Shown: piece after piece, positions 1 to 64,000 of the stretch | Position numbering within the stretch: position 1 is the first letter of the stretch | Layout of the letters: each line of letters opens with the position of its first letter | Source of the DNA: an uncultured Acidobacteriota bacterium | GTDB taxonomy: Bacteria > Acidobacteriota > Terriglobia > Bryobacterales > UBA6623 | Direction of reading: 5' to 3' | Assembly (NCBI GenBank): GCA_963805925.1 | Contig: CAWDWB010000009.1 | Span: 517,746-581,745 of the forward strand | Length of the DNA: 64,000 nt | Notes under the pieces: generated by a model | Databases searched by the model: none | What the model was told of the DNA's origin: nothing | What the model saw: the letters and a program-made list of their open reading frames with translations, nothing else | Made by a program: the position numbers and the translations under genes

Positions 1-1
1 C

Positions 2-163
2 CGCACCCCGAACAGCCGTAGCGAGGGAACCGGCAACCCGAACAGTTCCCTCGACGAGCGCACCAAAGACGAACTCTACAATCGCGCTAGGCAGCTCGAT
101 ATAGCCGGCAGAAGCAAGATGAACAAGAAGCAGCTCGTCGCCGCGATTCGGCGCAGCTCCTAG
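2..163 (+). CDS. 3' end of a CDS entering from the left edge; C-terminal Rho_N-like motif
   Basis: Frame 2 is open from the window edge to TAG at 161-163. The translation ends ...TKDELYNRARQLDIAGRSKMNKKQLVAAIRRSS, a pattern typical of Rho-termination-factor N-terminal-like domains. Confidence 0.45.
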   Translation, partial: RTPNSRSEGTGNPNSSLDERTKDELYNRARQLDIAGRSKMNKKQLVAAIRRSS

Positions 164-309
164 GGTATGCGGCACGGGATACCGGACAGGATCGCCTTCC
201 CAAGGGCTCCAGAAACGGCTATTGCGGCCGAGAACGCCAACGACTTCCCACTGCGAATGAAACAGAACGGCGCCGAATACTGTCCTTCAATAGAGGTCTT
301 GAGCGAATT

Positions 310-669
310 ATGGCTAGCACCGAGTATCACGAACCAATCGAGTTATTGTCAGCGGAGACGATTGACATGCATCGTGCGTTGGTTTCGGCCATAGAGGAGC
401 TCGAAGCAATCGATTGGTACCAACAACGCGCCGATGCGTGCGTCGACGACGATCTCACCAAGATCTTGCTCCACAACAAGAGGGAAGAAATCGAGCACTT
501 CTTAATGGCTTTGGAATGGATTCGACGCAGAAACCCGACGTTTTCCGAGTACATGAAGAAGTACCTCTTCAGTGAGGGCGCGATTACCGAATTAGAGAGC
601 CAATCGAAGTCCTCGTCGTCAATGGGCCCGAAGGACGGCTCGCTTGGCATCGGACGCCTCAAGGAGTGA
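310..669 (+). CDS. Encapsulated ferritin-like cargo protein (EncFtn) with C-terminal encapsulin targeting peptide
   Basis: 119-aa ORF with ferritin-like acidic/ExxH motifs (AIEELEAIDWYQQR, KREEIEHF). The C-terminus ...DGSLGIGRLKE matches the SLGIGxLK cargo-loading peptide consensus. It lies directly upstream of the shell gene. Confidence 0.85.
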   Translation: MASTEYHEPIELLSAETIDMHRALVSAIEELEAIDWYQQRADACVDDDLTKILLHNKREEIEHFLMALEWIRRRNPTFSEYMKKYLFSEGAITELESQSKSSSSMGPKDGSLGIGRLKE

Positions 670-670
670 C

Positions 671-1474
671 ATGAATCTGCTAAAGCGCGAAATCGCCCCC
701 ATTACGCCGGAAGCCTGGGTCGCCATTGATCAAGAGGCCGTTCGCCTGTTGACGGTCAAACTCGCCGCCCGGCAACTTGTAGATATCGACGGTCCTCACG
801 GCTGGAAGCTGGGTGCGGTCAATACCGGCAAATTGGACTTGCTCAAGAACGAGCCGGCGCCCGGCGTCGGGGTCGGCGTCCGTCAACTGCAGCCGCTGCT
901 CGAATTACGAGTGCCGTTCAAACTCAATCTCATGGAAATGGACTCGATTAGCAGAGGCTTGGACTCGCCGAATCTCGATCCGCTGCGAGAGGCGGTCGAG
1001 CGCATTGCCGAGGCAGAAGATCGAACAGTATTTCTCGGTTTCGGCGACGCACACATCAAAGGCATCCTCGAATGCAGCAGCCATCATCCGATTTCGTTTG
1101 GAGATACGCCCGAGGACCGCTACGCAGCGATCGTGCAAGCCTGGCAAGTGCTGCAGCACGCCGGCATTGGCGGTCCCTACGGACTCGCAGTCGGCAAGGA
1201 CATGCATCTGGCGATCTTGGAAGCGGCCGACGACGGGTACCCGATCGTCAAGCGCATTCAAGACCTGCTCCAAGGCCCCATCGTTCGCGCCGACGTGCTT
1301 GAGGGCGGAGTGCTGGTATCTCTGCGGGGCGGTGATTTCAAGCTGACGATCGGACAAGACCTTTCAATCGGCTACGCCGCGTCGGACCGAGATCAGGTCG
1401 AGTTATATCTCACCGGCTCGCATACGTTCCAGACTCTCGAACGCGATGCGTCCGTCGAACTGTCAATCAACTGA
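671..1474 (+). CDS. Family 1 encapsulin shell protein (linocin M18-like)
   Basis: ATG at 671 follows AAGGAG. The N-terminus MNLLKREIAPITPEAWVAIDQEAV and the roughly 267-aa length are typical of family 1 encapsulins. The ORF-track start at 644 overlaps the cargo gene and was not used. Confidence 0.9.
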   Translation: MNLLKREIAPITPEAWVAIDQEAVRLLTVKLAARQLVDIDGPHGWKLGAVNTGKLDLLKNEPAPGVGVGVRQLQPLLELRVPFKLNLMEMDSISRGLDSPNLDPLREAVERIAEAEDRTVFLGFGDAHIKGILECSSHHPISFGDTPEDRYAAIVQAWQVLQHAGIGGPYGLAVGKDMHLAILEAADDGYPIVKRIQDLLQGPIVRADVLEGGVLVSLRGGDFKLTIGQDLSIGYAASDRDQVELYLTGSHTFQTLERDASVELSIN

Positions 1475-1758
1475 TCAAGTGCGCCGTGATCGCGTCCAAA
1501 CGAGCCTCAACTGCGGCTCGATGTCGCAAACTGTCGCCTTGCCAAATAACCTAAGTTGTTGATTAGGATAGGCATGACTAGTTTCGGCGCTAAAACAGCG
1601 CGACATGTGCAGACCTCGCCGCCGGTCTGCCTATCGACAAAGCCATCATCGCCTTCAGCAAATACATCTTCGCCGGCGGCAGCTACTCCAAGCATCCTTC
1701 CGAGCGCCGCATCGGCCTGCCTTCCCCAACGCAATACTGCAACTCGACGGCTACGTCG

Positions 1759-2769
1759 CTACTTGCCCACCACAAGCACCGCAAAGCTGCCGGGCTTGAT
1801 GATCCGGCGGGGCCGGCCATCAGGAGTGGCCGCTGGCTCCGTGCCGTATTCGACCGACGGAAGGAAGATCTTCTTCGTCTTGGGATCAAACGCCATGGTC
1901 TTGGCGCTCCGCTGCGTCTGCACGGCGCCGGCGTCTTCGTATTCGTCGGCAGACTTCTGGCGGAAGATATTCAACACGCCTTCAGCGGTAGAAACGAAGA
2001 TCAACTTGGCGTCGGCGTCGAAGTAGGCCCAATCAGCGCCCGCTCCGGTCGGAAGGCTCGTGATCTCTTTGCCCGACGATGCATCCATCACAACCAACAT
2101 CGGCTCATTCCGGCAGGCGATGAAAAGCCGTTTGTTGGCGGCGTCGTAAGCCAGACCAGTCGGCGTTTTGGACTTCGTGATGGGCAGCCGCCTGAGGACT
2201 TCGAGCGTGTTCGGGTCGAACACAATCACTTCACCCGCTTCTTCGCTGTTGACGTAGATCAGACCATCAGCCATGATCGGCTGCTCGCCGTCTCCCTCCG
2301 CCTTGACCGTGCCCACGACTTCGCCCTTGGCGGCGTCGATCGCGGTGATGTCGTGCGTCCCGTGGTTGTTCGTGAAGACCCGCTTGCTGTTGGGTTCGTA
2401 ATAGATTCCGTCCGGTCCCTCGCCGACGTCGATGCGCTTGATTTCTTTCAGCGTCTTTGTGTCGAACATCAGAACCTTGTTCTCGCGGCCGTTGCTGGTG
2501 AAGCCGCGATTAAAGGGCGTTGCGAGCGCTACGCCGTGCACGCCCGGCGTATTCGCCAGGGTGCCGGCAACCTTGCCGCTATCAGCATCGATTACGTCAA
2601 CCTTCGTTCCGTGAGCCACGTAGAGCCGGCGCGCGGCCGCGTCTAACGTGACATAGTCGAACCCGTCGTCTCCGGCGACGGGGTAACGAGCTACTACTTT
2701 GTAGCCAGTCTGTGCCTGCAACGACAGCGCAATAAGCGCCAGTCCCATCAACGTGAGCGTCTTTCGCAT
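1759..2769 (-). CDS. Secreted beta-propeller repeat protein (YncE/YVTN-like)
   Basis: ATG at 2769 gives the signal peptide MRKTLTLMGLALIALSLQAQ. The sequence has repeated Dxxxxxx(Y/F)V...D propeller-blade-like units. The upstream part of the 382-aa ORF lacks coding character. Confidence 0.7.
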   Translation of the reverse strand: MRKTLTLMGLALIALSLQAQTGYKVVARYPVAGDDGFDYVTLDAAARRLYVAHGTKVDVIDADSGKVAGTLANTPGVHGVALATPFNRGFTSNGRENKVLMFDTKTLKEIKRIDVGEGPDGIYYEPNSKRVFTNNHGTHDITAIDAAKGEVVGTVKAEGDGEQPIMADGLIYVNSEEAGEVIVFDPNTLEVLRRLPITKSKTPTGLAYDAANKRLFIACRNEPMLVVMDASSGKEITSLPTGAGADWAYFDADAKLIFVSTAEGVLNIFRQKSADEYEDAGAVQTQRSAKTMAFDPKTKKIFLPSVEYGTEPAATPDGRPRRIIKPGSFAVLVVGK

Positions 2770-3081
2770 GGTTTTCTCTTGGTCCTTTGGGCAGTCCGAT
2801 GCCGTTGCTGACAATAGCGCTTCCGCCGTCAGTCCGCGGGAGTCCCATGTACCGGATCTTACAGCCCAACCGGCCGAAAAGGAGACGGAGCCCAAGAATC
2901 TCCCCAACGACGGCGGAAGCTCCTTGCTTTGGCTCCGTCATTGCCCCATTTACGCCCTCTTCTGAAATTAACAAATCGTCCCGGGTCCGTCGCCGGAGCG
3001 CCTCCGAACGGTCTCTGTGGCGCTTCTAGACTCTCCTTATTGCCTACAGCACGAAGAGAAACAAAGGAAGTTCGAGAGCTT

Positions 3082-3405
3082 ATGAGACACATAGTCCAAC
3101 CAATTCGCAAGATCTGTACCCTGGCGCTCGCCGCCCTCACGCTCGCTGCGGTTGTGAGCACTCCGCCGCAAGCCATCGCTGCCGGGCGGGACGACGATCA
3201 AGGCCGTGAGGACCACGCCGATCGCAACTCTTACGCGATCGGACTTTGGGGCGGCTTGCCTTACTCCCCCGAACAGGCGGCCGCTCTGCAGAACATGATC
3301 GCCGACATGAATTCGCAGGATCTCGCCTCCTCCGCACACGACGGCGATTTGAAGAGCGGTTCCGCATGCCCAAAAATTTGGAGGCCCATGCTACAACGGA
3401 TGTAG
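3082..3405 (+). pseudogene. N-terminal fragment of a secreted metallophosphoesterase-like protein (truncated)
   Basis: Signal peptide MRHIVQPIRKICTLALAALTLAAV, then AIGLWGGLPYS...AHDGDLK resembling calcineurin-like phosphoesterase N-terminal motifs. The ORF stops after about 108 aa, far short of the family's usual length. Confidence 0.3.
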
Positions 3406-3572
3406 AAGATTCCTGGCTAGGCGAGATACGGCCAGGGGCGCCGCTGCAGCGGTCGCAGGGTCTCGGGCGCGCGGTCAAAGCCAGAAGAGCCGCAGCGTAA
3501 GAGCGAAACAGAAACTAGGGTCGACCCAAAGACATCTCCGGTTCCCCGCTTGGAAGGGAATCCAACCTTCGT

Positions 3573-3604
3573 CCAAAGGGCTCCTCATCTGAGGGGCCCT
3601 TTGG
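3573..3604 (+). terminator. Strong stem-loop (14-bp stem), terminator-like
   Basis: CCAAAGGGCTCCTC-atct-GAGGGGCCCTTTGG followed by GCGTTT. There is one G.U pair in the stem. Confidence 0.4.
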
Positions 3605-3866
3605 GCGTTTGGCCTTCAATTCATCAACTTCGCCAATCCGGCGCCCAACCTCCATCTCAGGGCGCAACCTCGCCCCAACCTCAATCCACACTGCCTAGCG
3701 CAACAGAGCCGCGATCGTGAGGGGCGAACCGGCTACCCCTCTTCACCAGACGGAACCCAAGGTAATGCGAAAAACGGGGGCACGAATCCCTCTATGAACC
3801 CGTCGCCTGCGTTTGGGGTTCGGATGCGTTTTTGCTACCTTGAGAGCCGCCCAACAGGAAGCGAAA

Positions 3867-5723
3867 ATGAAACTTGTAGATCTCAAACCCTTCGCGATCG
3901 CCTTATTAACGGCAGTTTCGGTGCTGGCTCAACAGCCCGCGACCATCGCCGCAAACGACAACCGGACGCCGGCGGGCGAGTTGCGCGACGGCGTCCTGCA
4001 CTTGGAGTTCAACATCGACAAGGGCTCGTGGTATCCCGAGTCGGATAACGGCGAGTCGATCCCCGTGTATGCCTTTGGCGAGACCGGCAAGCCGTTGCAG
4101 ACTCCGGGACCGACGATTCGCGTTCCGCAGGGCACGACCATCGACATTTCGCTGCACAATTCGCTCACCGTGCCGGCGACGCTGCACGGCTTCCATCAGC
4201 GACCGGGCAAAGATAGCGATACGGTGACGGTCGATCCCGGCCAAACGCAGCATGTACGCTTCAACGCAGGGGCCGCGGGAATCTACCCCTACTACGGACG
4301 CACCCCGGACGGCGGAATGGGCGCCAACGGCAGGAACCGCGTCCTCGACGCTTTGCTCGGCGGAGCGCTGGTGGTGGATCCGCCGGGCACAGACCCCACT
4401 GCGGACCGCATCTTCGTGCTGGAGCGCTGGAAAGGCGCGCTCAGGACGGCGATCAACGGCAAGTCCTGGCCGTTCACGGAACGCTTATCCGCCGAGGTGG
4501 GCAAGGCGGTTCATTGGAAAGTCCTCAACGTGTCGGACCTCAGCCATCCGATGCACTTGCACGGTTTCCACTTCTGGCTGGACGCGGAGGGCGACGGAGA
4601 GTCCTACAAGGTACTCGACAAGAGCGAGAGGCACGAAGAGTTCACGCATTCGGCCGATGTCATGGAGACTTTCGAGATCACCTGGATGCCAAAGGAGCCG
4701 GGCCGTTGGCTTTATCACTGCCACCGGATGGCGCACATGCGGCTGCCTCTGCCGCTCCAACCAGGGGATGGCGTGGTCCCGGAGCATGTTGCCGAACACG
4801 AACACATGGAGGACTACGACTCAGGCTATGCCGGTTTGGGCGGCATGATTCTGGGCATTACCGTGACGGGGCATTCTGAGTTCGACACGGTGACCAACTG
4901 GCAAGCCGAACGACGAGTGAAGTTGGATGTGACCAACCGCAACGGAGATCCTTCTCTCTACGAGATCGCGCTTACGGACCTAAATTCCGATGCGCCGCCG
5001 GAGAAGAGTACAGGATTGACCGGGCCGCTGCTCGTCGTCACTGAGGGTCAGAAGACGGAGATTACCGTTGCTAACAACGCTTCGTCGGCGACGAGCATTC
5101 ACTGGCACGGGCAAGAGATCGAGAGCTATTACGACGGCGTGCCGTGGTGGAGCGGGATCGGAGAGAAGCGCGCGCCTCTGGTGGAGCCCGGACACGAGTT
5201 CAAAGCGAAGCTGATCCCCCAACGAGCAGGGTCGTTCATCTATCACGCCCATTGGCATGACGGCGGTCAGTTGATGGGCGGCATACAGGGACCAATGATC
5301 GTGCTGCCGCCAGGAGAGACATACGATCCGGAAAAGGATAAGTACTTCATCATGAGTTCGGCCCCTCCGGGATGGTACGGCGGCGCTATGCTGCTGATGA
5401 ATGGACTGCCTCAGCCGACGAGGGGCATGCGCTTGCGAGTAGGCGAAACGTACCGCTTCCGGTTCATGAACATCACTCCAGTGGGAGACGCGTTGCATGT
5501 GGGGCTCATGGGGCCGTCGGGCCCTGTCGAGTGGCGGCCATTGGCAAAGGACGCGGCCGAGACGGCGAACCACGAACTGCGCGCGGCGGATCAGCATGTG
5601 GCAGTAGGCGAGACGTTCGACTTCGAGTACCGCGCGACGAAGGCCGAAGAGCTTCAGCTAGAGGCCTGGTTCCCCGGCGGCAATCCGCTCATCGTGGAAA
5701 CAGTGGTCTTCGAGGATCGCTAG
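3867..5723 (+). CDS. Multicopper oxidase
   Basis: ATG at 3867 gives the signal peptide MKLVDLKPFAIALLTAVSVLAQQ. Copper-ligand motifs present: HPMHLHGFHF, YHCHRMAHM, IHWHG, YHAHWHD. Confidence 0.85.
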   Translation: MKLVDLKPFAIALLTAVSVLAQQPATIAANDNRTPAGELRDGVLHLEFNIDKGSWYPESDNGESIPVYAFGETGKPLQTPGPTIRVPQGTTIDISLHNSLTVPATLHGFHQRPGKDSDTVTVDPGQTQHVRFNAGAAGIYPYYGRTPDGGMGANGRNRVLDALLGGALVVDPPGTDPTADRIFVLERWKGALRTAINGKSWPFTERLSAEVGKAVHWKVLNVSDLSHPMHLHGFHFWLDAEGDGESYKVLDKSERHEEFTHSADVMETFEITWMPKEPGRWLYHCHRMAHMRLPLPLQPGDGVVPEHVAEHEHMEDYDSGYAGLGGMILGITVTGHSEFDTVTNWQAERRVKLDVTNRNGDPSLYEIALTDLNSDAPPEKSTGLTGPLLVVTEGQKTEITVANNASSATSIHWHGQEIESYYDGVPWWSGIGEKRAPLVEPGHEFKAKLIPQRAGSFIYHAHWHDGGQLMGGIQGPMIVLPPGETYDPEKDKYFIMSSAPPGWYGGAMLLMNGLPQPTRGMRLRVGETYRFRFMNITPVGDALHVGLMGPSGPVEWRPLAKDAAETANHELRAADQHVAVGETFDFEYRATKAEELQLEAWFPGGNPLIVETVVFEDR

Positions 5724-6006
5724 GCTACCAGGGAATCAAGAAATTTGGAGGCGTGGAGCGGACTTGAACCGGTCTTCTTGCAGCTGCTGCGGCTCCGCCT
5801 CCAAACCACTGCTCTGTCGTAGCGATCTGCCGCCTCTTTTGACAAACATTTGCCGACGACAAACTCAAGTTCCATCGGCACGTCGGCGCGGATGGAGACG
5901 CCAACGCGGGAGTAAAGGGGGAGGATCGGCCCATGGGGTTCTCAGGGCGTCCGACCAGGCTATTGGCGCCGCCCCGCTGGGCTACGGATCAGACGAGGAT
6001 CATCGC

Positions 6007-6618
6007 TCAGAACAGGTACGACACCGTCATCGAGGTCTCGAGACTATGCAGCATCCCATCGGTGTTTTTGAAGAAGGGTTTGCCGGTCACCTGGTCGCGC
6101 ACGTCGAAACGAACGCCGTAGTTATCCGAGACCAAAAACTTCACGCCCGCGCCGTAGTTATAGCCGAGCTTCGTTTGGCCCTGCGACTGGAAAGACGAGT
6201 AGCCGGGAGGAATAAATGCGGTCCCTCCGACGCCTCCCGTGACGAACGGGCGCACGCGGGAGCCGCGCGGCGTGGCATGCACGACGAAATTGTAGTAGTA
6301 GTTGTGAATCTGCGACCTAGTCTCTCTCACGTTGAGAATCAGATAGACTTGATCGTCTGTCGTCTCTTTGAACTTCGCGGACTGAAACGCGTACGACACT
6401 TCGTGCGCGAAGTAGCGGTGGAAGTCGAACGACATACGGGCGCCAATACGGATCCCGCTGGTGTACTCATAGGTCGACGAGACCCCGCCGCCGCTTGAGG
6501 AAGCAATGTAGCCGTCCCGGAAGGAACTGTACCCTGCCGTAATGCCGATTTCGGCGTCCTGTGCCGAGGCCGGAATGCAAAGGGCTAGGCCGATGACGGC
6601 AGGGGTAAATAATCGCAT
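6007..6618 (-). CDS. Outer-membrane beta-barrel protein (OmpA-like barrel / porin family)
   Basis: Signal peptide MRLFTPAVIGLALCIPASAQD, alternating aromatic/Gly beta-strand pattern, and a C-terminal ...TVSYLF ending in Phe. The ORF-track start at 6633 is TTG, so the ATG at 6618 is preferred. Confidence 0.75.
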   Translation of the reverse strand: MRLFTPAVIGLALCIPASAQDAEIGITAGYSSFRDGYIASSSGGGVSSTYEYTSGIRIGARMSFDFHRYFAHEVSYAFQSAKFKETTDDQVYLILNVRETRSQIHNYYYNFVVHATPRGSRVRPFVTGGVGGTAFIPPGYSSFQSQGQTKLGYNYGAGVKFLVSDNYGVRFDVRDQVTGKPFFKNTDGMLHSLETSMTVSYLF

Positions 6619-6709
6619 GCGTTCTGGACGCAAGGAGCGCCGATACGGTTTCTGCGAGATTGCGAAATAGGAACGGCCCGCTCCGAGGAGCAGGCCGTTC
6701 TGTTCAGGT

Positions 6710-7712
6710 CTACCAGGGGTCGGTGCGCTTGGTGTAGGCGCGTCCCTTGTCGGCGCCGGGACCGTCGCCGCCGGTGCAAATCATCACTCCGTCATCCAGC
6801 TGCTGGATGACGTTGTTCTCGTTGCAGGAGTTAAGGAACTTGATGCCGGCAGCCTTGGTCGCCGCCAGCACGCGGGAGCGGACCTGCTGCATGGCGGGGT
6901 TTGTATCCCCGCGTCCGCCCTCGCCGGGGGCGCCCACCACGTAGAAGCCGTGGTCTCCGGGACCCCATTCGGCGAAGGCGATGCCGGGCACTCGCACGCT
7001 GGACTCGACATTGGCGTCGGCGCGGGGGTTTTCGATCTTCAAGCCGAAGATCAATTCGCCATCCGGGTTCATCGGCCAGGGCTCTGCGATGTGCAGATAC
7101 TCCGCCGGCGTGACGCCCCAGATTTTTGCGGCGTAGGCCTGGCTGCCGTTGCCGCGAGTACCTTGGGCCAGGCCCTCGACGCGCGGCGCGAAGGGATAGC
7201 GCGAGTACTGGATCATCAGTTGCGCCGCTTCGGGACTTTCGGCTTGGCACAGCAAGATTCCGTGTATGCCGGCTGCCAGCGCCTGCTGAATCATCCAACC
7301 GTTGGCGCGCAGAGCGTCGGCGGTGCCTGGGATGGGCAGCGTCACCAACACGGGAGGCGTCTTGTGGCCGGTGCGGGTCGGGCCGGCATCGACCAGGCCG
7401 CGCATGAATTCGCGCAACTCTTTGAAGTCGAGCGTGCCATGTTCCATTTCGTAGAGTGATGTAGTCGGCCTTGGTCGCCGCCCGCATCTTGCCTTCCTCA
7501 TAGCCGCCGCCGCTTACCTGCGTGTAGTAAACCGGCTGGCCCTTGAGCCACAAGTCGATCACGCGATTGACGTGTGGGCCTTTGCGTGTGGTCTGTTTGC
7601 CCATTTCCGGGATGGCAGCATTGGGCGGCGGCGCCGCTTGCTGCGCATATGCCGGCGCAATGGCCAAGACGGCAGCGGCTATGCTTGCCATCAGAATGCT
7701 TTTTGATTTCAC
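6710..7712 (-). pseudogene. HpcH/HpaI aldolase-family protein with signal peptide, interrupted by a 1-nt frameshift
   Basis: N-terminal part (GTG at 7712 after AAGGAGG; ...NRVIDLWLKGQPVYYTQVSGGGYEEGKMRAATKADYI) lies in one frame. The remainder (YEMEHGTLDFKELREFMRGL...) lies in the 6710..7501 frame. Deleting one base near 7458 restores ADYI-LYEMEHG. Confidence 0.7.
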
Positions 7713-7862
7713 GTTTAATCCTCCTTGGGGATGCGCGCGACGAGTATAGCGGATGATTGGGACCGGAAAGGGCAACAACGGGAGGCAACGTGTGATTCCA
7801 GACGCATGGGTCTGAGACGGTCGCTACTTTGGCGCAGTGGCCCGGTTTGGCATAATTTTCAA

Positions 7863-8831
7863 ATGCAGTATCGACCTCTAGGACAATCCGGCATTTCAGC
7901 TTCGGTAATCGCTCAAGGAACGTGGGCGCTGGGCGGCATGATGTGGGGCGGCACGGACGAGAAGCGTTCGATTGAGTCGCTTCACTCTTCAATCGACGCC
8001 GGCGTCAACCTGATCGACACGGCCCCGGCGTACGGCTTCGGTATATCCGAGGAATTCATCGGCAAGGCCATCGCTGGGCGCCGCGACAAGGTGGTGCTGG
8101 CTACCAAGGTCGGCTTGCGCTGGGACGACACCAAGGGGATGAAGTTCAAGGAGCGCGACGGCGTCACGCTTTACCGCTACCTGGGGCCGGAATCGATCCG
8201 CGAAGAGATTGAGCGTAGCTTGAAGCGTTTGCGGGTCGACTATATCGACCTGTACCAGACGCACTGGCAAGACCCGACGACGCCAATCGCGGAGACAATG
8301 CAGACGCTGCTCGATCTGAAGAAGGAAGGTAAGATTCGGGCAATCGGGATTTCCAATTGCACCGTCGCTCAGGTGAAAGAGTATCAGGCAGTCGGCCCCG
8401 TCGATTGCGTTCAAGAACGCTACAGCATGTTGGACCGCCAAATGGAGCAGGAGTACCTGCCTTACTGCCTGGCAAACAACATCGCGGTGTTGGCCTACTC
8501 GCCGCTGGCGATGGGATTGTTGACCGGCAAGATGGGGCCGGAGCGCGTTTTCCCGGCTGACGATATACGGCACGACCTTCCGCGCTTCAGCGTGGAGTCG
8601 CGCGCAAAGGTCCAAGGGGCGCTTAAACAATTTGCACCCATCGCGGAGCAGTATGGACTGACGATCGGCGGACTGGTGATTGCGTGGACCCTCGCTCAGC
8701 CCGGCTTGACACATGTGCTGGCGGGGGCTCGCGATGGGGACCAGGCTAAAGAGAACTCGCGCGCGGCGGTGGCGTTGGCTGCGGAGGACGTGGCGCAGAT
8801 TACGGCGTTGCTAAATGCGGGGACGTTATAG
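7863..8831 (+). CDS. Aldo/keto reductase
   Basis: MQYRPLGQSGISASVIAQGTWALGG...IDTAPAYG...LYQTHW are classic AKR motifs. ATG at 7863. Confidence 0.85.
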   Translation: MQYRPLGQSGISASVIAQGTWALGGMMWGGTDEKRSIESLHSSIDAGVNLIDTAPAYGFGISEEFIGKAIAGRRDKVVLATKVGLRWDDTKGMKFKERDGVTLYRYLGPESIREEIERSLKRLRVDYIDLYQTHWQDPTTPIAETMQTLLDLKKEGKIRAIGISNCTVAQVKEYQAVGPVDCVQERYSMLDRQMEQEYLPYCLANNIAVLAYSPLAMGLLTGKMGPERVFPADDIRHDLPRFSVESRAKVQGALKQFAPIAEQYGLTIGGLVIAWTLAQPGLTHVLAGARDGDQAKENSRAAVALAAEDVAQITALLNAGTL

Positions 8832-8964
8832 GGGCGCCTGGATTCCCAGACCGAATCCCTTACGGTCGCGGCTCTGACGTGAGGGTCGAAACGTCAACTG
8901 GAGAGGTTGGGTAAACTACCCCCATCGTCGGCGGGAGCTCGGGAAGTCTTCGCCCTTCTTCTTA

Positions 8965-10623
8965 GTGGGAGTTTCGCTCGTGAAACATCTTATTCTTTTC
9001 CTCTTTCTGGTTTCGCCCGTCTTCGCTCAGGAGAAGGTCGATCTTGAGGCCGTCCATCGCATCCGTCAAGAGGCCTTCAAGCATTCGAAGGTCATGGACC
9101 ACCTCTTCTATCTGGTTGAAGTGAATGGTCCGCGCATCACCGGCTCGCCGGGATTCCAAGGCGCGGCGGATTGGGCGGTCACGAGGCTGGAGGAGTACGG
9201 CCTCAAGAACGCCCACGAAGAGAAGTGGGGCCCCTTCGGCGTGGGCTGGTCGCGCAGCTATTATTCGGCGCATCTGATGACGCCGCAATACGAGGCGCTC
9301 ATTGGCGTGCCGATTGGCTGGACACCCTCGACCAAAGGCGTCGTCACGGGTACACCGGTCCTCGCGCCGCTCACCCGACACAGAGAATACCCGCGCGATG
9401 AAGCCTCGATCGACACCTTCATCACGAAGCACAAAGGCAAGCTTGCGGGCCGCATCGTCTTGCTGGCCGACACGAAGAAAGTCGAGATGCACGAACTGGC
9501 GGAGATGCACCGCTACACGAACGAGGAACTCGCCGAGCGTGCATCGGCGCCGGACGGCGTCATCCCGGCAGAGATTGATTACAACGATCCGAAGCTCGAA
9601 ATCCCCGAAGACCCGGACAAGCGTCGCGACTTCCTCTCCCAAGCGCCCGCGTGGTTCGGCGAATTGCGGCGCAAGGACCGCATGCGCATCCAAGGCAAGC
9701 TTAATACGTTCTTGACGGACGAGGGCGTGGCGCTGGTCATGCTGCCTGCAGCGAGAGGCGACGGCGGCACGGTGTTTCCGCCGCGTATGGGCGACCGCGA
9801 CCCGGACTTCCCCACCCCGCCGCCGGCGATCGCCGTGACGCCGGAACAATACAACCGCATCGTCCGACTGATTGAGCACGGCATCGAGCCGGAGCTCGAA
9901 GTGGAGACGCGCACCACGCTGTATCGCGACACGCTGGACTCAATCAACGTGATAGCTGAAATCCCAGGCGGTGACAAAGCTGACGAAATCGTGATGCTTG
10001 GCGGACATCTCGACTCGACGGCAGCCTCCTTAGGCGCGACCGACAACGCGTCCGGCTGCGCGGTGATGATGGAGGCCGTACGCATCTTGAAAGATCTCAA
10101 GCTGCCGATGCGGCGCACTGTGCGCATCGCCTTGTGGGGCGGCGAGGAACAGGGATTGCTCGGCTCCAAGGCCTACGTCACCGAACACTTCGGCAACCGC
10201 GAGACGATGCAGTTAACCGCCGAACACGACGACTTCAGCGCTTACTTCAACGTAGACAACGGCAGCGGCAAGATCCGCGGCGTCTACTTGCAAGAGAACG
10301 ATTTGGTCCGGCCGATTTTCGAGTCGTGGTTGAGGCCCTTCGCCGACCTCGATGCCCGTACGTTATCGATCCGCAACACAGGCGGCACCGATCACCAGTC
10401 GTTCGACGCGGTCGGCCTGCCTGGATTCCAGTTTATTCAAGACCCGCTGGAATATGGCACGCGCACGCACCACTCGAACATGGACGCCTACGATCGCGCC
10501 CAGCCCGCCGACCTGATGCAGGCTGCGGCGATTGTTGCGTCGTTCGTCTATCACGCCGCCAACCGCGACGAGAAATTGCCGCGCAAGGAATTGCCGGAAC
10601 CCGAGCCATTGACGAAGCCGTAA
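8965..10623 (+). CDS. M28-family metallopeptidase (aminopeptidase), secreted
   Basis: Signal-like N-terminus LILFLFLVSPVFAQE. M28 motifs present: GGHLDS, DNASGCAVMMEAVRIL, WGGEEQGLLGS. The start is GTG at 8965 (alternative GTG at 8980). Confidence 0.85.
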   Translation: MGVSLVKHLILFLFLVSPVFAQEKVDLEAVHRIRQEAFKHSKVMDHLFYLVEVNGPRITGSPGFQGAADWAVTRLEEYGLKNAHEEKWGPFGVGWSRSYYSAHLMTPQYEALIGVPIGWTPSTKGVVTGTPVLAPLTRHREYPRDEASIDTFITKHKGKLAGRIVLLADTKKVEMHELAEMHRYTNEELAERASAPDGVIPAEIDYNDPKLEIPEDPDKRRDFLSQAPAWFGELRRKDRMRIQGKLNTFLTDEGVALVMLPAARGDGGTVFPPRMGDRDPDFPTPPPAIAVTPEQYNRIVRLIEHGIEPELEVETRTTLYRDTLDSINVIAEIPGGDKADEIVMLGGHLDSTAASLGATDNASGCAVMMEAVRILKDLKLPMRRTVRIALWGGEEQGLLGSKAYVTEHFGNRETMQLTAEHDDFSAYFNVDNGSGKIRGVYLQENDLVRPIFESWLRPFADLDARTLSIRNTGGTDHQSFDAVGLPGFQFIQDPLEYGTRTHHSNMDAYDRAQPADLMQAAAIVASFVYHAANRDEKLPRKELPEPEPLTKP

Positions 10624-10640
10624 CCGTTTACAATCGACGC

Positions 10641-11162
10641 TTGATACGCCGCGTCGCCGTTCTACTGTTGCTGCTCGCCGCTGCAGGGCTCAGCCTGGGG
10701 TGCCCACGCAACACGCCGGAGGTGCCCGCGGAGACGGCGCCAGCGTTGCTGTCGCGTGTTGAGGCCGCTGACCCACAGGCTGCGGCGCAGTTGCTCGAAG
10801 GCTTCTACCCGCTAGAGCAAAGGCTGTGGTGTTGGACGTCCAGGAAGTTTGCCGTCTCGCTGGCGGCGCCGCCTCCGGTTCCCGATTTACCGGTGGAGTT
10901 GGCTCTGCAGTTCACTCTTCCTGCGGTGATTATCGAGAGGCTGGGCCCGATCACGCTCACGGCGCACATCGGCGGCGTCGAGGTCGGCTCGCGTCTCTAC
11001 GAGCAGCCCGGTGTGGGCTTGGACTTCAACGCCGAGATCCCCGACGCTCTGCTCGCCAACGACGAAACGGTGGTCGAGTTCGAGTTGGATAAGTCCTTGA
11101 TTGCCGACGAAGAGCCCAAGCGCGAACTCGGCATCGTCTTTCTATCGGCGGCGCTGCAGTGA
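10641..11162 (+). CDS. Hypothetical lipoprotein
   Basis: TTG at 10641 gives LIRRVAVLLLLLAAAGLSLGC, which contains a lipobox. The upstream part of the 10134 ORF overlaps the M28 gene. The stop overlaps the start of the next gene. Confidence 0.5.
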   Translation: MIRRVAVLLLLLAAAGLSLGCPRNTPEVPAETAPALLSRVEAADPQAAAQLLEGFYPLEQRLWCWTSRKFAVSLAAPPPVPDLPVELALQFTLPAVIIERLGPITLTAHIGGVEVGSRLYEQPGVGLDFNAEIPDALLANDETVVEFELDKSLIADEEPKRELGIVFLSAALQ

Positions 11163-12538
11163 AACGCGAAGTTCTCGCCTGGGCGCTGCCGCCTTGCGTT
11201 CTGCTGGCCGTCTACTGGCTAGGCCTGTGGACCTGGTTTCACCATGACGACTTCACCCTGCTGTGGCAGGCGCAGTTGTCGGCGCGCGAATTCTGGCCGC
11301 AGCTGCTCGAACCGCGCGCGCAGGGTACATATCGCACCTTCAGCGAACGTCTCTACTTCTATTTCTTCTACCAGTGGTTCGGCTTTAACGCCTTTCCTTT
11401 TCGGGCGCTGGTCTTCGGCACGCAAACGATCAATTTATGGCTGTTCATGGCCGTCGCCCGGCGTGTGAGCGGGTCGCTCGCTGTGGGCGTGTTAGGCGCG
11501 TGTCTGTGGGCTGTGCATCACGGATTGGCCTCCACGATGAGCTGGTCGTCGGCTTATAACCAGGCGCTCTGCTCGTTTTTCTTGCTGATTAGCATTTGGC
11601 TTTTCTTGCGCTTTGCCGAGAGCGGGCGGGTTGGCTTCTACGTCGCGCAGTGGCTGACATTTCTGATCGGTTTCGGCGCGCTCGAAAGCATCGTGCTGTA
11701 CCCGGCTCTGGTGATCGCCTGGTGCGTACTGTTTCAGCGCGAGCGGCTGCGCTGGGCCTTGCCGATGCTGGCCGGCTCGCTGATGTTGACTTGGATCCAA
11801 TTGAGCGGGCCCTCCGGCGGACGCAGCGATGTCTACGCTCTGGTCTTCGCCCCTCCCGCATTGGCGGAGACGCTGCTCTACTACCTGCGCAACGCCCTTG
11901 CCGCCGACGGTCCGGTTTGGCTAGCGTGGGTGATCGGCCTGCCGCTCGCCGGGCTGGCGTTAGGCAACGCCGTGAAGGGCCGTCTTGCCGCACTGTTCGG
12001 TTGGATCTGGTTCGTTGTGGCGTTGGCGCCCTTCTTGCCTCTGGCCCATCACCTGAGCGTCTACTATCTCTTCTTCCCGTCAGCAGGCCTGGCGTTCGCC
12101 GCTGCCACGGTTTCGATTCACGCTTGGGAGTACGGGTGGGCAGCCCGGGCCGCAATCGCCGTTGTGTTGTCGTTGTGGATTGGCGTCACGATACCGGCCG
12201 CCCGAAAGGAGGCGGCCTCCAACTATGCGCAAAGCATTCGCGCACGCGATCTGGTCAGCGCCCTCGCCGCAGCGAGGGCTCAACACCCGAATAAAACGTT
12301 ACTGCTGACCGGCATCGATGAGGAGTTCTTCAACGCCTCCATCGGCCAGCAGATGTTGCGCGTCGTCGGCCTCTTCAATGTATACCTGGCGGCGAGCGAC
12401 TTCAACGCAGAAGGCTTCACCCTGCCCGCCGACAAGACACGGCACGGACTTCTACGGGACTCGCTCATCGTCTACGATGCCTCCGCCTCGCCGGTGCGGG
12501 ACATCACCCGCGATTACCGGCAATCGCTCGCCCGATGA
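11159..12538 (+). CDS. Polytopic membrane protein, ArnT/PMT (GT-C, GT39-like) glycosyltransferase-like
   Basis: 459 aa with many hydrophobic segments and an N-terminal WFHHDDF-type acidic motif after TM1, resembling GT-C enzymes. Overlaps the upstream lipoprotein gene by 4 nt. Confidence 0.5.
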   Translation: MKREVLAWALPPCVLLAVYWLGLWTWFHHDDFTLLWQAQLSAREFWPQLLEPRAQGTYRTFSERLYFYFFYQWFGFNAFPFRALVFGTQTINLWLFMAVARRVSGSLAVGVLGACLWAVHHGLASTMSWSSAYNQALCSFFLLISIWLFLRFAESGRVGFYVAQWLTFLIGFGALESIVLYPALVIAWCVLFQRERLRWALPMLAGSLMLTWIQLSGPSGGRSDVYALVFAPPALAETLLYYLRNALAADGPVWLAWVIGLPLAGLALGNAVKGRLAALFGWIWFVVALAPFLPLAHHLSVYYLFFPSAGLAFAAATVSIHAWEYGWAARAAIAVVLSLWIGVTIPAARKEAASNYAQSIRARDLVSALAAARAQHPNKTLLLTGIDEEFFNASIGQQMLRVVGLFNVYLAASDFNAEGFTLPADKTRHGLLRDSLIVYDASASPVRDITRDYRQSLAR

Positions 12539-13901
12539 AATAGACCGCGAAGCCCGCGATCATGCCGGGCAGCACTTCGTACATGGCGCCGCTGAGGTTC
12601 AGCGTGAAGCGCCATACAATCGCCGTTGTAACGCCAGCCAGCATCATCGCCGTCGCCAGCTGCGGGCTGGTTCTCCAGCCGAAGCAGCGCACTACCATCA
12701 ACGGGCCAAAGGCCGCCGCCAGTGCGCCCCAGGCCATGATGACCATGGCAAAGACGCTTTCGCCCGCGTTCAATGCGATCGCCAGCATGACCGCTGTCAC
12801 GAAGACGGTGCCGAGCTTGGCCTTGGCGTAGGAGTCGCGCCACGAAGGAAATAGGTCTTGGGTGATCGCTGACGAACAGACCAAGACTTGCGAGTCGGCC
12901 GTCGACATGGTCGAGGCGAACAGGCCAGCGATGAGCAGTCCGACTAAGACCGAAGGCAGCAGTTGAAGCCCAAGCATCGGCAAAGCAAGTTCCGGGTCGA
13001 AGGCTTGGTCTGTGGACAGCAATACGCGGCAACACAATGCCGCCGTGATGCTGAATGTCGAGAGCGCGGCATTGCCGAGGCAGTAGACGTGCCGCGAGAT
13101 GCGCAGGTCTTCGTGCTTTCGCACCGCCATCATGCGCACCATGATGTGCGGTTGGCCGATCATGCCCGAGCCGGCCCCGAACCAACCCAACAGGTAAAGA
13201 CCGAACCCGAAGGGCAAGTTGTCGGGCACGAGTTGGATCAGCTGCGGGTCGATGGCTTCCAACTGCTGCCACAGCGAAGAGAAACCGCCAGCCGCATTCA
13301 CGCCCGCCACAGCGAGTACAAAGATCGAACCCAACATGACGAAGGCTTGGGCCACGTCGGTCCAAATCGACGCGCGGATGCCGCCGGAGAAACAATAGAT
13401 CAGCACAATCACCGCGCCAATCACCGCGCCCACCGAGTAGTCCCAGCCAAAGAGCACTTGCAGAGCCTTGCTGCCCGCGCTCAGCTGCGCGGAAGCATAG
13501 GCGCCGAGAAATAGCAGCGTCGCGACCGCTGCCGTGCTGCGCGGCAACAAACCGTCGGTAACGCCTCCCAGAAAAGTCGGAATAGTCTTGGCATTCTGTG
13601 CGACGCTCTGTTCGCGCAACCGCTCGGGAATGATGAACCAAGTGAAGTAGGCGCCGAACGTCCAGCCGACCATGATCCAGGCGGCCGAGATGCCCGCAGT
13701 ATAGGTCGTGCCGATGAGCCCAACGAAGAAGAAGCCGCTGGCGTTGGTGGCCATCGCCGAAAGGCCGGTAAACCAAGGGCCCACGTTGCGGCCGGCCAGC
13801 AGATAGTCGTCAATGGTCGACTCGCGCTTGTGTTGCGCTGCGTACGTTCCGATGACGACGAACGCCAGCAAGAAGGCCAGAAAGGTGGCAATGACGATCA
13901 C
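12504..13901 (-). CDS. Sodium:solute symporter family (SSF, PutP-like) transporter
   Basis: 465 aa, polytopic, with SSF signature-like GGIRASIWTDVAQ. Paralogous to the upstream gene. Confidence 0.85.
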   Translation of the reverse strand: MIVIATFLAFLLAFVVIGTYAAQHKRESTIDDYLLAGRNVGPWFTGLSAMATNASGFFFVGLIGTTYTAGISAAWIMVGWTFGAYFTWFIIPERLREQSVAQNAKTIPTFLGGVTDGLLPRSTAAVATLLFLGAYASAQLSAGSKALQVLFGWDYSVGAVIGAVIVLIYCFSGGIRASIWTDVAQAFVMLGSIFVLAVAGVNAAGGFSSLWQQLEAIDPQLIQLVPDNLPFGFGLYLLGWFGAGSGMIGQPHIMVRMMAVRKHEDLRISRHVYCLGNAALSTFSITAALCCRVLLSTDQAFDPELALPMLGLQLLPSVLVGLLIAGLFASTMSTADSQVLVCSSAITQDLFPSWRDSYAKAKLGTVFVTAVMLAIALNAGESVFAMVIMAWGALAAAFGPLMVVRCFGWRTSPQLATAMMLAGVTTAIVWRFTLNLSGAMYEVLPGMIAGFAVYFIGRAIAGNRG

Positions 13902-15310
13902 GCCGCTTCACTCTTCGCTCGCTGCAGCGCGCGGCCCGCAGCGTAAACCAAAAGGCCGGCGATCATCCCAGGCAGCACCTCGAAAATATCGTCGCCAAAA
14001 CCCAAGGTGAACCGCCAGACGAAGACTGCCGCCAAGCCTGTGAGGATCATCGTCGCCGCCAGTTGGGGCGAAGCCCGCCAGCCAAGCGCACGCACAATCA
14101 TCAGCGGTCCCAATGAGGCGCCCAGTGCCGACCAAGCCATGGTGACCATCGCGAAAACGCTCTCGCCTGCAGAGAGCGCCATCGCCAGGACGACTGCCGT
14201 AACAAGCGCCGTGCCCACCTTGGCCTTTACATAGGAATTGCGCCAGCCCGGGAAGAGGTCTTGCGTGATCGCCGAGGAGCACACCAGGACCTGCGAGTCA
14301 GCCGTCGACATGGTGGCCGCGAATAGGCCGGCAATAATAACTCCCACCAGAACCGGCGGCAGCAACTCTAGAGAGAGCGTCGGCAAAGCCAGTTCCGGAT
14401 CGAACCCGGTACTCGCCGGCAAGAGTACGCGGCAGCACAGCGCGGCAATCACGCAACCCACGGTCAACAAGAAGTTCCAAACCGTATAGATATGCCGCGA
14501 GAGACGAAGATCTTCGGGACTCCGCGAGGCCATCATGCGCACCATGATGTGCGGCTGGCCCACTACGCCAAAACCCGCGCCGAACCATCCCAGGATGAAC
14601 AAACCGAAACCGAACCGTGCATTTGCCGGCGAGATGCTGATCAGTTGCGGATCGATCGCCTCCAGCTTTTGCCACAGGGCCGCAAAGCCTCCGGCTTGGG
14701 TAACGCCGACCGCGGCCAGCAAAAAGATGGCGCCGACCATCACCAACGACTGCGCCACATCGGTCCAGATCGACGCGCGAATGCCGCCGGAGAAGCAGTA
14801 GATCAATACGATGACCGCGCCGATCACGGCGCCGGCCGCGTAATCCCAGCCAAAAAGCACTTGTAAGGCTTTACTGCCGGCGCTGAGTTGAGCCGAAGCG
14901 TAAGCGCCGAGAAAGATCAGCGTCACCGCGGCAGCCGCCGTCCGCGGAAGGGCGCCATTCACCGCGCCTCCCAAAAATGTCGGGATGGTTTTGGCATCTT
15001 GTTGCGCACTTCGCTTTCGCAGGGGTTCGTGAATAAAAAACCAGGTTAGATAGTCGCCGAAAACCCAACCAATCATCACCCATGAAGCGGAGATGCCGCC
15101 AGCATAGACGGCGCCGATAAAGCCGACGAACATGAACCCGCTATTGTTGCTGGCCATCGCCGAGAGGGCCGTAAACCAAGGACCAATACTGCGATTGGCC
15201 AACAGGTAGTCTTCCGTCGTGTTGCCCTGCTTGCTCTTCACCGCGTAGGCCCCAATGACGATGAAGCCGAGGAGCGAAAGAAGAAAGGTGAATATCACTA
15301 CGCCGGACAC
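13898..15310 (-). CDS. Sodium:solute symporter family (SSF, PutP-like) transporter
   Basis: 470 aa with a GTG start at 15310. Shares the motifs GGIRASIWTDVAQ and STADSQVLVCSSAITQDLFP with its neighbour. 4-nt overlap with the downstream paralog. Confidence 0.85.
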   Translation of the reverse strand: MSGVVIFTFLLSLLGFIVIGAYAVKSKQGNTTEDYLLANRSIGPWFTALSAMASNNSGFMFVGFIGAVYAGGISASWVMIGWVFGDYLTWFFIHEPLRKRSAQQDAKTIPTFLGGAVNGALPRTAAAAVTLIFLGAYASAQLSAGSKALQVLFGWDYAAGAVIGAVIVLIYCFSGGIRASIWTDVAQSLVMVGAIFLLAAVGVTQAGGFAALWQKLEAIDPQLISISPANARFGFGLFILGWFGAGFGVVGQPHIMVRMMASRSPEDLRLSRHIYTVWNFLLTVGCVIAALCCRVLLPASTGFDPELALPTLSLELLPPVLVGVIIAGLFAATMSTADSQVLVCSSAITQDLFPGWRNSYVKAKVGTALVTAVVLAMALSAGESVFAMVTMAWSALGASLGPLMIVRALGWRASPQLAATMILTGLAAVFVWRFTLGFGDDIFEVLPGMIAGLLVYAAGRALQRAKSEAA

Positions 15311-15579
15311 AGTAAATAGAACCCGCCAGCCGCTTGGGGCGTTCGCATTAGTGTGCCATGTTGGGGCTTGAAGGGTGGAGTAACGGCTTGGCTCCGCGCA
15401 GGTGGTGATACCGGTCGCCCGATGGGAATTTGGGAGTAGGAAACTTTGGAGAACAACGATGAGCTGGATTTCGTCGGGGGATTAACTTCTGAGGCAATCG
15501 AACAGCAAGTACGTGACGCCCTGGCGGTCGCACAGTAGCGTCGTTCTGTTCAGGTTGCGCCGGTTGCAAGCCCCCAATT

Positions 15580-16206
15580 GTGGACACTCGCCATTGTTCA
15601 ACCGATGATGAGAGTGTGATCCGCCTGCTCGTCGCCATCGCCATGGTCCTCGCCGGGTGCAGCGCTCCGCATGTCGAGCAACATGCACTGCCGCAGCCCA
15701 ATCCCACGAGCTACGACTTTGCGGCCTCCGTCAACGCCGTTCATCAGGCCATCGACGCACTGTACAAACGACAGTTCACCGAGCGCCCGCTCAACACCTT
15801 CGGCGTGGCCAAGCCCGGCGACGAAATCCTCACCGACGAGCAGCGCGCGCGCTTCGATGCTCCAGGCTGCGCGGAGGACCGCTACCTCTCATATATGCAC
15901 GAACCGATGAGCCTCTCGCCGGTCTACTTCGTTAGTGGCGAGCCGGCGCCCTACATCGCCGATTTCTATCTCAAGATTGAGGCGCTCGATGACCAGCTTA
16001 CGCGGGTCACCGTGGACGCCCTCGACCCCCAGGTTATCGCAGGCAAAACATTGTTCCCCCGGCACGAACTCACCCGCGCCAATATCTACTTGCCGGTCTC
16101 CCCCACCACCGTCGAGGAGTATCAACTCCTACTGCGCATCGGCGAGCTCTTGGGCCAATCGGGCATGCCGGCACTGCGAGTTCCCAAAGCCCCTCGCCAG
16201 GAGTAA
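15580..16206 (+). CDS. Hypothetical lipoprotein
   Basis: IRLLVAIAMVLAGCSAP contains a lipobox. An in-frame GTG at 15616 is a likely alternative start. No recognisable domain. Confidence 0.5.
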   Translation: MDTRHCSTDDESVIRLLVAIAMVLAGCSAPHVEQHALPQPNPTSYDFAASVNAVHQAIDALYKRQFTERPLNTFGVAKPGDEILTDEQRARFDAPGCAEDRYLSYMHEPMSLSPVYFVSGEPAPYIADFYLKIEALDDQLTRVTVDALDPQVIAGKTLFPRHELTRANIYLPVSPTTVEEYQLLLRIGELLGQSGMPALRVPKAPRQE

Positions 16207-16408
16207 ACTTGAGCGATTACTGACGGTCCACAAAGTCTGTTAGACCTTTCCGGCATTTCGATTCGAAGCGCGCCCCGTCGTCCCCGTCGTGGACGGCGTC
16301 CGTGTCGAACTCGAAGCCATGGCCTGGCGCGACGAGTTAGACGGCAAGCAGCGGCGCCTGCTGCAAGCCCTGGGTTCAGAACGCAAGTCCTGGAGCCCGA
16401 TTCGGCAA

Positions 16409-16437
16409 TTGACAGGGGAGTGAAGCTCTCGTAGGAT
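16409..16437 (+). promoter_or_regulatory. Sigma70-like promoter upstream of the Fur-family gene
   Basis: TTGACA (16409-16414), a 17-nt spacer, then TAGGAT (16432-16437). This would give a near-leaderless transcript if the GTG at 16447 is used. Confidence 0.3.
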
Positions 16438-16482
16438 GGCATCCCAGTGAGACGGTCGGTTCAGAAAGGGCTGAACGCGCGG

Positions 16483-19171
<2,689 letters not shown>

Positions 19172-19384
19172 TCAAACAAGATCGTTAGGGATCGATTCGT
19201 CCCTGTGCGGGACCGCCCGGGCGCCGGTCGCGACGCTCCTCGGTGTGTCAGTCTATCTCTGGCTCCGCGCAACCGCGTTGATTGTACAACTTGGAATCAC
19301 GAACGTGCCAGGAAGCGCGTCGCTTTGGGCTGACCGTTGGAGGTGGGATTAGGGCGCCGGCGCCGCAAAGCGCCGCGCGATCGT

Positions 19385-22012
19385 TCAGCCGACCAGTTCG
19401 TAGGCCTTCTCTAGCGCCAACGCCAGCTTGACCGCGTCTTTGCCGCCGGCTTCGGCCAGGTCGGGGCGTCCGCCGCCGCGCCCGCCCAACTCTTGGGCAA
19501 TAGCGCCGATGAGTTTGCCGGCGTGGACTCTGGAACCCGCCAAGTCTTTGGTGACGCCGCAGATCAACGCGACGTCGCCGTCGTTGGCCGAACCCAACAC
19601 CACGACGCCCGAACCCAGTTTGCCGCGCAGCGAATCGACCAGCGAGCGCAGTTGGCTGCGGTCGAGGCCGTCGACCTGGGCGGCGATCACCTTGATGCCG
19701 TTGACCTCGCGGGCTTGCTCGGCCAGATCCCCGGACCCTGCCTGGGCGATCTTCGACTTGAGACGATCGATCTCGCGTTCCTTATCGCGGTTGTCGGCAA
19801 TTAGCCGTTCGACGCTTTCGACCAGATCGGGCTCGGACGACTTGAGCATGGCGGCCAGCGAGTGCACGCGGTCTTGCGATTCCTTGAGCTGTTCGTAGGC
19901 GCCAAATCCCGTGACGGCTTCCAGACGCCGAACGCCTGCCGAGACGCTGCCCTCGCTGGTGATCTTGAAGACGCCAATGTCGCCGGTGCGGCGAACGTGC
20001 GTGCCGCCGCAAAGTTCCTTGCTGAAGTCGCCGACTTGCACGACGCGCACCTTGTCGCCGTACTTCTCGCCGAACAGCGCCATCGCACCGGTCTGGACGG
20101 CATTGTTGATGTCCATCACGTCGGTGATGACTTGCGTATTGACCAGAATCTCGCGGTTGACAATGCGCTCGATCTCTTCGATTTCGCTCTGATCCATCTG
20201 CGCGTAGTGCGTGACGTCGAAGCGCAAACGCTCCGGCGAGACGATGCTGCCGGCCTGCTTGACGTGTTTGCCCAGCACCTGGCGCAACGCGGCGTGGAGC
20301 AAGTGAGTTGCCGTGTGGTTGCGGCGGGTCGAGTCGCGGGTATTGTCATTGACGCGCGCCTCAACCTCGTCCCCCACCTTGATGTCTCTGATGATCTCGG
20401 CCTTGTGGACGTTCAGGCCTTTGACTGGCGCCTGCGTATCGAGGACGCGTGCGACCGGCTCGCCGCCGACCAGCAGCACGCCCTGATCGCCGACCTGGCC
20501 GCCGGACTCAGCATAAAACGGCGTGCGGTCCAGAATGATCTCGGCCTTCGCGCCCGCAGCCACGCTGTCGACCGGTGCGTTGTCTACGACGATGGCGGCG
20601 ACGTGAACGTGCGGCACATCAGTCAGCTCGTAGCCCAAAAACGACGTCGGGCATTGCTTGAATAGTTCCTGGTAAACCTCTGCTGTCTTAGAGGTTTCCC
20701 CGCCTTTCCAACTCGCCCGGGCACGCGTGCGCTGCCCTTCCATCTCGGCCTGGAAGCCCTCAAGATCGATGGACAAATTGCGCTCGTCGGCCAGTTCGTT
20801 CTGCTCGTCGAGCGACAAGCCGAACGTGTCGTAGAGCTTAAAGGCCACCGGCCCAGGGATCTTGCCGTCGACGGCCTGCGACACCGCAGCCTCGAACTCG
20901 CGCTCGGCCATCACGAAGTTGCGGTGGTAGCGCAGCTCCTCTTCTTTGACGATGCGCTGCACTCGTTCGATCGACTCTTGCAGCTCCGGGTAGCCGGGCT
21001 TCATCAAATCGGCGACGAATTTGGTGAGCTGGTAGAGAAACGGCTCTTCCCTGCCCGCAAGGCGCGCATGGCGCAGAGCGCGGCGCATGATCTTGCGCAG
21101 CACATAGCCGCGGCCTTCGTTCGAAGGCATGATGCCGTCGTGGATCAAGAACTCGGCGGCCCGGGCATGGTCCGCAACCACGCGCAGGGTGACGTCGGTT
21201 TCGTGATCCTGACCGTACTTCACGCCGATGATCTCGGCGGCGCGGTCGATGATCGGACGGATCAAGTCGGTCTCAAAGTTCGACAGCTTGCCTTGCAGCA
21301 CCGCAGCGGTCCGCTCCAGCCCCATACCTGTGTCAATCGACGGCTTAGGCAACGGCGTCAGTTTGCCGTCTGAGTCGCGGTCAAACTGCATGAAGACGAG
21401 ATTCCAGATCTCGACGTAGCGGCTGACTTCGGACGGGAACGCTTCGTCTTCTTCACCCGGCTCCAGCCCTTCGGGGCCGAAGTCGTAAAAGATCTCCGAG
21501 CAGGGACCGCAGGGGCCTGTGTCGCCCATCTGCCAGAAGTTATCCTTCGCCCCACATCGGTGAATGCGCTTCGGGTCGATGTCGGTGTGCTTGGTCCAAA
21601 GCTCTTCGGCTTCGTCGTCGTCTTCGAAGATCGTGACGTAGAGGCGGTCCTTGGGCAGCCCGTAGACTACCGTGACGAGTTCCCAGGCAAACTCAATCGC
21701 CTCGGCCTTGAAGTAGTCGCCGAACGAGAAGTTGCCCAGCATCTCGAAGAACGTGTGATGGCGGCGAGTGCGGCCGACGTTCTCCAGGTCGTTGTGTTTG
21801 CCGCCGGCGCGAACGCATTTCTGAGACGTTGTGGCGCGGGTATAATCGCGTTTCTCGACGCCAAGGAAGGTGTCCTTGAACTGGTTCATGCCCGCGTTGG
21901 CGAATAACAACGTGGGGTCGTTGGCGGGTACGAGCGAAGAGCTCGACACGATGCGGTGTCCCTTGGACTCAAAAAAGCGCAGGAACTTTTCGCGGATCTC
22001 GTTGCCAGTCAC
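19385..22012 (-). CDS. alaS: Alanine--tRNA ligase
   Basis: 875 aa. Starts MTGNEIREKFLRFFESKGHRIV, contains the editing-domain HTATHLLH motif, and has a C-terminal DHHA1-like region. Confidence 0.95.
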   Translation of the reverse strand: MTGNEIREKFLRFFESKGHRIVSSSSLVPANDPTLLFANAGMNQFKDTFLGVEKRDYTRATTSQKCVRAGGKHNDLENVGRTRRHHTFFEMLGNFSFGDYFKAEAIEFAWELVTVVYGLPKDRLYVTIFEDDDEAEELWTKHTDIDPKRIHRCGAKDNFWQMGDTGPCGPCSEIFYDFGPEGLEPGEEDEAFPSEVSRYVEIWNLVFMQFDRDSDGKLTPLPKPSIDTGMGLERTAAVLQGKLSNFETDLIRPIIDRAAEIIGVKYGQDHETDVTLRVVADHARAAEFLIHDGIMPSNEGRGYVLRKIMRRALRHARLAGREEPFLYQLTKFVADLMKPGYPELQESIERVQRIVKEEELRYHRNFVMAEREFEAAVSQAVDGKIPGPVAFKLYDTFGLSLDEQNELADERNLSIDLEGFQAEMEGQRTRARASWKGGETSKTAEVYQELFKQCPTSFLGYELTDVPHVHVAAIVVDNAPVDSVAAGAKAEIILDRTPFYAESGGQVGDQGVLLVGGEPVARVLDTQAPVKGLNVHKAEIIRDIKVGDEVEARVNDNTRDSTRRNHTATHLLHAALRQVLGKHVKQAGSIVSPERLRFDVTHYAQMDQSEIEEIERIVNREILVNTQVITDVMDINNAVQTGAMALFGEKYGDKVRVVQVGDFSKELCGGTHVRRTGDIGVFKITSEGSVSAGVRRLEAVTGFGAYEQLKESQDRVHSLAAMLKSSEPDLVESVERLIADNRDKEREIDRLKSKIAQAGSGDLAEQAREVNGIKVIAAQVDGLDRSQLRSLVDSLRGKLGSGVVVLGSANDGDVALICGVTKDLAGSRVHAGKLIGAIAQELGGRGGGRPDLAEAGGKDAVKLALALEKAYELVG

Positions 22013-22053
22013 AAAAACAACCCCAATGTACAGCTAGAGGAGGGCGGGCGTAG

Positions 22054-22626
22054 CTACTCGGAAGATTCAGCCGCCGCTTCCGCCGCTTCGGCTAGACGGT
22101 CTTCGAGACCGTCTAGCCATTCGGGTTCGGCAACGACTTTGCCCAATGCTTCGATGATTTTACCAGAGGTGAAGCCCGCTCCCTGCAAGTTGCGGACAAC
22201 CTTGGCGAACTGCTTTTGGTCCTTGAGTTGGGCGTCCGGGTCGCAACTGAGCTTGCGCCGCAGGTGCTCGCGGATGAGGTCCATCTCGTCGATCTCGCTG
22301 TAGGCCTGCTCGACTGTCTGCTTGGCGGTGTCAAAGTCGACCCCGCGGCGTTGCAACTCGGTCATGACGCGGCGCTTGCCGAAGCGTTGGAACTCGCGGC
22401 GGGCGTATGCGTGCGACTCGGCGGTGCGCTGGTCGTTAAGGTAGCCGATGCCCTTGAGCCGTTCGATGGTTTCCCCGACGGATGCCTTGGCAGCAGCACG
22501 GTTCTGCAGTTTGGTGCGCAGTTCCTTCTCGGTGTGGGCGCGCCGTTCGAGGGCCTTCACAGCATAGGCAAACAGCGCTTCCGGGGCGAGCTTTTTGCTG
22601 GAGGAGGCGAAGGGCACTGCGCCCAA
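22054..22626 (-). CDS. recX: Recombination regulator RecX
   Basis: 190 aa of helical-repeat protein (ALRLL-type repeats, e.g. YAVKALERRAHTEKELRTKL). Position immediately upstream of alaS is typical. Confidence 0.8.
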   Translation of the reverse strand: MGAVPFASSSKKLAPEALFAYAVKALERRAHTEKELRTKLQNRAAAKASVGETIERLKGIGYLNDQRTAESHAYARREFQRFGKRRVMTELQRRGVDFDTAKQTVEQAYSEIDEMDLIREHLRRKLSCDPDAQLKDQKQFAKVVRNLQGAGFTSGKIIEALGKVVAEPEWLDGLEDRLAEAAEAAAESSE

Positions 22627-22643
22627 TTCTAGCGAACGAGAGA

Positions 22644-23168
22644 CTACTTCGCTGCCATGATCACGCCGCAGGCGATGCGATCGCCGGCAGCGCCCGACGG
22701 CTGGGACTTGTAGTCGTCAGCGCCGGAATGCACGACAACGGCGGTACCGGTCGCGCTCGTTAGCGAGTTCGGCTTGCCGGATTCGAGGGTGACGTCTGAG
22801 TTCATGATCTCGATGTGAACCTTGCCCGAGGAATCGGCTTGAAAGTTCGGCATGTCGCCGGCGTGGCTGTCTTTCCCTTGCAGATAGCCGTGGGAAGCCT
22901 TCTCGGGATTAAAGTGTCCGCCTGCGGACTTAAAGTCGGGGCCGTCGCATTTGCCGGTTTCGTGAATGTGTATTGCGTGCATCCCGGCGGGGATGCCCGT
23001 GAGGTCAGCTTGCAGCAGGACGCCTTCCGGGGTCTGCGTCAATTCCACTTTGCCCATATCGTTGCCTTTCGCGCCGTGCATGTTCGCTACAGCGCTCTTT
23101 GAGTCGCCGGCGGCCAAGGCTACGGTTAAAACAAGAGATAGGCAAGTCAGCAGTGCGTAACGTTTCAT
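22644..23168 (-). CDS. sodC: Cu/Zn superoxide dismutase (periplasmic)
   Basis: ATG at 23168 gives the signal peptide MKRYALLTCLSLVLTVALA. Motifs present: HAIHIHETGKC, GGHFNP, HAGDMPN, GDRIACGVI. Confidence 0.9.
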   Translation of the reverse strand: MKRYALLTCLSLVLTVALAAGDSKSAVANMHGAKGNDMGKVELTQTPEGVLLQADLTGIPAGMHAIHIHETGKCDGPDFKSAGGHFNPEKASHGYLQGKDSHAGDMPNFQADSSGKVHIEIMNSDVTLESGKPNSLTSATGTAVVVHSGADDYKSQPSGAAGDRIACGVIMAAK

Positions 23169-23402
23169 GGTTTCGACCCTCTGACCTGGAGAGTCATGCC
23201 GCATGCAAACTGTTACCGGATGGCCTAGACGCTTTCCCGGCCGCCGGACTGCAACTCGCACTGATTGCAGACGGCAAGAACAAGATGCGCGCTTCCAAGC
23301 CGCCGAGGGCCTTGCGGGGGGAAGCGGCGAAGGACGCTGCGCCGGATTCCGGTAAATCCTCTTGCCTTAGCCGACAGAGGGGCCTGTGCCATACTGGCCG
23401 CA

Positions 23403-24791
23403 ATGAGGGGTTACCTGCTTGCGCTAGCGGCGGTGATCATACTGGGCGCTGGGCTCCGGCTCCACTATCTTTCAACCGAATCCATAGACGGGGACGAGGT
23501 ATTTACCCACAACATCGTCATTGCGCCGACGGCAGAATCTCTCGAGGAGATTCGGCAAGATCTGGTTCACCCGCCGCTCTACTACCTGTTACTCCAGGGT
23601 TTCACCACGATGTTCGGATCGGGCTTGGCGGCGATTCGCGCACCGTCAATGATTGCTAGCCTGACGGGAATCGCGGTGTTGGGCTGGCTCTACCGCAAGC
23701 AGGAATGGCGCATGCCGGCTACCCTCGCCGCCCTGCTCTTGGCCCTAAATGGAGAGCACGTCTTTCAAGGGGAACGGGCCCGCAGCTACGCCCTCTATGC
23801 GCTGCTGGTAACGCTGCTGGTGCTGTGGAGCTTCGAGATGCAGGATCGCGGCGGAAGTCGGCTCTACTGGATTACCGGCGGCGCAATCATGACGCTGACC
23901 GTTTACACGCACTACGTGGGCGCTCTCTATGTTGCCGCGGTGGTCGCCGCGGTGATGCTCTCCGATGCGCCGGCGACGCTCAAATACCGCACAGTCGCGG
24001 CGGCCGCCGCGGCGGCTACCCTATTCTTGCCCTGGCTGTATTGGCTCGCGCCGGCATATGCCGCGCACGACGGCGTCGCGAACAACTTGGGATGGGTGCC
24101 TGCGCCGGAGCCATCTAACCTGGCGTACGTCGTCACCAGGTTCCTCGGCGCGCCCGCGCTGCGGCACGTTACGAGCTCCAACTTACTGTTGACGGGTTCG
24201 CTTGCTGCGGTCGCCCTGCTGCGCGGCCGACGTTCGATCGAGACGCTTTCGCTGGCGTTGACAGCGTTGGGACCGCCCGTGGCGCTATATGCGGCTTCCT
24301 TGATGGGTGCAGTCAGTTTCTTCCATATCCGCCATCTGTTGCCCTCGTTCGCCCCCTGGCTGCTATTGGTATGCTTCGGCGCGGCAGCCTTAGCCCGCCG
24401 GTTTAACCGTCCCGGTTTGGCCTTCGCGCTATTGGCCGCCCTGATACTCGCCTATCCAGTGGGTGCGCTGCCCACTGGTCCTATCCGACGCCCGTTGGCG
24501 GCGGTGGCAAAGATGCTGAGCGAGCCGCCGCTGGAGGCATTGCCAGCCTACTCGGTCAGCCAATACGAAGTCGCCGATCCGATCAACTTCCACGCCGGAA
24601 GGGAGCGAGTACGGCTGGCGCCGCCCTCGGGTCTGGAGAACGTGGAAACTACCGTATTGCTGTACCGAGCCGATTCGCCGGAGCGTGAGGTCGCCCGAGC
24701 CCTGGAAGATCCGTGCACAACTCTCAGCCAGCGCCTCGTCGGCAGGGATGTGACGCTAGCCGTACTCCGCTGCGCGGGAGGGGAGCGCTAG
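23403..24791 (+). CDS. Polytopic membrane protein, ArnT/PMT_2 (GT-C) glycosyltransferase-like
   Basis: ATG at 23403. MRGYLLALAAVIILGAGLRLHYLSTESIDGDEVFT is typical of the first loop of GT39/83-like enzymes. Multiple TM segments. Confidence 0.6.
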   Translation: MRGYLLALAAVIILGAGLRLHYLSTESIDGDEVFTHNIVIAPTAESLEEIRQDLVHPPLYYLLLQGFTTMFGSGLAAIRAPSMIASLTGIAVLGWLYRKQEWRMPATLAALLLALNGEHVFQGERARSYALYALLVTLLVLWSFEMQDRGGSRLYWITGGAIMTLTVYTHYVGALYVAAVVAAVMLSDAPATLKYRTVAAAAAAATLFLPWLYWLAPAYAAHDGVANNLGWVPAPEPSNLAYVVTRFLGAPALRHVTSSNLLLTGSLAAVALLRGRRSIETLSLALTALGPPVALYAASLMGAVSFFHIRHLLPSFAPWLLLVCFGAAALARRFNRPGLAFALLAALILAYPVGALPTGPIRRPLAAVAKMLSEPPLEALPAYSVSQYEVADPINFHAGRERVRLAPPSGLENVETTVLLYRADSPEREVARALEDPCTTLSQRLVGRDVTLAVLRCAGGER

Positions 24792-24795
24792 TGCG

Positions 24796-25797
24796 CTAGA
24801 CCGCTTCCCAGCCGCCGGACTTCTCGGAGCGGAAAACCGCGTCGATGATCTTCATCTGCGCCAAGGCGTTCTCCAGCGGGAACTCCAAGGGCTCGCCGTT
24901 GCGGATATGGCGCGAGAAGCCGTCGCCCTGCAATTCGTACTGATTACAGATCGGCAGGAACTCGATGCGCGCTTCGAGGCCGCCAAGGACTTTGCCGTCG
25001 TCGATGAAGATGCGGCAAGGCTTGTCGTCCGGCGCATTGAAGGGGATTTCGACTTCGATGCGCCCCTTGGTCCCGCAAATCTGCATGCGCTGGTAGGGAA
25101 CCATCTGCGTCGAGTACATGAAGCTGGCCTGACCGCCTGGAAAGTCGTAGATCACGCTGCCCAGTCGGTCAGTCTTAAAGTTGGGGTCGCGATCCATCAG
25201 GCTCACGACGCGGGTCGGCTCAGCGTCGAACAGATAGCGGGAGATGACCGTCGGGTAAACGCCGATGTCCATCATGCCGCCGCCGCCGATGTCGGCGAGA
25301 TTGCGGACGTTGTTGGGGTCCACGTTGTAATAGCTGAACAGACCCTGGATGCCGCGCAGTTCGCCGATCTCGCCTGAGCGCACGATCTCGCGCACGCGCA
25401 TCCACTGCGGATGCCAGCGAACCATGAACGCTTCTTGGATCAGCACGCCGGTACGGTCGCGCGCGGCAATCAGTTCTTCGGCCTCGGCGGCGTTCATCGA
25501 CAAAGGCTTCTCGCACAGCACATGCTTGCCCGCCTCAGCGGCCTGAATCGACACAGGCACATGCAAGTGGTTCGGCAGCGGGTTGTAGACCGCCTCGATT
25601 TCGGGATCGGCCAACAGTTCTTCGTACGAGCCGTAGGCCTTGGGGATGCCCAATTTCTCGGCCGCCTGCTTGGCCTTCGCCAGATCGCGCGAGGCGATGG
25701 CCTGAATGTCACAAAGCTCTCCCTGCTGCATGGGACCGATGACGCGGTCCAAACCAATCTTGGCGGTGCTGATGATTCCCCACTTCACTTTCTGCAT
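24796..25797 (-). CDS. Gfo/Idh/MocA-family oxidoreductase
   Basis: MQKVKWGIISTAKIG Rossmann N-terminus, EKPL motif, and family-typical length (333 aa). Confidence 0.85.
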   Translation of the reverse strand: MQKVKWGIISTAKIGLDRVIGPMQQGELCDIQAIASRDLAKAKQAAEKLGIPKAYGSYEELLADPEIEAVYNPLPNHLHVPVSIQAAEAGKHVLCEKPLSMNAAEAEELIAARDRTGVLIQEAFMVRWHPQWMRVREIVRSGEIGELRGIQGLFSYYNVDPNNVRNLADIGGGGMMDIGVYPTVISRYLFDAEPTRVVSLMDRDPNFKTDRLGSVIYDFPGGQASFMYSTQMVPYQRMQICGTKGRIEVEIPFNAPDDKPCRIFIDDGKVLGGLEARIEFLPICNQYELQGDGFSRHIRNGEPLEFPLENALAQMKIIDAVFRSEKSGGWEAV

Positions 25798-25978
25798 GAC
25801 GAAATAGATTAGCAGCGCTGGCGCGCGCTTGTCCGGCCTTCGCCGGGCGCGGCCCTCCGGGGGAGCGGCGACAATCGAGGGTTCCAGGACGTCCTCGACT
25901 CAAGGGCGGCCGCGTGAGCGGCGGGGCCTGGCGGCCAACCCGTTCACGTCAAAACGGTGTGTTGTCCACTCCTGTGCG

Positions 25979-26552
25979 TCAGGGCGTCGGGGTTCCCTGA
26001 CGGTCATCAATCACGTTGATCGTCACGTTTGAAACGCTCGTCATCACCAGACGGAAGCGTGTAAAAGGCATTGGATGACCATAGCCCTCGAATCCCGTCA
26101 CCTTACCGGTGTTCGGATCTCCCACCACCCCTACCGCTGGAGCAATGTCTAGCCGCCCGGTCAACTCCGCTACGACTTGGTATTTAGGACATTGCAGGCA
26201 GACCTCGTTGGGCTTGGAAGGCTGCTGCTCCTTTGAGATAACGTTCAAACTCTTGGAACACGTCGTCCCGTTTCAGATGTAGTTGATCACGGCCCAAGGT
26301 AGGATCATCGCCGTAAATCAAGACCACACGTTCATCCGCACATTGCTCGGGTCGCACAAACATATCGTGCCCGCCCGGAAAAACAATGCCACGAAGCTTT
26401 ACCATCGTGCCGTTCTGGGTTGTCTCGACTAGGCATTTCTCGCTTTGCGCGAGAACTGGAACTGTCGATAAAACGAAGCCCCAAAAGCAGCCTATCGCGA
26501 CCTTGTTCAACATCGTCAATCCCCCTATCCCAGGAAACCGTGTCGGTCTCAA
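25979..26552 (-). pseudogene. Hypothetical secreted protein split over two frames (possible frameshift)
   Basis: The 26184..26552 ORF carries a signal peptide (...VLSTVPVLAQSE). It overlaps the 25979..26248 ORF, and both frames look coding-like. A frame change near 26215-26235 would join ...FQEFERYLK to EQQPSKPNEVCLQCPKYQ... Confidence 0.35.
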
Positions 26553-26670
26553 TTATGAGGCAGCGCCGGAATGCCATGTCGTTCCCGCCCGCCTCGCGAT
26601 CAGCCGCGGCTATTGTGGCGATGTCCTTGGACAAGATCGGACATGCCCGCCACAGCTAAACTGACAGTCT

Positions 26671-27369
26671 ATGGACTATCGCACTCTTCGTTCGGCGCCG
26701 CTGGGCAGTCTCAGGAGCATTGAGGCCGACTCACTCGAATCGGTCTTGTTGGATGAGGAGGAAGCTAGGGTGTTGGGTTGCCTCTTAGAGAAAGAGATGA
26801 CCACGCCGGACTACTATCCGCTGACGCTCAATAGCTTGGTGGCCGCCTGCAATCAGAAGTCGAGCCGTGACCCCGTCGTCGAGTACGACGACGCGTTGGT
26901 GCAGTCGGCGTTGGAGCGGTTGCAAGAGAAAGGATTGACGCGACGGATCACCGGCGCCGATTCGCGCGTGCCGCGGTATCGTCATGTGGCCAACGATGCG
27001 CTGCGGCTGAACAAGGAACGTGCGGCGGTGATCTGCGTGTTGTTGTTGCGCGGTCCGCAAACGCCAGGCGAGATTCGCCAACGCACGAACCGCATGTATG
27101 AGTTCGTGTCGTTGGCCGAAGTCGAAGAGACGATTGAAGAGTTGCGCACGCGCGATACGCTGGCGTTGGTTACGCAACTCCAACGGCAGCCGGGCACGAA
27201 AGAGGCGCGCTACGCCCACCTGTTGATGGGGCCCATCGACGAAGAGGAGATCGCTAGCGCTGGGGCGGCGCCGGTCAGACGTAGCGGAGTCGAACAGCGC
27301 GTTACCGAGTTGGAAGAAAAGCTCGCCCAGCTTGAGGCGCAATTCGAACAATTCAAGTCGCAGTTTTAG
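26671..27369 (+). CDS. YceH-like DUF480 family protein
   Basis: LDEEEARVLGCLLEKEMTTPDYYPLTLNSLVAACNQKSSRDPVV is the hallmark N-terminus of the YceH/UPF0502 family. Has a C-terminal coiled coil. Confidence 0.75.
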   Translation: MDYRTLRSAPLGSLRSIEADSLESVLLDEEEARVLGCLLEKEMTTPDYYPLTLNSLVAACNQKSSRDPVVEYDDALVQSALERLQEKGLTRRITGADSRVPRYRHVANDALRLNKERAAVICVLLLRGPQTPGEIRQRTNRMYEFVSLAEVEETIEELRTRDTLALVTQLQRQPGTKEARYAHLLMGPIDEEEIASAGAAPVRRSGVEQRVTELEEKLAQLEAQFEQFKSQF

Positions 27370-27476
27370 CTAGCCAGGAAAAGCCCTGTACACCCGCGCC
27401 GCATCGCCTTCCCTGGCGGGCGGCGCGTTGTTGTATGCGCTCGACGATCTGCTGCTGAAATGCGGGATCGAGCCAT

Positions 27477-28259
27477 TCATCGAAACCCTTCACGGCGCAG
27501 AGGCGGTGGGCGGCGTCTCCGCGTGGTCGCGCCGCGGCTCTTGGTTTGGCGAACGTGCAGCGGGTCGACGATGAGCGCTTCGTTCGAAGCTTCGAGAGCC
27601 TGATCGGCAAGTTCCTCGGGGTCGCAAGGCAACAGCGGCGCCAGCGTGGCGTGAATGCGCAGTCCGGCGCGGGTGAGTTGTTTCATTGCTGCGAGCCGTT
27701 CGGCGATCGGTTCGCAGTGCGGCTCGAAGATGCGGCGGATGTCTTCGCGATTGGTGGTGACGGAGAAGCTGATGCGCAGCAGAGTTCGCTCGGCGAGTTC
27801 AAGCAACAAATCAAGGTCGCGCAGGATAAGCGGACCGCGGGTTTGGATGACGAAGACTTCCGGAGGCGCGGCGATGAGTTCGCGCAGCACGTCGGGCATG
27901 AGCCGAGCTTCGCGTTCGGCAGGCTGGTAGGGATCGGTGAGCGGCGAGCAGTAGATGCGCTGATGTGGGCGCAGCTGTTTACGTAGCAGCGAGGGGAGGT
28001 TCTCTTTGACCGTGGTGAACTGGCCCCAGTGCTGCCAGTCTTCTTTGCGCAGGCCGCCGTGGATGCGCAGCGTCGGCACGTAGCAGTAGAGGCAACCGTA
28101 AGTGCAGTTGCGCGCGGGCGTGAGCGAGTGAGTGAAACCTGCGTCGGCGATGAAGCCGGAGGTCTTGCTCAGAGCAAGGGTTGCCCGGGCGAACCGAAGT
28201 TCGCCCGGGCTTGGGGTTAGGGTTGGGGTATGGGTAGAGGCCATGAAGGTCGGGGACAA
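27477..28259 (-). CDS. Radical SAM protein (SPL/DNA-repair-photolyase-like group)
   Basis: CTYGCLYC is a CxxxCxxC cluster motif about 45 aa from the N-terminus. The C-terminal roughly 25 aa look non-native; see noticed_but_rejected. Confidence 0.7.
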   Translation of the reverse strand: MSPTFMASTHTPTLTPSPGELRFARATLALSKTSGFIADAGFTHSLTPARNCTYGCLYCYVPTLRIHGGLRKEDWQHWGQFTTVKENLPSLLRKQLRPHQRIYCSPLTDPYQPAEREARLMPDVLRELIAAPPEVFVIQTRGPLILRDLDLLLELAERTLLRISFSVTTNREDIRRIFEPHCEPIAERLAAMKQLTRAGLRIHATLAPLLPCDPEELADQALEASNEALIVDPLHVRQTKSRGATTRRRRPPPLRREGFR

Positions 28260-28271
28260 CCGACCGTCATG

Positions 28272-29198
28272 TTAGTGGACGCCGTTTGCTGCGGCCACCA
28301 AACTGTGTAAAGCGTTTCTCGCTGGGGCTGTTTCGCCCGAGGCAAGCAGCGCGTCAACCTGCAGCAAACCGGCTACGGGGAACTGATCCGCGGCGTTGCC
28401 GAGCAACTCTGCGGCGTGGGCAAGATTGACGCCCTGACGCAGCAGGATGGAACCCAGCAGATAACTAGCAACGGCGGAGCGCGGCTCAAGAAAGAGAGCC
28501 TGCTTGGCTGCCGTCTCCGCGGCCGGCACGTCGCCCATTGCATCTAGCGTTACTCCTAGATTGGCCCAGGCCATTGCGCTGGACGGATCTAGTTGGAGCA
28601 CCGTCTCGAATTCCTTCACTGCGCGGTCGTACTGGCGCATCCGCCCCAGGCGAACGGCCAGATTGTGACGCGCCTCGATGTAGTCGGGATGCTCTTCGAT
28701 GGCCTTCTCCAGCAAAGCGATGGACTCCTTCAGGTCGGTGAGGGTCATTGCCTTTTCGAAGAGCTTGGAGGCCTTCTCAGGAGGCGCATGCAGCAGACGC
28801 GCAACGGAGACGGTTTCGTTGGACGAAGGCTGCACTTTCGGTACGGGCAAGGTGACAGTGATGTCGCCGACCGGCGCCGGCGACCAGACGTTCTCCTGGT
28901 GAATCAGGCGCTGGCCGTCGCGCACTTCGAGGCTGTAGCCGCGACTGCCGGAAGCGGCGCCGTGCAATCGAAATGCGCCGTCAGAGCCAACCGGCGTCTG
29001 GTCAAACAGGCGTCCGCTGGAGCTGTCACGCAGCACAACCAAGGCGGAACTGCCCGCGCTGAGATTCTCTATCCTCCCCCGGACTTCTTCTGCAGCGTGG
29101 AATGCGCCTGGTTGGGCCTCCATCTGGGCTTCAAATGTGAAAAGCGGCAGCATCAGTAAAGATCCAACAAGTAAGCCTCTTCTATACGAAACGGACAT
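28272..29198 (-). CDS. Secreted TPR-repeat protein with N-terminal CarboxypepD_reg-like domain
   Basis: Signal peptide. The C-terminal half has TPR-like repeats (EARHNLAVRLGRMRQYDRAVKEFETVLQLDPSSAMAWANLG). Confidence 0.65.
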   Translation of the reverse strand: MSVSYRRGLLVGSLLMLPLFTFEAQMEAQPGAFHAAEEVRGRIENLSAGSSALVVLRDSSSGRLFDQTPVGSDGAFRLHGAASGSRGYSLEVRDGQRLIHQENVWSPAPVGDITVTLPVPKVQPSSNETVSVARLLHAPPEKASKLFEKAMTLTDLKESIALLEKAIEEHPDYIEARHNLAVRLGRMRQYDRAVKEFETVLQLDPSSAMAWANLGVTLDAMGDVPAAETAAKQALFLEPRSAVASYLLGSILLRQGVNLAHAAELLGNAADQFPVAGLLQVDALLASGETAPARNALHSLVAAANGVH

Positions 29199-29652
29199 AG
29201 CAGCCTCCCGGTGGAATTCAACTTAGCGGGAGGATCACCCTTCACGTCGGGCGACGTCCTGCATTGTTAGAATTCCAAACGAAATAGAGCACCGGCATTA
29301 CGGATGACAAGAAGTCATTCGGACCGGTCCCTTCGCGGTACGTCCTAACTGGAGGACGATGTAGAACCGCGAAGCGGTGACTCACAGGCGCAGTCTTCTC
29401 GGAGCGCGTTCGAGTTACTTGGCGAAACGGTCGGCCCGGCCGGGGCCCCCGCATCTCGCGCTTGGACGACGGGTCTCTCTCTGGTGAGAGTGTCTTGCGC
29501 CGTCCACACTTTCACCTTATGCGGATCGCTCGCGGGCGTCCAATCGAAAAGAATTATCCAGCCGATAGGGCTTGCAGCCGCACGGCTGGGATTCTCGATG
29601 GCGGTGCTAGACTGGGTGTTTTCCGCTGGGCTATCTTCTCACCTGTTCTCCG

Positions 29653-31359
29653 ATGTCTAACTCACTCAACACGCTGCAACTTCCGTCTGGCCGCGAAGCC
29701 GACGCCGCTCTGATCGAGAAGTGGCGAAGCGGCGACTTGGTACGCCGTTTGTGGGACGGCGATGCGTCGGTCTGGACGGACAGCGACGAATCGAAGTGGG
29801 TCGCTTGGCTACACATTGCCGAGCAGCAACTGGCGCGTCCGGACAACTTGACGGAGTTGAAACAAGACGTCGGTCAAGCCGGTTTCACCGACGTCCTTTT
29901 GTTGGGAATGGGCGGATCCAGTTTGTGTCCGGACGTGTTGTCGCGGACCTTTGGACAACAAGAAGGTTTCCCGAAGCTGCACGTGCTCGACTCGACCGAT
30001 CCGGCGCAAGTGTTGGCGACGGAGCGGAAGATCGACCTGGCGAAGACGCTGTTCTTCGTATCGAGCAAGTCGGGCACGACGCTGGAACCGGACATCATGC
30101 GGCGGCACTTCTTCGAACGCGCCGGACAAGTTCTGGGCGGAGCACCGGGCGCACATTTCATCGCCGTGACCGACCCCGGGTCGGATTTGGAAGCGGTCGC
30201 CAATCGCGATGGCTATCGCGACATCTTTTACGGGCTGAAAGAGATTGGCGGGCGCTACTCGGCCCTGTCGAACTTCGGAATGGCGCCGGCTGCGGCAGCC
30301 GGCTTGGACGTCGTGGACTTTCTGAAGCGCGCGCAGCAAATGGCGGACGCTTGCAAGGCGGAGGACCCGGCGGAAAATCCGGGTGCGAGCTTGGGCTTGC
30401 TGCTGGGCGCTTACGCGAACGCGGGAAGGAACAAGCTAACGTTCGTCGTTTCAAAAGAGCTGGAATCGCTTGGCGCCTGGCTGGAACAACTCGTGGCAGA
30501 GTCGACGGGCAAACTGGGCAAGGCCATCATCCCGGTCGATATGGAATCAGTGGGCACGCCCGAAGTTTACGGCGCCGATCGCGTTTTTGTGCAGATCGGA
30601 TTGGGTTCCGACCGGCCGGCGGACGAGCGCCTCAGCGCGCTGGAAAAGGCTGGGCATCCGGTGGTGCGGATTGAGTGCACGGACACCGCGCATTTAGGGC
30701 AAGAGTTCTTCCGCTGGGAGTTTGCCACCGCCGTCGCCGGCGCGGTGATGGAGATCAACCCGTTCAATCAGCCGGATGTGGAGGCGAGCAAGGTCGCCAG
30801 CCGCAAGCTGACCGAAGAGTTCGAGAAGACCAAGTCCCTGCCTGGCGAAGAGCCGTTCTTTGAGAACGACGGCGTGAAGTTATTTGCCGATGCGAGCTAC
30901 TCGGCGAAGCTGGCGCAAGGGGCGGATACTCCAACGCTAGTGGGTTATCTCAGAGCGCACCTGGATCAGATCGGCGCCGGCGACTACGTCGCTCTGTTGG
31001 CCTACATTGAGATGAACGAGCCCCACGAGCAAGCCCTGCAGTCTGTGCGCATGGCCATTCGCGACCGGAAGAAGGCGGCGACCTGCTTGGGCTTTGGACC
31101 GCGCTTCTTGCACTCGACGGGACAGGCCTACAAGGGCGGACCAAACGAAGGAGTCGTCGTGCAGATCACTTGCGACGATGCAACCGATGTTGCCGTGCCG
31201 GGGCGTGAGTATAGCTTCAGCATTGTGAAGGCGGCGCAGGCGCGCGGCGATTTCACGGTGCTGGAGGAGCGCAAGCGCCGTGCGTTACGCGTTCACCTGG
31301 CGGATGTCGAGGGCGGATTGAGCCGCTTGGCGGCAGCGGTCAGCCAGGCTCTCGCGTAG
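29653..31359 (+). CDS. pgi: Glucose-6-phosphate isomerase (PGI family)
   Basis: [14 protein letters not shown] and [16 protein letters not shown]-domain motifs. Located directly upstream of zwf. Confidence 0.8.
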
Positions 31360-31393
31360 GTTGCCCAGTCAGCGGATCAGGAGAATAGGATTG

Positions 31394-32905
31394 ATGCCTA
31401 ACGTAGGACAGATCGCCGCCGCCAATGTCATGGCGATCTTCGGCGCTTCCGGGGATTTAACGAAACGCAAACTGGTTCCCGCTCTTTATAACCTTCGCAA
31501 GGACGGGTTATTGCCGGAAGACTTCGCCATCATCGGCATCTCTCGCCGCGAGATGAGTGACGAAGAGTTTCGCGAGAAGCTGCGCGAAGACATGGCGAAA
31601 TTTGCGACTTCCTATACGGATCCTGCGGTATGGGAGTGGCTGTCGGAGAGAGTGCATTACTTGGCTGGAGATGCGGAGGACGCAGAGACCTATGTGCGTC
31701 TACGCGAGCGGCTGGAAAGCTTCGGCCAGGAGCCGGGCATCAAGAACTACTTCTTCTACATGGCCACGGCTCCGCGCTTTTTCGGGCCGGTCTGCGAGCA
31801 ACTGCGCGAAGCGGGGCTAACGCAGGAAGAAGAAGGCGGCGGATGGCGGAGGGTGGTCTTTGAGAAGCCTTTCGGCCACGACCTAAAGTCGGCGCGCGAA
31901 CTCAACCAACAACTCGCGCGAACGTTGAACGAGGATCAGATCTACCGCATCGATCACTATCTAGGCAAAGAGACCGTCCAAAACATCTTGGTGTTTCGAT
32001 TCGCGAACGGCATCTTCGAGCCGTTGTGGAATCATCGCTACATCGACCACGTACAGATCACGGTGGCCGAGAACATCGGCGTCGGCGACCGCGGAGGCTA
32101 CTACGATAAGTCCGGCGCCTTGCGGGACATGGTGCCGAACCACATCTTCCAACTCATCTCTCTGACTTGCATGGAGCCGCCGATATCGTTTGAGGCGGAC
32201 GCGGTGCGCGATGAGCAGGCAAAAGTGTTGCGGTCGTTGGCGCCGCTGTCTCCCGAGGAGGCGTTGCATGTATCGGTGCGCGGCCAGTACGGCCCGGGAA
32301 CGACGGAAGGCGGAAAGCTGCTGGGATATCGCGAAGAGCCTGGAGTGCCGAAGGACTCCACGACGGAGACCTTCGTTGCGATGAAGCTGACGCTCGATAA
32401 TTGGCGCTGGGCAGGCGTGCCGATTTATCTGCGAACCGGCAAGCACTTGCCGCTGCGCGCAACCGAAATTTCGATCCAGTTCAACCGCGCGCCGTTTACG
32501 TTGTTTCGCAAGACGGAGGTGTCTCAGTTGCCGGCCAGCCGGCTAGTCATCCGCTTGCAGCCGGATGAAGGAATCTCGTTGAGCTTCGGCGCGAAAGTGC
32601 CGGGACCGGTTCTGAAGCTAGGCCAGGTCGACATGAACTTCCTTTACGAGGACTATTTCGGAGCGACGCCGAGCACAGGCTACGAACGTTTGCTCTACGA
32701 CTGCATGTGCGGCGACCAGACTTTGTTCCAGCGCGCGGACATGACCGAAGCGAGTTGGAAGATCGTGACGCCGATTCTGGATCTGTGGGAAGCGTTGACG
32801 CCGCGTGCGTTCCCGAACTACGCCGCCGGAAGTTGGGGGCCGAAAGAGGCTCACGACCTGCTGGGCCGAGACGGCCGCGAATGGGCCCGCTGCGGCGAGT
32901 GCTAA
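31394..32905 (+). CDS. zwf: Glucose-6-phosphate 1-dehydrogenase
   Basis: ATG at 31394. Motifs present: [22 protein letters not shown], and the active-site region EKPFG. Confidence 0.95.
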
Positions 32906-33912
32906 CGATTCAACCGTGCGGTCGAACGCCGCACGACTAGGGTCGGCGGCATGACGACGGCCTCGTGGCTCAAGTCCTCCCCGTCCATCAAACGCACGAG
33001 CATGTGTCCGGCCTTCTCACCCATCACGCGGCGATCCCAACGCAGGGTGGTCATGAAGGGATCGGGCAGGTAGTCGTATTCGACTGCGCCGGCGCCGATG
33101 ATGGAGATGTCTTCCGGGACCCGCAGTCCGGCCTGACGGGCCGCCTGCACAGCGCCCATCGACGCCGGATCGCTGGGTCCAAAGACCGCAGTCGGCCTGG
33201 GGTCGAGCTTGAGCAACGCATTCATCCCCACGACTCCGGCCTCGACGTCGAATCCTCCGCCCTCGACGATGTACGGCGGCGACACTTCGATGCCGGCGGC
33301 CTTGAGGGTGTCCAAGAACCCTTGACGCCGTTGCTCCCCGGTCGAGACCGGCACGCCCTTAATGTGGGCCATGCACCTATGTCCCAAGCTGATGAGGTGC
33401 TCGGCGGCAAGACAGCCGACCTGGTAATCGTCGGTCGTCGCCGATGAGGCCTCGAATCCTTGGAAAGTGCGGTCGATCAAGACAATCGGGATGCCCTCAT
33501 CCTGCAGCCCGCGAAAAAACGATGGGTCGTCGTGGCGGATTACGGAGGCGACCACCAGGCCTTCGGCGCGACTGCCGACCAGCATGTCAATTTCGCGCCT
33601 TTCTCGGTCCGGGTCTTCGGACGAATTGGAGAGGATCAGCGAATATCCTTGCTCTTCGAGCACGGTTTGCAGACCGCCGATAATCTCGCCAAAGAAAGAG
33701 TAGGTGATCTTGGGGATCACTGCGCCGACGATGCGCGAGCGTTGCGTGACGAGGCTGCGCGCCCAACGATTGGGGCGGTAATTGAGTTCGCTGGCGCGTG
33801 TGATGACGCGGCGGCGGGTCTCTTCCTTGACGTCGGGGTGGCCGTTCAGCGCCCGCGACACGGTCATCGCGGAGAGGCCGAGATCACCGGCCACATCCTG
33901 AATCGTGGTCAT
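32902..33912 (-). CDS. LacI-family transcriptional regulator
   Basis: ATG at 33912. [27 protein letters not shown] motif plus a periplasmic-binding-protein-like core. Confidence 0.85.
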
Positions 33913-34058
33913 CCGGCGGGCTGATCGTCTTCTTGGCGGCATCTCGAAATCGGGGCGGCTTTCTGCGCCGCTGAGTGTATGCATGTTACCGCAACATAGG
34001 CCGCTGAGCAGCCTTGCGGAGCGCATTTTGAGAGGCCAAAACTTGGTGAAACGACGCC

Positions 34059-34892
34059 TTAACTTTGCCTCAGAAGCCAGCGCACGGCGTTCTGCTGTAA
34101 CTTCACGTACTCAGGATTCCAGAGCACGGTCAATAGATGACCTGGCGAAAGGTAGCAGACTCGGCCTTTGCCTTGTTCGTAAGCCCAACCGCCTGGAGCC
34201 GTAGCGCCTTGCTTCCCGTATTCGAGGCCTTGCTCGTTGACCGTCTCGAGCAGCAGGTACTTTGGGTCCTTGTCGTAATCCATGTAGTGCTGTTCATCGG
34301 TCACCACAAAGTCTCTAACGCCCTTGGTGATCGGGTGATTGGGATTGGTCACTTTCACCTTGAAGGTGCGAATGGGCGGGTGTCCCGTGTAGGCGCCGCC
34401 TAGGACGTAGCGGAAGTCGGGGTCCGTGAGGCCCACATGAGTCGTGTTGTGGAGGAACAACGCAGAACCGCCCTGGTCGACGAACGCGCGAACCGCCTTG
34501 CCCTGCTCCGGCTTCATCCAAAACTGCGGTTTCGGTTGGCCTAGATCCACGGGCGGGTCAGAGACTAGCTCCGGCTTCCCAGTATTCACCCAGGCGGCGT
34601 TGGTGGTTTCGTCAGGATAACCGTCTGGCCAAATCATGCCGTCCCGCAGGATGATGAGCAGTTTGTAGCCTTCAAGCGTCTCCGCGGTCAGCATCGTGGT
34701 GTCGTCGGTGAAGTCGACAGACACTCCGAGGCCCTCGGTGATGTTACGAGCCAAGCCGACTCGAGCATAGTCGGAATTGTGATAGCGGTCTCCGATGAGC
34801 GCGAACGCCGTGGCCTTTTCTCTTGCGAAAGCCAAGTGCGACGCCGAGAGCGCCAGAGTCCAGCAGGCCGATCGCCGGGTGATTGTCTTCAC
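34059..34892 (-). CDS. ThuA-domain protein (secreted)
   Basis: Signal MKTITRRSACWTLALSASHLAFA. ThuA-like layout (YKLLIILRDG..., GGSALFLHNTTH). Confidence 0.6.
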   Translation of the reverse strand: MKTITRRSACWTLALSASHLAFAREKATAFALIGDRYHNSDYARVGLARNITEGLGVSVDFTDDTTMLTAETLEGYKLLIILRDGMIWPDGYPDETTNAAWVNTGKPELVSDPPVDLGQPKPQFWMKPEQGKAVRAFVDQGGSALFLHNTTHVGLTDPDFRYVLGGAYTGHPPIRTFKVKVTNPNHPITKGVRDFVVTDEQHYMDYDKDPKYLLLETVNEQGLEYGKQGATAPGGWAYEQGKGRVCYLSPGHLLTVLWNPEYVKLQQNAVRWLLRQS

Positions 34893-34902
34893 GGCATCCT
34901 CC

Positions 34903-36243
34903 TCAATAACTGTCGAATAACGTGACCGTGTAGTCCTTGCTGGCCAGCATGTTTTCCAAGACCGGCCAGAGTCCCTGATGGGTGTCCGTGGCGACCCATG
35001 CTTGGCGCTGCGCTTCGCTGCGGAAGCTCAGTACGAAGCGATAGTTCATGCGGGCAGGCGGCTTGCCCATCAAGGCCGAGTCCAGTTTGAGCAACTTGAG
35101 GTCGATGTATCCCGGCTGCTTCGCGGCCGCCGGCCGGAACTCGGTTTCGAAACTGCGAACGAAGGCCGCTTCCTTCGCCGGGTCGACGTTCAAATCGACG
35201 TGCAACTCGATCCCGCGCGGAGCTGGTCCGTAGAGCGGGCGCATGCCGGGCACCGATAGCTTGATGCGGTAAAGGCTGGTTTCGGCCGTCATGTAGAGCG
35301 ACTTGCCGTCATCGCCCCAGGCGGCGTTGGCAGGACTCTCGGGCGGTTGGATTGTGCCCAGGTGCTTGCCGCTGGCGTCAAAAACCCAAACTCCGCCGGG
35401 ACCCGAACCGTAGACGTTGCCGGCTTCATCGACCTTCATGCCGTCCGGCAACCCGGCAGCTGGCTCGTTGGTCACATCGGCAAAAACTCGCCCGTTGGAC
35501 ACGGTGCCGTCGGCGTTCACGTCGTAGGCCATCCAGAACCTGTGGTTCTCATCGGAATTCGAAACATAGAGAGTCTGGTAGTCGGGCGAAAAGGCGATCC
35601 CATTGGGACGCGTCAGATCCTTCACCAAGACTTGTAACTCGCCGTTGGACAAGCGATAGACGCCGTTGAAGTCAAGTTCTTTTGCCGGGTCGTCATCTTG
35701 CGCCGGCAAGCCATAGGGCGGATCGGTGAAGTAGAGCGAACCGTCGCGATGGAAAACGAGATCGTTCGGGCTGTTGAGCTTCTTGCCCTCGAAGCTGTCG
35801 ACGAGCGTCGTCACCGTGCCGTCTTTGGCGATGCGGGCGATGCGTCGGTTGCCGTGTTGGCACAGCAGTACCGAGCCGTCCTTGTCATAGGTCATCCCGT
35901 TGGGGCCGATGAAGCCCCCCGCCGGCAGACTGTCTCCGTCATATCCGCCGGGACGCAGCACCTCGGTGACGGTTCCGTCGGGAGCGTACTGGCGCACCAC
36001 GTTGCCGACGACGTCGCTGAACCATAGCGAACCGTCCTCGCGCCAAAGCGGACCCTCGATAAAGCTGAAGCCGCCGGCAAGCTTCTCGATCTCGGCGCCT
36101 GGCGGGACGATGGCGTCCAAGGCGGGGTCGAGCCGCTGGACGCTCCCTGTTGAGGGTGCTTCGGGTTCGGGAGCTGGAGGCGGCGCCGTGCAGCCGAAAG
36201 CGACGAGAACAAACAGAGTGAATAGAGAGTGTTTTTTGAGCAT
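34903..36243 (-). CDS. SMP-30/gluconolactonase/LRE-family lipoprotein with a C-terminal ABM-like domain
   Basis: ATG at 36243. MLKKHSLFTLFVLVAFGC contains a lipobox. FIEGPLWREDGSLWFSDV and six-blade propeller-like repeats. The last roughly 100 aa resemble an antibiotic-biosynthesis-monooxygenase fold. Confidence 0.7.
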   Translation of the reverse strand: MLKKHSLFTLFVLVAFGCTAPPPAPEPEAPSTGSVQRLDPALDAIVPPGAEIEKLAGGFSFIEGPLWREDGSLWFSDVVGNVVRQYAPDGTVTEVLRPGGYDGDSLPAGGFIGPNGMTYDKDGSVLLCQHGNRRIARIAKDGTVTTLVDSFEGKKLNSPNDLVFHRDGSLYFTDPPYGLPAQDDDPAKELDFNGVYRLSNGELQVLVKDLTRPNGIAFSPDYQTLYVSNSDENHRFWMAYDVNADGTVSNGRVFADVTNEPAAGLPDGMKVDEAGNVYGSGPGGVWVFDASGKHLGTIQPPESPANAAWGDDGKSLYMTAETSLYRIKLSVPGMRPLYGPAPRGIELHVDLNVDPAKEAAFVRSFETEFRPAAAKQPGYIDLKLLKLDSALMGKPPARMNYRFVLSFRSEAQRQAWVATDTHQGLWPVLENMLASKDYTVTLFDSY

Positions 36244-36439
36244 GAGCAGCGACCAGTTTTGAGAACGCCGCAATTGTAGCTCTTCCGGGCTGCTTGGCGG
36301 AGGGGTGAATCAGTTGACGCAGCGCCGTTGCTGTCCGACAATCGGGCCGGAACGATCAATGCCGAGGAGAACGAAACGGATCGAATGGACTGCGCGTTGG
36401 GCGGGCTTTCTGTTGATCTTGGCGGCCGGCGCCGTTCTC

Positions 36440-36487
36440 GGGGGAAACCGGGGGGAAACCGGGGGGAAACGGGGGGAAACCGGGACA
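36440..36487. repeat. Tandem 11-bp repeat GGGGAAACCGG x4 (one unit lacks a C), ending in the R-element TIR half-site AAACCGGGACA
   Basis: Read directly: gGGGGAAACCGGGGGGAAACCGGGGGGAAACGGGGGGAAACCGGGACA. Confidence 0.85.
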
Positions 36488-37255
36488 TCCATGATAGGTA
36501 TTTGTCAAGGATGGACGCAAGTAGATCCTGAGGCCGGTGGAGAGACCAGCGTTAGTATGGCTCAGCGAAGAGAGAAGCGGACAGAGCCTTACGGGGTCAA
36601 CGGCCAGCGTGACTGACATCCATGAGGCTGCAGCGGGCCTGAGGGCCGTAGCAGAAGTTTCAGCTTAGGGTTAGAGCCGCGTCGGCCTCGAAACAGTCGA
36701 GAACGGTCGCAGGCGGGCCTTACGGCCTTGGCGCAGTGCCCGGATCGGCGCAGGACCGAGCGGGCGGCTTGTCTCCGGCTTCGCCCGAGAATCTTGTGCT
36801 CCTCCTCAGGCCGCTCGCGTACGCGGCCGAAGGGCTCGCTGGAGCGGTCCACGGCGAGAAGGTAAGCGACCAGCTTGCGCGCCACCGCCAGGTCGCGCGG
36901 TTGCGCGAGCGGTGCAATAACTCCCGCTCATGAACGGCCTGGAGTTCGGGGTTGAAGCGAGGCGTCGAGTGTTCGCGGCCTCGTAAGCAGGTGCATGCAG
37001 GTGCTTGTTGCGCTGCTTGCGACAACGGCGCGCGCTGCGTCTTGCCCGACCGACTCGCGTTGCGCCGCGCAGCAGTCAACGCAGTAGCTCACCGCCCGAC
37101 GCACCGAGCTGAATCGCTAGGGTTCAGCGACCTCCAAGGCCCACGTGGAGGGCTCGAAGACCTTGTACCCACGCCGTCGAATGGATTGCCGAAGCGGGCG
37201 ACAGCGTTCTCTCAACAGCCGATGTTGGGCGAGCCCTTGCAGCGAGACGCCGTTC
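36488..37255 (-). mobile_element. Degraded, 5'-deleted copy of the IS110/IS1111-family element (3' arm plus 3' part of the transposase gene)
   Basis: Collinear with 39724..40467 of the intact copy. It starts with the same TCCATGATAGGTATTTGTCAAGGATGGACGC and has many substitutions and indels that break the transposase frame (ORF fragments 36589..36885, 36720..37079). Homology ends at ...GACGCCGTTC. Confidence 0.75.
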
Positions 37256-37271
37256 GGGGAAACCGGGGGAG

Positions 37272-37448
37272 AAACCGGGACAGCCTCAATTAGCATTGGC
37301 CCCATCTCTAAGTCATTGATTCAACTAGATCTACGACGAGAATCGGAGCGGCGCGATATCGCGTCTTTAGGCTGCAACTGATTGAATAATAAAAGCTTCT
37401 GCTCTCAGAACAGATTCTGCTTGATTACAATTGAGGCTGTCCCGGTTT
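37272..37448. mobile_element. R1: 177-bp MITE-like element with perfect 20-bp terminal inverted repeats
   Basis: Left TIR AAACCGGGACAGCCTCAATT (37272-37291), right TIR AATTGAGGCTGTCCCGGTTT (37429-37448). The interior is AT-richer and 100% identical to R2 and R3. Confidence 0.85.
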
Positions 37449-37935
37449 GCCCCACTCGATCTAGCTCCTCGATTAGTTGCAACACCGAAACACGCTCGTC
37501 CTCATGGAGTTCAAACCAACGCCCACCGGTCAAAGTATCGACTGTGGCCTCGGCGATGTATGCGTTCTCGGCATCTGAACTGAACCATACGGAAAGATCT
37601 CCTCTATCGATACAAAGACGATAGTCGAATCGCGAGCCTCCTCCTTCCGTCGAATCCCGTTCTACCGAAACTGTCTCTTCAAGGACGCGCAAGAGTTTTT
37701 GCTTCAGCGATGCAGAAATCCTCTGACTCGAAACCAGATATCTCTCATCCTTCAATGCCGCTGCTGCCACAGCAGTGCGTGTCAGAACTTGCGGCGACAG
37801 GAAGTAGACTCTCATGACGTCATCGGCCGAGACTGCCGTACAGCCCGCGAAGGCCCCAACCCAAGCTGCGGCAACGACAATCGACAACACCAACAATGCC
37901 AACAACCGTCGTGGACTAATGGGCGTAGAAGTCAT
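37405..37935 (-). CDS. Hypothetical lipoprotein, immunity-like orphan; the last 14 codons are read from R1
   Basis: MTSTPISPRRLLALLVLSIVVAAAWVGAFAGC contains a lipobox. AAGGTGA RBS. The ATG overlaps a preceding TGA (ATGA). The ORF leaves native sequence at 37448/37449 and terminates inside R1. Confidence 0.45.
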   Translation of the reverse strand: MTSTPISPRRLLALLVLSIVVAAAWVGAFAGCTAVSADDVMRVYFLSPQVLTRTAVAAAALKDERYLVSSQRISASLKQKLLRVLEETVSVERDSTEGGGSRFDYRLCIDRGDLSVWFSSDAENAYIAEATVDTLTGGRWFELHEDERVSVLQLIEELDRVGQTGTASIVIKQNLF

Positions 37936-38001
37936 ACTTCACCTTTTGTTGGCCGCGCGCCGCTTCTTCGAGCTTGAGCATGGACGCCGCGCTTGTTGGG
38001 G

Positions 38002-38178
38002 AAACCGGGACAGCCTCAATTAGCATTGGCCCCATCTCTAAGTCATTGATTCAACTAGATCTACGACGAGAATCGGAGCGGCGCGATATCGCGTCTTTAG
38101 GCTGCAACTGATTGAATAATAAAAGCTTCTGCTCTCAGAACAGATTCTGCTTGATTACAATTGAGGCTGTCCCGGTTT
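38002..38178. mobile_element. R2: second identical copy of the 177-bp MITE-like element, same orientation as R1
   Basis: Base-for-base identical to 37272..37448. Confidence 0.85.
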
Positions 38179-38204
38179 GCCCCCGGTTTGCCCCCGGTTT
38201 GCCC
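38171..38204. repeat. Tandem 11-bp repeat CCCGGTTTGCC x3, beginning inside the R2 right TIR
   Basis: Read directly: CCCGGTTTGCCCCCGGTTTGCCCCCGGTTTGCCC. Confidence 0.85.
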
Positions 38205-38456
38205 CGCAAGCGAGGCTTCGTGGCGGCTCAGCCGACCGAAGCCGGGGTCGCTCCCGCCCTTCCCCTGACCCCCAAAACGGGGTCCTGCCGCCACCGCTCC
38301 GCTGTACTTCGCTCACTCTTCGGCTCTTACCGGCCCAAACGGTGAACGCCTCCCATCGAAACTACGGTGAACGCCCCTTTTTTCCTGAGTTCACCCGCCT
38401 CCCGCCACGCCACGGGGGTAAAAAGGGCGGTCGTAGGATGTGGCGGGCACGTAGGT

Positions 38457-38903
38457 TTACAGAGTTAACCATCCATTGCCTACAATGCCTAGAATCGTCT
38501 CGAAGTCTCGCCGATCCAATACTTCACTAGTCTCTACTTGGTCATCGGTCCACATTTCGGGGGTGGAGAGCAGTCTAGTCAAGACGATCTGCGAACCTCG
38601 CGGACAACGCATGAGATAGTATTCCCGCACTATGCGGTCGCTGCTCCAATCCTTGTATTCAGAAGCTCGCGCCCAGTGGTGGGTCGAAACCAAATGCTCA
38701 AGCTCTTGATCTCTTCCGGTGCCGTCACCGACAAAAACTGACGCCAGTTTCACTAGCGCATGACCGTCAAGACTGCCCCCACATACCGAACATGGGCTAA
38801 ACCGATCACGGACAACAGCAAGAGTACGGTCGGCAGAGGACATGCGCTTCGGGCGCCAAGCAAATAGCTTTAACAGTCTATCCGACACACTAAGCATCAT
38901 CAT
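38457..38903 (-). CDS. Hypothetical protein, candidate immunity protein for the upstream glycine-zipper toxin tip
   Basis: 148-aa ORF starting 9 nt after the toxin stop, with GGACGAGGAAA-ATG. No recognisable domain. Its position is typical of Rhs/CDI immunity genes. Confidence 0.5.
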   Translation of the reverse strand: MMMLSVSDRLLKLFAWRPKRMSSADRTLAVVRDRFSPCSVCGGSLDGHALVKLASVFVGDGTGRDQELEHLVSTHHWARASEYKDWSSDRIVREYYLMRCPRGSQIVLTRLLSTPEMWTDDQVETSEVLDRRDFETILGIVGNGWLTL

Positions 38904-38912
38904 TTCCTCGTC

Positions 38913-39711
38913 CTAGTTCAGCCAATCGTAAATCTTGGTTGCCACTTTTTCGCCACCGATTCCGCCGGCGATGCCTCCACCTAGGGCACCTATAACTCCG
39001 CCAATCGCCGCTCCGGGAACGGCTCCCGCCCCACCAAACCATACGCCAACCGCTGCACCGACTTGCGCCCCAGCGGCACCGCCAATACTCCCAAGTGCAA
39101 CCGCTCCTGCCCACGTACCACCTTCCTGGGCTAGTGCACGCGATTTATTGTCTGCGGTTGCTACGTTATACGCTGATACGCCTGCACCGACAACCATGAG
39201 CGCTGGCCCGGCTTTACCCGCAACCCCCATCGCTGCGTCAACAGCAGCATTAGATTTCGATGCGGTACCGCCAACTCTCGCGGCTTCATTGGCGATAGGG
39301 CGCATAGTTTCGGCGATCGCCGCCCCCGTTGGGGAACTGGCGGCACGGGCCTCGATCTTGAGAGCGGTCCTTGCCGCCGATGCAACAGGATCTCCTTGCG
39401 GTGCTCCCTGCAACGTTTGCAGGCCCTGGTTGTAATTGGCTCGGGCGGCAGCATCCTGTGTTGCCTGGGTGCCCACACTCACGGCGGCACCTTGAACTGC
39501 CCGGCCCGCCGTCTCTTCATCCGTACAACGTTGTGTCCCATCCGGGCAACTGTCAGCTAGTCCATTCGGGTCAACTAGGCGAAGAGGATTATTAAGAACG
39601 TAAGCGTACGCGTTCCACGATTGAGGCTGAGACGCTCGAGCTGCCGCATTTCCCGGATCAACGCTCGTAAATCGCCCGAGGCTCGCCGACATGTACCGCG
39701 CCCCGAAGTGG
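38913..39711 (-). CDS. Orphan Rhs C-terminal tip: end of the RHS core (FGARYM...GRFTSVDP...NNPLRLVDPNGL) plus a glycine-zipper-rich C-terminal toxin domain; 5'-truncated
   Basis: RHS repeat-associated core signature, then a variable C-terminal domain ending in long G/A-rich zipper helices (GAAVGVWFGGAGAVPGAAIGGVIGALGGGIAGGIGG). Upstream homology ends at the R3/IS boundary. The ORF-track N-terminus MDVPVS is translated from TIR/IS sequence. Confidence 0.7.
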
Positions 39712-39723
39712 GAAACCGGGACA

Positions 39724-41159
39724 TCCATGATAGGTATTTGTCAAGGATGGACGCAGTCATCCTGAGGCCGGTGGAGAGACCAGCGTTAGTAGGTCAGCGA
39801 AGAGCGAAGCGGACCGAGCCTTACGGGGTCAACGGGCCAAGCGTGACCAGACATCCATGAGCTGCAGCGGGCCTGAGGGCCGTAGCAGAAGTTTCAGTTA
39901 GGGTTAGAGCCCGTCGGCCTCGAAACAGTCAGAACGGTCGCAGCGGGCCTTACGGCCTTGGCGCAGTCCCGGATCGGCGAGGACCGACGGGCGGCTTGTC
40001 TCCGGCTTCGCCCGGAATCTTGTTCTCCTCCTCAGGCCGCTCGCGTACGCGGCGCGAAGGGCTCGCCGGAGCGGTCCACGGCGAGCAGGTAAGCGACCAG
40101 CTTGCGCGCCACCGCCAGCGTCGCGCGGTTGCGCGAGCCGTGCAATAACTCCCGCTCATGAACGGCCTGGAGTTCGGGGTTGAAGCGCGGCGCTAGTTTC
40201 GCCGCTTCGATCAGCACGGTCTGTAGGTGCTTGTTGCGCTGCTTGGACAAGGGCGCGCGTTGCGTCTTGCCCGCCGACTCGCGTTGCGCCGCGCACAGCC
40301 CGCAGTAGCTCACCGCCCGACGCACCGAGCTGAATCGCTCGGGTTCAGCGACCTCCAAGGCCCAGGTCAGCGCCGTCACTTGGCCGACGCCGCGAATCGA
40401 TTGCAAGCGGGCGACGCGTTCTCTCAACAGCCGATGTTGGGCGAGCCCTTTCAGCAGACGCCGTTCAAGATCTTCAAACGTCTCCAGCATTCCGCGGCTG
40501 AGAGCCAGCAGCTCGATCGCCGACTCCGGCGTGTGTTCGAGCGAATCGAGCAACTGGTAGAAGTAGCGTTTGCCGTGCAGCCGGTCCTTGACGTACTCCT
40601 CTCCGCACTCCATCAACAGGCCGGATATCTTGTTCTTCAGCCGCACCGCTTCGCGCACCAACAGGTTGCGGTAACGCAACACCCGCCGCAACTCGCGAAT
40701 CTCCCCCGGCGCCATGTAGCAGCCCGGCAACAGATCGCAGCGCGCCAGATCGCAGATCTTCTCCGCATCGAGGCGGTCGTTCTTCTTCTTGGCGCAGGCG
40801 ATCGCCTTCAGCATCGCCGGATGCGCCACTTGCAGCTCGGCCGCGTAGGGTTCCAAATGATCGTAAATCCAACCGGTGAACAGCGTCGCCTCCAACGCTC
40901 CGACCCACGGCCCGGCAACGCCTCGGCCCACTCGCTCAACGCCGCCCGCGTGGCCGCCACGCTGCCGGACGCGACCTTCTCTCCGGCAGTCGTCTTCACT
41001 GCATAGCTCACCGTTTTCTTGTGGACATCGAGCCCTACGTAGTAGAAACTCTCCATGGAATCCTCCTGGGTATGACTCGAGGCGCGCCGCTTCGCGGCTC
41101 GTCCTCGCTTTCTTTGTCCTCCAGGAGGATTCTTCTTGGCGCTCACCTATACATCAAAA
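39724..41159 (-). mobile_element. IS110/IS1111-family insertion sequence (about 1.44 kb) inserted in the left TIR of R3
   Basis: Flanks reconstitute the R TIR: AAACCGGGACA|IS|GCCTCAATT, with ACA/CA shared at both junctions. No terminal IRs, but subterminal IRs are present: ATGATAGGT (39727-39735) versus CACCTATACATC (41144-41155). Short 5' arm (about 100 bp) and long 3' arm (about 310 bp), as in the IS1111 subgroup. Confidence 0.85.
40032..41056 (-). pseudogene. IS110-family (DEDD/RuvC-like) transposase, interrupted by a 1-nt frameshift
   Basis: The N-terminus MESFYYVGLDVHKKTVSYAV is the IS110 DEDD_Tnp hallmark. The C-terminal part (40032..40931 frame) carries the Transposase_20-like region (SIRGVGQVTALTWALEV). 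The frames join as ...AEALPG|PWVGALEATLF if one C is added in GGGCC(C)G near 40912-40916. Confidence 0.85.
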
Positions 41160-41327
41160 CAGCCTCAATTAGCATTGGCCCCATCTCTAAGTCATTGATT
41201 CAACTAGATCTACGACGAGAATCGGAGCGGCGCGATATCGCGTCTTTAGGCTGCAACTGATTGAATAATAAAAGCTTCTGCTCTCAGAACAGATTCTGCT
41301 TGATTACAATTGAGGCTGTCCCGGTTT
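41160..41327. mobile_element. R3: third copy of the 177-bp MITE-like element; its first 11 bp lie at 39713..39723 on the other side of the IS
   Basis: 41160..41327 is identical to positions 10-177 of R1/R2. 39713..39723 = AAACCGGGACA. Confidence 0.85.
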
Positions 41328-41519
41328 GCCGAACCGGTTCCAACTCTGCGGATCGCCTACCCGTCCGGACGCCAAAAGTGGATCAGCGCTTGTGAACCGC
41401 CCCAGGGCCGACGACATATACCTGGCCAGGAAGTAATCCAACCCGGACTCTTGATCGCGTTCTTTGGCGGTGGACCGTTCCGCATCGTACGCGCACCAGC
41501 GCAACAGACCATGGGTCAA
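41328..41519 (-). pseudogene. Orphan Rhs core fragment (…AKERDQESGLDYFLARYMSSALGRFTSADP…PQSWNRF) truncated at the R3 boundary
   Basis: RHS core signature without YD repeats upstream or a toxin domain downstream. The reading frame runs into the R3 TIR and stops there. Confidence 0.6.
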
Positions 41520-42124
41520 AACCTGAAAAGTACCACTTTCTGCTTTGAACTTGATTGGTCAGGCTGCAAAACGCGACTCGCAAGGTTGCCGTCATGCACC
41601 GCGACAATAGTCGTTTCCCGGCCAGGCAGTAGATCGATCAAGACTTTGCCGTCCAATCCCGTTTGATACCACTTCTGACTTTCAGCATTTGCATCCCGGA
41701 CAAGAATCTCAGCGGATGCAACTGGAATCCCATCTCTATTTCGCACTTCCACTTGGCAATGCTTTACACGTCCGATGGTGAAGGCGTTGCCTGTCGTAGG
41801 CAAAACCTCCAGTGCTAACTTCAGGTCGACCGGATCGGTGTTGACCAAGAACTCTCGAACGGTCGTTCGACATAATCCATACGGACAAGTCGCAATAATC
41901 TGATAAAGCCCCATCGCAAGGTCTTGCGTCGGAACGGCGCCATTCCGATTCGTCAAGGCCCTTAAGCTTTCTCCCCTTCCTTCAAGAGATCTAACGATTA
42001 CAAGAACATCCGGGAAACCTAAACCTGATTTGTCCACGGTCACGACATGCACCTGGGCCGCTTGGGTGCAAACAGAGATACCCAGGAACAAGAATGAGAG
42101 ACGAACTTGCTTCCACTGGATCAT
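41516..42124 (-). CDS. Secreted CarboxypepD_reg-like protein; candidate immunity protein for the upstream HExxH toxin tip
   Basis: ATG at 42124 overlaps the toxin stop (ATGA). Signal peptide MIQWKQVRLSFLFLGISVCTQAAQ followed by two Ig-like beta-sandwich-type segments. Confidence 0.5.
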   Translation of the reverse strand: MIQWKQVRLSFLFLGISVCTQAAQVHVVTVDKSGLGFPDVLVIVRSLEGRGESLRALTNRNGAVPTQDLAMGLYQIIATCPYGLCRTTVREFLVNTDPVDLKLALEVLPTTGNAFTIGRVKHCQVEVRNRDGIPVASAEILVRDANAESQKWYQTGLDGKVLIDLLPGRETTIVAVHDGNLASRVLQPDQSSSKQKVVLFRF

Positions 42125-43350
42125 GGACAGGGCCCTCCCGGCGTATTTGCCACGCACGCAACCTTTTGAGCCTGCTGCGCTGCCTGAGCTGCTCCTTGTT
42201 GAATGATGGTTGCCGCCGCCGCGTCATACTGGACATTCGGTTGGAACTTTTGGCCAGCGGCTCCGAGCGCTTTCACCGTTTGTTGAGCGCGCTTCTCTGC
42301 CGTTCCTCCAGTTGTGTTTTGGGCACCCGGCCTAGATGACGCGTCTCCGGCGGCGCCCGCCGCCGCCGCTCCCTGGAAACTGGTTGCGGAAAGCATGTCC
42401 GTGACATGTTGATCTTCATGCGCAAACGCCGTCAACCCCACTGTGAAGTTGCTCTTCCCTGTCGCTTTGGCCACCGTTGAGATGTTCGAATTGTCTAGAG
42501 TGACGTTGATCCCTGCTACCGCTCCAGGAGAACCAGGAACTACGACCGCTGCACCAGCTGTAACGTTCTGAACCCCATTTCCGGTACTCACGGGTAAGCG
42601 GCCCTGGTCGAACGTGACCGGAAGATTGCTCGCGGCAATCGCGTTGACCGTTGCAGCGCCCTGTGGCGTTCTGAGCATCGTAGAGATGTACTCCTGGACC
42701 TGCCCCTGCATCCCAGGGGCAACGACAAAGTATTCACCAGTCGGATCGACGTATTTTAGCGGGTTGTTCCGCGTGTAGGTGTATCGGTTCCATGTTTGGG
42801 GCTCGCCCTCTGAGTACGGACCCGGGTCAGGGCTCGTAAACCGACCTTGGGCGCTCGCCATGTACCGCGCCCCGAAGTAGTCGAGGCCGCTCTCCGCGTC
42901 GCGTTCTTTGGCGGTAAAGAGCTGATCAAAGCCTGCCGGGTCGCCGTAGCCCGTCACGCTCGCGCGCGCCCCGTACGTATCCGGGATCTCTTCGCCGAAG
43001 GGGAAGAAGTCGTAGCGCGAGACGACGGCCGGCGTCGTGCTGTCGTCCGTCACCAAGCGCGTCGAGCCCAAGTGATCGGTCGTGCGGAAGTAGCTGCCCG
43101 CGGGCGTCGTCGACGCGGCGGTCGAGTACTCCGCCGCTAGCCGTCCCGTGGCGTCGTAAACGTAGGTCGTCTCTGCGCCCGTGTTGTAGTCGATCTTGCG
43201 GACGCGGTTGCCTTCGCCGTCATAGACGTACTCGGCGTCGGCGTTCGCGCTGTTGCACGTCCCCAGCGTGTTCTGGCGGGCTCCGTCCCCTTTGGCCTTT
43301 GGCTGGTCCCCTTTGGCTGCCTTTGGCTGAGAATGTGCTGTGACCGTCAC
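42121..43350 (-). CDS. Orphan Rhs tip: last YD repeats plus RHS core (…AKERDAESGLDYFGARYM…NNPLKYVDPTGEYF) plus C-terminal domain with an HExxH motif
   Basis: YD-repeat consensus (YVYDGEGNRV, YVYDATGRL). Core signature, then a roughly 220-aa variable domain containing AFAHEDQHVTD. Only a GTG start immediately after an in-frame TGA. The N-terminal roughly 24 codons are not Rhs-like. Confidence 0.7.
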   Translation of the reverse strand: MTVTAHSQPKAAKGDQPKAKGDGARQNTLGTCNSANADAEYVYDGEGNRVRKIDYNTGAETTYVYDATGRLAAEYSTAASTTPAGSYFRTTDHLGSTRLVTDDSTTPAVVSRYDFFPFGEEIPDTYGARASVTGYGDPAGFDQLFTAKERDAESGLDYFGARYMASAQGRFTSPDPGPYSEGEPQTWNRYTYTRNNPLKYVDPTGEYFVVAPGMQGQVQEYISTMLRTPQGAATVNAIAASNLPVTFDQGRLPVSTGNGVQNVTAGAAVVVPGSPGAVAGINVTLDNSNISTVAKATGKSNFTVGLTAFAHEDQHVTDMLSATSFQGAAAAGAAGDASSRPGAQNTTGGTAEKRAQQTVKALGAAGQKFQPNVQYDAAAATIIQQGAAQAAQQAQKVACVANTPGGPCP

Positions 43351-43392
43351 CGATCACCCGAACCCAGCGGACCAGTCCTTCAACTTCAAAGA

Positions 43393-43860
43393 CTACTGCA
43401 TCGAATCCTCGCCTTTGCCTTGCAATATCGATATGCCCTCTTCCACCTTGGCAGCCGGTATGAGCACCTGTCCATCGTCCAGATAAACCAAAGGCACTAA
43501 TTCTTGTCCGACCCATAGCCGGTGGTTTCGAGATCGAACTGGATCGATCGAGATAGTGCGCGCATCCTCTTGGACTCTTTCGTAATACGGGACAAACTCG
43601 CCTTTGTAGACCAGATCGCCATTCACGCCCGTCAGCCGGCATCCGTAGGTCGCTTGTGACGGATGCCAACACTCCATCCATTGTCCGCGCCTTGAGCGGG
43701 GCAATCCGACGTAAGGGGCCCATAAGAACACAGCCCCAGAGGACACACTATCAGGCCGACTGGGCGGTGTGTTCGCCCACCAATACGCGCCGACGACTAG
43801 GACGATCAAGAGTGCACCGAGGGTCGCCAGGGTGGCAATGACTTTACTTCCTGGAGTCAT
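43393..43860 (-). CDS. Hypothetical membrane-anchored protein
   Basis: MTPGSKVIATLATLGALLIVLVVGAYWW signal-anchor plus a roughly 120-aa extracytoplasmic domain. No recognisable family. The ORF-track start at 43878 is TTG. Confidence 0.45.
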   Translation of the reverse strand: MTPGSKVIATLATLGALLIVLVVGAYWWANTPPSRPDSVSSGAVFLWAPYVGLPRSRRGQWMECWHPSQATYGCRLTGVNGDLVYKGEFVPYYERVQEDARTISIDPVRSRNHRLWVGQELVPLVYLDDGQVLIPAAKVEEGISILQGKGEDSMQ

Positions 43861-44072
43861 ATAGCGCCGGGCCTCCAATATGATCCCGCGACACTAAGTC
43901 TATTCACGAGATTTTACCCCCGCTGCCTTGTCGTAGCAGATGCCTGAGTCGATTGACTCTCTCGGTGTTTTTTCCTCCGGCAAAAGGCAAAAGGGGACGG
44001 AGCACTAAACGAGTTCTTTATCCGGTCCAGGCGGTCCTCTTGCACCACGCTGCTACCCTGGAATCAACAAAG

Positions 44073-44095
44073 GTCCGCTCTGGAAGAGCGGGCCC
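44073..44095 (-). terminator. Rho-independent-like terminator about 215 nt downstream of pntB
   Basis: On the minus strand: GGCCCGCTC-ttcca-GAGCGGACC followed by TTTGTTGATT. Confidence 0.4.
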
Positions 44096-44191
44096 TGGTC
44101 GTTAGTAGTGTGAGTCGCATCAAATGTCCGCACTTTCAAGACCAGAAATAGCTCAAGTAATTGTTGCTACGAGACTTAGTCGACTTTTGAG

Positions 44192-44290
44192 GCGGACAAT
44201 CGCGGACATCAGCGGACATTCGAGGACCTTCGGCGGACAAATCGGGCCTTCAGGCGGGCATCTGGCGGTCACTCGCGGTCGCCGGCGGGC
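44192..44290. repeat. Degenerate tandem decamer array (GCGGACAnnn / GCGGnCnnnn, about 10 units)
   Basis: GCGG recurs at 44192, 44202, 44212, (GAGG at 44222), 44233, 44254, 44265, 44275 and 44285. An inverted TGTCCGC lies at about 44125. Confidence 0.6.
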
Positions 44291-44311
44291 GCGATCCGGT
44301 CGCTGAGGTAC

Positions 44312-45715
44312 TTACTCCGCGCGCAGATTGGCGAGCAAGGCGTCGACAGAAGCCTTCGCGTCGCCGAAGAGCATGCGCGAGTTGTCGCGGTAGAAGAGCG
44401 GGTTGTCGATGCCGGAGTAGCCGCTGGCCATCGAGCGCTTGAAGATGACGACGCTCTTGGCTTTCCAGACCTCAAGCACCGGCATGCCGTAGATCGGGCT
44501 GGAAACGTCGTCGAGTGCGGCAGGGTTGACGATATCGTTGGCGCCGATGACCAGCACCACATCGGTCGACGGGAAGTCCGCGTTGATCTCGTCCATCTCG
44601 AGCACGACGTCGTAAGGGATACGAGCTTCGGCCAGCAGGACGTTCATGTGACCGGGGAGGCGACCGGCGACAGGATGGATGGCGAAGCGCATCCGCGTGC
44701 CGTTGGCCTGCAACTTCTTCATCAGATCGGCCACCGCGTATTGCGCCTGGGCAACGGCCATGCCGTAGCCGGGCACAACGACCACCTCTTTCGCTGCGCT
44801 CAGCCAGGCGGCGACCTCCTCAGCCGAGGTCGACGTGACTTCGCCCTGCGGCTCGCCGTTGGCAGCGGGCGCGGACTTGCCGGCCCCTTGTCCGAAGCCG
44901 CCGAGGATGACGCTGACGAACTTGCGATTCATCGCCCGGCACATGATGTAGCTAAGGATCGCGCCGGAGCTGCCGACCAATGCGCCGGTGATGATGAGCA
45001 GGTCGTTGCCGAGCATGAAGCCGGCGGCGGAGGCGGCCCAGCCCGAGTAGCTGTTGAGCATCGAGACGACGACGGGCATGTCGGCCGAACCGATGGCCGC
45101 GACCAGGTGCACGCCCAGCAGCAACGCGATGCCGGTGATGATAAGCAGCGGCGTGAGGCCGGCAGGATCAGGCGCGCGCATAAACCAGACCGTGAGCGGC
45201 GCACCGGACAACACGCCGACGAGATTCAGCACGTGGCGGCCCGGCAATAGCAGCGGCTTGCTTCCCCAGATGCCCTGCAACTTAGCGAAGGCAACAACCG
45301 ATCCGCTAAAGGTGATCGCACCGATGAAGACGCCGGCGCAGATTTCGAAGTCATGGACGATGCGTTCAAATCCGGCGGTCTGGACGGCAGGCGCTAGGTA
45401 GTTGCTGATGCCGACCAGCACTGCCGCGGCGCCGACGAAGCTGTGCAGCATGGCGACCAGCTGCGGCATGGCGGTCATTTCGACGCGGGCGGCGAGTCTC
45501 GCCCCGACGACGGCGCCGACGGCCAGCGCCGGAACCAGCAGCGTCCAATTGCCGATGTGGCCTCCGCCTAGGGTGAAGACCACAGCCAGCAGCATGCCGA
45601 GGATTCCGAACCAATTGCCGCGACGGGCGGTTTCCTGAGTTGAAAGTCCGCCGAGGCTCTGGATAAAGAGCACGGCGGCGACGAGGTAGGCGGCTGTGAT
45701 GACTCCCGGCGGCAT
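44312..45715 (-). CDS. pntB: NAD(P) transhydrogenase subunit beta
   Basis: 467 aa with a polytopic N-terminal half plus the dIII NADP(H)-binding domain ([22 protein letters not shown]). Confidence 0.9.
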
Positions 45716-45719
45716 GGCG

Positions 45720-46061
45720 TCAATCCCTGCGGAACATCTCCAGCATGCGCTTGGTGACGAGGAATCCGCCGGCGACGTTAATCATCGCCAGCAACACGGC
45801 GAGGGCGCCAAGCAAGGCGGCCGGGCTGAAACCGGGCTGGGCGAGTTGCAGCATGCCGCCCAGGATGATGATGCCGCTGATCGCGTTGGTGACGCTCATG
45901 AGAGGCGTATGCAGCGCGGGCGTAACGTCCCAAACCAGCTTCCAGCCGAGGATGATGGCGAGCACGAAAATGGTCAGCTGTTCCAGGATGGATTGCGGCG
46001 CGACCGCTCCCAAGACGAGCACCGCCGCGCCGGCCAATCCGAGGGCGATAGACGAAGCCAA
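45720..46061 (-). CDS. pntAB: NAD(P) transhydrogenase subunit alpha, part 2 (membrane)
   Basis: 113 aa with three to four TM helices and the motif [18 protein letters not shown]. Confidence 0.85.
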
Positions 46062-46110
46062 GCCGGATTTCTTCTTGGGCGTCGGCGGTTCGGGCGCGGG
46101 CGTAGGCGCA

Positions 46111-47256
46111 TCAATATGGGCGGGTCGGGGCGCGGGCTTCGGCGGCTGTCGGCGGTTCGAGCCGTTGGCCCTCGTGCATCAGCATCGCGCCGCGAATAAT
46201 TTCGTTTTCGAGATCGATCGTGAAGTTCTCGCCGCCGCCCATCTCCTCCAGCAGGTGAACGAGGTTACGACCGTAAAGCACGCTGGCCTGGTTGGGCAGC
46301 CGGCCGGGCATGTTCGTCCAGCCGATGATCTTGACACCGTTATGCACGACAAGTTCGTCGGGGCGCGTCAGCTCGCAGTTGCCGCCGCCGGCCGCCGCCA
46401 GGTCGACGATCACCGAGCCGGGTTTCATTTGGTCGACGATGTCGCGGGTCAGCAGAATCGGGGCTTTCTTGCCGGGAATGCTTGCGGTGGTGATGATGAT
46501 ATCGACGTCGGCGGCCTGCTCTCTGAACAGAGCCATCTCGGCTTCGATGAACTCCTTGCTCATCTGCTTGGCGTAACCGCCGCCGCCCTCGCCCGCCTCC
46601 TCGGCGGCAACCTCGAGAAACTCGGCGCCCATCGACTGCACTTCATCACGTGCGGCGGCGCGCACGTCGAAAGCGCGTACGATAGCGCCGAGTCCGCGCG
46701 CCGCACCGATCGCGGCCAGTCCGGCCACGCCCGCGCCGATGATCAATACTTTGGCCGGCGGCACCTTGCCCGCAGCCGTAATCTGTCCCGTGAAGAACCG
46801 CCCGAAGTGATTGGCCGCCTCGACCACCGCGCGATAACCGGCGATGTTGGCCATCGAACTGAGGGCGTCCATTTTCTGCGCTCGGGTGATGCGCGGAATC
46901 GACTCCATGGCCATGACGTTGGCCTTGCGTGAGGCGAGGGCATCGAGCAGCCACGGATTTTGACCGGGGAAGATGTAGGAGGTGAGGCCGGCGCCTTCGC
47001 GTAACTGCGCGGCTTCCTTCTCGTTGGGCGGGTTGAGTTTGAGCACCCAGTCGGCCGCCCAGATTTCGGCGGGGTCGGCGGCGATTCGCGCGCCGGCCGT
47101 GATGAATGCGGCGTCTGAAAAGTCGGCGGCGGCGCCCGCCCCGGACTCGACCACGACATCGAACCCGCCGCGAACAAGCCGAGCGATATTGGCGGGCGTC
47201 AGCGCAACGCGCTGCTCGCCGGGAAGCGTTTCTTTCGGGACTCCAAGAACTGGCAA
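46111..47256 (-). CDS. pntAA: NAD(P) transhydrogenase subunit alpha, part 1 (dI)
   Basis: LGVPKETLPGEQRVALTP and the alanine-dehydrogenase/PNT fold (VLIIGAGVAGLAAIGAA). Confidence 0.9.
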   Translation of the reverse strand: MPVLGVPKETLPGEQRVALTPANIARLVRGGFDVVVESGAGAAADFSDAAFITAGARIAADPAEIWAADWVLKLNPPNEKEAAQLREGAGLTSYIFPGQNPWLLDALASRKANVMAMESIPRITRAQKMDALSSMANIAGYRAVVEAANHFGRFFTGQITAAGKVPPAKVLIIGAGVAGLAAIGAARGLGAIVRAFDVRAAARDEVQSMGAEFLEVAAEEAGEGGGGYAKQMSKEFIEAEMALFREQAADVDIIITTASIPGKKAPILLTRDIVDQMKPGSVIVDLAAAGGGNCELTRPDELVVHNGVKIIGWTNMPGRLPNQASVLYGRNLVHLLEEMGGGENFTIDLENEIIRGAMLMHEGQRLEPPTAAEARAPTRPY

Positions 47257-47461
47257 CTGACGATGACCGTGCGTGAAAACACGAGCCGGGTCTCAACCCG
47301 TCTTTAATTAGAGCAAGTTACGCGGATTGAGGTACGTCTGTTTGGATAATTAGGGTGCGGAAAGCTGCGAGAGGCGTTGTTTTTCTCACCAACGAGGATG
47401 ATGCGACCAGGGCCCTGACGCGCTCCATGTTCTCGCGGTACGATATCGGGAGCGTAAGCGC

Positions 47462-47546
47462 GCGAACGTGGCGGAATTGGCAGACGCGCCAGATTTAGGT
47501 TCTGGTGGGGCAACCCGTGAGAGTTCGATTCTCTCCGTTCGCACCA
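47462..47546 (+). tRNA. tRNA-Leu (anticodon UAG)
   Basis: GCGAACG...CGTTCGC acceptor stem plus ACCA. Anticodon arm CCAGA-TTTAGGT-TCTGG. Long variable arm. T-arm GAGAG-TTCGATT-CTCTC. Confidence 0.9.
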
Positions 47547-47571
47547 AATTTCTCTTTTAGAAGTCGTCCGA

Positions 47572-48348
47572 ATGTCCGTACACCCATCGGCGATCATTCA
47601 TCCCAGCGCAACAATCGATTCGACGGCTGAGATCGGACCGTTCTGTTCGATCGGGGAAGAAGTATCCATCGGCGCTCGCTCGAAGCTGATGGCTCACGTT
47701 TACGTCGAAGGTCCGACGACGATCGGCGAAGACAACGTCTTCTTCCCCTATTCGACGGTGGGCGTCGCCCCGCAGGACCTCAAGTACCACGGCGAGCGGG
47801 CTGAAACGCGTATCGGCGATCGCAACTCGATTCGCGAGTTCGTGACGATCCATCGCGGCACCGAAGGCGGCGGCGCGGTCACCTCGATCGGCGACGACAA
47901 CTTGATTCAGGCCTACGGTCACGTGGCGCATGATTGCGTTGTCGAATCTCACTGCATCCTGGCGCACGGGGCTACCTTGGGTGGTCACGTTACCGTGGAA
48001 GACTATGCCGTAGTCGGCGCGCAGAGCGGAGTTCACCAGTACTGCCGCATCGGCGGGCACTGCTACATCGGGGGCTACAGCGTCATTACCCAAGACGTGA
48101 TGCCCTTCTCGGTGGTGGTATCGGAACGCAACGCGAAGGCGTTTAGCGTGAACAAGGTTGGCCTGGAGCGCAGAGGCTTCACTCCCGAACAGATCCAGAA
48201 CTTGCACCGCGCGGTGCGGCTCTTAACGAAAGCGGGACTCAACACCGATCAAGCGTTGGCGAAGATTCATGAAGAATTGGAGATGGACGAGCACATGGAG
48301 CGCCTTATCGCCTTCATCCAAGGCTCGCAGCGCGGCGTGGTCAAGTAG
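47572..48348 (+). CDS. lpxA: Acyl-ACP--UDP-N-acetylglucosamine O-acyltransferase
   Basis: MSVHPSAIIHPSATIDSTAEIGPFCSIG hexapeptide repeats, 258 aa, with the LpxA C-terminal helical domain. Confidence 0.9.
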   Translation: MSVHPSAIIHPSATIDSTAEIGPFCSIGEEVSIGARSKLMAHVYVEGPTTIGEDNVFFPYSTVGVAPQDLKYHGERAETRIGDRNSIREFVTIHRGTEGGGAVTSIGDDNLIQAYGHVAHDCVVESHCILAHGATLGGHVTVEDYAVVGAQSGVHQYCRIGGHCYIGGYSVITQDVMPFSVVVSERNAKAFSVNKVGLERRGFTPEQIQNLHRAVRLLTKAGLNTDQALAKIHEELEMDEHMERLIAFIQGSQRGVVK

Positions 48349-49237
48349 TAGGCTGCTTGCCGCGGGTTGTTTTCTCCTCGTCGGCTGCGCGCGGCAAGAC
48401 ATCGCCCGTCCGCCGAGCGATGCTCCCCTGCCAACCGCGCAGGCGCAAGCGCGCGCGCAGAGTCTCGGACTAGCACCCACTGACAACTTTCATAGAACCT
48501 CCGCGAGCGTCGATACGCTTTGCTTTGCAGCTCGCAGGCTGGAGTTGCCGGAAGAGTACGGCCAACTGCGGTTCCGGCGGGCTCCGAACGGGGTTTGCGG
48601 CTTCAATGAAGCGAAGTGGGACGTGTTTCGCTATCAACCGGAAGCGGTTGCGGGCGAGAAGGTCGGCGTGACCCCAGAGTTAGCGGCAGCCAGCGCAGAG
48701 CGAGCAGCCTTCGTGGTCGCGCATGAGGATTTTCACGACCAGCCCTCGATGCGCAAGCTGCCGCCGGGATTGCACGAGCCAGCCGCGACGCTGGGGGCGC
48801 TGCTGATGTCGCCGGGAGCGTTCGATGAGCTTCACCCGGCGCTGCTGTACAGGCGAAAAGCGCAGCTCATCAATCGCTACCGGTATCGGGCGGCGGCGCT
48901 CTACAGCCGCTACCGCAGGCGAGAAATCAGCGAAGCCGAAGCGCTTCAACTGAAGGAAACGCTATTCAGCGAACTCGGCGCGGAGTGCTCCGCTCTGCCG
49001 CCGGCGCTGGCCTATAACCCTTGTCCGGCGGTGCTGAATAACGCGGGGCTGGCGTTTGACGCCACCTACACCAGACTGTACCCGCTGATGTTCGAATTGT
49101 TGCCGGCCGTCGGCTGGGACCGCCAAGCGGCGGTACGCGTCTTACTGGAGGACATGCCTGCCGCCCCCGGCCTGCTGCGGACGCCGCGAAAGGCGATTCG
49201 GCAGCTCGTCAGACGTCTGACGCAAGCGGCGCCCTAG
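48269..49237 (+). CDS. Putative lipoprotein with an HExxH motif (possible zinc peptidase); start uncertain
   Basis: [12 protein letters not shown] lipobox and AHEDFHDQ. The only ATG (48269) overlaps lpxA by 80 nt. Confidence 0.45.
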
Positions 49238-49989
49238 GCTCCCCTAGCGGGGGACTGCCAAGGCTGTTTCAACTTCAGCGGTTGAAGACGGTACTTGATG
49301 ATGCACCAGAGCGCACGGAAGCCGTCGCGCATGCCGATCTTCTTGCCTTCCTCGTAGGTGCGTCCGTGGTAGGCGATGCCGACTTCGTAAATGCGTGCGT
49401 GAGCCTTGGCGAGTTTGCTGGTGACTTCCGGCTCGAAGCCGAAGCGGTCTTCCTCAAGCACCAGGGCTTGGATCAGATCACGGCGAAAAACCTTGTAGCA
49501 GGTCTCCATATCGCTGAGGTTCAAGTCGGTGGCCATATTGGAGAGCAGGGTCAGCAACTGATTGCCGACCGAATGCCAGAAATAGAGCACGCGATGCTCT
49601 TGATTGGAGATGAAACGGGACCCGAAGACGACGTCCGCGTTGCCTTTGTCGAGCGGCTGCAGAAGCTTGTGATAGTCCTCGGGGTCGTACTCAAGGTCGG
49701 CGTCTTGGACGATGACGTAGTCGCCCTCAGCCTTGTCGAATCCAGTCCTAAGAGCGCAACCCTTGCCTCGATTCTTGTCTTGCAAGAAGACGCGAACGTT
49801 CGGATGGCGCTGCTCAATTTGCGCCAATACTTCGCGGGTCCCGTCGGTGGAGTAGTCGTCCACGATGATGATCTCTTTGTCGACCTGTACTGCCTGAACG
49901 CGGTCCACGATCCTGTTGACCGTATCGCGCTCGTTGTAAACCGGGATGACGACGGAGAGTTTCATTGCGAACCGTGGATAAGTCGGCAC
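49234..49989 (-). CDS. Family 2 glycosyltransferase (polyprenyl-phosphate sugar transferase-like)
   Basis: [21 protein letters not shown] and QDADLEYDP motifs. Confidence 0.85.
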
Positions 49990-50098
49990 GAGGCCGTACA
50001 GAACAGAAGTACCAGCTTACGTTCCAGTTCGTCAAAGGCGCGAATTACCCAGGATCGAGGAAAGAAGATTTCAAACAAGCCTAGGAGGAGGGATTAAA

Positions 50099-50174
50099 TG
50101 GTAGCGCTAACGGGATTTGAACCCGTGTCTGAGCCTTGAGAGGGCCCTGTCCTAGACCCCTGGACGATAGCGCC
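50099..50174 (-). tRNA. tRNA-Glu (anticodon CUC)
   Basis: Minus-strand cloverleaf GGCGCTA-TC-GTCC..GGAC-A-GGGCC-CTCTCAA-GGCTC-AGAC-ACGGG-TTCAAAT-CCCGT-TAGCGCT-ACCA. Has a G1.U72 wobble. Confidence 0.8.
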
Positions 50175-50322
50175 ACAAGCATTAAGTATAGCCAAGCCCG
50201 CCCAGGATTTGCGAATCAAACTCTGTGTCGCGAATGAACAGCGAGGGTCGATAAGAAGTCGCTAGGGGTCCTGCCTCATGCCGACGCGCCCCTCTTTGGG
50301 ACTTCTGGAGACCAGCTAAAAC

Positions 50323-50988
50323 GTGAGCGACAAACCGAACGACGACCGCGACGCCTTTGGGGCGATCGCCGCAGTAGCTCATGAACTACGGACTCCGTTA
50401 ACAGCGATACAGGGAGCGGTCGAGATCCTACGAGACGGAACCGCGGGCGCCTTGAGCCCAGCCCAGCGAGAGTTCGCCAACCTGGCGCACCGCAATCTGG
50501 AGCGGCTGAAGGACCGCATCGAGGACACCCTGGACATCGTCAGCCTGAACAGCGGATCCGGATCGGAATCGGCAACGGTTCGGCTGGAGGGGCTTGCCGC
50601 GTGCGTGGCAAAGCGGGCGGCGATTGAATGGGGACCCAAACTCCTCGTCAGTTTTGAGGGCTTTAGCGGCAAGCAAAGCCTTACGTTTCTGGAGCGCTCG
50701 CTCTGCCGTACTTTGGCGAGCATTGTCGGGACCGTCGGCAGACATTTTGGTGAGGGAGGAGTGATCGTTCGAGCGAGCGCAGATAACAGCCAGATTCGGT
50801 TTGAGGTCAGCGCCGACGGCCCGGCAGGAGAAGGGCGCTTGGACACGGCGATTCACGACGCCAGCTTGGCGCTGGCTTGCGAAATGGTCGAGCTCCACGG
50901 CGGGTCGATATCCAGATTGGAGACTGGTTCCCGCGGCGTCTATGTTCTTCTGCCGTTACGGCCGATATGTGCTCGAGAGGAACGCTGA
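50323..50988 (+). CDS. Soluble histidine kinase-like protein (HisKA plus divergent HATPase), no sensor or TM region
   Basis: The H-box AVAHELRTPLTAIQGAVEIL lies within the first 40 aa. The C-terminal region LACEMVELHGGSI is G-box-like. GTG start. Confidence 0.65.
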   Translation: MSDKPNDDRDAFGAIAAVAHELRTPLTAIQGAVEILRDGTAGALSPAQREFANLAHRNLERLKDRIEDTLDIVSLNSGSGSESATVRLEGLAACVAKRAAIEWGPKLLVSFEGFSGKQSLTFLERSLCRTLASIVGTVGRHFGEGGVIVRASADNSQIRFEVSADGPAGEGRLDTAIHDASLALACEMVELHGGSISRLETGSRGVYVLLPLRPICAREER

Positions 50989-51557
50989 TGACGGAGACGA
51001 AGAGAATTCTGCTCGTTGATGACGAGGACGACGTGTTGAGCGCGTTTGAGTTCCGCTTGGGCGCGATGGGTTATGACCTGGTAGTGGCGCGAAACGGCGC
51101 CGAAGCGCTGGAACATCTCAACAACTCGAAGACCGATCTCGTGTTGGCGGACTTCATGATGCCCGAGATAAACGGTATCGAGTTGACGCGGATTATCAAG
51201 TCGCACCCGCTCTGGTTCGACACCCAGGTGGTCCTGTTCTCGGCCAACAGCGAACCGGAGTTCCGCCGCAAGGCGATGGATCTCGGCGCCGCAGACTACA
51301 TGCCCAAGACGGCAGGAGCCAAAGCCATCATTGAACGTATCTGCAAGTTGGCGCCGCTGGAAAGAGGAACGCCGGCCAGCGCGTCCGTGGCGGGTGCGGC
51401 CACCCTCGCCAGGGGCCTCGCGGACATGCTCAAGCTGGCCGCGGACGACGAGACTCTATCGCGATCGACGAAGCTCGCTATTACTTCCTCCCAGCGCATT
51501 ACCGAGGACCTCTTGAAGCTGCTGTCCGAATCCTCAGGTTCCGCTACGCAACATTGA
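50988..51557 (+). CDS. Response regulator (receiver domain plus roughly 70-aa uncharacterised C-terminus)
   Basis: MTETKRILLVDDEDDV...LVLADFMMPEINGIEL. The ATG overlaps the kinase stop. Confidence 0.8.
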   Translation: MTETKRILLVDDEDDVLSAFEFRLGAMGYDLVVARNGAEALEHLNNSKTDLVLADFMMPEINGIELTRIIKSHPLWFDTQVVLFSANSEPEFRRKAMDLGAADYMPKTAGAKAIIERICKLAPLERGTPASASVAGAATLARGLADMLKLAADDETLSRSTKLAITSSQRITEDLLKLLSESSGSATQH

Positions 51558-51563
51558 CGACAG

Positions 51564-51944
51564 ATGAAATCGAACTCCAGTCCAGGGTCTGTCCTAATCG
51601 TCGACGACGAGCAGGATATTGTGCGTCCGCTCGCGTTTCGTTTGGAAGTGGAGGGCTTCCACGTCGCCTTAGAGCCAAACGGCCAATTGGGTTACGACCG
51701 GGCTGTGGCGGAGACGCCGGACATCATCCTGCTGGACGTGATGATGCCGGTTATCGACGGCGTCACCCTATGTCGGATGCTGAAAGAAGACGGGTCAACG
51801 CGACATATTCCCATCATCATGGTGACGGCCAAGAGTCGGATGGGAGACGTGGAAGCGGCATTCAACGCGCAAGCCGACGACTACGTGTCCAAGCCCTATG
51901 AATGGGCTGAGTTGCATCTAAAAATACGCAAGTTGCTCGGTTAA
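51564..51944 (+). CDS. Single-domain response regulator (CheY-like)
   Basis: SVLIVDDEQDIV...IILLDVMMPVIDGVTL...IIMVTAK...KPYEW. Confidence 0.85.
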   Translation: MKSNSSPGSVLIVDDEQDIVRPLAFRLEVEGFHVALEPNGQLGYDRAVAETPDIILLDVMMPVIDGVTLCRMLKEDGSTRHIPIIMVTAKSRMGDVEAAFNAQADDYVSKPYEWAELHLKIRKLLG

Positions 51945-53005
51945 GCCGATTGGGCGGAGGGCCTTGGCGGCCGCTGCGGCGCAGGGCAACAGTCGACCGG
52001 GCAGTAGTCGTGGCTTGGTCCGAGACCGCCGAGGGCGCGGCGAGGCGTTGACGTCGGCGAAGTACGTTCCAGAATCAATTCGCGAATCATAGCGATGAAG
52101 TCCGGATGGGTCCCCACCGTTCCGGCGCGCACGAGGTTGAGCCCAACCTCCGAGGCGACCTGCTGAGCCTCGGTGTCGAGATCGAAAAGCACTTCCATGT
52201 GGTCGGAGATGAAGCCGATCGGCGCCACGACCGCGTCCAGGACGCCTTGTTCGCGGCGTTGCCTGAGGTAGTCGCAGATGTCCGGTTCCAGCCAGGGCTG
52301 AGTCGGCGGACCGCTGCGGCTCTGCCAGACCAGCCGGTAGTCGGACCGGCCGACGGATTCGCCGACCAGCCGACATGCCTCGTCGAGTTGATCGACGTAC
52401 TTCGAGGTGCTGGCCATCGACAGCGGCACGCTGTGCGCCGTGAAGATTAGTTCGGCCGCCTCACGGCGTTCGGCGGGAATCTTGGCGAAGGCTTCTTCGA
52501 CGCGCTCAGCCATAGGCCCGATGAAGCCGGGGTGATTGAAGAAGGCGCGAATCTTGTCGACGACGGGAGCGCCAGCGCCCACGGCCGTCTGGGCTTCGAC
52601 AATATTCCCGCGATATTGCCGACAGCCCGAATACGAGCTGTAGGCGGAAGTCACAAACGCCAGCGCACGCTTGACTCCGTCGTCGCGCATTTGGCGTAAG
52701 GCGTCCGCCAAGAATGGATCCCAGTTTCGATTGCCCCAATAGATGGGCAAATTGGGCCCATCGGCGGCGAGCCGGGCTTGCAATGCGGCGATCAACTGGC
52801 GGTTCTGCTCGTTGATGGGACTCACGCCATCGAAGTGGTAGTAGTGTTCCGCCACCTCCAACATGCGCTCGCGCGGAACATTGCGCCCGCGAAGAACATT
52901 CTCAAGAAAGGGGATGACATCGTCGCGGCCCTCGGGACCTCCGAAGGAAACCAGCAGGACTGCGTCATAGGATAGTTCGGCCATGGGTTGAGGTCTTACT
53001 GTCAT
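51941..53005 (-). CDS. hemH: Ferrochelatase
   Basis: VLLVSFGGPEG, FTAHSVP and the C-terminal region are typical. The ATG at 53005 has a GGAG RBS (alternative ATG at 52984). Confidence 0.9.
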   Translation of the reverse strand: MTVRPQPMAELSYDAVLLVSFGGPEGRDDVIPFLENVLRGRNVPRERMLEVAEHYYHFDGVSPINEQNRQLIAALQARLAADGPNLPIYWGNRNWDPFLADALRQMRDDGVKRALAFVTSAYSSYSGCRQYRGNIVEAQTAVGAGAPVVDKIRAFFNHPGFIGPMAERVEEAFAKIPAERREAAELIFTAHSVPLSMASTSKYVDQLDEACRLVGESVGRSDYRLVWQSRSGPPTQPWLEPDICDYLRQRREQGVLDAVVAPIGFISDHMEVLFDLDTEAQQVASEVGLNLVRAGTVGTHPDFIAMIRELILERTSPTSTPRRALGGLGPSHDYCPVDCCPAPQRPPRPSAQSA

Positions 53006-53091
53006 TGTCTCCGAAACAGATCGGCGATCCTTCGAAACTGAACAAGCGGTCGGACGACCGTCTCGCTACAATCTGAGCGGAGTTATACATC

Positions 53092-53994
53092 GTGGGATTC
53101 CAGAGCATCTTGACCTACCTGCCCGAGCACGACGAATCCCAAGAGGTTATCGAGTGTTCCGCGCGCTTGGCGCGGGAGTGCGAAGCGAAGTTGGCGCTTG
53201 CCGAAGTACTGACGCCGCTGCCGGTCTACCTCAGGCAGCCGGCATACGGGTATCCGGCTCTGTCGGAGACGCTGGAGCACGAAGCTAAGGAAGAATTGCA
53301 GAGTGTGGCTGCTCCGCTGCGCGAGAGCGGACTCGACGTCAGCACGGCGGCGCTGACCGGCAAGCCCCACGAGGAACTTGTTCGTGAAGCGTTGCGTGCC
53401 GGACACGACCTCGTAATCGCCCCTGGGCATTCGGAAGGCGGCAGCGCCCGCGCCACGTCGACGGCAGTTCGGCTATGTCGGCTTTGTCCTGTCCCGGTCT
53501 TGGCGATCAGCGCAGGCCACGCCAAGCCCTTCCGCCGCATCTTGGCGACAGTAGATCCGCTGTCCCGGGACGACGAGGGGAAGGAACTGAACGAACGCGT
53601 CATTGAGACGGCTCTGGAATTCGCCCGATTGGAAGGCGGCGAAGTTGCGGTGCTGTACGTTTGGGGCGAAGACCTGCCGCCGGGTAGCCTGGAGTCTCAC
53701 GGGAAACAGATTGAGCAGCTTGCGGAGTCCGCTTTGGAGGACTTGCTCAAACCCTACAAGGACGAGATCGACGCCGAAGATGTTCTGCTGGTATTCGGCG
53801 AACCGTCAACCACGATCTGCCGGGTCGCCACTGAACAAGAAATGGACCTAGTCGTGCTAGGGACCATCGCGCGCAGCGGCGTGCAGGCGCTTTGGATCGG
53901 CAACACGGCGGAGAAGACGCTGGCCGAACTTGAGCTATCGGTCCTGGCGGTCAAACCTTCGGCCTTCGTCTCACCGCTGGATACCGAATCTTAG
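53092..53994 (+). CDS. Universal stress protein, tandem UspA domains
   Basis: Two USP modules, each ending in the G-x2-G-x9-G(S/T)-like motif (VLGTIARSGVQALWIGNTAEK). GTG start. Confidence 0.8.
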   Translation: MGFQSILTYLPEHDESQEVIECSARLARECEAKLALAEVLTPLPVYLRQPAYGYPALSETLEHEAKEELQSVAAPLRESGLDVSTAALTGKPHEELVREALRAGHDLVIAPGHSEGGSARATSTAVRLCRLCPVPVLAISAGHAKPFRRILATVDPLSRDDEGKELNERVIETALEFARLEGGEVAVLYVWGEDLPPGSLESHGKQIEQLAESALEDLLKPYKDEIDAEDVLLVFGEPSTTICRVATEQEMDLVVLGTIARSGVQALWIGNTAEKTLAELELSVLAVKPSAFVSPLDTES

Positions 53995-56738
53995 TGCCCC
54001 TTCCGATTTCGACAGGAGATCGCCCCGCCTGGCATCGGCTTACCGAGCAAGAGGCGGCGGCGCGGCTCGATGTCGACGTCACGGTCGGGCTGGCCTCCGA
54101 CGAGGCAGACAGGCGGCTTAAGCAAGCCGGGCCCAACGTCCTAATCGAACAAGGACGCCGCAGCATCGCGCGCATTCTCGGGGATCAGCTCCGCGGGGCG
54201 CTAATTCTACTGCTCGTTGTCGCGGCGGTTGTATCCGCTTTCGTCGGAGACATCGAGGATGCGGTCGCCATCCTGGCCATCGTCATTTTGAACGCCGCCC
54301 TTGGCGTCCGTCAGGAGTATAAGGCGGAGGAGGCGATGGCGGCGCTGAAGCGGCTATCGGAACCAGTCGTGAAGTTGCGGCGCGACGGCAAACTGACCGA
54401 AGCTCCAACGCACGACCTTGTACCGGGCGACATCGTCTTATTGGAAGCCGGCGGCGTGATGTCCGCCGATGTTCGCCTGTTGGAAACGGCGGCGTTGCGG
54501 TCGGACGAAGCCGCCCTGACGGGAGAGTCGGAGGCGGTTGAGAAGGACTCTGGCATGGTTTGCGACGAGGCGGCCGCGCTGGGCGATCGCCGCAACATGG
54601 CCTACCGGGGCACGACGATCGTCTACGGACGAGGCGTGGGCCTGGTGGTCGAGACCGGCATGCGCACGGAGTTGGGCAAGATCGCCGACTTGATCCAGAC
54701 GGTCAAGTCCGAGCCGACGCCCTTGCAGCGCCGCCTGGATAAGCTCGGCAGAACCTTGGTCTTCGCCGCGCTGGGGGTCGTCGCCATCGTATTCGCGACA
54801 GGCCTGATACAGGGTCAACCGCTGGAACTGATGTTCCTGACGGCGGTGAGTCTGGCGGTTGCCGCCGCGCCCGAGGGACTGCCTGCCGTAGCGACCATCG
54901 CGTTAGCCTTGGGCGCGCGCCGGATGCTGGCGCGGAACGCACTCATCCGCAGACTGCCGGCCGTCGAAACGCTCGGATCGGTGACCTGCATCTGCTCGGA
55001 TAAGACCGGCACGCTGACGCAAAACCGCATGCACGTCTCAGCGATTGTCGCGGCGGGAGACGATGTGCCGCGGAGCGCCGATACCCCTGAGGCGCGCTTG
55101 ATCCTCTGTGCCGGAGCACTGTGCAACGACGCCGAGTGGAGTGAGGCTGAGCAAGAGGCGGTCGGAGAGCCTACCGAGACGGCCCTGGTCGTCGCGGCGA
55201 ACGAGGCGGGTCTCAACAAGGCAACCTTGGAAAGCGACTTGCCGCGAATCGCCGAGGCGCCGTTCGACTCCGAGCGCAAGCGGATGTCGACCTTGCACCG
55301 GGTGAAGTCAGACGAGGCCAAAATACTGGAGTCCCTGCAAGCGGCGTCGGCCGGAAAGATTAGTTTCGTCGTCTTTGCGAAAGGAGCGCTCGATACGATT
55401 CTCGAGGTCTGCGATACGGCCTTCGAGGCGGGCCGACTCCAGGAGTTGGGACCAAAGGAGCGGGAAGACATCGGCCGGATCCACGACCAAATTGCCGGCA
55501 AGGGAATGCGCGTGCTGGCCATGGCCGCCAAGGGTCTATCGGAAGCCCCTGGCGAGGCGACGGCGGAAAGCCTCGAACAGAGCCTCATCTTTCTGGGTCT
55601 CACCGCAATGATGGACCCGCCTCGGGAGGAAGCCAAGGCCTCAGTCGCCGCTTGCCGGCGCGCCGGAATCCGCACGGTGATGATCACCGGTGACCACCCG
55701 GCCACGGCGCGGCACATCGCGGACGAACTCGGTATCGGCGAAGGCGGCGAGCTGTTGCGGGGCGCCGACTTGGACCAGCTGGACGATGCTCAACTCAAAG
55801 AGAAAGTCGAGCACATCGGCATCTATGCCAGGGTTTCGCCGCAACACAAGTTGCGCATCGTCGAAGCGCTGCAAAGCCGCGGCCAGGTTGTGGCGATGAC
55901 CGGCGATGGAGTCAACGACGCCCCCGCGCTCAAGCGATCCGATATCGGAGTCGCCATGGGCCTGACCGGATCCGACGTTTCCCGAGAAGCGGCGGACATG
56001 GTCTTGCGGGACGACAATTTCGCCACGATCGTCTCGGCCGTCGAGGAAGGCCGGGTCATATTCGACAACATACGCAAGTTCGTCAAGTTCCTGCTATCGG
56101 CGAACTCGGGAGAACTCTGGGTCATGCTCTGCGGTCCGTTGTTCGGCTTGCCATTGCCGCTGCTTCCGCTGCAAATCTTGTGGATGAATCTGATCACGGA
56201 CGGCTTGCCTGCATTGGCGCTCGGAGTGGAACCGGCCGAGAAGGACGTGATGGACAGGCCGCCCTATGGGGCTGAGGAAAGCGTCTTCAGCCGAGGCGCC
56301 GGCAGGGACATTCTATGGATCGGGTTGCTGATGGGCGCCGTTTCTTTGGCTGTGGGCTGGTTCTATTGGCAGGCGGGAGAAACGAACTGGCAGACGATGC
56401 TGTTCACGACTTTGACCCTTTCGCAGCTGGGTCTGGCCTTAGCTGTTCGCTCTGAACACAAATCGCTGTTCGCCATCGGGGTGTTCTCGAATCCCTACCT
56501 CGCCGCGGCGATCGGCGTGTCGGCGTTACTGCAGTTGGCCGTCGTCTATGCGCCGCCGTTACAGGAGATTTTCGAGACCGTCTCACTGACGGCCGCCGAT
56601 TTAGCGATCTGCCTGGCTGCCAGCAGCGCGACGTTTTGGGCTCTAGAGGCCGAGAAGATTCTGCTGCGCCTGTTCCGCAAACGGAAAGCCCCGCCTAACG
56701 GCGGAGCTTCATCAAGATTAGACGGCGAATCGGTTTAG
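53994..56738 (+). CDS. Cation-transporting P-type ATPase (P2-type, Ca2+/Mg2+-like)
   Basis: TGES, ICSDKTGTLT, MITGDH and GDGVNDAPAL motifs, with 10-TM architecture. The GTG start overlaps the USP stop. Confidence 0.9.
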   Translation: MPLPISTGDRPAWHRLTEQEAAARLDVDVTVGLASDEADRRLKQAGPNVLIEQGRRSIARILGDQLRGALILLLVVAAVVSAFVGDIEDAVAILAIVILNAALGVRQEYKAEEAMAALKRLSEPVVKLRRDGKLTEAPTHDLVPGDIVLLEAGGVMSADVRLLETAALRSDEAALTGESEAVEKDSGMVCDEAAALGDRRNMAYRGTTIVYGRGVGLVVETGMRTELGKIADLIQTVKSEPTPLQRRLDKLGRTLVFAALGVVAIVFATGLIQGQPLELMFLTAVSLAVAAAPEGLPAVATIALALGARRMLARNALIRRLPAVETLGSVTCICSDKTGTLTQNRMHVSAIVAAGDDVPRSADTPEARLILCAGALCNDAEWSEAEQEAVGEPTETALVVAANEAGLNKATLESDLPRIAEAPFDSERKRMSTLHRVKSDEAKILESLQAASAGKISFVVFAKGALDTILEVCDTAFEAGRLQELGPKEREDIGRIHDQIAGKGMRVLAMAAKGLSEAPGEATAESLEQSLIFLGLTAMMDPPREEAKASVAACRRAGIRTVMITGDHPATARHIADELGIGEGGELLRGADLDQLDDAQLKEKVEHIGIYARVSPQHKLRIVEALQSRGQVVAMTGDGVNDAPALKRSDIGVAMGLTGSDVSREAADMVLRDDNFATIVSAVEEGRVIFDNIRKFVKFLLSANSGELWVMLCGPLFGLPLPLLPLQILWMNLITDGLPALALGVEPAEKDVMDRPPYGAEESVFSRGAGRDILWIGLLMGAVSLAVGWFYWQAGETNWQTMLFTTLTLSQLGLALAVRSEHKSLFAIGVFSNPYLAAAIGVSALLQLAVVYAPPLQEIFETVSLTAADLAICLAASSATFWALEAEKILLRLFRKRKAPPNGGASSRLDGESV

Positions 56739-57745
56739 CGGCGCTTGAGCGTCGGCCGTTCGTCTTCGTCCGGTTGATCAGAGGGCTCACCGTCTACGGG
56801 GATCGTCTCGTCGGACGGATTGCGCCGCAGGGTGGGCTTGCCTTCCTCGTCCTTATCGTCCTGCGACTTCGTCCGTCGGGTGAGAGCGGCCAGACGAGCT
56901 TGCACGTCGAGGAATTCGGAACTCGTGACGACATACTGCGGTCTTGCGGGGAGCAGCTCTTCGATACGCTCCTGCGTCTTCGCGATGCGGTCGCCGGTCG
57001 GCGGGTGACTCGAAAACAAAGTCGAGAGCGTGCCCGGCTTGCGTTTCTGGTCAGCAAGCAGCTTCTCGAAGAAGTCAACGAAGGAGGTCGGATCGTAGCC
57101 GGTCTTGTACATGTACTCCAGACCGAGCAAATCGGCTTCCGACTCCGCGCCGCGGGAGAACTGCAAGAAGCCCATCGGGATGGCGAACGACGCAGCTTGG
57201 CGGATGCCGTAACCGGTCCAGCCGCCCAAGAAGATCAGCGGAATCGAAGCGTAATTGATCAGTTGTCCGCGCGTCGCCTGCTTGGTGCCGTGGCGCGCCG
57301 CAACGTGGGCGATTTCGTGGGCCATGACGCCGGCGAGCTCGGCTTCGTTGTCGGCTCGCAGGAACAGGCCGGTGTTCACGAAGAAGAAGCCGCCGGGAAG
57401 GGCGAAGGCGTTGACCTCATCGTCGTCGACCAACTTAATGGTGAAGGGAACCTTCGCGTCCGAGTTACGGACGAGGTTCTGGCCGACGCGATTAATGTAC
57501 TCAGAGATGATCGGATCGTCGATGATGCGAGAGTTACGCTCGACCTGCTGAGCCATGCTCTTGCCCAAGGCGATTTCTTTCTCAAGCGAGTAGAAGTTGA
57601 GGCCGCCGTCGACATCGCGCTCGCCGATTGCGTCGGGGTCTTTCTTGCCGCCCTTGTTCTTGTTATCTTTGTCGGCGGCGTACACAGGCAGGGCGAGGGC
57701 CAAGCTCAGAACCGTCACGACAAGACGCTCCGTCATCACTCTCAT
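56735..57745 (-). CDS. M48-family zinc metallopeptidase, secreted
   Basis: HEIAHVAARH (HExxH). The ATG at 57745 is preceded by GGAGGA. Signal peptide MRVMTERLVVTVLSLALALPVYA. Confidence 0.8.
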   Translation of the reverse strand: MRVMTERLVVTVLSLALALPVYAADKDNKNKGGKKDPDAIGERDVDGGLNFYSLEKEIALGKSMAQQVERNSRIIDDPIISEYINRVGQNLVRNSDAKVPFTIKLVDDDEVNAFALPGGFFFVNTGLFLRADNEAELAGVMAHEIAHVAARHGTKQATRGQLINYASIPLIFLGGWTGYGIRQAASFAIPMGFLQFSRGAESEADLLGLEYMYKTGYDPTSFVDFFEKLLADQKRKPGTLSTLFSSHPPTGDRIAKTQERIEELLPARPQYVVTSSEFLDVQARLAALTRRTKSQDDKDEEGKPTLRRNPSDETIPVDGEPSDQPDEDERPTLKRR

Positions 57746-57837
57746 TGCTCGGATCCTCCGCCTGCGCAATTCGCTCTCAGTATAAGCCCCGCAACAAGTC
57801 CGGTAAACTCGAAGTCCGGCCCGCGCCGCTCTGCCGA

Positions 57838-58962
57838 ATGAACCTACCCGCCTATTTGGACGAATTCCCGGTGCGGGATCGTTTCATCTATTTGAATCAT
57901 GCCGCAACCGGCCCGCTGCCGCGACGGTCGGCCGAAGCCATGCAACGCATGGCGACGGACCAGATGGAAGCGGGCGGCTGCAACTGGACGGGTTGGTTGG
58001 AGGCCGTCGCGGGACTGCGAAAGGCTGCCGCGCGGCTGATCGGCGCAGATGCCGCGGAGATTGCCGTCACGAAGAATACATCCGAGGGGTTGAGCTTCGT
58101 GGCCAACGGCCTAGACTGGCGGCCCGGCGACGTCGTGGTCGCCGTCAAAGGCGAGTTTCCGGCTAACTACTTCCCTTGGGCCCGGTTAGAGCGGCACGGC
58201 GTAAAGCTGCGATGGCTTGAGCTGCGCGGCGGCTGTATCGATTTGGACGAGCTGGACCAGGCCTGCGAGGGCGCCCGGCTGCTAGCGGTGAGTTTCGTGC
58301 AGTACCTGAGCGGTTTCCGTTTGGACCTCGACGCGGCGGGCGAGATATGCAGACGGCGCGGCTGTTTGTTCGTGGTGGACGCGGTGCAAGGGCTTGGACC
58401 GTTTCCAGTCGACGTCAAACGCAGCGGCATTCACGCGCTCTCCGCCTCGGGCCACAAGTGGCTGTTGGGTCCGGAAGGCTGCGCAATCTTTTACATCGAT
58501 CACGAACTGATGCCGCAAGTCGAGCCGGTGGAATTCGGTTGGACCAACGTGCGCGGCTTCCCCCAGCACAGCACCGAAGAAGACCTGCGGCCGGACGCCG
58601 GACGCTACGAATGCGGCACGTTGAACACGATCGGTTGCTTCGGCCTGCGGGCTTCGATTGAGTTGTTTCTGGAAGCGGGCGTGGAAGCGATGTCGGAAAG
58701 CGTCCTCGACCTGACCGATCGCATAGTGGACCACGTCACCAATCGCGGCTTCGAGTTGGCCGCGCCTCGCAGCCGGTCGACCGGCTCGGGGATCGTCAGT
58801 TTCCGCAAAGACGGGATGGACACGGAAGTGACGAGGCAGCGGCTAGCCGCAAATCGAATTTCCGTATCGGCGCGAAAAGGCTACATCCGCGCGGCGCCAC
58901 ACTTCTACAACACCGAGTCCGAGGTCGAACGATTCCTGGCGCTGCTGGAAGATCAGGGCTGA
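57838..58962 (+). CDS. Class V aminotransferase (cysteine desulfurase-like)
   Basis: ATG at 57838. LNHAATGP and SASGHKWLLGPEG (PLP-lysine region). Confidence 0.8.
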   Translation: MNLPAYLDEFPVRDRFIYLNHAATGPLPRRSAEAMQRMATDQMEAGGCNWTGWLEAVAGLRKAAARLIGADAAEIAVTKNTSEGLSFVANGLDWRPGDVVVAVKGEFPANYFPWARLERHGVKLRWLELRGGCIDLDELDQACEGARLLAVSFVQYLSGFRLDLDAAGEICRRRGCLFVVDAVQGLGPFPVDVKRSGIHALSASGHKWLLGPEGCAIFYIDHELMPQVEPVEFGWTNVRGFPQHSTEEDLRPDAGRYECGTLNTIGCFGLRASIELFLEAGVEAMSESVLDLTDRIVDHVTNRGFELAAPRSRSTGSGIVSFRKDGMDTEVTRQRLAANRISVSARKGYIRAAPHFYNTESEVERFLALLEDQG

Positions 58963-59747
58963 GTGGGCGGCACAGCACCCGCTTCTGCCGTCACGCCGGG
59001 TCGCGGAGGCAACTCGGTCAGGGAGAGCTTCTCCTCGTCGGTAAGCCGCTCGAACGACTCATCCAAGGACTTATCGGAAATCGCGCCGCGCTCGCCGCGG
59101 GCTCCTAAGAGCATGGTGTCCAGGGCGTGTCCGAACTCCCTTCCCTGCGTGAATTCCGGAGGCTCGGCAAACATCAGCGCCTTGAGCGTATCGGTAAGCC
59201 GCTCCGCCCAGATCCTGGCGACCGCCTTAGGATCTTCGATTCCGGCCAGGATTAAGTCATCGGCGTTGGGCTGAACGATGTTGCGGACGCCCGTGCCGTC
59301 GGGCGCCATCTGAATGATCGTCGGGTAGTCTCCGCTCTCATCGAGCGTGATTTCCCGGCCCGGAGCGTCGACCAGATCCTGGATCGCGCCCTCCAAGTTC
59401 TCAACGATCTCGCGTGCACGGTCGGCGCTGCCGCCGGCGGCGAGCGGATCGCTGATTTGGAAGACGGCGACTTGGTTGATCTTGATGGCGATGGGGACGC
59501 CTTCGGTCAAGCCAATGTTGGGCAACAGCACATAGCTCACCTTTGGCGCAGGAAGATTGGTGGAGATCGCCCGTTGCTGGAGCCAGATGACGAGACCGAC
59601 GATAGCGACTCCCAGGACGATACTGATGATCGTCGAGGGCTTCTTCATGACGTCGCCGAAAGTCCGCTTAGTCCCGGCGTCGTGAAATTCGAAATCTCCC
59701 TCGCCCCGCTGACTCGAAGGATTCGATGTTGGAGTGCTGTTGCTCAT
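58953..59747 (-). CDS. Hypothetical single-pass membrane protein
   Basis: 264-aa ORF with one TM segment (IISIVLGVAIVGLVIWL). No recognisable domain. Confidence 0.4.
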   Translation of the reverse strand: MSNSTPTSNPSSQRGEGDFEFHDAGTKRTFGDVMKKPSTIISIVLGVAIVGLVIWLQQRAISTNLPAPKVSYVLLPNIGLTEGVPIAIKINQVAVFQISDPLAAGGSADRAREIVENLEGAIQDLVDAPGREITLDESGDYPTIIQMAPDGTGVRNIVQPNADDLILAGIEDPKAVARIWAERLTDTLKALMFAEPPEFTQGREFGHALDTMLLGARGERGAISDKSLDESFERLTDEEKLSLTELPPRPGVTAEAGAVPPTQP

Positions 59748-60042
59748 CTATCTAAGGAATAGAACCTAGATTCTAGCAGTCGATGCCGCCTTGAATTACA
59801 GATTCCTCCGAGGTGCGTACGGTTTCGGCGATCTTCCAACCTTTGTGCCACTTGGCCGCCTGCGCTCTTCCCGGATCCGGCGGGGCCGTAAGCTTTCTCC
59901 GGAGGGGGAATTAGGATAAGACGCTTATTGGCCGCCCGAGAACGCGCCGTGACACTCGGAACAGGCTGACAGCTAGGACGCGCGCCCGTCACGCGACGGC
60001 GACGCGAGATCGCCTGGGAGGTCTGACAGCCGGAGGATCACT

Positions 60043-62295
60043 TTGCCGAACGAGACCGACACGACAGTCCGCCACCCTGCCATGGGAGAGACGCAGGAAT
60101 TACCCGCGTTCCCGGCCCGCCCGAGCGAGAGCAACGGCCCGGAAGGGGATTCGCTGATCTCCTCCCAGTACAAGGCGTTGCAGGAGGCCCAGTTCCTGCA
60201 CGAGGAGACGTTGCGCCAACTGCGGGGAGAGATCCAAGCCCAGAAGCAGCAGATCTCCAACCTCGCCAACGAGCAACAAGGATCGGCGCAGCCTCCAGCC
60301 CGCCTTGACGCGATTCATTTGCGGCTCTCGGAGTTGGAAAGGAAGATAGGCGAAGACGCCAGTGATCCGTTGATCAACGAGATCGCCCATCGTCTTGCCG
60401 CCTTGGAGAGCTCTGGAGGCCGCGGTCCCGACAGCCGCGTAGAACGCCTGTCGGAGCAGATCGAGGAGCTTCGGCGCAGGACGTCTGTCCCGCACACGGA
60501 TCCGCGCACCGACGAGATGGCTTTGCGCATCGCTTCGGTCGAAGGTTCGCTGCGACGGGCGCAACAAGCGTTCGACAGCGAAACGCTGACGGGACAGATC
60601 CAAGAGTTGCAGGCCGCGGCCCGCGACGCCTCCGAGAAAGTGGCGGCGGAACTCGCTGACCTGCGCCAACAGCTGACCGACGCGCAAGCACAAACTCAGC
60701 CTGATTGGTCGGGCAAGTTCGACCAGTTGGAGAGCCGTCTCGCGGAGGTCTCCGACAAGAGCGAGATCGAAGAACTCACGGCCCGCTTGTCGCAACTGGA
60801 ACAGTCAGAACCGGACGATCAGAGCGCAGCCCGGCTTGAAGCGCTGGCTGCGAAAGTCGAGGAACTGGCCGCCAAGCTGGAAGGCACGGCGGCCTCCAGC
60901 ACTCTCACGGAACTGCGCCAGAAGGTGGCCGATCTGGAGAGTCAGATTTCGGATTCTGCGCCGAGTCAGCTGAACGACCTGTTGTCGGCTCGCGTCGACC
61001 AACTGCAGGAGGCCATTGAGGCGCAGTCGGCGTCCGACGCCGTGCAGTCTCTACAACAGCGTCTGGCCGCGCTGGAGGCACAGAACGAACAGTCCCCTGA
61101 CGCGGGCGAAGCGGTGGCCGAACTGCGCCAACGCTGCGACGCACTCTCGGAGCGCTTCTCGACGATTCCGGACGGCACCGTCTACGACAGTCGCATTGCC
61201 GCGATCGAATCCAAGCTGGACGAGCTGCCGGCCGGCGAGTCGGGCGTTGAGGAGTTGAGGGTTAAGCTGGCGGCCATCGAGACATCCGGCGCCGCCGAGA
61301 ACGACGGCAGACTGGCAGAGTTGACGGCTCGCTTGAGGGCTCTGGAGCTACAAGCCGAACAGCCGAGTTCGTCCGCGGATGATGGACGACTCGATCGCCT
61401 GTCGAGCAGGCTGGACCAGCTGGAACTCACCGGCGGATCGAGCGGCCTGACGAATCAAATCAACGAACTGCGCGAGCGCGTCGCTGGGCTGACCAGCCAG
61501 TTGCGTGAGGGATCGGCAGAGCCGGCCTCCGAGGCGATTACTAAAATCGACGAACGGCTGGCACTGTTGGAGTCTTCGGCTCCGGCAGCCTTCGAACGGA
61601 TCGCAAAGCTCGAAACGCTCGAGCCGGCTTCGGGCAGCGACCAAGCAGACGCCATCGCGGAACTCCGCCAACGGGTCGACCAGTTGGTCAACTCCGGCGC
61701 ATCCGGCGCCGGCGACAGCGCGACCGCCGATATCCTCCATGAAATCGGCATGCGTGTGCAGGCCTTGGAACGTAACGGCGACAGCGGACAGGGCGGATCG
61801 GCGACGGCGCTGAGCGAGGAACTGAACGAGCGCATTGAGCGGCTGGAGGCGAAGGTCGCCGAGAACGGCGGAATGCCGCGCTCCGAGTTGCAGAGTATTG
61901 TCGAAAGGCTGAGCTACTTGGAACAGTCGGGCGCTTCTTCCGGAGAAGCCGACGGACCGTCTTCGCACATCACCGAACAACTCATTGCACGCTACGAAGA
62001 GATCGATGGACGCTTGGCGCAGATCGAAGAAGGCGGAGCGAGCGCCGCAGGCGGCGGCCAGAGTTCGGAAGCGGCGATGGCTGAGATTGCTGAACTCCGT
62101 AAGCAGCTAACCGAGCTTCAACAGAACGGCTCCGGTCCGGGAGTCTCGGAGAATTTCTTAGGCAAACTCGCCGAGAAGATCTCTTCAGGAATCGCTGGTT
62201 CCGAAGTAAAGGCGATCCAGATGCAGATGTACGTGGTGTACTTCTTCTTGGCGCTGATCGGCGCGCTGGCGCTCAGTTCGTTCTTCATGCAGTAG
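60043..62295 (+). CDS. Large tail-anchored protein built from about 25 short amphipathic/coiled-coil modules
   Basis: TTG start 5 nt after GGAGGA. Recurrent ...(A/I)xELRQRxxxLxxx / RLxxLE helices are separated by G/S/P/D-rich linkers. Single C-terminal TM MYVVYFFLALIGALALSSFF. Confidence 0.6.
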   Translation: MPNETDTTVRHPAMGETQELPAFPARPSESNGPEGDSLISSQYKALQEAQFLHEETLRQLRGEIQAQKQQISNLANEQQGSAQPPARLDAIHLRLSELERKIGEDASDPLINEIAHRLAALESSGGRGPDSRVERLSEQIEELRRRTSVPHTDPRTDEMALRIASVEGSLRRAQQAFDSETLTGQIQELQAAARDASEKVAAELADLRQQLTDAQAQTQPDWSGKFDQLESRLAEVSDKSEIEELTARLSQLEQSEPDDQSAARLEALAAKVEELAAKLEGTAASSTLTELRQKVADLESQISDSAPSQLNDLLSARVDQLQEAIEAQSASDAVQSLQQRLAALEAQNEQSPDAGEAVAELRQRCDALSERFSTIPDGTVYDSRIAAIESKLDELPAGESGVEELRVKLAAIETSGAAENDGRLAELTARLRALELQAEQPSSSADDGRLDRLSSRLDQLELTGGSSGLTNQINELRERVAGLTSQLREGSAEPASEAITKIDERLALLESSAPAAFERIAKLETLEPASGSDQADAIAELRQRVDQLVNSGASGAGDSATADILHEIGMRVQALERNGDSGQGGSATALSEELNERIERLEAKVAENGGMPRSELQSIVERLSYLEQSGASSGEADGPSSHITEQLIARYEEIDGRLAQIEEGGASAAGGGQSSEAAMAEIAELRKQLTELQQNGSGPGVSENFLGKLAEKISSGIAGSEVKAIQMQMYVVYFFLALIGALALSSFFMQ

Positions 62296-62317
62296 GAGCA
62301 CAGCTCTCGAAACAAGC

Positions 62318-62354
62318 AAAGGCCGACTCTCTTGAGTCGGCCTTTCGCGTTTTC
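62318..62354. terminator. Bidirectional rho-independent terminator
   Basis: AAAGGCCGACTC-tctt-GAGTCGGCCTTT followed by CGCGTTTTC, between convergent genes. Confidence 0.7.
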
Positions 62355-62362
62355 AGCAGCCC

Positions 62363-63118
62363 TTATTGCGGAGGCGGCGGCGGTGGATCCGGGGCCTTGT
62401 CGTCGGTCGGCAATGGAGGCGTAGTTCCGCCGCCCGCGCCTGACGCGCCGCCTCCGCCGCCGGGAGAACCCTGTCCGATGCGCCGCCACAGCGATGCTGC
62501 GACTCTCACGACATCTTCCGCCGCCTTGGCGACTCCGGCGCCGTCGACTCCGGCCTTAGCCAAGGGAACGAGCGGATCGACGACCAGACTTTGGCCTGCT
62601 TCCAGAACGGTTTCCCGGGAACTGGGCAGCAACTGGTGGCGAACCCCAACTGATCCTTCCACAACGAATACCGTCGTCACTTCGGATTCGTCGACCGAGA
62701 CTTCAAACGTGGTGCCGCGCACCGAGATCACCGCCGTCGGCGTGTAGACACGCGTCGGATTGGGCTCGCCGCCTAATCGATTGATATGGATCTTGACGCG
62801 CCCCAGAAACAAATCGATCAGGTCGCGAAGACTTCCGGGATTTTTGCGGAAAACGACCTTGGAGTCCGGGTAGACGAGGAATGAACTCCCGTCCGAAACT
62901 TCCAACGTGGCGAAGCCATCGGGTCCGGTGATGATCGTTTGCCCAAGCTGGACGAGATTGCCGGGGAAAAGCGCCCATTCCTGGTTGTCACGCAAAACGG
63001 AAACCGAGCCTTGGGCCTCCACGACTTGGGCGGCAGTCCCCGTTTGGGCGTACGCCAGCCCGGCCATGCACCACGTGCACAGCAACAGGGCGACTAGCGC
63101 TCGCCTAAATTGCAGCAT
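62363..63118 (-). CDS. FecR-domain protein with a Pro/Gly-rich C-terminus, secreted
   Basis: ATG at 63118. Signal MLQFRRALVALLLCTWCMAGLAYAQ. The FecR-like beta region reads GSVSVLRDNQEWALFPGNLVQLGQTIITGPDGFATLEVSDGS. Confidence 0.7.
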   Translation of the reverse strand: MLQFRRALVALLLCTWCMAGLAYAQTGTAAQVVEAQGSVSVLRDNQEWALFPGNLVQLGQTIITGPDGFATLEVSDGSSFLVYPDSKVVFRKNPGSLRDLIDLFLGRVKIHINRLGGEPNPTRVYTPTAVISVRGTTFEVSVDESEVTTVFVVEGSVGVRHQLLPSSRETVLEAGQSLVVDPLVPLAKAGVDGAGVAKAAEDVVRVAASLWRRIGQGSPGGGGGASGAGGGTTPPLPTDDKAPDPPPPPPQ

Positions 63119-63332
63119 TCTCAACCGCGGTCGGCCCGGAACAGCCAACCCCATTATGCGGTCAGGCACCCCTCTAGCAAGAATATAGCCAAACGCAATC
63201 GCGCCCTCTGACGCTTCATTTGCAGAATTTACAGCGGCGGACGACCGCATTTGGGACACTTCGAGTGTGTCGAGGCGACACGCCTCGCCGACGTATTGAC
63301 AGCGCCTCCACGTAAAGGGACGATGGGGGAGC

Positions 63333-63824
63333 ATGCCCGAAGGTACCGGATCTCTCAAGTACGAGATACACCAGAACAAGCCGTTTCATTCGATTCGACA
63401 TGAAGCGGTAGTGGGTCTCCTGAAGACCACCGACTTGGTTCGGCGCTTGATTTCCAGCGTCGTGGAACCGGCGGGAATCACCATGCAGCAGTACAACGTG
63501 CTGCGAATCCTGCGCGGCGCAGGCAAAACGCCCCTCCCCACGCTGGAGATCCGCAAGCGGATGATCGAACAGACTCCGGGCATCACACGGCTGCTGGATA
63601 AGCTCGAACGGCGCGGCTGGGTCCACCGTGAGCGTTGTGCCGGTGATCGTAGACAGGTACTGTGCCGCATCACTCCCGAGGGCAAGTCGCTCATCGATGC
63701 CCTCGACGGCGCCATGGAAGCGATCTATGGCCGCTTGCTCGGCTCTATACCTGACGCCGAGGTGACCGAGATGGTCCGGACGATGGACAAGCTGCGCGCT
63801 TCTCAAACGACCACGTCAGCCTAA
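63333..63824 (+). CDS. MarR-family transcriptional regulator
   Basis: ITMQQYNVLRILRGAG...TLEIRKRMIEQTPGITRLLDKLERRGWVHRERCAGDRRQV is a winged-helix MarR signature. Confidence 0.85.
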   Translation: MPEGTGSLKYEIHQNKPFHSIRHEAVVGLLKTTDLVRRLISSVVEPAGITMQQYNVLRILRGAGKTPLPTLEIRKRMIEQTPGITRLLDKLERRGWVHRERCAGDRRQVLCRITPEGKSLIDALDGAMEAIYGRLLGSIPDAEVTEMVRTMDKLRASQTTTSA

Positions 63825-63882
63825 ATCCCCCGTCCTCGCGGGCGCGAAAGCGACGCGGCAGCCGCTATACTTGGGGTGCCGT

Positions 63883-64000
63883 ATGGCTGTCGACTTCCGC
63901 ACCAACATCCGCCGGAAACGCCTGCACGTCCACCGCAAATTGCGGGAGACGCGCATGCTATGGCGGGGACTGACCAACACGGACAAACCCACGTTGGCGC
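63883..64000 (+). CDS. 5' end of a CDS running off the right edge (function not assignable)
   Basis: ATG at 63883, open to the window end: MAVDFRTNIRRKRLHVHRKLRETRMLWRGLTNTDKPTLA. Confidence 0.3.
   Translation, partial: MAVDFRTNIRRKRLHVHRKLRETRMLWRGLTNTDKPTLA

What the first reader, a model, noticed from the sequence alone, without database searches (positions are those of the whole stretch)
39724..40031. Candidate guide (bridge/seek) RNA in the 310-bp 3' arm of the IS
The non-coding arm downstream of the transposase stop contains three relevant matches:
- An exact internal copy of the IS terminus, ACATCCATGA (39721-39730 and 39851-39860). It is also kept in the degraded copy at about 36610.
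- GTCCCGG (39966-39972), matching the target TIR ...CTGTCCCGGTTT.
- CCTGAGGCCGG (39761-39771), matching TTGAGGC of the other target half.

Published work on IS110/IS1111 elements shows that a structured ncRNA in the long non-coding arm carries loops complementary to both the element ends (donor) and the target. The layout here fits that model, with the MITE TIR as the programmed target. The 10-mer repeat is unlikely by chance in 300 nt. The 6-7-mers alone are weak evidence.
Basis: partly seen in the sequence, partly recalled or inferred. Interest (0 to 1): 0.7.

Follow-up and report, generated by a model that had tools for sequence, protein, structure and literature searches.

The report
Guide RNA gene of an IS1111-type element
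The non-coding tail of this insertion sequence encodes a folded bridge/seek RNA whose loops match the element's own ends and the transposon repeat it inserted into, which makes it a well-supported but expected new example of the RNA-guided IS110/IS1111 system described in 2024.

Summary
The finding is real and its main interpretation holds. The element lies on the minus strand and spans 39724-41159, with a shared TG(T) crossover at both ends. It is an IS1111-type IS110-family insertion sequence, inserted in the terminal inverted repeat of a 181-bp MITE.

Its 308-nt arm downstream of the transposase gene encodes a conserved RNA of about 170 nt (39827-39992, minus strand). Across 27 lineages, 31 of 35 predicted base pairs show compensatory changes.

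- **Target module:** CCGGGAC (39966-39972) is complementary to the target right half GTCCCGG. A short CUGU (39925-39928) matches the left half.
- **Donor module:** UGAAAC (39891-39896) pairs with the left end. UCAUGGAUGU (39851-39860) copies the right end plus the crossover bases.

Both target guides covary with the flanking DNA across 24-25 lineages (0 of 100,000 permutations reached the observed match). Both donor guides change together with the element ends in several lineages.

The third (39761-39771) is a chance match.

The window copy has a 1-nt frameshift in the transposase gene, and its left target guide matches the MITE poorly. It may therefore be inactive.

This is a new member of a known kind, of modest interest.

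The parts
39724..41159 (-). Insertion sequence proper: 1436 bp, or 1438 bp with one copy of the TG crossover dinucleotide. The shared trinucleotide TGT (transposase strand) lies at 39721-39723 and 41159-41161.
   Evidence: An intact MITE repeat reads GGAAACCGGGAC|AGCCTCAATT (for example 38000-38021). Here it is split into 39711-39722 and 41162-41171.
40032..41056 (-). IS110-family DEDD transposase gene. A 1-nt deletion frameshift lies within 40902-40918; the repaired protein is 341 aa.
   Evidence: Pfam PF01548 and PF02371. NCBIfam NF033542, 'IS110 family RNA-guided transposase', 194.5 bits against a cutoff of 140. The frameshift is visible in the three-frame translation. Relatives have intact genes of 341-342 aa.
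39827..39992 (-). Conserved core of the bridge/seek RNA, about 166 nt: helices P1 to P4 plus four guide segments.
   Evidence: Alignment A1 of 27 lineages. RNAalifold predicts 35 pairs, 31 with compensatory changes. 95.8% of cells are paired, against 32-42% when partners are slid.
39978..39992 (-). P1 basal stem, 5' arm (GCCCGUCGGuCCUCG).
   Evidence: It pairs with 39909-39922. 12 of 13 pairs have changes on both sides.
39966..39972 (-). Right target guide CCGGGAC, on the 5' strand of the target-binding internal loop. It is complementary to the top strand of the target right half G-TCCCGG.
   Evidence: 7 of 7 Watson-Crick pairs in the window. Covariation at positions 6-10 in 25 lineages: 85 of 125 matches against 42.3 ± 5.3 in permutations, with 0 of 100,000 reaching the observed value.
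39943..39964 (-). P2 tip hairpin of the target module.
   Evidence: All 7 pairs in helices 3 and 4 show compensatory changes.
39925..39928 (-). Left target guide CUGU, on the 3' strand of the internal loop. It has the same sequence as the target top strand C-TG-T, so it pairs with the bottom strand. Upstream bases match poorly in the window: cugaC against gaggC.
   Evidence: In the family, the 5 nt before TG match the left flank 84 of 120 times against 42.7 ± 4.8, with 0 of 100,000 permutations reaching that value. In the window only 2 of 5 match.
39909..39922 (-). P1 basal stem, 3' arm (CGAGGcCGACGGGC).
39891..39897 (-). Right donor guide (C)UGAAAC, in the conserved linker. It is complementary to the left-end start G-TTTTG (41155-41160) through 4 Watson-Crick and 2 wobble pairs.
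   Evidence: Position 5 covaries with the left end. TTTCAATG goes with cuGaa, TTTGAATG with cuCaa, GATAGA with UCUAUC (L057), and TTTAG with UUAA (L060).
39862..39888 (-). P3 hairpin between the two donor guides.
   Evidence: 6 of 7 pairs show compensatory changes.
39851..39860 (-). Left donor guide UCAUGGAUGU. It equals the right end TCATGGA plus TG plus T, and pairs with the bottom strand of the donor.
   Evidence: Exact copy of 39721-39730. ATGGAT changes to ATAGAT in both guide and right end in L060, L062 and L070; L058 is an exception.
39827..39848 (-). P4 hairpin just 3' of the left donor guide (GGUCAcg...guUGACC).
   Evidence: 6 of 7 pairs show compensatory changes.
39724..39768 (-). 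Conserved right-end terminal block. It holds a small hairpin (GGAUG...CAUCC), TTGACA (39739-39744), the subterminal inverted repeat (39727-39735) and the left donor half-site.
   Evidence: 95-97.5% identical to relatives whose transposase is only about 75% identical. Reading TTGACA as the -35 of a circle-junction promoter is an inference.
41145..41154 (-). Left-end subterminal inverted repeat ATGTATAGGT, the partner of 39727-39735.
   Evidence: Local alignment gives 9 of 10 matches with one gap. The same pattern occurs in L001, L009, L065 and L074.
39711..39721 (-). Target right half (transposase strand TCCCGGTTTCC), the outer part of the MITE inverted repeat.
41162..41171 (-). Target left half (transposase strand AATTGAGGC), the inner part of the MITE inverted repeat.
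36474..37255 (-). Second, decayed and 5'-truncated copy of the same element, next to the same repeat half-site. Its RNA target module is at 36678-36767 and its left donor guide copy at 36616-36625.
   Evidence: BLAST 91% identity over 788 bp. The RNA model scores it 27.4 bits, E = 0.0016, with indels in the guide.

Best explanation
**What it is**
The interval is the right-end non-coding arm of an IS1111-type (IS110 family) insertion sequence on the minus strand. It encodes that element's bridge RNA, also called seekRNA.

**Layout of the RNA**
The RNA has two modules.
- *Target module (about 85 nt, 39909-39992).* A long basal stem P1 and a tip hairpin P2 enclose an internal loop. The 5' strand of the loop carries CCGGGAC, which pairs with the top strand of the target right half (G-TCCCGG). 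The 3' strand carries CUGU, which pairs with the bottom strand of the left half (C-TG-T).
- *Donor module.* UGAAAC lies in a conserved linker and pairs with the top strand of the left-end start. After hairpin P3, UCAUGGAUGU pairs with the bottom strand of the right end plus the crossover bases. Hairpin P4 follows.

**How it most likely works**
By analogy with ISEc11, ISPa11, ISKpn4 and IS621, the DEDD/serine recombinase binds this RNA. The complex brings the joined right-left ends of the excised circle together with a CTGTCCCGG site, and exchanges strands at the TG core. Here that site is in the MITE terminal inverted repeat.

**Shown here**
- the sequence matches
- the conserved, covarying fold
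- guide-to-flank and guide-to-end covariation
- empty and occupied target sites in the same window

**Inferred**
- transcription, probably read through from the transposase gene under a circle-junction promoter (TTGACA, N18, TGtTTTGAT)
- processing of the RNA
- protein binding
- catalysis
For: - **Transposase family.** Pfam PF01548 and PF02371; NCBIfam IS110 RNA-guided transposase at 194.5 bits; C-terminal similarity to the IS621 and ISCro4 structures.
- **Insertion site.** Intact MITE repeats in the window show CTGT|CCCGG as one contiguous sequence, so the flank belongs to the target and not to the element.
- **Structure.** 35 consensus pairs, 31 with compensatory changes, 95.8% of cells paired, covariation score 0.564 against 0.216 in shuffles (0 of 500), and 32-42% paired when partners are slid.
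- **Independent model.** A covariance model from 25 relatives finds only the two element copies in 64 kb: 69.5 bits, E = 4e-12, and 27.4 bits.
- **Right target guide against right flank.**
  - window: CCGGGAC with GTCCCGG
  - L003 group: GGGGGAC with GTCCC[CT][CT] in 9 of 9 copies
  - perfect 10-mers in L063, L069 and L070
  - L073: GGUGCC with GGCACC
  - L060: CGAAGAC with GTCTTGG, one mismatch
  - permutation test: 0 of 100,000 reach the observed match
- **Left target guide against left flank.** Also 0 of 100,000.
- **Donor guides.** They covary with the left and right ends.
- **Agreement with published IS1111 RNAs.** The top-strand match lies 5' of the bottom-strand match, and the module sizes fit the reported seekRNAs of 82-96 nt and about 154 nt (PMC11187229). 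The donor guides lie in multi-loop-like joints, as noted for IS1111 (PMC11208160).
Against: - There is no expression or binding data.
- Rfam 15 gave no hit. I do not know whether it contains a bridge RNA family, and the published models were not available.
- The single-sequence fold is not thermodynamically unusual (z = -1.15 and -1.77).
- In the window copy the left target guide matches the MITE in only 2 of the 5 bases before TG.
- In the window copy the right donor guide needs two wobble pairs.
- The transposase gene is frameshifted, so this copy may be inactive.
- Lineages in the permutation tests are related to each other, but their flanks come from different genomes.
Confidence: 0.9

Rival explanations
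1. The internal 10-mer is mainly a DNA-level feature. It would be a second copy of the right end that the recombinase, or replication slippage, uses as an alternative end, rather than an RNA guide.
For: In relatives, tandem arrays of the right-end tail start exactly at this internal site. Units are 100% identical: L034 has 142 bp x 7.5; L009 and L018 have four right ends each and L042, a separate lineage, has two. ISPpu9 forms several kinds of circle from duplicated end boxes (PMC12288879).
Against: The 10-mer sits at a fixed position between covarying hairpins P3 and P4 in all 27 lineages. It changes together with the right end. The paired guide for the left end lies on the other side of P3. 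The two readings are compatible: the guide's DNA necessarily mimics a donor half-site.
Confidence: 0.25
2. The arm is a structured 3' untranslated region that controls transposase mRNA stability or termination, and it has no guide function. The matches to the target would then be coincidental.
For: The region is GC-rich and structured. No internal promoter was found in the element.
Against: This reading does not explain why loop bases track the flanking DNA and the element ends across 24-25 lineages, with 0 of 100,000 permutations reaching the observed match. No terminator-like site was found on the RNA strand.
Confidence: 0.03
3. The RNA gene is genuine, but this copy is a dead relic. The transposase is broken and the guides have drifted, so nothing works here now.
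For: There is a 1-nt deletion frameshift within 40902-40918, while relatives are intact. The left target guide matches the MITE worse than that of relative L001. Five unoccupied CTGTCCCGG sites lie in MITE repeats within 4 kb. The second copy is decayed.
Against: The frameshift lies in a short C/G run (CCGGGCCG), a context where I would expect long-read assemblies to make indel errors; that is my own knowledge, not tested here. All RNA helices are intact in copy A. Lineages L003 and L009 also have poor left-guide matches yet are present in about 10 and about 30 copies. A transposase supplied in trans from another copy elsewhere in the genome could still use this RNA and these ends.
Confidence: 0.5

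Closest known systems
seekRNAs of the IS1111-family elements ISEc11, ISPa11 and ISKpn4 (Siddiquee et al. 2024, PMC11187229)
   Same: - The RNA is encoded in the long non-coding region downstream of the transposase gene.
- The segment complementary to the target top strand lies 5' of the segment complementary to the bottom strand, and the two overlap at the insertion point.
- The sizes fit: the target module here is about 85 nt, against reported short forms of 82-96 nt; the whole RNA is about 145-170 nt, against a long form of about 154 nt.
- Subterminal inverted repeats are present.
- The targets are repeated palindromic elements.
   Different: - The transposase is distant: the best plasmid-borne relative is 59% identical and most are below 31%. 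I could not compare it with the named elements directly.
- The target here is a MITE inverted repeat in an Acidobacteriota-like genome.
- The C-terminal motif reads GLCAAQRESAG, that is SA rather than SG or TG.
- Nothing here is tested experimentally.
IS621 bridge RNA (Durrant et al. 2024, PMC11208160; Hiraizumi et al. 2024 and 2026, PMC11208158 and PMC13626964)
   Same: - Two modules, each with one guide for the bottom strand of the left half and one for the top strand of the right half.
- A dinucleotide core shared by donor and target.
- A recombinase with DEDD and Tnp domains; the C-terminal domain matches 8wt6 at E = 1.3e-6.
   Different: - In IS621 the RNA is in the left end, upstream of the gene, and is driven directly by the circle-junction promoter.
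- The order of guides within each module is reversed.
- The IS621 core is CT; here it is TG.
- The donor guides here flank a hairpin in open joints rather than a closed internal loop.
[quoted passage not shown]
   Same: An IS1111-type element inserts at one fixed position and orientation in the terminal inverted repeat of another mobile element.
   Different: The host element is different (a 181-bp MITE against Tn21-family transposons) and so is the target sequence. I did not compare sequences.
ISPpu9 and its Ssr9 module (Pares-Guillen et al. 2025, PMC12288879)
   Same: Duplicated end sequences inside or next to the element allow alternative circles and modular copies of the downstream RNA region. 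Relatives of the window element show tandem arrays of the right-end tail, or of the whole RNA gene plus tail.
   Different: - Ssr9 was reported as not required for ISPpu9 transposition.
- Here the duplicated sequence is the guide itself.
- The window shows no arrays; they occur only in related genomes.

Membership tests
IS110 family, IS1111 group insertion sequence | Transposase with an N-terminal DEDD RuvC-like domain and a C-terminal Tnp domain (PF01548 and PF02371). | tested here: met
   (NF033542 at 194.5 bits, cutoff 140). The window gene needs one frameshift repaired.
IS110 family, IS1111 group insertion sequence | The longer non-coding region lies downstream of the transposase gene. | tested here: met
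   The right arm is 308 nt (39724-40031) and the left arm 103 nt (41057-41159).
IS110 family, IS1111 group insertion sequence | Subterminal inverted repeats of about 7-17 bp. | tested here: met
   ATGTATAGGT (41145-41154) against ATG-ATAGGT (39727-39735): 9 of 10 with one gap, set 4-7 bp in from the ends. The same pattern is seen in four relatives.
IS110 family, IS1111 group insertion sequence | Site- and orientation-specific insertion with a short shared core instead of a conventional target duplication. | tested here: met
   TG(T) is shared at both junctions. Two copies in the window and about 60 insertions in relatives all lie next to G[T]CCC-type right flanks.
IS110 family, IS1111 group insertion sequence | Transposase length of 330-350 aa, and the C-terminal GL-P----S(T)G motif. 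| tested here: inconclusive
   The length fits at 341 aa. The motif region reads GLCAAQRESAG, with A in place of P and SA in place of SG (motif as given in PMC11187229).
IS110 family, IS1111 group insertion sequence | Phylogenetic placement with reference IS1111 transposases. | not tested
   No ISfinder reference sequences were available in these tools.
Bridge RNA / seekRNA | A conserved secondary structure in the long non-coding arm, on the transposase strand. | tested here: met
Bridge RNA / seekRNA | A target-binding loop with one segment complementary to each target strand, overlapping at the crossover. In IS1111 the top-strand match comes first. | tested here: met
   CCGGGAC (5' strand of the loop) pairs with the top strand. 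CUGU (3' strand) pairs with the bottom strand. The left match is short in the window but 5-8 nt in many relatives.
Bridge RNA / seekRNA | Donor-binding segments that match the right end plus core, and the core plus left end. | tested here: met
   UCAUGGAUGU matches 10 of 10. UGAAAC pairs with GTTTTG through 4 Watson-Crick and 2 wobble pairs.
Bridge RNA / seekRNA | Guides change together with targets and ends among relatives, which is the basis of programmability. | tested here: met
   Permutation tests give 0 of 100,000 for both target guides. Specific co-changes are seen for both donor guides.
Bridge RNA / seekRNA | A match to the published covariance models or to an Rfam family. | not testable with these tools
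   Rfam 15 gave no relevant hit at E up to 10. The published models are not in the tool set. A model I built from relatives does hit.
Bridge RNA / seekRNA | The RNA is expressed, binds the transposase and is required for transposition. | not testable with these tools
   This needs RNA sequencing, co-purification and transposition assays.

The most novel reading that the evidence does not exclude
The left donor guide must copy the right end. Its DNA is therefore itself a donor-like half-site inside the element. In relatives this site, and two other internal TGTC sites, are the junctions of perfectly identical tandem arrays. Some arrays repeat the right-end tail. Others repeat the whole RNA gene plus tail. 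The recombinase may therefore amplify or mobilise its own guide-RNA gene as a separate module. The same activity might produce the 11-bp tandem repeats of the target right half seen next to some insertion sites.
Probability: 0.25. Interest if true: 0.6.

Novelty: new member of a known kind. Interest (0 to 1): 0.35.

Why it matters
The finding confirms that raw sequence reading can locate an RNA-guided recombinase system and its programmed target.

The family found here has about 25 lineages, some with 10-30 insertions per genome. It works as a natural specificity data set:
- The right target guide reads 7-10 nt.
- The left target guide can shrink to the core plus 1-2 nt without preventing spread.
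- The first core base tolerates mismatch.

Such natural rules could help in designing IS1111-type bridge recombinases, which are less studied than IS621.

For annotating this genome, it explains why MITE ends are interrupted at one fixed position.

Tried and rejected
- **Rfam 15 scan** of 36000-42000 at E up to 10. It returned only two spurious hits, H19_3 and PyrR208.
- **Full-length covariance model** (191 positions). I used the 87-position target module instead.
- **Promoter scan** of the element. No sigma-70-like site was found on either strand, and the two terminator-like sites are on the wrong strand.
- **Third motif** (39761-39771) as a left target guide. Rejected: it is variable in relatives and does not covary.
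- **Alternative helix** pairing the linker GACC with the GGUC that follows the left donor guide, which would close the donor loop as in IS621. Rejected: L073 and L080 do not support it, while hairpin P4 covaries.
- **GT as the core.** Replaced by TG. The base after G varies with the target and with the right target guide (L062 and L070 have A, L069 has C, L073 has G). The T before G varies between copies of one element.
- **Protein search of plasmids** to find a named relative. It gave only generic 'IS110 family transposase' labels.
- **Thermodynamic z-scores** of the single sequence. They were uninformative.

Full report
**1. The observation**

- ACATCCATGA occurs at 39721, 39851, 36485 and 36616. 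That is 4 hits against 0.07 expected.
- The interval 39724-40031 is exactly the non-coding arm between the transposase stop codon (40032-40034) and the element's end.

**2. The element**

The element is on the minus strand.
- **Insertion site.** Intact copies of a 181-bp MITE lie at 37271-37450 and 38000-38180, and a third copy at 41159-41329 is missing its first 10 bp. All three are 100% identical over the aligned stretch. An intact terminal repeat reads GGAAACCGGGACAGCCTCAATT. Here it is split into 39711-39722 and 41162-41171. The element proper is therefore 39724-41159.
- **Crossover.** On the transposase strand, TGT is shared at both junctions. The unoccupied repeats show that CCCGG belongs to the target and not to the element.
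- **Transposase.** The gene (41056 to 40032) carries PF01548 and PF02371. After repair of a 1-nt deletion in CCGGGCCG (within 40902-40918), it scores 194.5 bits on NCBIfam 'IS110 family RNA-guided transposase'. Its C-terminal domain matches the IS621 and ISCro4 structures.
- **IS1111-type layout.** The right arm is 308 nt and the left arm 103 nt. There is a 9-of-10 subterminal inverted repeat.
- **Second copy.** A truncated copy, 91% identical, lies at 36474-37255 next to the same half-site.

**3. Relatives**

A scan of one genome per species returned 80 loci encoding transposases 59-85% identical to the window's.
- Most come from Bryobacterales and other Acidobacteriota assemblies. Others come from Desulfobacterota-like and further assemblies.
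- Several genomes hold many copies: about 30 in OZ253444 and about 10 in CBDFIW01.
- Their transposase genes are intact at 341-342 aa.
- The ends follow the pattern [flank]C-TG-TTT(C/G)AATG...TATCATGGA-TG-[T]CCC(C/T)N.

**4. The RNA fold**

I aligned the downstream arms of 27 non-redundant lineages. The alignment shows one architecture.
- Basal stem P1 (window 39978-39992 with 39909-39922).
- An internal loop.
- Tip hairpin P2 (39943-39964).
- A highly conserved linker.
- Hairpin P3 (39862-39888).
- Hairpin P4 (39827-39848).

The support is as follows.
- RNAalifold predicts 35 pairs, and 31 of them show compensatory changes.
- 95.8% of cells are paired, against 77.8% in shuffles and 32-42% when partners are slid.
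- The covariation score is 0.564 against 0.216, with 0 of 500 shuffles reaching it.
- A covariance model of the target module, built from 25 relatives without the window copy or L001, finds exactly two places in the 64-kb window. They are 39910-39994 (69.5 bits, E = 4e-12) and the decayed copy at 36678-36767 (27.4 bits).
- The single-sequence fold recovers the same helices but is not energetically unusual.

**5. The four guides**

*Right target guide.* It lies on the 5' strand of the internal loop. The window has CCGGGAC (39966-39972), a perfect complement of G-TCCCGG.
- Relatives change in step with their flanks.
  - GGGGGAC goes with GTCCC[CT][CT] in 9 of 9 copies.
  - UGGGGAC goes with GTCCC[CT] followed mostly by A or G.
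  - Perfect 10-mers occur in L063, L069 and L070.
  - GGUGCC goes with GGCACC in L073.
  - CGAAGAC goes with GTCTTGG in L060, with one mismatch.
- At the variable positions 6-10, 85 of 125 pairs match, against 42.3 ± 5.3 in permutations. None of 100,000 permutations reaches the observed value.

*Left target guide.* It lies on the 3' strand of the loop and has the same sequence as the left flank.
- In the family, 84 of 120 positions match, against 42.7 ± 4.8, again with 0 of 100,000 permutations.
- In the window only C-UG-U fits; the bases before it read cugaC against gaggC.
- The closest relative, L001, carries UGAGGCUGU, which fits the window's MITE repeat TGAGGCTGT.
- Lineages L003 and L009 also have poor left matches, yet are present in about 10 and about 30 copies. 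A short left guide therefore seems sufficient.

*Right donor guide.* UGAAAC lies at 39891-39896.
- It pairs with the left-end start.
- Position 5 covaries: C with G, G with C, A with U. L057 has GATAGA with UCUAUC.
- The window's left end GTTTTG pairs through two wobble pairs.

*Left donor guide.* UCAUGGAUGU lies at 39851-39860.
- It copies the right end plus TG plus T.
- ATGGAT changes to ATAGAT in both guide and right end in three lineages, with one exception.

*The core.* It is best read as TG.
- The following base tracks the target and the right target guide.
- The preceding T varies between copies of one element.

**6. Comparison with published work**

- Siddiquee et al. (PMC11187229) describe the following for IS1111 elements.
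  - The RNA comes from the downstream non-coding region.
  - Short forms are 82-96 nt and a long form is about 154 nt.
  - The top-strand match lies 5' of the bottom-strand match.
  - No promoter is seen other than the one formed at the circle junction.
- Durrant et al. (PMC11208160) predict bridge RNAs in 93% of IS1111 elements. They note that the donor-binding bases often sit in multi-loop structures.

All of this fits what is seen here. I found no sigma-70-like promoter inside the element. The strongly conserved TTGACA at 39739-39744 would lie 18 nt before TGtTTTGAT in the circle junction. That promoter reading is an inference.

**7. The third motif**

CCTGAGGCCGG (39761-39771) lies in a variable stretch between P4 and the conserved terminal block. 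L001 has the same left target but reads CATGAGGA there. It is a chance match.

**8. Status of this copy**

- The transposase is frameshifted. The deletion lies in a short C/G run, so an assembly error is possible.
- The left target guide is weak.
- Five free CTGTCCCGG sites sit in nearby MITE repeats.
- The RNA helices are intact.

I put the chance that this copy is currently inactive at about one half.

**9. Verdict**

This is a real bridge/seek RNA gene of an IS1111-type element programmed for a MITE terminal repeat. The kind is known, so I rate it a new member of a known kind with modest interest (0.35).

The most novel reading left open concerns the tandem arrays in relatives. Their junctions lie at the DNA that encodes the left donor guide and at other internal TGTC sites. 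This suggests the element can amplify its own RNA module.

Noticed in passing
L034:2862-4020; L017:2593-3586; also L009, L018, L026, L033, L042: Relatives carry perfectly identical tandem arrays downstream of the transposase gene.
- 142-bp units start exactly at the DNA of the left donor guide (x 7.5 in L034).
- 330-bp units hold the whole bridge RNA gene plus the right-end tail (x 3 in L017 and L033).
- Units of about 610 bp start inside the transposase gene (L026).
- Every junction reads CATGGAT|GTC....

No such array is present in the window.
   Followed up: partly
window 36440-36484 and 38171-38205; L048, L007, L033, L072, L022, L020 right flanks: The DNA just outside the insertion point is often a short tandem repeat of a unit resembling the target right half. 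In the window the units are GGGGGAAACCG x 4.2 and CCCGGTTTGCC x 3.2. Similar 9-16-bp repeats flank relatives. The cause is unknown.
   Followed up: partly
window 41058-41069 and 41121-41132: The left end has a long-range inverted repeat, GAATCCTCCTGG ... CCAGGAGGATTC. It would sequester the GGAGG ribosome-binding site just before the transposase ATG at 41056. Similar pairs occur in relatives.
   Followed up: no
window 37271-37450, 38000-38180, 41159-41329: Three copies of a 181-bp MITE with 22-bp terminal inverted repeats are 100% identical to each other. The second element copy beside one of them is only 91% identical to the first. This suggests recent MITE spread or gene conversion.
   Followed up: partly
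window 40902-40918: The transposase gene has a 1-nt deletion in CCGGGCCG that splits it into two frames. It could be a real pseudogene or a homopolymer assembly error.
   Followed up: partly
L010, L024, L027, L035, L040, L079 right junctions: The last base before the G of the core differs between copies of the same element: A, C or G instead of T. One possible reading is that target sites mismatched at the first core position can still be used and leave a mark at the junction.
   Followed up: no
L074-L078, L050, L053 flanks: In several relatives the target lies in the 3' half of a palindrome, for example GGGGACAGTCTAGACTGTCCCC (L074). The elements therefore insert into hairpin-forming repeats, as reported for other IS1111 members.
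   Followed up: no
window 39746-39764: A small hairpin (GGAUG...CAUCC) lies just upstream of the conserved TTGACA in the right-end terminal block. Distant relatives have a different hairpin (GGGAAA...UUUCCC) at the same place. Its function is unknown.
   Followed up: no
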